From Octopus sinensis (taxonomy: Eukaryota), in NCBI RefSeq assembly GCF_006345805.1, contig NW_021834321.1:1-53669 (forward strand): DNA of 53,669 nt, given 5' to 3'. A model generated the notes under the pieces. That model did not search any database and was not told where the DNA came from. It worked only from the letters and a program-made list of their open reading frames with translations. Each line of letters begins with the position of its first letter. Positions within the stretch are counted from its first letter, which is position 1. Of the stretch, positions 1 to 53,669 are shown piece after piece. A program made the translations under genes and the position numbers.

Positions 1-171
1 GTCCTGTATCTCTTTTTTTTGCTTGTCTGTTCCTGGTTTGTGTCTATGAGTTTCGTCTCTCTATGTGTTCGACGTCTTTTGGGTGTCCTGTACACATATA
101 TGCGTGTATATGTACATGTAGAGGTAGGTACGTACATATATGTTTATATATAGCATATGTTCTATTTTATT

Positions 172-223
<52 letters not shown>

Positions 224-372
224 GTATCGATATAAAAGATACGATCTACGGATCCAAGAGTAGGAGGTTTGTAATCTTTAAGCAGTCCGTGGCAGGTATA
301 CAGAAGAAAAATGTGGACACCGTTTGCATAAGGAAGAATAACAAACTATTGGCATCGAAAGTTACACAGTCT

Positions 373-616
373 ACGGGGACGTAAACACACTAACGTCGGT
401 TGTCAAGTGATGGTGGGGGACAAATAGACACACACACACATCTATATATATACGACGAGCTTCTTTCAGTTTTCGTCTACCAAATCCACTCATAAGGCTT
501 TGGTCAGCGTGAGGCTATAGTAGAAGGTAATTGCCCAAGGTGCCACGTAGTGGGACCGAACCCGGAACCACGTGGATGGGAAGCTAGCTATTTACCACAC
601 AGCCACTCTTACGCCT
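373..616 (-). mobile_element. SINE family A (tRNA-like head, internal TA/TG microsatellite), 3'-truncated
   Basis: Homologous to 50787-51194. Confidence 0.85.
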
Positions 617-1011
617 AGACACACACACACACAAAAACGGCTTTTCGCCATGATGTAATGTAATCATTCATTTATTAAGAATGCCTAAGAAACAGCTGCA
701 ATGAACTGACATTTATTGGTCGTCTGTTTTTATTCATTTGCTTGTAAGACACCAAAGGGATTCACGATACGTCGGCATCCTAGAGCATACCAAGCAACAT
801 ATGGTCGACCAGCCCCTAGATGCTAAATACTCGTAGGGGTGGTTCTCCCTATGCGCACAACCAGAATAGTTTTCTGGATATTTATTCGACTAATGGTGTC
901 GCTCACAGGTTAATTTAACCCTACCAACTGCATATCATTCAAGTACCTGATCCCCTCAAGAATCCTTATTTTTATTATTTTTATTATTATTATTATTATC
1001 ATTATTTTCAT

Positions 1012-1287
1012 TAGCATCTTCTCTCAATTCTGTTTCTATTTCTTGCCGAGTGTCTTCCTGACACCTAGGGCAGAGAAGCGTACATATTGGTAGGCCATTA
1101 AAACAAACACACCAGATTGTTCATTTACAAAGTCATGCGAAAAAGGGAAAGACAAAGAATAAAGGGAGAAAAATAAAAAAATAAACAAATAAAATAAAGG
1201 GGAGTGGAAAGAAAATTCACATCAACAATGCTCTTCTCAATACATGTGATGTGCCAGTTAAGGCAATATTTTGCACTTCATGCATCA
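1012..1287 (-). mobile_element. R4/Dong-type LINE extreme 3' end
   Basis: Minus strand reads MHEVQNIALTGTSHVLRRALLM* plus UTR; (ATT)n-like arrays on both sides. Confidence 0.6.
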
Positions 1288-1296
1288 TTATTATTA

Positions 1297-1340
<44 letters not shown>

Positions 1341-1342
1341 AT

Positions 1343-1580
1343 ATACTTGCATAGCAAGTGACCTGATCTGAGATCGTGTGCTGAAACAAAAGTAATTGTA
1401 GCGTGGAAGGTGTTTATAAGTCATTTGACAATATCTCCGAGATGCAGCATGGAATTTTGTCAATGAACAGGTTGCGGTCTCAAAGCGGTGAAAATATTTT
1501 GACAAAATATTTGAATGGTGAAGTGAATCTAACGGTTTTTGTGTGTTTCTCAAATGGCTTATAAACACCTTCCAAGCTGC

Positions 1581-1584
<4 letters not shown>
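1343..1584. mobile_element. Inverted partial copies of the ~205-nt HHR-bearing element
   Basis: 1343-1427 is the reverse complement of the unit's 3' part (cf. 26625-26713); 1439-1584 is a forward copy. Confidence 0.7.
1455..1507 (+). ncRNA. Degenerate third copy of the variant hammerhead (A3-C8 mismatch)
   Basis: ttttgtca-ATGAACA-g-gttgc-ggtctcaaa-gcggt-GAAA-atat-TT-tgacaaaa; flanks homologous to 26519-26662. Confidence 0.6.
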
Positions 1585-1659
<75 letters not shown>

Positions 1660-1683
1660 TATTATATATATATAGATATATGT

Positions 1684-1981
1684 TCTTCTACGATAGCCTA
1701 GGCCGACCAAACCTTGTAGTGGGATTTGAGGCGGAACTGAAAGAAGACCGTCGTATGTGTGTGTGTGTTTGTATGTCTGTGTTTGCCCCCACCACCACAT
1801 CGCTTGACAACCGATGCTGGTGTGTTCACCTCCTCGAAAGTTAGCGGTTCGGCAAAAGAGACCAATAGAATAAGTACTAGGCTTACAAAGAATAAGTCTT
1901 GGGATTGCTTAGCTCGACTAAAGGCGGTGCTCCGGCATGGCCGCAGTCAAATGACTGAAACAAATACAAGAATAAAAGAAT
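1684..1981 (+). mobile_element. SINE family A, 5'-truncated
   Basis: Family tail ggcggtgctccggcatggccgcagtcaaatgactgaaac. Confidence 0.85.
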
Positions 1982-2039
1982 AACATATATATTAAATTAT
2001 ATGTACATATATATGAATTGCAGTATAGACGTGTGCATG

Positions 2040-2070
<31 letters not shown>

Positions 2071-2118
2071 TATATACACACACACACGCGTTTGTATATA
2101 TACATAGACATATATAGA

Positions 2119-2442
2119 GGAGCACTCCGTCAGCTGCGACGACGAGGGTCCCAGTTGATCAGATCAACGGAACAGACTGCTCATGAAATTAACGTGCAAG
2201 TGGCTGAGCACTCCACAGACACGTGTACCCCTAACGTAGTTCTAGGGGAGATTCAGTGTGACACAGAGTGTGACAAGGCTAGCCCCTTTGAATTACAGGT
2301 ACTACTCATTTTTGCCAGCTGAGTGGACTGGAGCAAATGATATAAAGTGTCTTGCTCAAGGACACAACGCATTGCCGGGAATTGAACTCACAACCTTACA
2401 ATTGTGGGTCGAAGTTCCTAACCACTAAGCCACGCGCCTTCA
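2119..2442 (-). mobile_element. SINE family D (tRNA head plus CORE-like domain)
   Basis: Minus strand: ggcgcgtggcttagtggttagg...gagttcaattccc...gttgtgtccttgagcaagacacttta. Confidence 0.85.
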
Positions 2443-3575
2443 CTATACATATATACATGTATGCACATATACATATGAATTGTATGTGTGTACACATACA
2501 CATATATTTAGTCAACATCCTCGCCCCTTTAAAAAGAAAACACCCACGCTGCTGTACCGAAAACAACTCCCTTCTCTCCCGTCTCCCCTTAAAACTAAAA
2601 CTAAACCCAACTACTTCATCTTCGCCCCGCCAACCCACACTTTCCCTCGCACTCACATATTTGTTGCCCCCTTTTTCTCTTTGCTTGTTGCCCTAAATTT
2701 TCTCTGTGAAAAGCTGGAGTCCTTTTGGTACTTTTTTTTTTTGCTGTTTTTCTTTTTTGCCCCTTAATTCAAATTGTTACCTAATTCTCTTAGACTCATC
2801 TTTGCATCATTCCTCATTATTTACCGAATTTTCTTTTCTATTCTTTCTTTCAATTTTTCTTTTTGGTTCCCTTAAGTACGCTCCCCACCCCCACTTCAGG
2901 AACAAACATTCGCATAAATTGTTTTGTGTTTTCACAACCACAAGTACATAAATAAATAAATAAATAAATATTGTAGAGCATTCCCATATGACGAGTGAGA
3001 CGATGATGATGATTACGATGATGATGATGTTGATGATTTACAAATATAACCATCACATCTGGTTCCTTGTCAGTTCCTAATCTAACACTTTCTACCAAAC
3101 TCTTCTCACTCCAATGTACCAACCAACCTACCTACCAACCAGCCAACCACCTACCTACCCTCAAACACTCACCTACCCGAGCAAGGAACCAATAACGAAG
3201 CGAATAACAAAACAACCAACCGACAAAACAGCCAGCAGTGATTACAATCTATTTTTAATAGAGAGGAACCTAAAAACAATTAATAATGATTATATGATGG
3301 ACAATGAAATGATCCACCCTCTCTCTCTCCCTCTCTCTCTATCATATTTGTGTGTATAAAGGAGAGAGAAAGAGGAAATGAGAGAGAGAGAGAGAGAGAA
3401 AGGAAGATATGGCAAAATTAGACGTTGTTTTGAATAATTGGGTGTATGAACGTCAGATGCGACATGTTTAATAGCATAATACACAGATATTTAGTCAAAT
3501 TTTAAAATATCGTCTGCAACATTACACATAACATAACAGAATTATTATACGCTGAAGAAAAAAGAAAAAAATCCT

Positions 3576-3625
3576 CTGAGAATACCTTCGTCTTCCTCAA
3601 GACTCATCAGGATCTTATATTCTCA
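3576..3625 (-). ncRNA. Hammerhead-like motif, possibly type III topology, degenerate
   Basis: Minus strand: tgagaata-taa-gatc-CTGATGA-gtctt-gagg-aagac-GAA-gg-tattctca; perfect helix II, 8-bp closing helix, A15.1-U16.1 pair lost. Confidence 0.4.
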
Positions 3626-3684
3626 TCCGTCATTTATCGGTATTATGGAGAATGCTTCTCACGAATCACATCAACAATATATAT

Positions 3685-4452
3685 TCTTTTCTTCTCTAGG
3701 CAGAAGGCACGACATTTTGGGGTGGAGGCCAGTCGATTACATCGACCCCGGTACGCAACGGCTGCTTAATTTATCGACCACGAAAGGATGAAAGGCAAAG
3801 TCGACCTCGGTGGAATTTGAACTCAGAACGTAAAGACAGACGAAATACCTATTTCTTTATTACCCACAAGGGGTTAAACACAGAGGGGACAAACAAGGAC
3901 AGACAAACTGATTAAGTCGAATATATTGACCCCAGTGCGAGACTGGTACTTATTTAATCGACCCCGAAAGGACGAGAGGCAAAGTCGACCTCGGCGGAAT
4001 TTGAACTCAGAACGTAAGACAGACGAAATACCTATTTCTTTACTACCCACAAGGGGTTAAACACAGAGGGGACAAACAAGGACAGACAAACGGATTAAGT
4101 CGATTAGATCGACTCCAGTACGTAACTGGTACTTAATTTATCGACTCCGAAAAGGATGAAAGGTAAAATCGACCTCGGCGGAATTTGAACTCAGAACGTA
4201 GCGGCGGACGAAATACCTATTTCTTTACTACCCACAAGGGGCTAAACATAGAGGGAACAAACAAGGACAGACAAATGGATTTAGTCGATTATATTGACCC
4301 CAGTGCGTAACTGGTACTTAATTTATCGACCCCGAAAGGATGAAAGGCAAAGTCGACCTTGGTGGAATTTGAACTCAGAACGTAACGGCAGATGAAATAC
4401 AGCTTCGCATTTCGCCCGGTGTGCTAACGTTTCTGCCAGCTCGCTGCCTTAC
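3685..4452 (-). mobile_element. SINE family B multimer with ~184-bp internal tandem units
   Basis: Anchor gaaatacctatttcttt at ~3842, 4025 and 4210; single head at 4452, single tail at 3685. Confidence 0.9.
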
Positions 4453-4783
4453 TTTATATATTGACATGTTTGAATTGGAGATTTGGTTCCTGTGATTGAT
4501 AATCTATTAGAACGACTTTCATGAGATGGTACGGTCCACTTGCTTTGTCATTTGTACCTGACAAACGACTTCCACTAAAAAATTGTTGTTTAACAATAGA
4601 TCCGTGGACCTATCATCTCTGAAGATGTCCGTCAATGTGTCCAATGCTTTACTGACTTCAGCATAAATTGCTCAGTAAACACTAAAGCGGAATGTGTCGT
4701 TTACTAAATAAGCAAATGTATATTCTGCACCTGGGTACACAAACAAGGATATGAAATTCGTTTCTATACAAAAAATGTATATA

Positions 4784-5157
4784 TACTCTTTTACTTGTTT
4801 CAGTCATTTGACTGCGGCCATGCTGGAGCACCGTCTTTCGTCGAGCAAATCAACCCCAGCGCGTATTCTTTGTAAGCCTAGTACTTATTCTATCGGGTAC
4901 TTTAGCCGAACACACCAGCATCGAGTGTGAAGCGATTCTGGGGGGGGGGGACAAACACAGACACACAAACATATACACACACATACATATATATAATATA
5001 TATATATATATATACGACGGGCTTCTTTTCAGTTTCCGTCTACCAAATCGACTCACAAGGCTTGCCCAAGGCTTGCCCAATGTGCCACGCAGTGGGACTG
5101 AACCCGTAACCATATGGTTGGTAAGCAAGCTACTTACCACACACCCACTCCTGCGCC
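4784..5157 (-). mobile_element. SINE family A, near full length
   Basis: Head and tail both match the other copies. Confidence 0.88.
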
Positions 5158-5482
5158 TATATGTTTAAAATATTTTTGTCAGAAGATGAAGTGCAAGCCC
5201 TCTGATCCAACTCGGGACTCTAATTCTGGTGTAATGACATTATCTTCAACCTGAATACGTCGCATAAATGCTTAGAAAAGAACGAAGTCCACGTGAAGGC
5301 ACTTGATCTGCAGGTGTTAAACCGAGAAGCAGGTTACATCTAGCAAGCAAATGACAATGATAAAGATCCAAAAGAGTATCGAAGCGAATAGAAACATAAA
5401 ATCACTTCGGTGGTCACAATGAATTAGGGTCTAAAGAGGTGAATCATAAGCGAAATTCAGTGCGCTACAAATGAACGTACAT

Positions 5483-5877
5483 AAAAAATTTCTAATGCCA
5501 AATATGCCGAAATTGAACATATTGTCCATAACCATATAATTTTTCACAATACGCACGCTACTCGAACAAAAGCCGACAGAAATTTCTAAAAAATTCCATC
5601 ATTACCATATCGGACCGATTTCAGGGTTAGTTCGTAAGAAGTGTTTTGCTTCTTTCATGGGTATGAGTAAGTATCGCATTTATTTCTTTGCCACATTTAT
5701 CACTGACGAAGGGAGGGTTCTTACGAACTAACCCTGGAATCGGTCCGATGTCGTAATAATGGAATTTTTTTAGAAATTTCTGTCAGCTTTTTTTCGAGTA
5801 GCGTGCGTATTGTGAAATATTATATGGTTATGGACGATATGTTCAATTTCGGCATATTTGGCATTAGAAGTTTTTTT
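5483..5877. repeat. Inverted repeat, ~158-bp arms, HHR-associated (Penelope-like pLTR remnant)
   Basis: 5483-5640 is the reverse complement of 5718-5877; HHR starts in the loop. Confidence 0.85.
5697..5757 (+). ncRNA. Degenerate type I hammerhead
   Basis: ttatca-CTGACGA-aggg...ccct-GGAA-tcggtccga-TG. The mirror arm (5602-5640, minus) keeps the intact 3' half ccct-GAAA-tcggtccga-TA-tggtaa, which pairs with ttatca. Confidence 0.6.
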
Positions 5878-5985
5878 GTTTGCTCTTGTTTATGAGTTGT
5901 TTATAATTTTAACCTTTGAAGGTATTTTTTTAATATGCTGGGCATTGGAATAAAAATTTTTTTCCCAAAAATGTTTATCGTATAT

Positions 5986-6030
<45 letters not shown>

Positions 6031-6263
6031 TATATATATACATAACATTTGGAGAGCCAGCCAATTTTGAATAATCTCAATTGTTAGAGGCCGAAACTGT
6101 AATGATAATTTGGAAACTTGACTGATGAAGACAAGGCATGAATGATCTGTCCTTGTTTTTTCTTGTCCGTCTTTGTATCGTCTATCTAACCGTATTTTTT
6201 GTCGTCTGTTACGTTCTACTTCTATTTTTAAGAATTATAAATCTATCTATCTATTTATCTATC

Positions 6264-6323
<60 letters not shown>

Positions 6324-6585
6324 ATATATATATATATATACACACTTACCCACACTCGTGTATGTATGTATGTATGTATGTATGTATGTATGTATGTATG
6401 TATGTATGCATGTATATATATATATGCGTATGTATGTATAGTAAGATAGATAGAGACAAACAGGTACTTGTGTGTGTGTGCAAAATATTCTACATGACAT
6501 ATATATATTTTTTTACGTTGGAAATATTTTTAAAGTACACTTAGCATATAACATATACCTATTTTCTTCAATTCTCATGTGAACC

Positions 6586-6661
6586 TTTCCTGACGAAATG
6601 ATCGGTTCCTTCTGGATTTCATCGCAAATAACACCAAAAAATTAGCGAAAGTACTAGGAAA
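6586..6661 (+). ncRNA. Degenerate type I hammerhead
   Basis: tttc-CTGACGA-...-GAAA-gtac-TA-ggaaa; palindromic GTAC helix III, but the base of helix II is mismatched. Confidence 0.45.
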
Positions 6662-6980
6662 TACCTATGTTCATCTCCATTAAAATGGCGGTTATTGCTT
6701 TCTAACATTGATAACAACACTGTTGATAGAAATTCATCGTGAGATCAGTAACGAGGTGAATACATGAGACGAAGATAAACATAGGATATGTAACATATGA
6801 AACAATATAAATATATACAATGAAATATTATATTCAAAATCGTTTCCCAGATGTTTCATTTAGGTTTTAGATTTCAACATTGTTATTGTCCTTATAGTTG
6901 TTGTTGTTCTTCTTACTGTTGTACTCGTTGTTTTTGCTGTTGTTGTTATTATTATTATTGTTGTTGTTGTTATTATTATC

Positions 6981-7011
<31 letters not shown>

Positions 7012-7205
7012 CCGCAGTTATCATTATCTTTATTATTTATTGCTGTTATTTTTATATTCATGTATATATGTGTGCGTCTGTACATATGTATGTACAATTA
7101 TATACATATATATATTGAATATATATATATATATCTTTAGAGGGAAAGATTTAATATATATTTCATATGTTACATAGACGTATCATATACGTATACATCT
7201 GTGTG

Positions 7206-7239
<34 letters not shown>

Positions 7240-7804
7240 AATATATATCCAAGCACACACACATATATATGTATATGTATATATACATACTACATGCGTA
7301 CACACACACACACACACATATATATATAAAAATATGCGCCTATGTTTGTATATGTTTGTGTGGGGATGCATTTGTATGGGTGTATGTGTGCCTGCGTTTG
7401 AATACGCAGAATTTTGTAAAAAAATATGATTTACACAGGAAATTAATAGAGAATTTTATTTCAAAAAGATCTAGAGATGAGATAAGATTATATTGGTGTT
7501 TCTGGGTGGTTGAATTAACAAGAGGTTTTAAATGAAAGCTATTTCATAGCGTGATTCGAAACCGAATTCCAAATTCTGTCCTTGATGATCTACACACCCA
7601 GAGTGCACTCTTTCACAGCCGCAAAGCATATACGCTTTCTAACTACGTCACCAAGATTCTCATTTAGAACAGGCATAGCTAGAGATTATGGTGCAGTCAT
7701 GTTCTTGTCTAACCCCTAAATTAAGCTATTTTGGCCGACATTTTGAATAAACATAAAAGGACTCAGAAGGAACCCTTTTAAGTAGAATAGCTCTATGCCT
7801 CCTG

Positions 7805-8250
7805 AAGGCGGCGATCCGATGGAATTGTTAGCACGTTGCACACAAGATGTAGCGGCATATGTTCCGGGTTCGCATTCTTATATAAAATTCCACCTAGGCC
7901 GAATTTGCCCTTCATACTTTCGGGATCGATAAGACAATAGCAGTTAAATATTGGGGATCGATGGAATCTACTTACTCTATTTCCTTAAATAGCTGATCTT
8001 GTACCCAAATTTGAAACCGGTATCATACCATTTGAAGGAAGAGCAAGATAGCAGAAGAGTTAACGTGCTGGACATATTGCTTGGCGGCATATATTTCAGG
8101 TTTGCATTACGAGATCGAATTCAGCAGATGTCGATTTCACCTTTGATCCTTTTGGGTCGCTGAAATAGAACGAGTCGGGCACTGGGCCCGATGTAATCGT
8201 CTAATCCCCTTTCCCCAAACTTCAGGAATTTTGTCTGAACCAGAAAGAAT
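7805..8250 (+). mobile_element. Two old degenerate SINE family B copies in tandem
   Basis: aaggcggcga head and ttgcccttcatactttcgggatcgata motif, then a second diverged copy. Confidence 0.6.
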
Positions 8251-8389
8251 TATTATTCCGCGTAGAAGAAGGATACAGCGACTCGTCGTGTGACCTGGTT
8301 TTCGATATCAGAAGTAAATTCAGTTGAACAATTTTCATCCTTGACAGGGACAGGAAACTGATACATTTGAATTGCCAAGTACTATGTAT

Positions 8390-8652
8390 ATCATATATAC
8401 ATGTGTGTGTGTGTCTGGAAATTGATAGGGGATATATATATATGCACATATATATATGCGTGTGTGTTTATATATACATACATATATATGTATATATATG
8501 CATACATATATATATATTTATATATATATATATATGCATACATATATATATATACTATATATATATATATATATATGCATATATATATATATTATGATAT
8601 ATATATATAATGCATATATATATATATATATTATATATGTATATATGCATAC

Positions 8653-8683
<31 letters not shown>

Positions 8684-8720
8684 ATAATATGCATACATAT
8701 ATATATATATATATATTGCA

Positions 8721-8767
<47 letters not shown>

Positions 8768-8796
8768 CATATCTCCATACTTATATATATATATAC
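8390..8796 (+). repeat. Compound (TA)n/TGCA microsatellite
   Basis: Direct reading. Confidence 0.95.
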
Positions 8797-8918
8797 AAAA
8801 ATTTAGATTCGAATGATATATGTACTTAATTTAGATGCACCAGAATTTTGTATCGTGTTATCCATAACAATTTGCGGGGTGATTATAATCAAAATAAGCA
8901 ACAAATGACTCCGGTAAT

Positions 8919-9003
8919 TTGGTACAATTGTTTCGCACACAAATCATTTTATTAAAGTTGTAAGTATTACACAGATTTAAGATGTTGAGGGCTCATCAGC
9001 CAA
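8919..9003 (-). ncRNA. Type I hammerhead ribozyme, canonical core
   Basis: Minus strand: ttgg-CTGATGA-gccctcaa...ttgtgtgc-GAAA-caattg-TA-ccaa; palindromic helix III, partly mismatched helix II with a long loop. Confidence 0.75.
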
Positions 9004-9520
9004 TTATGAGGTTTTCCATTAATATAAAAGCTTTCAAATCAAGTAGCAACATTATAGAGAAGGTTAATATAGAGGCAAAGATGTAGATTTAAATTTTAAG
9101 AACATATGAGGTAGGGAAGTCCAACCACTGACTGACCAAGTTATGGCTGTATCTAACTGCTATAAGGTTAGAAGTAATAAAATTTTTTAGTTGTAGGAAT
9201 GGGGTAAAGGAGGTTTCAGAATACCATAAAAGGAATTCAAGTTGAAGACAGTAGTGGCCACTAACAAAATGCCAAATTACTACTATTTGGTGAGAGAAAC
9301 TAGGTCAATGTCAAATGGTCATTAATCCCCTTTACAGAGAGTAGGAAAAAAGCCTATCACTTATTATTATGAGTAGGCATAGTCTTTTATAACTGGGGGA
9401 AAGCCTTATTTATTTTAAAACTAGATTAGATTTAGAAAAATTTCCAATTTCAAGTTTACAGTGAAGTTTTTTAGTCATCTATGAAAGTTAAATTGAAAGC
9501 TAGTATAGTATATTTCTTAT

Positions 9521-9712
9521 TGGGTGGGTGGATGGATGGATTGATGGGTGGGTGGGATTTGGGTAGGTGGATGGATGGGTGGATGGATGGATGGGTGGGT
9601 GGGTGGGTGGGTGGGTTGGTGGATGGATGGATGGATGGATGGATGGATAAAAAGGTAAATAGATATGTCAAAGAGATAGCGAGAGACTTTAGACGGATGG
9701 ATGGATGGATGG
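9521..9712 (+). repeat. (GGAT)/(GGGT)n tetranucleotide tract
   Basis: Direct reading. Confidence 0.9.
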
Positions 9713-10391
9713 AAAGATAGGTCGAAAGATAGGGAGATGGATAGATAAGAAGTATTTAGAATATAACCATTAAATAAGCAAATAAATAATAGCAGAAAGA
9801 AGAAATCAACAATAAATAGAAACGAACGCCAAAACTTAATCAAAGAATGGAAAAGTAATTCGCGAAAATAAACGATAACAAGAATGAGAAGTGGAAGAAA
9901 GAGGAGGAGGAGAAGAAGAAGGTACAGAAGAAGGAAAAGGTGAAGAAGAAGAAGAAGAAGAAGGTGAAGAAGCAGAAGAAGGTGAAGAAGAAGAAGAAGG
10001 TGAAGAAGAGGAAAAGAAGGTGAAGAAGGAGAAGAGGAAGTAGAGGAAGAAGAAGAAGGTGAAAAAGAAGAAGAAGGACAACAACAGCAGCAGCAGCAAC
10101 AAAACTAATGTAGCATAGAGCACGAATATGGAAAATCTAAGAAGAGAAACATTCAAAGAATAAGAATCACCAATTCTGAAGACAATTGAGGAAAGAATTG
10201 TGGAAAGAAGCAGCAGCAGCGAAAGGGGAGGGGGGCGATGATTCTGGGTCAACGTCTCTTTCTTTTAGGAAGAAGAAAAAAGAAGGGAGAAAGAAACGTG
10301 AGTAGGTGGATGACTGGGAAGAAGAAGAAGAAGAAAGAAAAAGGTCTGTTAGCATTTAATTAGATAGGGTGCTGTTTGGGTAGATACATAT

Positions 10392-11365
10392 GGTGGGGTG
10401 GCTGGTGGTGGTGGTGGTTGTTGTTATATGTTGCTTGTTGTTGCTGTGGCGGTGGTGGTGGTAGGTGTTGGTGACGGTTGTTGTTTTGGTGGAGGTGATG
10501 GTGCTTGTGGAGGTGGTGGTGGTGGTTGTTGTGGTGGTGGTGATAGTGATGGTGGTGTTGGTTGTTGTTGCTGTGGCGGTGGTGGTGGTAGGTGTTGGTG
10601 ACGGTTGTTGTTTTGGTGGAGGTGATGGTGCTTGTGGAGGTGGTGGTGGTGGTGGTGATAGTGATGGTGGTGTTGGTTGTTGTTGCTGTGGCGGTGGTAT
10701 GGTGGCGGTAGTGGCGGCGTTGGTTGTTATGGTGGCTGTGGTGGGGCCGATGGTAGGGGCGATGATGGTGGTGGTGGTGGTGGTGGAGATGGTGGTGGTG
10801 GTTGTTGTGATTGTGATGGTGCTTGTGGTGATGGTGGTGGTGGTTGTTGTGATTGTGATGGTGCTTGTGGTGATGGTGGTGGTGGTTGTTATGTGTTGGT
10901 TGTTGTTGCTGTGGCGGTGGTGTATGGTGGTGGTGGTGGTAGTGTTAGTGGTGGCGCTGGTTGTTGTTGTGGTGACTGTAGTGGGGCCGATGGTAGGGGC
11001 GATGATGGCGGTGGTCGTTGTAATGTTAGTTGTGGTAGTGGGCGGTGATGGCTGGAAGTGACGGTGGAGAGGGAGAGTGGAAGTGATGGTGGTGGTGGTG
11101 GTATGGTGCTGGTGGGGATGGTAGTGGTGGTGATGGTGATGATGATTGTGGTAGAGGTTGTGGTCTCATAGTGATGGTAGTGGCGACGAAGTTGATGATG
11201 TTAGTGTTGGTGTTGTTGTTGGTGATGGTTGCTGTTAATGTGGTGATAGGGGTCCTCTTCGTTGTCGTGATGGCGGTGGTAGTCTTGGAGGTGGTGGTGG
11301 TGGTTGTGATTCTGGTGATGGTGGTAATGGTGGTGGTGGTGGTAGTGGTGGTGATGGTATGGTAT
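10392..11365 (+). repeat. (GGT/GTT/GAT)n cryptic trinucleotide tract with higher-order repeats
   Basis: Block gttgctgtggcggtggtggt...ggtgcttgtggagg at ~10440 and ~10567. Confidence 0.9.
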
Positions 11366-11368
11366 GGT

Positions 11369-11603
11369 TAAGGCGGTGAGCTGGCAAAACCGTTAGCAGG
11401 CCGGGCGAAATGCTTAGCGGTATTTCGTCTGCCGTTACGTTCTGAGTTCAAATTCCGCCGAGGTCGACTTTGCCTTTCATCCTTTCGGGGTCGATGAATT
11501 AAGTACCAGTTACGTACTGGAGTCGATGTAATCGACTTAATACCTATGTCTGTCCTTGTTTGTCCCCTCTGTGTTTAGCCCCTTGCGGGTAATAAAGAAA
11601 TAC
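11369..11603 (+). mobile_element. SINE family B
   Basis: aaggcggtgagctggca...gagttcaaattcc (B box)...gcctttcatcctttcggggtcgat. Confidence 0.9.
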
Positions 11604-12061
11604 GTATGGTATGGTTATGGTAATAACTTAAACTATGTAGAATTATGTATAAACGTTTCTGAAACTCTTTAGGTGAAGAATATTTCTCTCTTCAATTGAA
11701 ATAAATGGAATTATAAACGTTCTCCTGTCTTGCGGCCTCTCGCACAGTAAATAACCCTCTTTTTTTGTTTTGTTAGTTTTATGTTGTTCTGCTCATTATG
11801 TCCGTCTGTGTGTTTATAACTGTCATTTTGTATATGTTTGTATGTATAGGTATTTATAAACACACACATATATAAATATACATACATAGACACACACATA
11901 CAAACATGTATATATACATATACGTATACAAATATATATGAGTGTATATATATTTATATATATATACATATATAGACACATATATGTGCACACATATATG
12001 TATATACATGTATACATGGATACATATGTGTACAAAGAGGAAGGGAACACACACACACATA

Positions 12062-12101
<40 letters not shown>

Positions 12102-12568
12102 TAGATATTGATATATATATATATATTATATTTATTATTTTGAAACAAAAATATTTTTGACAATGACACACGCTCACACACACACACGTATATATATATA
12201 TGCCTATGCAAATACCAATATGTATGTATATATAAATGCGTGTGTTTATGTTGTTCCTATTTAGCCCTAGGTCAGACCTGATAGAGCAATCTTATAATTA
12301 AAAGAGTTCCATTATTTATGTAGACTTAACGTATTTATGACTACGCGTTAGGAGTGTGTCATTTCTATTCCCATCTATGACGGAAGAGCATCATTTGAGG
12401 AATATTTGGCTGCTATGTTTAGCAAAATAAATCATGCTGAGGCTCCCTCATTGGCTCGTATTTATTTAACACATTAAGGTGTCAAACACTTTTCAGATTG
12501 CTCAAATTAGAATAAACTTTAAGACAGACATCTGTTAAGACATTATTAACTCTCCCATTCTCTCTGTC

Positions 12569-12619
<51 letters not shown>

Positions 12620-13169
12620 CTGTCTTTCTGTCTACATTTATCTTTTTCTCTCTCTATCCTTAACTAACTGTGTGTGGGTGTGTGTGTGTGTTTGTGCACA
12701 TATATAAATACATGCATATATAAATTAATACTCACACATATACATGTATGTATATACATATCAAAAGAATGTGTTATAACACTATTCTGCAAATACAAAA
12801 ACTGCCATGCCAACAATCCAAGATACCCCATCATCAGCTGCCCTACAGATATCATTATGGTTTCGACACCTGGGCACTACCATTCAATCCGGTGGTGTCA
12901 ACAGTACTAAAAGAAGTGTTGTATATATGTTACTTCCTTACGTTATCTCTACAGATTTTTCTAAAGTAATTATAACCAGTACTGGAAGTTATGACGTTTC
13001 GTATACGAATATATTTACGTAAACGTTGCGGTCAAAGGTCCATTAATACCTGATTATGCCTTTTCGTTTTTTTTTCTCTTTTACTACGTTGACTTGTTTT
13101 GGTATTAATGTTGAATTGAACAAACAATCTTAAGAACAAGATTATTACAGCCACTTTAAGTAATGTTTA

Positions 13170-13780
13170 AGTAATGTGAGATCGATATTTTAGTAGGTGA
13201 CAAATATAGGTGACAAGAAGTAACACAGTTTCTAGCTCTTTAGACCGGAAATGCCTAAACATCCAATGGTAATCCTGCTGGTCATGTCGACTGTATTTTC
13301 ACTCCGGACGCCATGCTTGCGTTTATGTTGACTGTAACATCAAAGTGTCTCATATTATTTGATGCCATGAGAGACTTTCCTAAAGAAAGAGAATATAACG
13401 ATTATAGTATATCCTTTTATTCGTTTGTCTTCAAAGCGAATGAAAGATTTTTAGCATATTGTCAGAGACTTTCAGCTTAATCTTTTTTTTGTCTAGCAGC
13501 ATATTTTTTTTCCCTGGTACACTGAATTACTTCTCATAAAACAGACTGGAGTTCTGAACAGTCACCTGGTTCGCTGATGCGTTTCTTGATTATTTTGCAA
13601 TTATTTTCTATGATAGTTTATTAGGTTTGATGACGTTTTTATATCTTATAACGAAGAGAAGTAGGCCCTAAACGGTGCCTTGGAAGACGCCACGAAAGGA
13701 TTCTGTGCGTGATAAGTGGTCCCAATCAGTCACAATACATTGGGCTCCTTTTACCAGGAACCTTTTCTGTAAAACTCCAG
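13170..13780 (-). mobile_element. Highly degenerate CR1/L2-group LINE reverse-transcriptase fragment
   Basis: Minus strand RGVFQGTV*GLLLFVI (13646-13693) resembles SGVPQGTVLGPLLF; downstream NMLLDKKK and WMFRHFRSKE resemble CR1 post-RT motifs. Confidence 0.6.
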
Positions 13781-13943
13781 TATGTATGTATGTATATATA
13801 TATATACAGAGAGAGAGAGAGAGAGAGATGTATGTGTATGTATATGTGTATTAATATATATATATAAAATATTAAGTTATATCTTGAGTGACAACAACGC
13901 TCAAGATATACAACGGACTGAAAATAGAAGTGCTCTAATGAGC

Positions 13944-15117
13944 TGTATACACTTTTTTTATCCGAGGGGAGGCAATGCGAGCAACAACCACAGGAACATC
14001 ACAAAATCCACAGATAGACCAAACACATACAAATCTTCATATACTCATTTATATCTATAAAGCCCGACATTTAGAAATTTAGTAATATATAAATATATCA
14101 TATAAAAATATAAATTTTGCATATAACACCTTGAATTAACGCTTAAAACATTTAGTATAAATTTGTTACAATAAGAGAAATAAATATAATAATAATAAAT
14201 AAAAATAAAGCATACAAAAGCATATTAAAAGACGAATTAAAATTCTAGCGAAATGTACATAGAAGGTAATAATTATACAAATTTACAAGAATATAAGTTT
14301 ACAAAGATACACAGAAGTCCATCTTCGGGCCGTTTCGGAGACGCGCCAATTAATATTAGACATATCATATACTTAAAATTGGCACTCCCTTCAAGGACTT
14401 GAACCCGAATATGTGGCTTTGCATGTATGTGAGAATTTATAAGATTGAAATAAAATAAAATAGAACAAAATAAGTACAGAATTGAAATGGTCCAGATGGC
14501 GCTGTGTGCATACAATTTACTATGGCTGATGGATCGAATTATATGCGTATAATATAGCATTCAGGATCGGAGAAAAAATTCTGGGAGTACGTAATGTCTC
14601 GGTTCTGAATATGGCCGGTATGTGATTGTGTATTTGTTCACGTTTGTTATGTGTTGTATGTATAGGACATCCTGATGAGGAGAGTGTCAATTTTAAGTAT
14701 ATGATATGTCTAATATTAATTGGCGCGTCTCCGAAACGGCCCGTAGATGAACTTCTGTGTATCTTTGTAAACTTATATTTTTGTAAACTTATATAATTAT
14801 TATCTTCTCTATACATTTCGCTAGAATTTTAATTCGTCTTTTAATATGCCTTCGTATGCTTTATTTTTATTTATTATTATTATATTTATTTCTCTTATTG
14901 TAACAAATTTATACTAAATGATTTAAGCGTATATGCAAGGTGTTATACGCATAATTTATATTTTTATATGATATATTTATATATTACTAAATTTTTAAAT
15001 GTTGGGCTTTATAGATATAAATGAGTATATGAAGATTTGTATGTGGTTGGTCTACCTGTGGATTTTGTGATGTTCCTGTGGTTCGCATTGCCTTCCCTCG
15101 GATAAAAAGTATATACA
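13944..15117. repeat. Long inverted repeat, ~440-bp arms, HHR-associated (Penelope-like pLTR remnant)
   Basis: 13944-14389 is the reverse complement of 14680-15117 with scattered mismatches; HHR at the inner end of the right arm. Confidence 0.9.
14668..14749 (+). ncRNA. Type I hammerhead ribozyme, canonical core
   Basis: catc-CTGATGA-ggagagtgtcaatt...aattggcgcgtctcc-GAAA-cggcccg-TA-gatg; ~14-bp helix II; predicted cleavage after A14745 (GUA). Confidence 0.85.
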
Positions 15118-15164
15118 TACATATACGTATGTATGTATGTATGTATGTATGTATGTATGTATGT

Positions 15165-15299
15165 ATCCACTCACAAGGCTTTGGATGGCCCGAGGCTATA
15201 GTATAAGAAGACACTTTCCCAAGCTGCTACACAGTGGGACTGAACTCGGATCCATGTGGCTGGGAAGCAAGCTTCTTACCACACAACCACTCCTGCGCC
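15165..15299 (-). mobile_element. SINE family A head fragment
   Basis: atccactcacaaggctttgg...accactcctgcgcc. Confidence 0.8.
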
Positions 15300-15691
15300 T
15301 ATACAGGTATTCAAAACATATTCCGATGCGCATGCGCGCTCGTTAATGATAGTCTTTCGAGTCTGAGAAAGGCAGTTCTGCAATATCTTGCTGAACTACC
15401 TCCACGGTAGATTTGTTGATATTGATTAAAAATCATTCGGCTATAGATTACCTCACTTCTGCCATCAAATCGATAGTTCCATTGGGGGAACCCCGGGTGC
15501 CACGCATCCGACCTCGAATTTATCGTAGGGCAACGTAAAATGAAGTGCGTTACTCGAGGACGCAATACACAGTCTGGTCTGAAAAATCGAACCGACGATT
15601 GCCCGATACTTGCCACTAGGCCGTGGGACTCATGTATGTGTATATATACACATATACATACACTCATATACATACACTCATATATATATAT

Positions 15692-15727
<36 letters not shown>

Positions 15728-15750
15728 ATGGATAATAAAACGAATAAATT

Positions 15751-15902
15751 GGCGCACACGTGGTTGTACAGTAACAAGTAACATGGTTCCGGGTTAAGTA
15801 TTCCACTGCACAATACCTTGGGCAAGTTTTTCCTACTATAGCCTCGAGCCGACCGAAGCCTTGTGAGTGGATTTGGTAGACAGAAACTGAAAGAAGCCCG
15901 TC

Positions 15903-15946
<44 letters not shown>

Positions 15947-16455
15947 AGTGTGAAAAATTTAATATTAATTTGATTAATATCAATTTAAAACCAGTGGTCT
16001 AACATATTAAAATCTGAAGATTCAAAAAAATTATATTACATACATATAAGAGGGATGACCACTATGTGGACATCCATAATGCTGGTAGTAGATCCACTAA
16101 GAAAAGAATATTCTCAAGTAAATTTAGCAAACGCTTTGCTAAATTTTCTTGACAACATTCTTTTCTTAGTGGTAAGACCATAGCGGATCTACTGCCAGCA
16201 TTATGGATGTCCACGTAGTGGTCATCCTTCTTATATATATGTGTGTGTGTGTGTGTGTGTGAATCTATGTATGTATGTCTTTGTATCTACGTTTGCCCCC
16301 CTGTAGCGGCAAAAGAACCCGATAGAATAAATATTAGGTTTGAAAAAAGAAAAAATTCCTGAACTCGATTGATTTGTTCGTCTGAAGCCTTTCGAGGCAG
16401 TGCTCCTCCCCGGCTGCAACCAAATGACTGAAACAAACAAAGGAATAAAAGAATA
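15751..16455 (+). mobile_element. SINE family A split by an insertion into its internal microsatellite
   Basis: Head 15751-15905, tail ~16250-16455; the foldback 16039-16243 lies between them. Confidence 0.7.
16039..16243. repeat. Near-perfect foldback hairpin, 3-nt loop
   Basis: Arms mirror around aaatttagcaaa-cgc-tttgctaaattt; the right arm has a ~14-nt insertion. Confidence 0.9.
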
Positions 16456-16465
16456 AAATGATATA

Positions 16466-16742
16466 TGCCCGTGAAATTAAATGCAAGTGGCTGAGTACTC
16501 CACAGACACACGTATCCTTAACGTAATTCTCAGGGAGATTCAGAGTAGGACAGGACATGACAAGGTTGGCCTTTTGTATTACAGGTTGAAATCATTTTTG
16601 CCAGGTCAATAGACCGGTGTACAGTTTCCCAGGACATACAGCTGGCAACGGGAAATAAAGTGCCTTGCTCAAGGGTACAGCGCGCCGCTAGGAACTGAAC
16701 TTAGGATCGTAGGCCGAATATATCAACTACTAGGCCACGCGT
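16466..16742 (-). mobile_element. SINE family D, degenerate
   Basis: Homologous to 2180-2440. Confidence 0.75.
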
Positions 16743-16746
16743 TGTC

Positions 16747-17146
16747 ACGCAGTGTGGTAACGAGCTTGCGTCCGTCGCAAACACATGGTTCCGGTTTCAG
16801 TCCCACTGCGTGGCACCTTGCGCAAGTACCTTCTACTATATAGCCTCGGTCTGACGAAAGCCTTGTGAATGGATTTAGTAAACGGAAACTGAAAGAAGCC
16901 TGTTGTGTGTGTGTTTATCTTTGTGTTCGCGTTTTTTTTCCCAGCTACCATCGCTTGACAAACGATATTGCTGTATTTATGCCTCCGTAACCCGTAACTT
17001 AGTGGTTCGGCCAAAGTGACCGATAGAATAAGTACTAGACTTACGAAGAATAAATCGTGGGGTCGATTTCATCGACTAAAAACCTTTTAAGGCGGTGCTC
17101 CAGCATGGCCGCAGTCAGATGACTGAAACTAGTAAAATTATAAAAC
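16747..17146 (+). mobile_element. SINE family A
   Basis: Full head-to-tail homology with the other copies. Confidence 0.87.
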
Positions 17147-17387
17147 AATGTGTGTGTGTGTGGTGTATGTATGTAGATATATATATATACAAGAAAAAAA
17201 GCAACAAGAATGGATTAGTTGTTCAGTACAATTGTTTCATACGAAGAACAGTATCGAAGAGAGTTCTATGAAAAGCAAAGTTAGATTGTAAGCAGACTTC
17301 AAATGTTCTCTAAAATGATGCACAGTTTTATAAAAGGTTTTTAAAAAAGTTTGTTAGCTTCACAGGAAAGGTAAATGTTTTACGAAA

Positions 17388-17421
<34 letters not shown>

Positions 17422-18249
17422 GCACATACACACGCACACACACACACACACACACGCACATACACACGCACACACTGTCCCACACCCGTCCCATACATAT
17501 TTACTTAATGTTTTGACTCTGTGCCGTTTGTCAGCGACACAAAGTCAGTCTGTCTGTTTACACGTTTAAGTGAATATTATAAATATTTATTAGTCCCGCT
17601 GTAGAGACTCGTTGACAGCTTTAACTCTGTGCGGCGGAACCCTATCGCATCCAATATCCTATATCTGTCATATTATCACTTCCTTTATATTTCGGGGGTT
17701 TTTAATCTCTTTTCCATCTTCCTTACCAAGTTATCAATAGCAGCAGCAGCACCAGCAGCAGCACAATCAACCTCGTTCTCATCGTCATCATCCTCTTCGT
17801 TTTTCATCGTCCTCATCGTCGTTGTCTTCGATCTCGTCCTGCTCCTTCTTCCTCTCCTCATCCTCTTCTCTCCTCCTCCCCCTACTCCGCTTTCTCCTCC
17901 TCATCTCTCCATCACCTTCTTTGTCAGCTTCTCCATCTCTTCCTAACCCATCCTCTTCCTCATCTTCCACCTTCTTCTCCTCCTCCTCTACCTCCTTTTT
18001 CACCTTGTACGTCCGCTCCTCCTTCCCCCCTCCTCCTCCTCCTTTCCCCCGCGTCCCCTCCTTGTCGTCATCATCCTCATCGTCGACGTTGTCCTCTACC
18101 TACTCCTCTTTCTCCACCACCTTGTCCACCTCCTCCTTGTCCTCCCCCTTCTTTATCATCATCATCATCATCATCGACATTTTCATCCTCATCGTCAACA
18201 TTATCACTATTGTCCACATCAAAAATGTGTAATAAATGACCCCTTTTTT

Positions 18250-18605
18250 TATACAATAGGCACAAGGTCAGAGAATATATTGTTGGCTGTGAGGAGTGGT
18301 CGAGAAGCTGGTCAATTTCAGTGACCCCATTACTTGACCGGCACTTATCTTTATCGATCCCGAACGGGATGAAAGACAAAATCGACCGCAGCACAACGTG
18401 AAATGTGAATGTAAATCCGAAAAAAAATGCTGCTGGGCATTTTATCCGGCATGGTACCGATTCTAGCAGCTTGCCGCCTGAAACAAAGTAATAAATATTG
18501 TTTCCATTTTTGGCACAGGGCCAGCAACTTTTGAGAAGTGGAGATCGACTACATCGACCCCCAGGACTTGATTGGTACTGATTGTATTGATCCTGAAAAG
18601 GCTGA

Positions 18606-18643
<38 letters not shown>

Positions 18644-18900
18644 TGTTATTGTTATTATTGTTATTATTATTATTATTACTATCATCATTAAAGACCGCCG
18701 GCTGGCAGAATCGTTCGCACGAAGGACGAAATGCTTTGCGGTATTTCGCCCGTCGCTAAGTTCAAATTCCGCCAAAGTCGACTTTGCCTTTCATCCTTTA
18801 GGGGTCGATAAATTAAGTACCAGTTACACACTTGAATCGATGTAATTTACATAATCCCCCCCCCCCCCCAGTTGCCCTTGTGGCTAAATTTTAAATAATC
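18250..18900. mobile_element. Cluster of SINE family B copies (minus ~18250-18480 and ~18505-18600; plus ~18690-18900)
   Basis: Family B motifs in both orientations. Confidence 0.75.
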
Positions 18901-18914
18901 ATTATTATCGTTTT

Positions 18915-19279
18915 CCATCTCAGAACGTTCGGTATTGTTTGTTTTGGTAGATTCTGTGACAGCGGACAGCAGCCTGCTGTCAGAGGTCTCACTTTCCACA
19001 CATTATAAACTTTGATACTTGGTTGTTAATTATCGTGGGAGACATTCAACATCCAAGTACCAATCTCAAAATCCTAGCTGTCCCCAGCGGTGCAGTTTTG
19101 AGGGCTTGCTCAGCTCTCATGTCGATTCCGATTTCTTTGACATATTTCTCGAACTCGGTTGTTAATGCTCCGAGGGGCCCTACAACTACTGGAATGACAG
19201 ACACTCTCCCCATAGTCCACATCCTTTGCAATTTTATCGTTTAATAGTCTGCGCTTATCCATCTTTTCTAGTTCTTTGT

Positions 19280-19282
<3 letters not shown>
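18915..19282 (-). mobile_element. R4/Dong-type LINE 3' fragment (second subfamily)
   Basis: RMWTMGRVSVIPVVVGPLGALTTEFEKYVKEIGID...KTAPLGTARILRLVLGC* followed by 3' UTR. Confidence 0.85.
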
Positions 19283-19319
<37 letters not shown>

Positions 19320-19888
19320 TAAAACTCACAGCTTATTTTACTGGGTACAATGGAAAGTGTCAGCTGTCCTTAGCCAGCAGACTAAGGTGACACTTGTTTA
19401 ATGGTCATGCTTCAAGAACCCCGCGAAGGATTCTTGCAGTTCCAAGCAATGCTGATTTTCGAAGGTGTTCTACTTCCACACTTACACCAATCTTTTTCAG
19501 CCATGTTGATAGTTGAGGGCTGATACTCCCAAGTGCACCAATTACTATTGGTATCATGTCTACTCCCTTCATTGATCACAACCTTCGTATTTCCCTCTTC
19601 AAATCGTCATAGTTGTTTATTTCTTCTTCTTCTTTCACATTGATCCTGTTGTCACCGGGGCATGCTATGTCGATTATCATACACGTTCTTTCTTTTCTAT
19701 TCTCCACAACAATATCCGGTTTCCGATATCTGGTCAGGTGATCACACTGGACCATTGCATCCCACAGGATCTTGCAATTCTCATTCTCGGTGACTCCTTC
19801 TGGGTTTTGTTCATACCACATATTTGCTCTTTGTAGCCTGTGATTTCCACAGCTCCAAGTGGATCGTTCTTGCCTCACTGTCATAGCG
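19320..19888 (-). mobile_element. R4/Dong-type non-LTR retrotransposon 3' fragment (restriction-like endonuclease domain)
   Basis: WYEQNPEGVTENENCKILWD...RKPDIVV...IIDIACPGD...YDDLKREIRRL*SMKGVDMIPIVIGALG...KSALLGTARILRGVLEA*; one in-frame stop; (TAA)n on both sides. Confidence 0.9.
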
Positions 19889-19920
<32 letters not shown>

Positions 19921-19921
<1 letters not shown>

Positions 19922-20580
19922 GAGTGAGAGAGCAGTTCATGCCATCAAAGTGACACTGGGGTAAAATATACGAAGCCCAATATACCCATCATGACTACCC
20001 GTCTGATAAGGGCACACCGGGCACATGCATCACAACCATATGTGCGCGACATGGTGATCTCATATCAAGATAAACAGCACATGACCTTGCAGGTGGGGCC
20101 AAGTTAGAATTTTCTTCAGGTCGAGTAGCCCATCCCGCTCAAACGGTCCCTGAATAAGGGTTGTTTAAGGATGTTGAAAGAACCACCCATGTTTCCAGAG
20201 GTGAATTATCCAAACCCCAAAGAATCCCTCTCAACACATGGCTATGATGCTCCCCCACTACTTCTGCTCGTGATCAGAGATGCACATATCGTCAGCCACT
20301 AAGGGACATGCTCAACTGGTTAAGGTCAAACAACTGACAAGCAAATATGTGGTATTGAGCAGAATATTTGCTGTAGTCCATCTTTTAATACCAAGACAGA
20401 ACAATGTACATGATAACACTTCCAATCAGTTAAGATCAGAAGCCATGAGAGCCATTGTCTGGTACTGCATGAGGGCATTGGAGCCCATTTTTTATACCAA
20501 GACAAAAAAAAATGTACATGATAACACTTCCAATCAGTTAAGATCAGAAGCCATGAGAACCATTGCCTGGTACTGCATCA
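19921..20580. mobile_element. Unclassified ~660-bp insertion in (ATT)n with an internal ~108-bp tandem duplication
   Basis: Sharp boundaries against ATT repeats; 20380-20471 is repeated at 20488-20579. Confidence 0.55.
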
Positions 20581-20692
20581 TATTATTATTATTATTATTA
20601 TTATTATTGTCATTATTTTTATTATTATTATTTTTTTTATTTTTGTTATTATTATTATTATTATTATTGTTATTGTTATTATTATTAATATT

Positions 20693-20857
20693 TGCTAAGG
20701 CGGAGGTATTGTTTTCAGTCGTATTTGTTTGTCCATGGACAAGATATCTCAAGAACCGCTGGATGGATTTAGATGAGACTTTCAGGGATGTTTGGCCTCG
20801 TGACTGGCACGAACTACTTTGATTTTGAGATCGATCCAGTACCGGACAAGGATTCTG

Positions 20858-20858
<1 letters not shown>
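20693..20858 (+). mobile_element. Possible Helentron/HINE (DINE-1-like) non-autonomous fragment
   Basis: ggaggtattgttttc...caagatatctcaagaaccgctggatggattt...atgagactt resembles the HINE core from memory; termini not confirmed. Confidence 0.4.
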
Positions 20859-20904
<46 letters not shown>

Positions 20905-20905
<1 letters not shown>

Positions 20906-21095
20906 ACAGCGAGCTACTAGAAATGCAGCATTTCGTCCGTCATAACGTACTAAGTTCAAATTCATCCAAAGTCGACTTTGCCTTTCATCCTCTTTCAAAG
21001 TCGATGAAATAAGTACCATTTATGTACTGAGGTCGATATTATGAGCTAGTCCCTTCCCTCCAAAATTTCAGGCCTTTTGCCTATTGGAGAAAGGG
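20905..21095 (+). mobile_element. SINE family B
   Basis: aagttcaaattc...gtcgactttgcctttcatcc. Confidence 0.75.
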
Positions 21096-21104
21096 TTATT
21101 ATTG

Positions 21105-21375
21105 ATTTGACTCAGGTTCGGTATTATCCCTGGTAGGATTTATCTGGGTAGCGAGTTACTACCTGTAACCTTAGTTATTCACTAGCTTTCAATAGGCTTT
21201 GAAGTGCTTAGGACACTCCTGATAATCTTTTCTGTCCATAAGGGTCAAACTTTCTGTAGAAGCTCTACAGGACATTCTATTCCAGTCTCCTTCAACCATT
21301 TGTCTGTATATTTGCTTACAGTTCCCAATGCACCAATTTTACAGCTTTCATATTCCAAATTCTTGCAATTTCATA
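21105..21375 (-). mobile_element. R4/Dong-type LINE 3' fragment (third subfamily, degenerate)
   Basis: Minus strand reads IGALGTVSKYTDKWLKETGIECPVELLQKV*PLWTEKIIRSVLS. Confidence 0.7.
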
Positions 21376-22394
21376 GGATAACTGGGCCGTGGTCTGTACA
21401 GATTCTCTCAAACCGGTCAAATTGATTCCATTAGTATCCCGTTTCCCTCGATGGCAACAAGGTAATTTCAGGAGTCCTGTCTTCGACAGCAGAAGTAATT
21501 GGCCATCGTGACTATCGTGGGGCCTGTTGGGGCTACGATATAGGGGACGAGAGGTAAAGACACATGTGGTTCAGAATACTGAAATGGGAATCGACGTCGC
21601 CAAGAATTTGTTTAGTTCTCTGTCGAAGACCAGAGAGGAATCTGCAGCATTTTGTTCTGCATCCAAGGCGCTCAAGATGGCATGTAGAGGTGCTAAATAT
21701 GGCGATGGATCAAATCTACCGCTTAAATACGTCATAGGAGGGTTTGAACTCAAAACGTGAAGAGTCAGAGCAAGGCGTCTTGTGCAACACACCGACTGTT
21801 CTACTTGTTCACTTCACGTGACTGGTATTTCATTTACTGGCCCCGGAAGTACGAAAGAAGTAGATTTTGGCGATATTTGACTTCAAATCTTGCAAGGTAC
21901 CAAAATAAATACAGAAAATTACAGTATTTGTTTTAACGACTATGCCTTTTCGATGTTGAGTGCGATTTCACAGAGATTTGGCTGCTATTTCTAGCCAGTA
22001 AAATGAGCATTAAAGGCATCTCTGCTTTGTTTGGCATTGGTTTTGGCAGGGAATTGGGTCAAGGTTATACCAAAAGTCTACAGATGTTGGGAGTAGAACA
22101 GAGAAATTCCATCTTGTATTTTCCTTCTGTGAGAAGGAAAATACTTAGAGCTTAACCTATTTAATTCCTAGAACATAAATCTTTGAGAAGAAAGAAAATA
22201 AAAAGAAGAGGGGAAAAAACAAAAGAAGTGAAAAGAATATTTGAACAGACTTTATTGGCGGAAATAAACTAGAGAACGAGAAATATGTGGTACGGGGAGA
22301 AAATATCCAGAAGGTGGTTTCTGAGTAAAGCTGAGATTAAAATTGTGAATGAGGCCGTACTTTAGAGTTTTTCAGTTAGTTATTTGGATTCCGA

Positions 22395-22817
22395 TTTTGG
22401 CACAAGACCAAGCCGATAACATCGATTCCAGTACTCAGTTAGTAATTATTTTATCGACCCCGAAAGGATGACAAGAAAATTCGACTTCAGCTGAAATTGA
22501 ACTCATAACGTAAAGACGGACGAAATGTCGTTACGCATTTTGCCGGGCGTGTTAACGACTTTGCCAGCTCGCCGCCTTAATTATACTGCTACTAATGATA
22601 ATGCTTTCAAATTTTTGGCACAATGCCAGCAATTCCGGGAAGGAGTTCAGTCTTTTACATCGATCTCAGAGCACAACTGGTATTTATGTTATCGACCCCG
22701 AAAGGATGAAAGGCAAAGTCGACCTCGGCGAAATTTGAACTCAGAACGTAAAGACGGACGAAATGCTGCTAAGTGTTTTGCCCGGCGTGCTAACGATTTT
22801 GCTAAGTCGCCGCCCTA
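22395..22817 (-). mobile_element. Two SINE family B copies
   Basis: atcgaccccgaaaggatga at ~22453 and ~22691, each with its own head. Confidence 0.85.
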
Positions 22818-24325
22818 TAAGTTTAGATATTTGATGAAGACGAAGAGAAGCAGCGTCAAAGTAAATCGTTGCAATTTCGAATGAAGATCAGGGAAGATGC
22901 AAGGCCTTAGGTTTAAGGGGAGAATGAAAATGTTTGTTGAAGCGAAAAGACAAATGTAGTTATTTTAACTTTTGGAATGAAAAAAGAATATCTGTATGTT
23001 TTGATCAAAATTTATGTTAGAAAATTCCGCCAAGCAAAATGCTCAGTGGAATTTAGCCTGTCTTATATATTCTGCCGCCGAGGTGGACTTTTATCCCTCT
23101 GAGGTGAATGAAATGGTTCATTGATTTAGCTCAGGGGTTCCCAACCGGGTTCCACAGAAGCTTTAAGGAGGTCCACGAGTAAAAAATTGTAATTTGTGGG
23201 TCCATATATAAATTTTGCTTACTAGGAGGGGTACCTGTGTTTATTGAAATTTTCAAGATTTGTATTTGGAAATTATGGGATGTTTTCAATCTGACCGACA
23301 GATTTTTTAATTAATTTTTTTAACTAAACACTTTGAAACTCGGATACTGGTAGAATGTGTCACATAGAACAGGGTTTATTCTTAATGTTTTTGACAAAAT
23401 TTTGTTTTAGAAAGTATTTCGTGTTAAATTTGTCGTATTTGGGTAATTTTAACTAATCAATGACGTGTATTCAGCTGAAGAAAATTACTGCTGCTGTTTG
23501 CGAACAACTTCCGGGTTCACTCCCCTAACGAAACCCTTTTTTAATAACCAGAGATGTTTTTTTTTATAGCAACATAGGTTTGCTGTATCAGGGTTGATTC
23601 GAGGCTAAATAACAAAATTATTACTAAGACAGACCAACGACGGAGCCTCTATGTGGTTGCATGACCTGCTAGAAAAAGTAGCCAAACTTTTTTATATACA
23701 GTATAGAAAAACTTCTATATACACGTAGAGTCCATTATGTCTGGGTAGAAAGACAGAATGGTCACAGTTGGGACGTCTTTGATCATATCTGTTCAATCAG
23801 ATCCAACTCGGAGATAAACAACGAATGACGAAGGGAACGAGACAAGGCAACGGGAGAGCCTTTACGGGAATCGAACTCACAACCTCATGATTATGAGCCC
23901 GTGGCACTAAGCACTGAGCCATAAACCTCAGACTATCTACCCGTACATCGACGCCGCTGTGGGCGTTAGAGTTATAAAATTGCCAAATGTTACGTAAGCT
24001 TGTGATATTAGTTCGACGGTGTCCTCTTGTGGTTTCGGAATCGGTGACAGAACGACTCCTGTTTCAGTTATATTATTTCACGATTCGATAAACATGAGTG
24101 GATATTAAAGACTCGAGAAAGTATCCAAGTTATTGAGATAATGTGTTGACTTCTTCGGATAATATAGCCTGTTTTTTCCCCCACTTCTATATAAGCAGAA
24201 GTTCAGATTTGGCGGCAAAATTGCTGTAGCTTTGAGTCGAAACCGTATCACCTCGATGGCGAGAAAGGGACTTATTACTTGCTCTTCAGGGCTGGTCATA
24301 TTTGTGGCAGAATATTGTTGGACAT

Positions 24326-24760
24326 TAAGGCGGCGAGCTGGCAGAAACGTTAGCACGCCGGGCGAAATGCTTAGCAGTATTTCGTCAGTTTTTGCGTTCT
24401 GAGTTCAAATTCCACCGTGGTCGACTTTGCTTTTCATCCTTTCGAGGTCGACAAATTAAGCACCAGTTACGCATTGGGGTCGATGTAATCGACTTAATCC
24501 CTTTGTCTGTCCTTGTTTGTCCCCTCTGTGTTTAGCCCCTTGTGGGCAATAAAGAAATAAGGAACGTTAGCACACCGGGCGAAATGCTTAGCAGTATTTC
24601 GTCTGTCTTTACGTTCTGAGTTCAAATTCCGCCGAGGTCGACTTTGCCTTTCATCCTTTCGGAGCCGATAAATTAAGTACCAGTTGCATACTGAGGTCGA
24701 TGTAATCGGCTTGCCGCCTCCCCAAAAATTTCGGACCTTGTGCCTAGAGCAGGAAAGAAT
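24326..24760 (+). mobile_element. SINE family B dimer
   Basis: Two bodies; the second restarts at aacgttagcac (~24563). Confidence 0.9.
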
Positions 24761-25464
24761 ATTTTGGGACATGAGATTATGAGGACAAATAAACGAAGAG
24801 AGATAAATGATGTGTAGAGACGTACATCTACGTGTGTGTGTGTGTGTGTGTGCGTGTAAACGTGTGTGTGTGTGTTTATAAATGTGTAGATGTAAATGTT
24901 TGCGATGTGGTGTTTGTCTGTGAGCATGAATGCGCATGTATTCGTGTATGCCTGTGTACGTGTATGGTTGTGTATGTGTGTGTGTGTTCAAATATATATT
25001 TTTGTATATGTATGTGTGCATGTGCTTGCGTGTATATGTGTACGCAGGTGCGTGTGTCTTGTATGTGTACACGGTTGCGTAAGCGCCTATCTGTTTGTGT
25101 GTATATGTTTGTATATATATATAGATATATATATGTGTGTGGATGTTTCGGTTTATAAGTGTTTGCGGTGTGTGCACAGCTGTGTGTGCTTACGTAACTG
25201 TATGTGTGAGTATGTGCGTATGCGTAGATGTATATATGTGAGTATTTATAGATGTGTGTGTGTATATGTGTGAGACAAGGAAATACCAAATACATTCAAC
25301 TACTTGAAAATTCTCTGAACTTCATACTCTCACGTGAAGGATTTCTTTACTTTCCTTCTTCACCGCTTCCTGCCACTTTCATCAAAGCCAACCATAATTT
25401 TTCACTGCCATTTTATAATCAACTGATAAAAGCCAACACTCCACTTTGCTGTAGTCCTTATCAC

Positions 25465-25510
<46 letters not shown>

Positions 25511-25557
25511 TTATTATTATTATTATTACTACTACTACTACTACTACTACTAGCCAT

Positions 25558-26180
25558 TGGCTGGCAGAAACGTTAGCACGCCGAGGGAAATGCTTAGCGG
25601 TATTTCGTCTAGCGTTACGTTCTGAGTTCAAATTCCGCCGAGGTCGACTTTGCCTTTCATCCTTTCGGGGTCGATAAATTAAGTACCAGTTACGCACTGG
25701 AGTCGATCTAATCGACTTAATCCGTTTGTCTATCCTTGTTTGTCCACTCTGTGTTTAGCCCCTTGTGAGTAGTAAAGAAATAGGTATTCCGTCTGTCTTT
25801 ATGCTCTGAGTTCAAATTCCGAGGTTTACTTTGCCTTTCATCCTTTCGGGGTCGATAAATTAAATATCAGTTGTGTACGGTGGTCGATCTAATCGGCTTG
25901 CCTCCTACCCCCAAATTTGTGTCTATAGTAGAAAGGATTATTATTATTATTATTATTACTACTAAGCCTCGAGCGGGCAAAATCGTTAGCGAGCAGGGTA
26001 AATTACTTAGCCGTATTTTGTCTGCCACTTTGTTCTGAGTTCAAATTCCGCTGGGGGTCGACTTTGCCTTTCATCCTTTCGGGGCCAGTAAATTAAATAC
26101 CAGTGAAACAGTGGGGTAGAGTATTAGATTAGTCCCCTCCCCTAAAAAATGGCTGCCCTTGTGGCAATATTTGAAACCAT
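25558..26180 (+). mobile_element. SINE family B dimer plus monomer
   Basis: Three gagttcaaattccg B-box units. Confidence 0.85.
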
Positions 26181-26311
26181 TATTATCATTACTGCATAAT
26201 GCCCGTCTGCTCCCGCTGGAAGCGATGTTTGTTGGTAACATTGTTGTTACTTTATAAGCCATTTAAGAAACACACAAAAGCCGTTCGATTCACTTCAACA
26301 TTTAAATTTAA

Positions 26312-26362
26312 TTTGTCAAAATATTTTCGTCGCTTTGAGACCGCGACCTGTTCACTGACAAA
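26312..26362 (-). ncRNA. Minimal type I hammerhead ribozyme with variant core (G3:C8, extra G after A9)
   Basis: Minus strand reads tttgtca-GTGAACA-g-gtcgc-ggtctcaaa-gcgac-GAAA-atat-TT-tgacaaa: 7-bp helix I, perfect 5-bp helix II, palindromic helix III. Confidence 0.75.
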
Positions 26363-26478
26363 GCTTCGTGCTGCATCAGATGCAGCACGCAGCACGAAGC
26401 TTTGTCAGTGAACAATATTTGTCAGTGTGTTTATATGGGTGAGTACGTGTTAATTATTCCAAGCAAGTATGTATATAC

Positions 26479-26516
<38 letters not shown>

Positions 26517-26533
26517 GAGATGCAGCACGAAGC

Positions 26534-26584
26534 TTTGTCAGTGAACAGGTTGCGGTCTCAAAGTGACGAAAATATTTTGACAAA
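26534..26584 (+). ncRNA. Second copy of the G3:C8 variant hammerhead
   Basis: tttgtca-GTGAACA-g-gttgc-ggtctcaaa-gtgac-GAAA-atat-TT-tgacaaa; helix II changes become G-U pairs. Confidence 0.72.
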
Positions 26585-27014
26585 TTAAACTTAAATGTTG
26601 AAGTGAATCGAACGGTTTTGTGTGTTTCTTAAATGGCTTATAAACACCTTCCACACTGCAATTGTTTTCGTTCCAGCACACGATCTCAGATCAAGTCACT
26701 CGCTATGCAAGTACATCTCCGTAATTGTTGTTACTGCTGCTGTTAAACTTTTATTTTTCTTATCTTAGTTGTAAGATTTTGTAAGACATATTTGTTGTTG
26801 TAACATTTGTAAGACACAGAGAGAGAGAGAGAGAGAGACGGGGGGAGAGAGAAACTATCCCCTGATAGAAACAACATAGTGAGATCACTGTTAAAAGAAG
26901 TCTTCTCTGCTCCCATTGTAAATCGTGTCTTGTAAATACTTTACTGGACGACATGCGGATGGTATAACTTCCGGTATTTTTCAGACTCCATCCACTTTCA
27001 CACTCAACCCCTTT

Positions 27015-27670
27015 CTAAATCTTCTTGTTGGTGTTGTTGTTGTTGTTCTTCTTCTTCTTTTCCGTCTTCTTTCCCTTCTCTTTCCCTCCTCCTCCTTCTT
27101 TTTCTTCTTCTTCTTCTTCTTCTTCTTCTCCTTCTTTTCCGTCGTCTTTTCCTTCTCTTCCTCTTCCTCCTCCTTCTTCTTCTTCTTCCACTTCTCCTTC
27201 TTCCTCCACTTCTTCTCCTTCCTCCCCTTCTTCTCCTTCTCTTCCTGCCCCTTCTTCTTCTTCTTCTTCTTCTTCTTCTTCTTCCACTTCTCCTTCTCCC
27301 TCCTCTTCTTCTTCTCCTTCCTCCCCTTCTTCTCCTTCTCTTCCTCCCCTTCTTCTTCTTCTTCTCTTCTTCTTCTCCTTCTTTTCCGTCGTCTTTTCCT
27401 TCTCTTCCTCTTCCTCCTCCTTCTTCTTCTTCTTCTTTTCCGTCTTCTTTCCCTTCTCTTTCCCTCCTCCTTCTTCTTCTTCCACTTCTCCTTCTTCCTC
27501 CACTTCTTCTCCTTCTCCCCTTCTTCTCCTTCTCTTCCTGCCCCTTCTTCTTCTTCTTCTTCTTTCTTCTTCTTCTTCCACTTCTCCTTCTCCCTCCTCT
27601 TCTTCTTCTCCTTCCTCCCCTTCTTCTCCTTCTCTTCCTCCCCTTCTTCTTCTTCTTCTTCTTCTCTACT
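27015..27670 (+). repeat. Polypyrimidine (CTT/CCT) tract with higher-order block duplications
   Basis: Nearly pure C/T; repeated blocks at ~27058/27437, ~27135/27382 and ~27187/27480. Confidence 0.92.
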
Positions 27671-29754
27671 TCGTTCTCAATTCTTACTTTGATATATACC
27701 ATTTAGCCATTTCTCCCCCGCCCCAACTCTTTCCCTCTCCCTCAATTTGTTTCTTCTTTTTTTCGCTATTTCTCCACCTCCACCTCCACCGCTATCGTTA
27801 TCTATTTTATACGCCATGTTTCTTTATTTCTAACCCTTCCGTTCCTATTTTTTATTTTCTTCTTTTTCTTCACCTTTACTTCTTCTGTAACTATTTTTAT
27901 TATTGTCTCTTCCCGCTCATTTCAGCTTTCTTACGTATCTTCCTCTCCTCCCCCACCACTGTCCCTTACCTCCAAATGTCCTTCCTTTTCTTTATCCTTT
28001 TCACTTCTCCTCTCTCTTTCATCCTTTCTCTCTTTCACCACATTTTCCATTCTAATCATTCTCTATATCTGCGTATTTCTTCACCTCTCACTTCTTCCCC
28101 TTCTCTTTCTTTTTCCTTCATTCATATATTATTTATTTCCCTGATTTCTTTTTAATTCATTTATTTATTCATGTTTTCCTTCTCCCTGATTCTCATTCAT
28201 CTTAATTTCTCCTTCATTCCTGCCAACCCTTATTCATCACTCCTCCTCCCCCACCTTTCCTTCATTCCTCCCACAATCGCTCTCACTTCCCCTCCCAACC
28301 TTTTCTCTCCACTCACCTCTCCCTATACCTTAACCCCCTTATGTCCCAAATCTCCCTCTTATTTTCTCTGTCTTCTTCCCCTTATATTATCTAACCAATT
28401 CCCTTCACACTTTTCAACATTTAATTATGGTTCTTTTCCTCTTCTCCCTCGCCCCAACCACGCTCCCTCCTCATTCTCTCACTCACCTTCTCTCCCCCTC
28501 TCTTTGTCAATACCTTTCTCACTCCCCTCTCTCTTCCCCTTCTCCCCCTCTTGATTCTCTCACATTGTGTGTCTCCCCCTTTCTCGTCTTCTCCATGTCT
28601 CTCCATCTCTCTCAGACTCTCTCCCACTCCTCCTCTTTACTCTTTCACATTCCATTCTCTCCCTCCCTTGCTTTGCATATACCTTTCTTTCTCTTAACCT
28701 CTGTCCTCTCTCCCACGCTTCCACTTCACTCCCTCGTTCTGTGTGGCTCTCCCCCTCGTTCTATCTATGCCTCACTCTCTGTCTGTCTGTCTCTCTCTCT
28801 CTAACTATCTATCTATCTACCTCTCTCTATCTCCCTCTCCCGTGCAACATTTACATATTTATTTACTTATTTATTTATTTATATATTTATTTATTTATTG
28901 CCATTTTAATCGTTAGAAGCGATAAAACTGATTTATTTAGCAGCAGACCATTGAACCAATTCTTTGACTTGTCACTGACTTACCATTTTACTTACAGATT
29001 TCTTGCCCTTTCTTAGCGTGTCGTGGGAACGTTTCTATGGGCCCTGGGAAAGATTCCAACCAATATCTTGTCGCCTTTTTTTTATTGTAGCCTTCATGAA
29101 AGAAAGCTACATCTAAATTCAAGTTCTTGACATAAAATACAACGTCTTAACAAGTGATGAGATGTTGTGGCTTCATTCATTTCTCAAAGGCATTGGATTA
29201 TGTAACCAATTCCTTTCAGACTTTTGCAACACCTCCACAACGCTCCCTCTTCATTCTCTCACTCTCATTCTCTGTCTCCCCCTCTATTTTTCTGTCTATA
29301 CCTTTCTCTCTCCCCCTCTCTTTCTTCCCTTAAGATTCCCCTTTCTTTCTCTCAAGATTCTCCCCTCTCTCTCCCTAAGTTTAGGTGTAGGGCTATTGTG
29401 AGCACCTGAGGCAGGTGCTTTAATCCGGTTTCTCTTGCGTATAAGTTACTGAAATTATAACACTAACCCCTGGATAGGACGCCGGTCTTTCGCAAGGTTA
29501 ACTTCCCAAATAGTTTAATGTTAAATGGATTGGAGCAATGTACAAGAATACAACGTCTAGGGATCGAAACTACAACTTTGTGATCGTGAGATAACACACT
29601 AGCTACTATCCACAAAGTGACGCATGATTCTATCTGAGAATCGAAACCGTAAGTTAGATATTACTCTCCGACAGCTTATGCCTTAAAACAAAAGGCTTAA
29701 CATTGAGCAGAGACATGCCCGTCCCTTTAAAGAAGACAATAATTAGCATCACAA

Positions 29755-31290
29755 TATATGTGTATATATATATATGTATATATATATATTATATATATAT
29801 ATATGTGTGTGTGTATGTATGTGTGTATATGTGTGTGTGTATGTATGTGTGTATATGTATTGTATATATATGTATGTATGTGTATATATATGTATGTATA
29901 TATATATATATATAATGTAGTTATATGTACGAATGTGTATATGTATATATATATGTATGTATGTGTATATATATGTATGTATGTGTATATATATGTATGT
30001 ATGTGTATATATATGTATGTATGTGTATATATATGTATGTATGTGTATATATGTATGTATGTGTATATATGTATGTATGTGTATATATGTATGTATGTGT
30101 ATATATGTATGTATGTGTATATATATGTATGTGTATATATATGTATATATATGTATATATATGTGTGTATATATATGTATATATATGTATGTGTATATAT
30201 ATATATATATGTGTATATGTATGTATGTGTGTATATGTATGTATGTGTATATATATATATATATGTGTGTATATGTATGTATGTGTATATGTATATGTAT
30301 ATATATGTGTGTATATGTATGTATGTGTATATGTATATGTATGTATATGTATATGTATATATATGTATGTGTATATGTATGTGTATATGTATATATATGT
30401 ATGTGTATATATATGTATGTGTATATGTATGTGTATATGTATATATATGTATGTGTATATGTATGTATGTGTATATGTATATATATATATATGTATGTGT
30501 ATATGTATATATATGTATGTGTATATATAATGTGTTGTATAATGTATGTGTATATGTATATATATGTATGTGTATATGTATGTATTGTTATATGTATATA
30601 TATATATATGTATGTGTATAGTGTATGTATGTGTTATGTATATTGTATCTTGTATATGATATATATGTATGTGTATATGTATGTATGTGTATATGTATGT
30701 ATGTGTATATGTATGTATGTGTATATGTATATATATGTATGTGTATATGTATGTATGTGTATATGTATATATATGTATGTGTATATGTATGTATGTGTAT
30801 ATGTATATATATATGTATGTGTATATGTGTATGTGTATATGTGTATGTGTATATATATATGTGTAAATGTATATATATGTGTATATGTATATATATTGTA
30901 TATGTATATATATGTGTATATGTATATATATATGTTGTATATGTTATATATATATATGTGTGTATATTTATATAATATATGTTGTATATGTATATGTATA
31001 TATATATATTGTGTATATGTATATGTATATATATAATATGTGTATATGTATATTATATATATATATGTGTATATGATATAATATATATATATATATGTGT
31101 ATAATTATATGTGTATATGTATATGGTTATATATATATATATGTGTATATGTATATATATATATGTATATGTGTATTATATATGTGTATATGTTATATAT
31201 ATTATATATATATGTGTATATGTATATATATATTATGTGGTATATGTTATATATATATATATATATATGTGTGTATATATATATATATAA

Positions 31291-31323
<33 letters not shown>

Positions 31324-31415
31324 GTGTGTATATATATATATATATATAATATATGTGTGTAATATATATATAATATATATATATATATATTGTATATATA
31401 TATATATATATATTA
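29755..31415 (+). repeat. 1.66-kb compound (TA/TG/TATG)n microsatellite
   Basis: Direct reading. Confidence 0.97.
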
Positions 31416-31628
31416 TGTGAAATAGAAGATGAATAATCTTGTAGTAGATTAATCAAAAGTTTAACCGATACCTTAGTAGCAAAAATCACAGCAGTAAACA
31501 GCACGGTTGGAGGTACAACCATCTGGCGTTGCAACCGTGCGTTGGTGCGGATAATTGAAATTAAAACATTATTGGTGAATTGAAGAAATGGAGCTGAACG
31601 CAGATTGAACAGAAATCGTTTTATTTCA

Positions 31629-31708
31629 TTCTACACGTGTTTCGAAAGGCACAAATTACCAAAATCCGATGGAATAATGGGACCATATTGTGTCTTTCTC
31701 TTCAGGAA
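31629..31708 (-). ncRNA. Type I hammerhead ribozyme, canonical core
   Basis: Minus strand: ttc-CTGAAGA-gaaagacacaa...ttgtgcctttc-GAAA-cacgtg-TA-gaa; helix II 10/11 paired, palindromic CACGTG helix III. Confidence 0.82.
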
Positions 31709-33457
31709 GAAAAAGGAATCCGTTGGAAAAACAAAAACAGAACAGGCGGAGCAAAAAACAAATCGAACTGTGCTCCTAAGAGCCCATGGCGAAACTGTTT
31801 ATCAGTGTATGTTGAGAACCGGTGGCTGAAGAATTCAACGGGTCAGGCATCGGTCAATCATGTGGGTGAGGGTGTATAGATGTTCTTTGTGACCGAGAAT
31901 AAAGTTCTGACTATTTAAGGAATATTGGATGTTTTATAAGGGGCGAGAAAAAATCTACTTAGAGACGTGTGTGTGTGTATACTGTTCTATATATGTGTGT
32001 GTTGGCGTAGGGGTAGAAAACATTTTTTGTGTACGTGTGTGCGTTTGATCGTTCGGCTGTCAGTGGCTACATATATATATATGTGTGTATATATATATGT
32101 ATATATATATATATGTGTGTGTATATATATGTGATGCTAATTTTTCTACGAGACATAAGGAAATAACAATGACAAGTATAGGCTTCGATCCAGAATCGAA
32201 AACAACTGTCCAGTTTACGAAATGTATGCCTTTTGCAGACTCCACTGCAATCCAGGTTTTTGGATTCAGAGCATCAACTTAGCCTCCGCTCTCAAAGGAT
32301 TTTACAAGGACCTTGAGTACTGCCTTTTCTTGACTATGAAGTAAAACTTATCAGAGCTGTTGGCTTATTAGTGGCTTATTATTGTTACGATTGAAGAATT
32401 GGCGATTCTTTCTTTCTCAGCAGCATAGACAGAATAAAAACCAAAACAACGTCGCAGTGTTTTCTCGGGTATACTTCCGGAAGCGGAACACTAACCCCAC
32501 AAACCACACAACTAAAATTTAAATATATTTATACAATAACAGAAATATGTATGATTTAGATAAAGTAAAATGTTCTTTCATCGTAAGCAATCTTTAAAGC
32601 TAAGGCTTTGATGTAACTTTAGATTTCTCGACGCAACACATTTTCCAAGTATTTTGATTTATATTGTGTACTATGTTGAAAAAAAAAAGCAGTTTAGATA
32701 TGTATTTATTTCAGAAATACTTCCGTTTTACAAAACAACAGACGAAGAAGAATCAATGTTATGGAAATGGAAAAACTGATAGACAAAGCAGAAAAGAAAA
32801 GAAAGCAGGGAAATATATATATATATGTATATATATTGACTTCTTAATTCCTTGTGTTAGGAAATAGGAAATCCATTGATTTTTCAGAAGATATCTAAAT
32901 TATGGACCCCGGATAACGGAATAGCAAAGGCAGCCTTATAAAATGTATAAGTTCCAGCGATAGTAGTAAATAGGTAACGGGTATATGGTTTGTCACAGCA
33001 TTAGCCTTATTTGCATATTTGGTGTTTAAGAGAGTGGAAGGAATTAACCGATTTAGCAGTGAGGTGGTTACATCCTACAAGCGAGTTTCGTTTAGGAAAG
33101 TGGATGGCTATAACTTATGGAAAATGAAGTATAATTAGGCCATAAATATAGCCATCTTCAGATATTAAAATAGGAATAAGGGTAATACTTACATTTCTTT
33201 TTCATGGTAATCATCCTATTTCGAGACTATAGTTACACACTGTTTTTTTTTTCTTATTCAGTTACCTTCAATTACTATGCTAAACAAATCTGGAAGCCTT
33301 GCCAAGTAAAAGACGTTTCGTCGTTGGAGTAAGCGAAGAGCTCAACGTTAAAACAGTTAAGACTTTTCATTTATTAATTTTAGCAAAACATATATTGTAT
33401 GTGTGTGCGTGTGTATGTACGCGCGTGCATATATATCTTTATTAATACACACACGTA

Positions 33458-33735
33458 CATATTCTGTTGTTTCTGGGGAGAGTCATTTTCTTTTTGTGCC
33501 TTATAATGTAACACACTCACCGGTAAAATTTCCACTTATTTCATCTTTTCATTTTCCTAAAATTTTCGTTGCATCTTGCAACCTTTTCAAGTGTCAAGAC
33601 TATTGCAAAGGTTGCAAGACGCAACGAAAATTTTAGGAAAATAAAAATAAGGAATAAGTGGAAATTTTACCGGTGAGTGTGTTACATTATAAGGCACAAA
33701 AAGAAAATGACTCTCCCCAGAAACAACAGAATATG
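33458..33735. repeat. Foldback hairpin, 133-bp arms, 12-nt loop
   Basis: 33458-33590 is the reverse complement of 33603-33735. Confidence 0.92.
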
Positions 33736-33748
33736 CTTCAATACTCTT

Positions 33749-33782
<34 letters not shown>

Positions 33783-33789
33783 ACACACA

Positions 33790-33858
<69 letters not shown>

Positions 33859-34186
33859 GAGAGAGAGAGAGATGTGTGTGTGTGTGTTTAAGTATGTATG
33901 TGCGTATGTATGCATGTATCGGATGCGCGTGAAGCCATGTAAGCGTTGATATGTGTGTTCGATTCCAACGCGTTCAGCTGATTATTTTTCAGTCATTTTA
34001 GATTATGTCACTTTAAACGGAGCATATATATTATTATAATACATTATTATAGTTATTATTGTATAAGAAACATTTTGGTTGCTTTTCTCCGTAACTTATC
34101 AAGTCTTCGGTTTTGTTTACAAAATTATATATACATATATATTCGTTTTGCAAGATTTTTGATGTGAATTAGTGTATTGAAACAGA

Positions 34187-34858
34187 TAGTGTTGTATTTA
34201 GGAATGGTCATGTTGCCAGTTTAGCCAATGAAAACACACGCACTATATATTTAATGTTTATTTGTTTCAGCTTTATTTTATATAAATCGTATTTCGGCCA
34301 AAGTTCTTTCGTCATACTTCTCTGACCTCATCAGTGGTCCTTTGCTTTCTTCTTCCTTTTTTGTATCTCTCTTTCCTAACAATCTGCCATTTTGTATTTG
34401 TGCTGTATGTCTCTTTATTTGCGCATGCGTATATCCCTGTGTGTGTCTATGTTTAGTATGGTACCTGCTTTATCAGTATCCCCTGTTTCTTCACGTTCGT
34501 TTAATTTACTTTTATTTATTTTATTATTCATTGTTTTTATCTACGTACTTTTCATTTCTTTCTTTTTTTATTAATTTAATTTAATCTATTTTGTATATCC
34601 GTGTAATTATTTAATTCCATTTATTTATCTGTCTATTGTATCTGCCTATCTAATACAATACACAGATAAATAAATGGAATTAAATGATTATATACATAAA
34701 CAAAATATGATTAAATTAAATTAATGCAAAAAGAGAACTCTGGCCGAAATACAATTAATATAAAATAAAGGCGGAGCAAGTGAACACAAAATATATAGTG
34801 TGTGTGTGTGTTTCATTGGCTAAACTGGCAACATGACCGTCCTCAAATACAACAAATA
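34187..34858. repeat. Nested inverted repeats with HHR
   Basis: Outer arms ~34187-34306 and ~34735-34858; inner hairpin ~34561-34641 and ~34653-34734. Confidence 0.8.
34296..34340 (-). ncRNA. Minimal type I hammerhead ribozyme
   Basis: Minus strand: ggacca-CTGATGA-g-gtca-gagaagta-tgac-GAAA-gaac-TT-tggcc; extra G after A9; helix III very short and not fully palindromic. Confidence 0.65.
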
Positions 34859-34873
34859 TATATATATACATAC

Positions 34874-34904
<31 letters not shown>

Positions 34905-35154
34905 TGTATGTATGTATGTATGTATGTATGTATGTATGTATGTATGTATGAATATGTATGTATGAATATGTATGTATGAATATGTATATGTTTATATATA
35001 TTATAGATATATATATATATATATATACAAGAAAGAATTAACTGCTGTTATAATTGTAGCAGAATGAACTTAAAGAGAAAAATAGTCCAACCATAATTTT
35101 GAGTGGCAGAAGAGAATAGCAGTGGAGGGAATAATTTGGTAATTAGTTACAATT

Positions 35155-35660
35155 ATATGTATTTGTATATATATATATGTATATATACACACATATATAT
35201 ACATATATATAAATATGTATATATATATATATGTATATATACACACATATATATATACATATATATACACATATATATATACATATATATACACACTATA
35301 TATATACATATATATACACACATATATATACATATATATACAACACATATATGCTATATATACACACATATTATATACATATATATACACATATATATAC
35401 CCATATATATATACATCTCATATATATAATACCACATATATATATACACTATTAATATATACATATATATATATATATACACATATATATATATACATAT
35501 ATAATATATACCCTATATATACCACACATATATATATACATATATATATATATATAAGTACACATATATATATATATACATGATATAATATAACATACAC
35601 ATATATATACAACACACATATATATATCATATAATAGATAGATAGATAGATAGATATTAA
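35155..35660 (+). repeat. Compound (TA/CA)n microsatellite
   Basis: Direct reading. Confidence 0.95.
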
Positions 35661-37197
35661 TATATAAACAAGGACGAGAAAAAACAGAAATATTACACAA
35701 ATACAAATAACAGGACATAGCAACAGTTGTCTTTCGACTAAGGACGAATTAAATTAAGCTGGGCGTGTGTGGGAGCAAAGGGACATAGGATTTAACAAGC
35801 ACAGGAAGGAATATAAATGTTGCACGGACAGTAGTCCAACGATGAAAGGTCAGGCCTGGCTGAACACCGGTCACGTGAGGAGAGAAAGAGAGGTTGAGGC
35901 AGAGGGATAGAAGAATTAAGGAGGGACGGGAGAAAAATGAAAGTGACACAGTGTAGTGAAAGAGGGAAAGTGAGCATGAAGAGAAGGTCAGGAAATGTGT
36001 GAGAGAGAGAGAGAGAGAACGAAGAGTGGAATGAACGGAGTGTGAAAAGGCTGATAGAAAGAATGAAGGAATACAAAGAACAATAGTCGCACAAAATTTA
36101 GATATATATATACTTACATATAAAAGACCAAAGTGTACGTACGCCGCTATATTTTATATATAAAACCTACAAAAATCGGACAAAAGCGCAAAACATCCAG
36201 ACAGGTGAAACACAAAAGGGACAACAAAATATCCAGGCAAACGATACAAGGAAAACATTTCGAGTTTTCTATCCTCAGTCGAGTTCCAGATTATCTTTGC
36301 AATTTTGGCTGGTTATAATCGAGATTGCTCCAATCTGGTCGATTTGCTCGACTAAAGTCGTTGCTCCAGCATCGCCGCGGTCAAATGACTGAAACAAGTA
36401 AATGAGTAAAAGAGAGAGTAAAGGGTATATATATATATATATATATATAATATATTATATATATATATATATATACATATATATATTAATAATTAGGGAA
36501 TAAATCCAAACTTAGAGGGAAAGATCAGATTTAGGATTAAATCCAATTTTATAGTATAAATATATTATATTATATTATATTAAATTAGAGATAAAACCAC
36601 TATTAAGCAAATCAAACAATGAAAAACATAAGCCAATACATAAAATTAATTTAATTTATATTATTTTAAATATATATCAAAAGTATTAAAAGTTTAATAA
36701 AAGATAAAGAGTATATATATATATATATCTATATATACTATATATATATATATATACGCATACATTCAACTAAAACCCTTGAAGTTGGCGCTCCAGTATG
36801 GCCGTTGTCGAATGACGTAAACAAGTTTACGATAAAAGTTAAAGCCAGCTGCCATACAACGACTGAGTACTGAAAATTATCCTTATAGTACAATCCCAAG
36901 TGTTAGTAAGTTAGACGATGGTAGTCTTTGATCTAACGTTAATGGCTTGTTGTGGTGAGTTTTATTGCTTTCGATGAAAACTTGAGCTGAATCTCCCATG
37001 TCGAATGAGAAGGTAGCGAAATGGCAAGATTCTTTTCAGTTTTTAATTTTGGCATTTATTTTTGTAATTTTTTTTTTTTATTTAATTTATTTAATTTTTA
37101 TAGTGTTGGTTCTTTAAATCTATTTCATTACACAGATAATTAAAACATTTTGGGGTCATAAAAATAACTATCGGATCCAATTTAAAATCATGCCCGG

Positions 37198-37243
<46 letters not shown>

Positions 37244-37485
37244 CATATATGTATGTATGTATATACATACATATATCTATATAACACATAATATATGTAT
37301 GTATATACATACATATATATATATATATGTTATGTATATACATATATATATATATATATACATACATATATGTATGTATATACATACATATATATATATA
37401 CACACATACATATATGTATGTATACATACATATATATATATATATGTATGTATATACAAGCACACACTATATGTATGTATGTATG

Positions 37486-37536
<51 letters not shown>

Positions 37537-37539
<3 letters not shown>

Positions 37540-37834
37540 CTTCATTACCTTGACCGACCTGTCCGTCGGGCGTCCATTTGACACCGCTGGTCACAGTACG
37601 CTGTCCACTCTTCTCTGGATCGTGTCTTTCTCATCCACGTGATCCTAATCGCCCTCTTGAAATCGTAACTCCACCGTCGTGGAGGCCTTCCGAGTGGTCG
37701 TTTCCGTTGCGCGGGCACCACTCGATAGCTGCGCGGGTCCACGAATTATCAGTGAGCCGGGCGACGTGTCCAGCCCATCAAAACTTGCTGCGTGAGTATT
37801 CTACGATGACGTCATCACGCCGGACTTCTCTCTG
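37537..37834 (-). mobile_element. RTE-clade LINE 3' fragment
   Basis: WAGHVARLTDNSWTRAAIEWCPR, frameshift, then RKRPLGRPPRRWSYD; inserted between (TA)n tracts. Confidence 0.88.
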
Positions 37835-37887
37835 ATGACTAACTACTCATGTGCTCTCGTTGAGGGAGCACATCAGGAGCGAGGTCA

Positions 37888-37927
<40 letters not shown>

Positions 37928-37934
37928 TTTATAT

Positions 37935-39432
37935 ATAATAACAATTTAATAAATAAAACATATGCATACATACATACATATATGTACATACCTACATCTA
38001 TATGTATATATACATGCATATATGGGTACAGGACACCACAAATAAACGTAGAACACAACGAGAAACGAAAACATAAAAACAAAACAAGGAAACGGACTTT
38101 TTTAACAACGAAAAACCTGAGCACAAGACAGACAACACAAAGAACATTCCCCTTCTTCAGCTGCCCCTGTTTCGACTCATTGCGTGTTTCGAATGTAAGG
38201 GCAGAACACGACTACGTTGAAACAATCCTTTCCGCAAAGCGAATTAAATAAAAAAATTTTGCATAGGGGTAAAAAAGGTGACAAGAACAGGACGTAAAAG
38301 CAATACAAATAAAGAAAAAACAGTACAAATAAAGATAAAAACAGTAAAAGACAGGACAAGGAAACCAACAATAAGGGCTTTTTTAAGACTTGCATTTATT
38401 TATAGCAGTTTATGTGCAATATGTAAACCAGACATTTTCTTTACGGAGATGGCTTATCTCAAACTTCAAAGCAGGTAAATCCGCAAATAAATCTAGTGTT
38501 TCAATAAATAAAAATTGACAATCCCTTTTTGTTCGTATAATACATATATGACAAACATCGATAAATGAAGTTGGAATTATTTTGTTTAATAAAGTAATAA
38601 AACTATTCTCCGACGTTAAAGAGTTTCTTAAAGCAGAAAATTACCTTCCTCTTCTCTGCATTTTAGTTCCTTCTATATTTTTTATTTTCATCCTTCATCT
38701 TGTCTAACCTATTCAAACCAGGATTTGCTTCGTTTTGTTTGGCTTTTATTATGTAGATATGAAGGTGTAAACGCACTTAAATCGATATCGATATAAATCA
38801 TCGATAATTCAAGTATCTGCAGCAAATAAATTTATGCATGAATCAATCGTTGCATATATTATTACATAATGTGGTCATATTCATGAAAGCAAATACGACG
38901 AAACAATTGCAAACTAATATAATAAAAGTTCTTGTTCACTTCATTCTCATTCGTTATTTGTGTTTAGAGTTTGTAATTCTGTATTCATATATGTTTGTCT
39001 GAGTGAAACAGGGACAAGTGATGATGTCCCGTTTCTCTGTTTGCTTTTCTCGTTGTTCGAAAAATGTTCGTTTCACATTGTCTAAAACGTTTTGTTTTTA
39101 TGTCTTGTACCCATATATGCATGTATATATACATATAGATGTAGGTATGTACATAAATGTATGTATGTATATATGCATATATTTATATATTTATATTATA
39201 TCATATTATATATATAAATATATATATGAATGTATACGTATGTATGTATATAAATGTACAATATATATATATATATACATATGTGTATGTATATATATAT
39301 ACAATATATATGTATTTATACACATATATATATACATATATATATATATTTATATGTATGTATACGTACAAACATACATATATATGTGTATGTATATATA
39401 TATTTATGTGTATGTGTTGTGTGTGTGTATAC

Positions 39433-39469
<37 letters not shown>

Positions 39470-40970
39470 CAATTTATAAATAAAACATAGCATACATACA
39501 TACATATATGTACATACCTACATCTATATGTATATATACATTCATATATGGGTACAGGAACACCAAATAAACGTAGAACAACAACGAGAAACGAAAACAT
39601 AAAAACAAAACAAGGAAACGGACTTTTTTACACAACAAAACCTGAGCCCGAACAGACAACACAAAGAACATTCCCCTTCTTCAGCTGCCCCTGTTCGACT
39701 CATTGCGTGTTCATCGATGTAAGGGCAGAACCGACTACGTTAAATAAACAACATCCTTTCCGCAAAGCGAATTAATAAAAAAATTTTGCATAGGGGTAAA
39801 AAAGGTGACAAGAACAGGACGTAAAAGCAATAACAATAAAGAAAAAACAGTACAAATAAAGATAAAACAGTAAAAGACAGGACAAGGAAACCAACATAAG
39901 GGCTTTTTTAAGACTTGCATTTATTTATAGCAGTTTATGTGCAATATGTAAACCAGACATTTTCTTTACGGAGATGGCTTATCTCAAACTTCAAAGCAGG
40001 TAAATCCGCAAATAAATCTAGTGTTTCAATAAATAAAAATTGACAATCCCTTTTTGTTCGTATAATACATATATTACAAACATCGATAAATGAAGTTGGA
40101 ATTATTTTGTTTAATAAAGTAATAAAACTATTCTCCGACGTTAAAGAGTTTCTTAAGCAGAAAATTCCTTCCTCTTCTCTGCATTTTAGTTCCTTCTATA
40201 TTTTTTATTTTCATCCTTCATCTTGTCTAACCTATTCAAACCAGGATTTGCTTCGTTTTGTTTGGCTTTTATTATGATATGAAGGTGTAAGGTGAAACGC
40301 GCACTTAAATCGATATCGATATAAATCATCGATAATTCAAGTATCTGCAGCAAATAAATTTATGCATGAATCAATCGTTGCATATATTATTACATAATGT
40401 GGTCATATTCATGAAAATCAATACGACGAAACAATTGCAAACTAATATAATAAAAGTTCTTGTTCACTTCATTCTCATTCGTTATTTGTGTTTAGAGTTT
40501 GTAATTCTGTATTCATATATGTTTGTCTGAGTGAAACAGGGACAAGTGATGATGTCCCTTTTCTCTGTTTGCTTTTCTCGTTGTTCGAAAAATGTTCGTT
40601 TCACATTGTCTAAAACGTTTTGTTTTTATGTCTTGTACCATATATGCATGTATATATACATATAGATGTAGGTATGTGTACATAATGTATGTATGTATAT
40701 ATGCATATATTTATATATTTATATATCATATTATATATATAAATCTATATGAATGTATACGTATGTATGTATATAAATGTCAATATAATATATATAATAC
40801 ATATGTGGTATGTATATATAATATACAATATATATGTATTTAATACACATATATAGATACATATATATATATATTTATATGTATGTATCGTACAAACATA
40901 CATATATGTGTATGTATATATATTTATGTGTATGTGTTGTGTGTGTTATACATATTATATATATATATAT
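37935..40970. repeat. ~1.53-kb direct tandem duplication
   Basis: Anchors offset by ~1525 bp (gggtacagg ~38023/39550; gagtgaaacagggacaag 39001/40529). Confidence 0.95.
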
Positions 40971-41727
40971 GATGTCAATGTATATCGAGAAGATAGATAC
41001 GTGTGTATGTATATATGTATGCATATATGTATTTTGACATATTAAAAACATCATTTAGCTGTAATCAATTTATACCAGAGTTGTGTACTACGTAAATACG
41101 CTAGCCGAATTAGCGAGGAAATTCTTGGAACCATCTTTGAGAGCGTAAATTTCGTGGGAAAGTCGTCAAACATACTTTATCCCTAAGGATATAATTTGCT
41201 CATAGATTTGTACGTGTCTATGTATGTATATACATATATGTGTGTGTGTGTGTTCACACATATATAAACATATATGTGTGGTTTAACTTTATTGTTATCT
41301 TCATTTTTCCCTGATATCTAGCACATGCTGTTGAAACAGAATATATGTGCGCGTGTGTGCATGTATTTGTATATACATACATACATACATACATACATAT
41401 GCGTGTATATATATATATACACTTGCAGTTATAATTATGTTAGGCTTAGTTATCAAATAGGAATATGTTCTAAAAGATGTGTGTGTGTGATAACACTGTT
41501 ATCAAATAGAGGAATATTTTAACATTATAATACACAATAACACACTTAGAATAAAACGGAATGTTTGGTAATTTAGTATTAAATACAAACCTGTTTAAGC
41601 ATCGGTGCAGGTATGACGGTGTGTCCATTTGGCGCTCACGCAGTTGTCATTTCACCATATATAGATACACACACACACACACACACACACATGTATGTAT
41701 GTCTCTATATATGTGTGTATAGATAAG

Positions 41728-41882
41728 GCACAGTAGAGGTTGTGTGGTAAGAAGGTTGTTTCCCAACCACATGGTTCTGGATTCAGTCCCACTATGCGGT
41801 ACCTTGGGCAAGTGTCTTTTATACCCTCGGGCCGACAAAAGCCTTGTAGATTTGGTAGACGGAAACTGAAAGAAGCCCGTCG

Positions 41883-41921
<39 letters not shown>

Positions 41922-42130
41922 ATTTGTGTGTCTGTGTTTGTCCCGCCATCATCGCTTGACAACCGATGTCTGTGTGTTTATGTCCTAGTCACTTTACAGT
42001 TCGGCAAAAGAGACTGATAGAATAAGTACTAGGCTTACAAAGAATAAGTCCTGGGGGTCGATTTGTTCGACTGAAGGCGGTGCTCCAGCATGGCCGCTGT
42101 CAAATTACTGAAACAATTAAGAGAATAAAA
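41728..42130 (+). mobile_element. SINE family A
   Basis: Full head-to-tail homology with the other copies. Confidence 0.88.
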
Positions 42131-42589
42131 GATTGAAAGAATACCACAGAGAGAGAGAGACACACACACACACACATTCACACATACACATGTAGGGTGT
42201 TTACAAATGCCCTCTTTTCCGACCCTGGGCCGATGAATGCTTTGTAACTGAATTTGGTAAAGGGAAACTCCAGTGAAGATAGTCGTGTAGATGCATGCAT
42301 GTGTGTGTGTGAGTGTGTGTGTGTGTGCTTGCGCGTATGTACATGTGTGTAAAAGAGAAACTCGTATAGGCACAGTCGTGAGTCTGTTTGCATCTATTTG
42401 GTGTTTCTGTTGGACAACCGATGTTGGTTTGTTTACGGTGCGTTAAAAAGCAATTCGTAGGACAAGTAAGTGAGTTATAGAAAATAAGTACTGAGGTCGG
42501 TTTGATTACCTGTTTCCATGCCGTATAATTGACTAATTTACCAATTAACCCTTGAATGAGGCGCCGGTCCGTTACAGAGGTCAAAGTCA

Positions 42590-42770
42590 GAAATTTTCAG
42601 GGCAGGGTACAAGTTGATTACATTGACCCCAGTATTTGGGTCGGGCTTTATTTTATCGACCTGAAGAGATGAAAAGCAAAGTTGACCTCGGCAGGACTTG
42701 AACTCAAAGCTGGACGTAATGTCACTAAGCGTTATGTCAAACATGCTAAAGATTCAGCCAGATTGCCTTC
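42590..42770 (-). mobile_element. SINE family B, degenerate
   Basis: ttatcgacctgaagagatgaaaagcaaagttgacctcggc. Confidence 0.7.
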
Positions 42771-42790
42771 AGATAGGTCTGAAGCATATA

Positions 42791-43050
42791 TAGGGTGTTC
42801 AAAAAGTCTCCCCACAGTGAATTTTTTCGTCCCGACTCTCCAAGAGTCAGACACTCCAAGATATATTTCAAAACATGTGTAGAAGAGTCAACTTGTGTAT
42901 TGAAAATGAAGGACGACACTTTCAACAATTCTTATAAAGATTTTTAAAGACTTGTAAAGTCTAATATATTCTTTTGTAGTCCTATGCCATCTTATAAATA
43001 TTTACTTTGCAATAAAATATTTACTGCGGAGTGACTTTTTGAACACCCTG
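42791..43050 (+). mobile_element. Tc1/mariner-superfamily internal-deletion derivative (MITE-like, 260 bp)
   Basis: TIRs (t)agggtgttcaaaaagtc and gactttttgaacaccctg, TA on both flanks; 42854-42937 encodes LQDIFQNMCRRVNLCIENEGRHFQQFL*, a typical transposase C-terminus. Confidence 0.88.
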
Positions 43051-43552
43051 TATATATCATACTTATTTTTCCGTTGTTCTGTTTATTCCTTTGCTTTCAC
43101 ATATTTTGGCGAAAAACATAGTAGACGATAATATTACGTCGGCATAATGATAAAACGTTTTTCTTAACTGATGATTATATGTATAACACATGAAACATTT
43201 ATATATCGAGTCCAAAGTCTCATGAGCAACATTATTTTAATAGCTGTACATATAAATTATATTATTGTCTCAAGAGTATCTAGGTGTTTAACTGTACACA
43301 TATGTTCTCAAGCAGTGGTAGAAATTGAGAGAGTGCGCAAGGGAAAGTGATTTCCTAGTTTTTATGTGACAGAGGAGGCTTATGGCATCTCACCCTCCAT
43401 CATTCTCAACTTCAGATTCAATAATATTTACATACCTCTTGTTTCTAAAACTAATTTCCATCGCTGGACTCCACCTGCTGAGCCCTGTCATGAGATTAAC
43501 TTACACGTATCAATGCATCGTTGTATATATTGCATGACTGAATTACAAACTA

Positions 43553-43785
43553 GATATATACACGCATGTGTACATATATATACATATGTATGCATGTGTA
43601 TGTATATTTACATGTATGTATATATGTATATATTATTGTGTGTGCATACATATGTATATATACATATTTATATATGTGTATATACGTATATATATGTATA
43701 TATACATATTTATATATGTGTATATATGTATATATATGTATATATACATATTTATGTATGTGTATATATATAATATTTATATATG

Positions 43786-43816
<31 letters not shown>

Positions 43817-43960
43817 TATTTATACATGTATATATATGTATGAATATATATGTGTATGCATATATATACACACAGATGCACATACATGTATACATATATA
43901 TTCATAAATGTATATACATATATATATGAGTATGTACATATAAATGTATATATATGTATT
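43553..43960 (+). repeat. Compound (TA/TG/CA)n microsatellite
   Basis: Direct reading. Confidence 0.93.
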
Positions 43961-44095
43961 TTCATTTTATTTGCATTAAATTATATTAATGATATCACAT
44001 CTAGCAATATACACACCTACACACACATAGTTATATATACATGTGTGTACAATATATATATTAAATGTATCTGTAATTTAAATGTGAGTGTGTAT

Positions 44096-44136
<41 letters not shown>

Positions 44137-44974
44137 CACACAGACACGTGTGTGCTTGTGTGTGGGTGGGTGTATGTATATATAGAATGTAATCATGCAA
44201 CGGGTGAGTATCTATATGCATATATATATATACACCAATATACGTGTGTGTAAATGTACTGATATATATTTATGCATACACGTACTTGCATAAATATATG
44301 CATACGTATGTACATAAAGTGACAGAATGTATAGTCGTGTGTTCCCATTCATTTTTCAAATTCCAGAAAAGTCCCCAGAGTCATCACGGTATAGTTTACT
44401 CTGCTATTATAAGTGCCAACAAAGATTAAAGTATTGAATTTCACGTTTTTTATTATGTAAATTAATTGCATTTCAAGGACAAATATCGTTTAACCTAATT
44501 ATTTCTTTAATCCTATGTAATTAAAGCCAGAAAAACTTTAAGATTCAATGTTCCCAGGCTGAGTGCTTGAAAACTGTCTTTGCTGAGGTACTAAAAATGT
44601 CGTGTTTCATTTTTTTTATCTGCTGATACGTAATGGCGGAAAATTTATATGAAAAGAAAAAGAAATATGTCATTGGGGTTAAATGTATTCAATGAAAATT
44701 GGAGAAAAAATTGATATATTAATATTATAAATAACAAATAATCATTTCTTACATGAAATATAAAGAAAAATGTTTATTTCTGACGGAGGAGCCAGATCAG
44801 AAATTGTATGTGTGAAAGAGTGGAGCAGGGGATTATACGTAAACTCATGTGATTGTACTTTATCAGCCCTGAAGAGAAGAAATTCAAAGCTTTGTAAGAC
44901 GGGACTTGAATTGAAATGATGATGATGATGATGACAATGATGATGAAATCATTAATAATAATAATAATAACAAC

Positions 44975-45595
44975 AATCCTTTCTAAAAAAGGCACAAGGC
45001 CTGAAATTTTGCGGGAGGTGTTAACTCGATTGCTCAGACCCCAGTGTCACACTGGTACTTAATTTATCGTCCCCGAAAGGAGGGGAGGCAAAGTCGACTT
45101 TGGCGGAATTTGAACTCAGAACGTCAAGAAATGCCGCTAAGTATTTTTGTCGCTAATGCCGCTAACGATTCTTTCAGCTCACCGACTTAATGATAATCCA
45201 TTATGCTATAAGCACAAGGCCTATGACTTGGAAGAAGGGGACAGTCGATTACATCGGACGCAGTGCGTAACTGGTACTTATTTTATCGACCCCGAAATGA
45301 CGAAAAGCAACGTTGACCTCGGAGGAATTTGAACTCAGAATGTAGCGATATGCGAAATACCTATTTCTTTACTACCCACAAGGAGCTAAACACAGAGGGG
45401 ACAAACAAGGACAGACACACGGATTAAGTCGAATATATCGACCCCAGTGCGTAACTGGTACTTATTTAATCGACCCCGAAAGGATGAAAGACAAAGTCGA
45501 TCTCGGCAGGATTTGAACTTAGAACGTAGCGGCAGACGAAATACCGCTAAGCATTTCGCCCGGCGCGCTAACGTTTATTCCAGCTCGCCTCCTAA
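44975..45595 (-). mobile_element. SINE family B monomer plus dimer
   Basis: Three atttgaact(c/t)agaa units. Confidence 0.87.
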
Positions 45596-46192
45596 ATAAT
45601 AATAATAATAATATTAATAATAATAACGGTTTAAAAATCTAGATCATATTCTTCAATTTTAGGAGTGGAGATTAATCGATTTCGTGTATTCTGTAGAAGA
45701 CTGGTATTAGATTTTATCTACCTGCGAAGTGAAAAAAGACGATATTGAACAAGAAGTGAAGCTGAATTATGGAATGATGATGATGATGACGAGGAGGAGG
45801 AGGAGGACGACGATGATGATGATGATGATGGTGATGGTAACTGTAATGGCAGTTTCACATTTAGGTAGTAAGCCAGTGAAAATTAACGAGAGTTAAACCG
45901 ATATGATTGATGTTAATGTGTTAACGTTTTGTCTAGTGTTTTAACCCATATCAATGAAATGGTAAAAGAATATTTACGAGCACATATACATACATTCATA
46001 CATACATACATACATGTATTTATATATATATAAACTTTTGCTTTTTTCCACAATTTAACATATTTTTCATACTTTACTCTAAGTTGAAAAAGTCGCAATG
46101 ACTGAAACCGGTACTAAACTGTTCTTCATGATGAACTTATTTTAGCATTTTCTACCTTGTCTTATTGTCTTTACATACACACACACACACAT

Positions 46193-46560
46193 ATTATCAT
46201 TATCGTTTAACATCCGCTTTCAATACCTGCATGGGTTTGACGGTTTGACTGAAGACTGGCGAGCCAGATGGCCGCACCAGGCTCCAATCTCATCTGGCAG
46301 AGTTTCTACAGGTGGATCCCCTTCCTAACGCCAACCACACCGAGTGTAATGGATGCTTTTACGCTGGTAACAATCACGTCCGAATGGTGCCTTTTACGAG
46401 CCACCGGCACGGAAGCTAGTCAGCGGCCCTGGCAACGATCACGCTCGGACGGTGCTCTTAACGTTCCACTAGCACGGATGCCATTCAGGCGGTGCTGTCA
46501 GAGAATTTGATTTCGATTTCACTTGCCTCAAGCAGAGTTTAGTGTCCAATGAAAGAAAGG
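46193..46560 (-). mobile_element. SINE or RTE-related element with (GAT)n-like tail
   Basis: Minus strand ggttggcgttaggaagggg motif, ending gttaaacgataatgataat; only one copy in the window. Confidence 0.5.
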
Positions 46561-46739
46561 TACTCATAAGTGGGCTGAATAACTACTATAGATAGACCAT
46601 AGTTAAGTTCCAGGTTCGCTGATTATGCGATTAAGGGATCCAACGTTGGTCAAATGTCAGCGTGTGTATATAATTTTTTTTTTCGTAATGAGATAAAAAA
46701 CCAAGGCTGTGTAGATTTTAGAACATTTAAAGATAGAGG

Positions 46740-46787
46740 GTCTTACAGCTGTTTCCAGGATATTTATTATATCCCTTCATCTGAGAT
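46740..46787 (-). ncRNA. Mirror copy of the hammerhead motif, U4A change
   Basis: Minus strand: atct-CAGATGA-agggatat-aataa-atatcctg-GAAA-cagctg-TA-agac. Confidence 0.55.
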
Positions 46788-46989
46788 AAGATGCAAAATA
46801 GAGAGTGAGAAGGAAGAAAGAAAATAGACGTGACATATGTAGGGAAATTGTGTTTGTAGATCCATATTTTATGGAATCTCACATGTATACCATTTTGCCT
46901 AAAAAATGGATCTACACATACAATATTCCTACATATCTCACATCAAATTAACATCTAAATTAACTATTACTTAACCATCCTCTCACGCC

Positions 46990-47037
46990 GTCTCCGATGA
47001 AGAGATATAATAAATATCCTGGAAACAGCTGTAAGAC
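46990..47037 (+). ncRNA. Type I hammerhead motif with U4C change
   Basis: gtct-CCGATGA-agagatat-aataa-atatcctg-GAAA-cagctg-TA-agac; palindromic CAGCTG helix III. Confidence 0.65.
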
Positions 47038-47167
47038 CTTCAATCTATAAATGTTCTAAAATCTACATAGCATTGATTTTTTTTTATCTCAGTACGAAAA
47101 AAAAATTATATATATATATATAGAGAGAGAGAGAGATAGATGTATAAGATTTATATAGATATATAGA

Positions 47168-47483
47168 TACTCTTTTACTTGTTTCAGTCATTTGACTGCG
47201 GCCATGCTGGAGCACCGCCTTTAGTCGAACAAATCGACCCCGGGACTTATTCTTTGTAAGCCCAGTACTTATTCTAACAGTCTCTTTTTCCGAACCGCTA
47301 AGTGACGGGGACGTAAACACACCAGCATCGGTTGTCAAGCAATGCTAGGGGGACAAACACAAACACACACACACGCACACACATACATATATACATATAT
47401 ACGACAGGCTTCTTTCAGTTTCCGTCTACCAAATCCACTCACAAGGCATTGGTCGGCTCGGGGCTATAGCAGAAGACACTTGC
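47168..47483 (-). mobile_element. SINE family A, head-truncated
   Basis: Tail and body match; ends at gaagacacttgc. Confidence 0.87.
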
Positions 47484-47776
47484 TATATATATAAAAAAAG
47501 ATTAGGTACTTAAATTGAGCCACCTCGTTAGGTCGGAATAATATACACACACAACCATATAAAGTAAATATCAAACTTGGGACATAAGTACCGACAGAAT
47601 GTTATTCATATTGAAATAGTAGAAAAATCACTGTAAATGTTTTTTTCTCCGTGGATTTTAAACTATTTTACGCCCTTCTGAATGTCCTTTAATTTGACGT
47701 TCACGAATTCATCTGACGAAAACGGTTTCTTTACAATGATGTAATGTTTTCATTAACCAGTTAGAGGAGTCGTAGT

Positions 47777-48062
47777 GGAGGCGCAATGGCCCAGTGGTTA
47801 GGGCAGCGGACTCGCGGTCGTAGGATCGCGGTTTCGATTCCCAGACCGGGTCTCTCACTCTTTCTTCCTGTTTCTGTTGTACCTGTATTTCAAAGGGCCA
47901 GCCTTGTCACACTCTGTGTCACGCTGAATCTGCTCGAGAACTACGTTAGGGGTACAGGTGTCTGTGGAATGCTCAGCCACTTGCACGTTAATTCCACGAG
48001 CAAGCTGTTCCGTTGATCGTATCAGCTGGGACCTTCATCGTCGTAACCGACGGAGTGCTCCC
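47777..48062 (+). mobile_element. SINE family C with ~95-bp internal deletion and a different tail
   Basis: Same head as 52057; jumps from ccagaccggg to tctctcactc. Confidence 0.85.
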
Positions 48063-48273
48063 AAAGGAGTCGTTAGAAACAGCCGTAATGGATTAACACC
48101 TGTACCACTACTGTTACCCATTTATCTATCTATCTATCAATCTATTATATATATATACTTTATAAGTTAGATTCAGTTGAATATGGTACTTAAGTTAAAG
48201 GCACCAGGATTTGGTATGGTATTATCTATATAATTCAAAATGGGGTGATTATTTCGGTGTTGTTTATTTTGAT

Positions 48274-48517
48274 TATATATATGTTAGAAAAAATAAGGTA
48301 CTCAGAGATCTTCATGGTTGTATATTTACAGATTTTTATTAATATTGATCATATTTTATTATATAGATCATATATTAGCACTGGCATCTACTCTAGTAGA
48401 GTAGATGCAAGCACTAATATATGATTTATAAAAACATGCGACATATTAATAATAAACATTTGTAAATGTACAACCATCAAGATCTCTGAGTACCTTCTTA
48501 TGTTTCTAATATATAAT
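48274..48517. repeat. Foldback hairpin centred at 48396
   Basis: gcatctactcta-g-tagagtagatgc core; aaggtactcagagatctt pairs with aagatctctgagtacctt further out. Confidence 0.85.
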
Positions 48518-48571
48518 ACCTGTACATCACCTCCTTCCGTCTTCCATTCTCTGGATCTTTCTTTTTCCTAT

Positions 48572-48606
48572 GTTTCTTACGAAGAGCTCCGCTCGAAACT
48601 TTAAAC
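48572..48606 (+). ncRNA. Degenerate minimal hammerhead (G5U)
   Basis: gttt-CTTACGA-a-gagc-tcc-gctc-GAAA-ct-TT-aaac; helices I and II intact, core mutated. Confidence 0.55.
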
Positions 48607-48889
48607 CCTCCTTCTTCCTTTCCTTCCTGAGCGTCCAATCATACTATACTTGTTCCACTTTCTCGCGTTGTTGTGTTTTCTCTTTGTGTTTTCATGTTTG
48701 GATTAACTATATATATATATAGCCCTGCATGTATATGTTTGAATAATGTGCATACATATATTGATACATATATATAACAATGTGTTTATGTACACATCTG
48801 TGCATGCAGGAGCGTGCATAGATAGATAGATAGATAGATAGGTAGAAGGAAAGATGGGTAGATAGGTAGATAGATAGGTAGGTAGATAA

Positions 48890-48927
<38 letters not shown>

Positions 48928-50786
48928 GTTTGCACACGTACATAGGAAATATATGTCGGAGATAAACTATGAAAGCTAGTGTAGTGAAATAATTAGTGAG
49001 AATAAAATGTAGTCGAAATAAGATGACAAAGGTATATTGTGTGTAAAAGCATAAAGTGGCGCCATTAGGCGCGCGCGCGTGTATGTGTGTGTTGGTGTTT
49101 ATGTAAGTATCGTGTATATTTATGTATATGTTGTTTATATATATCGAATTATGTTTGTGTGTGTTTCTATGGATTTATGTAATTCTGTATATGCGTGAAT
49201 GTGTGGTTGCTTGCAGTTATGCGTGCGTGTGTGTATAAGTAAATTCATGCGTACGTGTATGCGTAAATGCGTACGGGTGTGTATCCGGATGGAGAATCCT
49301 TGACTTAGATACATTAAAGGAAAAACATAATCATTTCGGGTATTATGCAGCAACATCAACAACAATGGTTTATTTTTGTTAAATTTGTACGAAAATTTAG
49401 ATTTGGAAGAATGTTAATAATAGATTTTACGACTTTCATGCCTTTACCCATGGGGATTACCAGCTTTAATGAAGCGATTCATTTCAAGAATTAATGGATT
49501 GGTTCACCGAGAATTTGCTGTCGCTTCATGGGTGCCAATAAACGGGTATTAATAACAGCTAAAACAGCGGCACCAACAATGACATTAACAGTCGCAGAGA
49601 TAGGTCTTGGAATAATAAGAATAGCATTGGCAAAAAGAAAAATAGCGAAAGAACCAGAATTGCACCGTAACAAAACAGTGTTATAAACGTCTGCACCGAA
49701 AACAGTCGGGTGATTAGTAAGCGGTGGAGGTGGGGTGGAAAGTAAAACTGACGTGGGAAATGTATTTGGGGCTTTGTCGTACCGGTTACATATCATTAAA
49801 CACAACCAGCCAAGTTAACTGTACTCTGTAACAAAGACAACACAAGAATTGTTTGTATTTCACAAAGAATTTTGTGCATAGATAGATAGTTAAATAGATA
49901 GATAGCAAGATAGATAGATAGATAGACAGACAGATAAGTTTCTGTTTTGGCCACACAGGGTTGCACACAGATGGGACAAGTTACAAGGTAGAGCTTTTCT
50001 TTTGGGGGATGAAAAAAAAAAGGTGGCGTAGGTTTTCGATCAAAAGGGATCGTAAAAGAGAAAAACAAAGGAAAAGGGAAAAGAAAAAAGGGAAAAGGAA
50101 CAAAAGAAAAAAAAAATGAAAAAAGAAGAAAAAAGAGGAAAAAAGATAGATAGATAGATAGATAATCAGCGGGACACTGTTAGACAACAAAACCATGGGT
50201 AGCATATAAATTACAACAATAACTTAACCGTTATATCTATCTTCTTTTACGTCAAGAGAACTGATAATGACCAAAATATTCTTATTCTATTTTGCTTACT
50301 ACCTTTATTCCTTTCTTTCCTTTCCTTTCCTTTTGTCATTCTTCCTTTCGTTTTTTCTTTCTTCCTTTCTCTCTTCCTCTAATTTCTGTTTCAAACCCCC
50401 TACTGTCATCCTGGTTAGGAATCACAGCAGACATTCTCTGCTAAACAGGTCAAACCGACATTTTTTTCAAGTAGATTCTCTCTCTATTCAATTGTGCTGC
50501 ACTAAATTTAAGATAGTTTGTTATTTCAAATTTTGGGAATGGGTGTGGTAAAAAAAAAAAGTTGGGTGTTGGTCATATGTTTACCATGAACTATTGGGAA
50601 GGTTCTGGTACGGTGTGGGGTAAAACACTTGTAATTGCCAGGGCACACAAAAGAAAAACAATCACAAATAAAACAGTAAACAAAAGCCGCAAAACTTTCT
50701 TTAAAATATTAAGAACCAAATACCAGTCATATCATAGGTCGTAATATAAGGTAAATGTCTATGATCTATTGGAGTAACATTTTTAT

Positions 50787-51194
50787 TTACTCTTTTACTC
50801 TATTACTTGTTTCAGTCATTTGACTGTGGCCATGCTGGAGCACCGCCTTTAGTCGAGCAAATCGACCCCAGGACTTATTCTTTGTAAGCCTAGTACCAAT
50901 TCTATCGGTCTCTTTTGCCGAACCGCTTAATTACGAAGACGTAAACACGCCAGCTTCGGTTGTCAAGCGATGATGGGGGGAAAAGACACACAAACATATA
51001 CACACGCATACATACATATATACATATATACGACGGGCTTCTTTCAGTTTCCGTCTACCAAATCCACTCACAAGGCTTTGGTCTGCCCGAGGGTATAGTA
51101 GAAGACACTTGCCCAAGGTGCCACGCAGTGGGACTGAACCCGGAACCATGTGGTTCGTAAGCAAGCTACTTACCACACAGCCACTCCTACGCCT
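50787..51194 (-). mobile_element. SINE family A, full length
   Basis: Minus-strand head has A-box-like tggctgtgtggt and B-box-like gggttcagtccc; tail ends in gtaaaagagtaaa. Confidence 0.9.
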
Positions 51195-51335
51195 ATTCTT
51201 TCTTTTTCAAAATGACTTTTTGATGCTGATGTTCTTATCGGAATTGTTGTTGATGTTTCAGACCCTATTGTCTACGGCGAGGTTTCGATACCCGATTACA
51301 GCCAGTTTTATGACACCAATTAATGGGACTACACT

Positions 51336-51559
51336 AAGGCGGCGAGCAGGCAGAATCGTTAGTACGCCGGTAATAATGCTTAGCGACATTTTTTACGTCT
51401 TTACGTTCTGAGTTCAAATCCCGACGAGGTCGACTTTGCCGTTCATCGTCTTGGGGTCGATAAACCACGTACCAGTCAAGTATTGTGGTCGATGTGATCG
51501 ACTATCCCCTTCTCCATAAATTCCAGGCCTTGTGCCTATAGTAGAAAGGATTATTATTA

Positions 51560-51611
<52 letters not shown>

Positions 51612-51940
51612 AACGCGAGCTGGCAGAAACATTAATATGCCGGACAAAATGCTCAGCGGCATTTCTTCAGGCTTTCCATACCGAGCTCTATTTCCGCCGA
51701 GGTTGACTTCGCCTTTTATCCTTTCGGGGTCTATAAAATAAATACCAGTTGTGTACTGGCGTCGATGTAATTGACAACCGCCTCCCTTCAAATTTCGGGC
51801 TTTTCACCTATAGTAGGAAGGATTAATGTGAGGACACTACGACGGCGAACTAGCAGAACCATTAAAGCGTCGGGAAAATGCATTTGCCGTATTTGTTCCG
51901 CTTATGAACGTTCTGAGTTCAAATCCCACCAAAGTTAAAC
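51336..51940 (+). mobile_element. Three SINE family B copies in tandem
   Basis: Heads at ~51336, ~51611 and ~51840, the first two separated by an (ATT)n tail. Confidence 0.82.
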
Positions 51941-52056
51941 TTTACAGAGTATATGCATGAAACACAATTGAACCCTTTTAAAGGCTTTTAACTGCAGTTT
52001 CTCATGGAGAAAACATTCTCACTTAAAATAACTAACCTGCTACTATGTTTGCTTGT

Positions 52057-52563
52057 GGAGGCTCAATGGCCCAGTGGTTAGAGCAGCGAACTCGCGGTCG
52101 TAGGATCGTGGTTTCGATTCCCAGACCGGGCATTGTGAGTGGTTATTGAGCAAAAACACCTAAAGCTCCACGAGGCTCCGGCAGGGGCTGGTGGTGAACC
52201 CTGCTGTACTCTTTCACCACAACTTTCTCTCACTCTTTCTACCTGTTTCTCTTATACCTGTATTTCCAAGGGCCAGTCTTGTCACACTCTGCGTCATGCT
52301 GAATCTCACTGAGACCTACGTTAAGGGTTCACGTGTCTGTGGAGTGCTCAGCCACTTTCACGTTAATAAATGAGCTGCAACGTCACAGGTGCCAAACTGC
52401 ATCGGCCTTCGCCTTTCCCTTGGATAACATCGGTGGCGTGGATAGGGGGGGCTGGTATGCACGGGTGACTGCTGGTCTTCTATCAACAACCTTGCCCAGA
52501 CTTGTGCCTCGGAGGGTGACTTTCTAGGTGCAATCCCATGGTCATTCATGACCGAAGGGGGTT
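52057..52563 (+). mobile_element. SINE family C (tRNA-Arg-like head), full length
   Basis: ggaggctcaatggcccagtggttag...ctcgcggt...ggtttcgattccc, with A and B boxes. Confidence 0.85.
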
Positions 52564-53612
52564 ACATTACTATGTTTACTTGCAACTCTGTCACTGTTTC
52601 GCGCATCTACTCACGATTTGGTTCCGGCCTGGTAGCCAATGTTCCCTGTCATTGTCGTCCGATTAAGGCAACTTCGCCTTCTTCTACACCTGATCGTAAT
52701 TTGTTTCTGATTATATGTAATGTAAATATGTAGGAGACTGTACAGCCGTGTGCATGTCACGCTTGTAATGTACAATGTAGGTACGTTTATTTAGGAAAGA
52801 GGCACAGTTCAAAATTAAACCATTAAGAATACGGAATGAGGAAAAAAAATTGCTTTCCTGAATTACATCAACGAACCAATAAATGAATAGAGAAAGGTTC
52901 TTATTTTTTAAAAACACCGCTCATTATATTCCGTAGACTTATTAAACTAACATTACTGAAAACAAATATTAAACTTGTGTTTGTCCAAAGCATTTTTCGT
53001 AAGTTTTTCAGAAACGTCCAAGCTTGTGTTCAGACTATTTGTTGGGCCTTGTTTCATCCGTTCTGAGTACTATAAAGACCTCCTTTCATAGGTCCCAAGT
53101 TACTCTGGTGGTGGGCAACACATTGAAAATGCTTATCATATATGATGCATTGAGGCCAGGTGTCACATGTGATACACGGCAAAGGCAGAGGGTTAAAATT
53201 GGTAATTCATTACGAAAGCTAAAAGAAAATACGATTATATAATTGAAAGTATTCAGAAAAGAAATTTATGAATGGATATGTCTGCTCCTTGTTACAAAAA
53301 ACCATACCAACCCAATATATATATATATATATATATTACAAGGCATAATGGCATATAACTGACAAGAAAAATTCCGAAAAATGTATTTTCCCGATTCTTG
53401 AATAATTTCATTATACCACAAAATTTTTTTTTAAATGTATGAAACGAATATTAATTTCAGAAATTCAGTAAGACAGATTTTTTTCTGACATTCCCCATTA
53501 TTATTACTTTTATTCTTAAATAACCCACTTTCATCATACACTACCATAAATCTTAATATGTATTAACATCGAGTAAATGTATTGTTTCGATAAGACTGTA
53601 TATATATCGTGT

Positions 53613-53669
53613 AGGGGAGGCTGTGCGGTAAGTAGGCTGCTTACCAACCACATGGTTCCGGGTTCAGTC
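53613..53669 (+). mobile_element. SINE family A head, cut by the window edge
   Basis: ggctgtgcggtaagtaggctgcttaccaaccacatggttccgggttcagtc. Confidence 0.8.

What the first reader, a model, noticed from the sequence alone, without database searches (positions are those of the whole stretch)
26251..26720. ~205-nt mobile unit carrying a hammerhead with a swapped G3:C8 core
Seen: two mirror copies read GUGAACA instead of CUGANGA, followed by an extra G, a 5-bp helix II, GAAA, palindromic AUAU, UU and a 7-bp helix I. A third, decayed copy is at 1455-1507. The forward unit (26516-26720) is bounded by GGAGATG/CATCTCC. Established: positions 3 and 8 form a Watson-Crick pair in the active hammerhead, compensatory swaps can retain activity, and an extra base between A9 and 10.1 is tolerated in some natural HHRs. 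Inference: this is an HHR-bearing non-autonomous element (Penelope pLTR or retrozyme-like) that standard CUGANGA descriptors would miss, so it may be undescribed.
Basis: partly seen in the sequence, partly recalled or inferred. Interest (0 to 1): 0.8.

Follow-up and report, generated by a model that had tools for sequence, protein, structure and literature searches.

The report
Swapped-core hammerhead in Penelope retrotransposon repeat
The 205-base unit is the short end repeat of a protein-coding Penelope-like jumping gene, and it carries a hammerhead-ribozyme motif whose key core pair is naturally flipped (G-C instead of C-G), while two sister families in the same genome use C-G and U-A, which likely means the fold is kept by selection, though cutting is untested.

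Summary
The motif is real and family-wide: 3,639 genome matches carry C8, 96 of 100 listed with G3. The unit is not an independent non-autonomous element. It is the truncated pseudo-LTR of an autonomous Penelope-like retrotransposon (RT, linker zinc finger, C-terminal GIY-YIG; Neptune/Nematis type) whose ORF starts inside the unit (window 26633; full copy L062). Copies show Penelope hallmarks: head-to-head inversions, an optional ~55-nt tail, 9-13-bp target duplications; 26251-26723 is one insertion inside an 11-bp duplication. Two sister families, both also in this window, carry the hammerhead at the same place before their ORFs with C3:G8 and U3:A8, and their helices also change on both sides. 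Against strict function: about 4% of copies read G3-G8, most sister-B copies lack A9, and only 1 of 72 arms starts at the cut site. I found natural U3:A8 and engineered G3:C8 in print, but no natural G3:C8 (Lünse 2017 unreadable); the scan noted one G3-C8 case in another genome. Cleavage is untested. Verdict: new variant of a known kind.

The parts
26240..26250 (+). left copy of 11-bp target-site duplication ATTGTTGTTAC
   Evidence: sequence
26251..26377 (-). inverted, tail-less pLTR arm (unit positions 4-129)
   Evidence: BLAST 96.9%
26312..26362 (-). hammerhead motif, mirror copy; G3 at 26355, C8 at 26350; fully paired helix II
   Evidence: z -2.5
26378..26414 (+). short forward restart of the pLTR (about unit positions 3-13 then 7-32), forming the fold-back junction
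26415..26515 (.). about 100-nt filler ending in (TA)n inside the insertion; origin unknown
   Evidence: sequence
26516..26723 (+). forward pLTR arm with tail (the '205-nt unit' plus GTA); truncated end repeat of the autonomous element
   Evidence: 91% over 210 nt to the 5' pLTR of full element L062
26534..26584 (+). type I minimal hammerhead motif: helix I 26534-26540/26578-26584, core GUGAACA 26541-26547, extra G 26548, helix II 26549-26553/26563-26567, GAAA 26568-26571, palindromic AAUAUU, predicted cut between 26577 and 26578
   Evidence: cut site inferred from hammerhead numbering
26633..26725 (+). first 31 codons of the element's ORF (MAYKHLP...)
   Evidence: same start as the 608-aa frame in L062 and the 597-aa frame in L107
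26666..26723 (+). optional ~55-nt tail between the two alternative 3' ends
   Evidence: arm ends cluster at unit 145-160 (28 of 72) and 205-218 (35 of 72)
26724..26734 (+). right copy of the target-site duplication (its first bases ATT also match the element)
   Evidence: sequence
1341..1426 (-). older copy: inverted tailed arm (unit 116-201)
   Evidence: BLAST 88%
1439..1584 (+). older copy: tail-less arm with decayed hammerhead (A3, broken helix II)
   Evidence: BLAST 87%
34126..34455 (-). pLTR of sister family B with canonical C3:G8 core (CUGAUGA G, C3 at 34334)
   Evidence: 81% to L135
33458..33741 (.). head-to-head pLTR pair of sister family C with U3:A8 core (UUGAAAA G, U3 at 33590, minus strand)
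   Evidence: 87% to L191

Best explanation
The unit is a truncated pseudo-LTR of an autonomous Penelope-like retrotransposon, and it carries a minimal type I hammerhead motif with a natural G3:C8 core pair that likely self-cleaves slowly, probably as a dimer or with help from the element's protein. Shown: the unit is the end repeat of a ~5-kb element whose ORF (RT, CX3CX2C linker, C-terminal GIY-YIG) begins 92 nt after core position 3; copies have two alternative 3' ends, inverted arms and target duplications; sister families keep the 3:8 pair as C:G and U:A. Inferred from the anole element PAc: the endonuclease nicks AT-rich DNA, the RT starts at two internal sites in the ORF's first ~90 nt (giving tailed and tail-less arms) and copies back to the RNA's likely 5' end just upstream of the hammerhead, so most products are short dead stubs. 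Inferred: the palindrome AAUAUU forms helix III between two copies, and the cut falls after U17. Odds by step: pLTR identity ~0.97; hammerhead fold under selection in the founding elements ~0.85; measurable cleavage ~0.55.
For: Recurrent read-through past the tail in 7 of 100 listed 3' ends (28 junction matches genome-wide). Full element in L062: duplicated pLTRs, 608-aa and 475-aa frames split by one frameshift; a 5'-truncated copy with one open frame of 1,042 codons, ~1,010 of them the element's (L136); RT and EN motifs located. Of 45 independent loci on contig C1, 26 are inverted pairs, 21 with one tailed and one tail-less arm; 12 show a 9-13-bp duplication against 15 of 1,980 shuffled flank pairs. 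Families A (this), B and C form one clade, 100/100, A sister to B+C. Commonest 3:8 pair: G:C 94 of 110, C:G 16 of 16, U:A 17 of 19; helix pairs 2.3, 2.2, 10.3, 10.4 and 15.2 also change on both sides, and none of 11 pair positions has a broken commonest pair. PAc: tail equals two RT start sites, C3G/G8C partly restores cleavage, cleavage needs protein (PMC11167929). Extra base after A9 and palindromic helix III are typical of PLE hammerheads (PMC4209133).
Against: No cleavage assay. 151 matches have G8 against 3,639 with C8, 99 of 100 listed with G3, including the pLTR of full-length copy L107, so an unpaired G3-G8 form exists and has been multiplied. In family B about 80 of 100 listed copies have C instead of the conserved A9, so a core defect did not stop amplification. 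The extra base is G, whereas the published PLE consensus is H (1 of the representatives read has G). Only 1 of 72 arms starts at the cut site. In a 125-nt context the forward copy does not fold as a hammerhead, and AAUAUU alone duplexes at only -0.2 kcal/mol. Only three families, so two independent 3:8 swaps; the structural alignment was set by my own patterns. PAc insertion in vitro did not need cleavage.
Confidence: 0.8

Rival explanations
1. Same pLTR origin, but the G3:C8 motif is catalytically dead or negligible and is kept only as a folded signal (protein binding, RT start, promoter or splice context), or not kept at all any more.
For: G3-G8 minority of ~4%; C9 majority in family B; no excess of arms starting at the cut site; PAc hammerhead mutants insert normally in vitro; G8C lowers rate 10^5-fold and C3G rescues only partly (PMC8495972 passage).
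Against: Both changes at 3 and 8 between families are compensatory, and this pair is known from the active conformation; U4, G5, A6, GAAA, G10.1-C11.1 and A15.1-U16.1 are the commonest letters in all three families while flanks diverge.
Confidence: 0.3
2. The ~205-nt unit replicates on its own as a non-autonomous retrozyme through hammerhead-cut circular RNA.
For: Thousands of short copies against 28 ORF-junction matches; head-to-tail arrays of ~170-nt hammerhead units exist (8 in L097, 4 in L082); animal retrozymes are proposed to derive from pLTRs (bioRxiv 10.64898/2026.07.22.740005).
Against: Dispersed copies begin near unit positions -2 to 9 (38 of 72 arms) and end at the two tail sites, not at the cut site, and show no circular permutation; 7 of 72 arms extend into the upstream UTR of the full element; the unit holds the ORF start. 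Array units include (TA)n target and share junctions, as for later DNA-level duplication.
Confidence: 0.07
3. The unit is a MITE-like DNA element with GGAGATG/CATCTCC termini, and the hammerhead look is chance.
For: The 7-bp inverted match exists in the window copy, and GAGATG/CATCTC in many copies.
Against: Outer G in 2 of 23 solo copies; variable 5' truncation, two 3' ends, inverted arms; link to an RT-GIY-YIG ORF; three-family covariation.
Confidence: 0.01

Closest known systems
Minimal type I hammerheads in pLTRs of metazoan Penelope-like elements (Cervera and De la Peña 2014, PMC4209133; read: main text parts 1-2 of 4, supplement file 2 parts 1-2 of 3; file 1 not searchable)
   Same: Position in the pLTR, extra base between 9 and 10.1, G10.1-C11.1, short palindromic helix III, mostly solo truncated copies, natural swap at 3:8 (U3-A8 in Schistosoma).
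   Different: G3:C8 is in none of the Fig. S3 representatives I read (all C3 or U3); extra base is G, not H; helix I is 7 bp; three pair types occur in sister families of one genome.
PAc, Poseidon element of Anolis carolinensis (Frangieh et al. 2024, PMC11167929; read: parts 1-2 of 4)
   Same: pLTR overlaps the ORF start; optional tail; ATT target; hammerhead near the start codon; G3:C8 tested there as an engineered double mutant with partial rescue.
   Different: Here G3:C8 is the wild type; the ORF starts 92 nt after position 3 rather than at helix II; tail ~55 nt rather than 30-40; linker zinc finger present.
Neptune/Nematis EN+ Penelope-like elements (as defined in Craig et al. 2021, PMC8557442; read: passages)
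   Same: C-terminal GIY-YIG with CCHH, CX2-5CxxC linker, partial tandems, inverted 5' copies, (TA)n targets.
   Different: Only the hammerhead core; clade not fixed by a tree with named references.
Natural U3-A8 hammerheads (Perreault et al. 2011, PMC3088659; read: passages and part 3 of 8)
   Same: Compensatory change of the 3:8 core pair in nature.
   Different: Only U3-A8 is reported in what I read; G3:C8 needs two transversions.
Non-LTR retrozymes of animals (PMC7229834, search listing only; bioRxiv 10.64898/2026.07.22.740005, part 1 of 5 and passages)
   Same: Type I hammerhead in 150-200-nt tandem units; a few arrays of this family look like this.
   Different: Most copies here are dispersed inverted stubs with the ORF start and tail, not tandem monomers.

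Membership tests
EN+ Penelope-like element | Single ORF with RT and C-terminal GIY-YIG endonuclease carrying CCHH | tested here: met
   DVVSLYPS, GGAIG, RYVDD, YQIKC-x4-C-x6-YIGET, HAVDCH in the open frame of L136, located by my own motif patterns. Pfam, NCBIfam and PDB gave no relevant hit; 56 unnamed homologues.
EN+ Penelope-like element | pLTRs flanking the ORF as partial tandem | tested here: met
   L062 1055-1689 versus 5392-6050, 94%
EN+ Penelope-like element | Inverted 5'-truncated copy and optional tail | tested here: met
   26 of 45 independent loci inverted, 21 with one tailed and one tail-less arm
Neptune/Nematis clades | CX2-5CxxC linker before the endonuclease | tested here: met
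   CQSNCAVC at residue 882; criterion from PMC8557442
Neptune clade specifically | RT phylogeny with named Neptune references | not tested
   Tree held only unnamed homologues; reading LRKDHK as Neptune-like is recalled
PLE minimal hammerhead | Core U4 G5 A6, A9, G12 A13 A14, A15.1-U16.1, H17 | tested here: met
   Commonest letters in family A alignments; sample partly selected on these letters
PLE minimal hammerhead | Watson-Crick pair at 3:8 | tested here: met
   G:C 94 of 110; sisters C:G and U:A; ~4% G-G minority
PLE minimal hammerhead | Literal consensus CUGANGAH | tested here: not met
   GUGAACAG: swapped pair and G as extra base; hence filed as a variant
PLE minimal hammerhead | Helices I and II, palindromic helix III | tested here: met
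   Folds; two-sided changes between families; AAUAUU is self-complementary
Hammerhead ribozyme | Site-specific self-cleavage after position 17 | not testable with these tools
   Needs an assay; 1 of 72 arms starts at the site
Non-LTR retrozyme | Head-to-tail arrays of hammerhead monomers as the main form | tested here: not met
   Arrays at a few loci only; window copies are inverted stubs
Non-LTR retrozyme | Circular RNA monomers | not testable with these tools
   Only contigs were available
MITE | Fixed terminal inverted repeats | tested here: not met

The most novel reading that the evidence does not exclude
This is an undescribed natural G3:C8 hammerhead that cleaves. Three sister retrotransposon families in one genome have fixed three different Watson-Crick pairs at the catalytic 3:8 position, so the active-site geometry is under selection in Penelope-like elements, and the swap works as a natural rate dial on a ribozyme whose job is still unknown. 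CUGANGA-based surveys would have missed a whole class of such ribozymes.
Probability: 0.4. Interest if true: 0.65.

Novelty: new variant of a known kind. Interest (0 to 1): 0.45.

Why it matters
Why Penelope-like elements keep hammerheads is open: the one element reconstituted in vitro inserts without cleavage. A pair that belongs to the active fold has been swapped compensatorily twice among sister families, which argues that the active fold matters in vivo. The three families, plus natural G3-G8 and C9 sub-lineages, are a ready-made panel for comparing cleavage rate with copy number. In practice, hammerhead descriptors should allow any Watson-Crick pair at 3:8. The element class, the ribozyme type and tolerance of the swap are all known, which caps the interest.

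Tried and rejected
Rfam at gathering threshold: 0 matches in the window. Shared-flank search in the first 60 loci and 100 listed 3' ends found no ORF link; the link came from the next pattern. Pfam gave only a weak, sub-threshold TAN match; NCBIfam and PDB nothing. Metagenome scan: 2 related RT fragments on 1.4-1.9-kb contigs, used only in the tree, so no outgroup hammerhead and no direct polarity for the swap. Sequencing runs: no RNA holder listed on record. Contigs of 6 of 21 runs were laid; no GT..AG joint into the putative acceptor was listed, but repeats cut the contigs, so splicing is neither shown nor excluded. In one search no other letter reached 10% at the core in four runs of four coded organisms, though one loose-end consensus in X20 reads T at position 8; not pursued. 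Within-family conservation: core 2.8%, GAAA 3.2%, spacer 4.7%, tail 4.2% departures; biased by pattern selection and expected to be near neutral, so not used. Copy counts are inflated by one insertion multiplied with its flanks (23 of 70 C1 loci); those and 2 duplicate loci were dropped before the 45-locus counts. Origin of the extra G before AGATG (17 of 23 solo copies): cap-templated base, fold-back at CTCAG and splicing were considered and not resolved. Literature: 9 searches answered found no natural G3:C8; Lünse 2017 and Przybilski and Hammann 2007 are not held, Repbase/Dfam could not be searched, and supplement file 1 of PMC4209133 was not searchable.

Full report
Observation. The window lies in a 2.7-Gb, microsatellite-rich genome. 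The motif is as described: forward copy with G3 at 26541, mirror copy with G3 at 26355, decayed copy near 1455-1507. Both intact copies fold helix II exactly and pair helix I; z-scores are -2.5 (mirror), -3.7 (full-element copy) and -0.4 (forward copy, two wobble pairs at CpG sites). Rfam finds nothing in the window. A 30-letter pattern with positions 3, 7, 8 and the extra base left free has 1,902 matches, control 0; 90 of 100 listed read G3 with C8. A looser pattern gives 3,639 matches with C8 and 151 with G8. These are match counts, not insertions: inverted pairs count twice, and 23 of 70 loci examined on contig C1 are one insertion multiplied with its flanks.

What the unit is. In 45 independent loci (72 arms), 3' ends fall at unit positions 145-160 (28) or 205-218 (35); 26 loci are head-to-head inversions, 21 of them pairing a tailed with a tail-less arm; 12 show a 9-13-bp AT-rich duplication against 15 of 1,980 shuffled pairs. 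In the window the 11-bp duplication ATTGTTGTTAC encloses 26251-26723, so the two mirror copies are one insertion. These are the marks of Penelope-like insertions (PMC8557442 passages). Listing the bases after the tail showed one recurring continuation in 7 of 100 matches (28 genome-wide). Eight such loci were fetched, and L062 (G000:C2:32070500-32078500) holds a full element: pLTR, an ORF starting at the ATG that corresponds to window 26633, 608 aa plus 475 aa across one frameshift, a ~1-kb UTR and a second pLTR, 94% identical to the first. L136 has the frame open from about residue 60 to the stop. [quoted passage not shown] Family libraries gave no usable hit. So the unit is a pLTR stub that includes the ORF start. 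The GGAGATG/CATCTCC ends are not family termini.

The decisive comparison. Searching the genome with the ORF's first 240 residues found sister families at roughly 30-40% identity. Their ORFs start with homologous sequences, and each has a hammerhead motif 92-135 nt upstream. Family B reads CUGAUG(A/C) G GUCACA..UGUGAC GAAA GAAC UC (3,579 matches; 96 of 100 listed C3, all G8). Family C reads UUGAAAA G GUUGC..GCAAC GAAA AU UU (2,498 matches; U3:A8 in 17 of 19 fetched copies). Both also occur in this window (34334 and 33590, minus strand). A tree of 35 RT-region rows puts A, B and C in one clade (100/100) with A sister to B+C (outgroups unnamed and without DNA context, 22 of 56 homologues used). 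Across the three families six pair positions change on both sides (3:8 twice; 2.3-1.3, 2.2-1.2, 10.3-11.3, 10.4-11.4, 15.2-16.2) and no commonest pair is broken. As a rough inference, seven two-sided changes would all stay Watson-Crick by chance about (1/3)^7 of the time; the alignment was fitted by my patterns and only three families enter, so this is support, not a p-value. C3:G8 as ancestor follows from its prevalence in print, not from a tested outgroup.

How it likely works. Shown: anatomy, link to the ORF, two 3' ends, inversions, duplications, covariation. From PAc (PMC11167929): the protein nicks AT-rich DNA at ATT and starts reverse transcription at two internal sites that bracket the tail; its hammerhead cleaves only with protein, and C3G/G8C partly rescues. 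Inferred here: the same two-site start, with copying that usually ends near unit positions -2 to 9 (38 of 72 arms; 7 run further upstream). That boundary sits right after ACTAAC, a pyrimidine tract and YAG in full elements, which reads as either an initiator or a splice acceptor; solo copies carry a G not found in the full element in 17 of 23 cases. Cap-templated G, fold-back and splicing were not told apart. Helix III would form between two RNAs through AAUAUU, weakly.

Evidence against function. About 4% of family A matches are G3-G8, including one full-length copy's pLTR and a cluster on contig C20. About 80 of 100 listed family B copies have C at 9. The extra base is G against a published H. 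One of 72 arms starts at the cut site. The longer forward context misfolds. PAc needs no cleavage in vitro. No run on record as RNA was listed, so expression is open.

Comparison and novelty. Minimal PLE hammerheads with an extra base, palindromic helix III and natural U3-A8 are known (PMC4209133; PMC3088659). G3:C8 appears in what I read only as an engineered change (PMC11167929; PMC8495972 passage; PMC3884650 passage). Nine answered searches found no natural case, but the most relevant survey (Lünse 2017) could not be read and repeat databases were not searchable. The scan's own notes list one G3-C8 motif beside a Penelope-like RT in another genome and similar leader-only stubs elsewhere (unchecked); none for this sequence or genome. 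Verdict: a new variant of a known kind, interest 0.45. The value lies in a natural G3:C8 family with phylogenetic covariation and a testable panel, not in a new kind of element.

Noticed in passing
window 34126-34455 (-); family-wide: Sister family B (3,579 matches) has C in place of the conserved A9 in about 80 of 100 listed copies and A in about 18; the window copy has A9. A natural A9C sub-lineage that out-amplified the canonical one.
   Followed up: partly
window 33458-33741: Sister family C head-to-head pair with U3:A8 core, 3-bp helix I in the family and AAUU palindrome; 2,498 matches.
   Followed up: yes
L097 (G000:C30:11167557-11170790), L082, L104, L105: Head-to-tail arrays of ~170-200-nt G3:C8 hammerhead units with (TA)n spacers (8 in L097), retrozyme-like; best place to look for circular RNA.
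   Followed up: partly
L031 and 22 other C1 loci: One inverted-pair insertion multiplied with flanks mostly 93-100% identical, so it rides in another repeat; carrier not identified.
   Followed up: partly
G000:C20:2.0-7.0 Mb: Cluster of about 20 G3-G8 copies, most with the same loop variant; local amplification of an unpaired-core form.
   Followed up: no
L062 5885-5905; L107: Branch-point-like ACTAAC, pyrimidine tract and YAG directly before the usual 5' end of the stubs; resembles the D. virilis Penelope intron ending next to helix I (PMC4209133).
   Followed up: partly
window 13986-14393 and 14676-15083: 408-nt inverted repeat, 94% complementary, 282 nt apart; possibly another fold-back insertion.
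   Followed up: no
window 3700-4450, 11363-11607, 24324-24760, 25560-26150, 45000-45600: Many copies of one ~180-260-nt interspersed repeat, often in short tandems; SINE-like by recall.
   Followed up: no
L066, L068, L107, L023: Fragments of other RT-GIY-YIG Penelope-like families lie near family A insertions.
   Followed up: no
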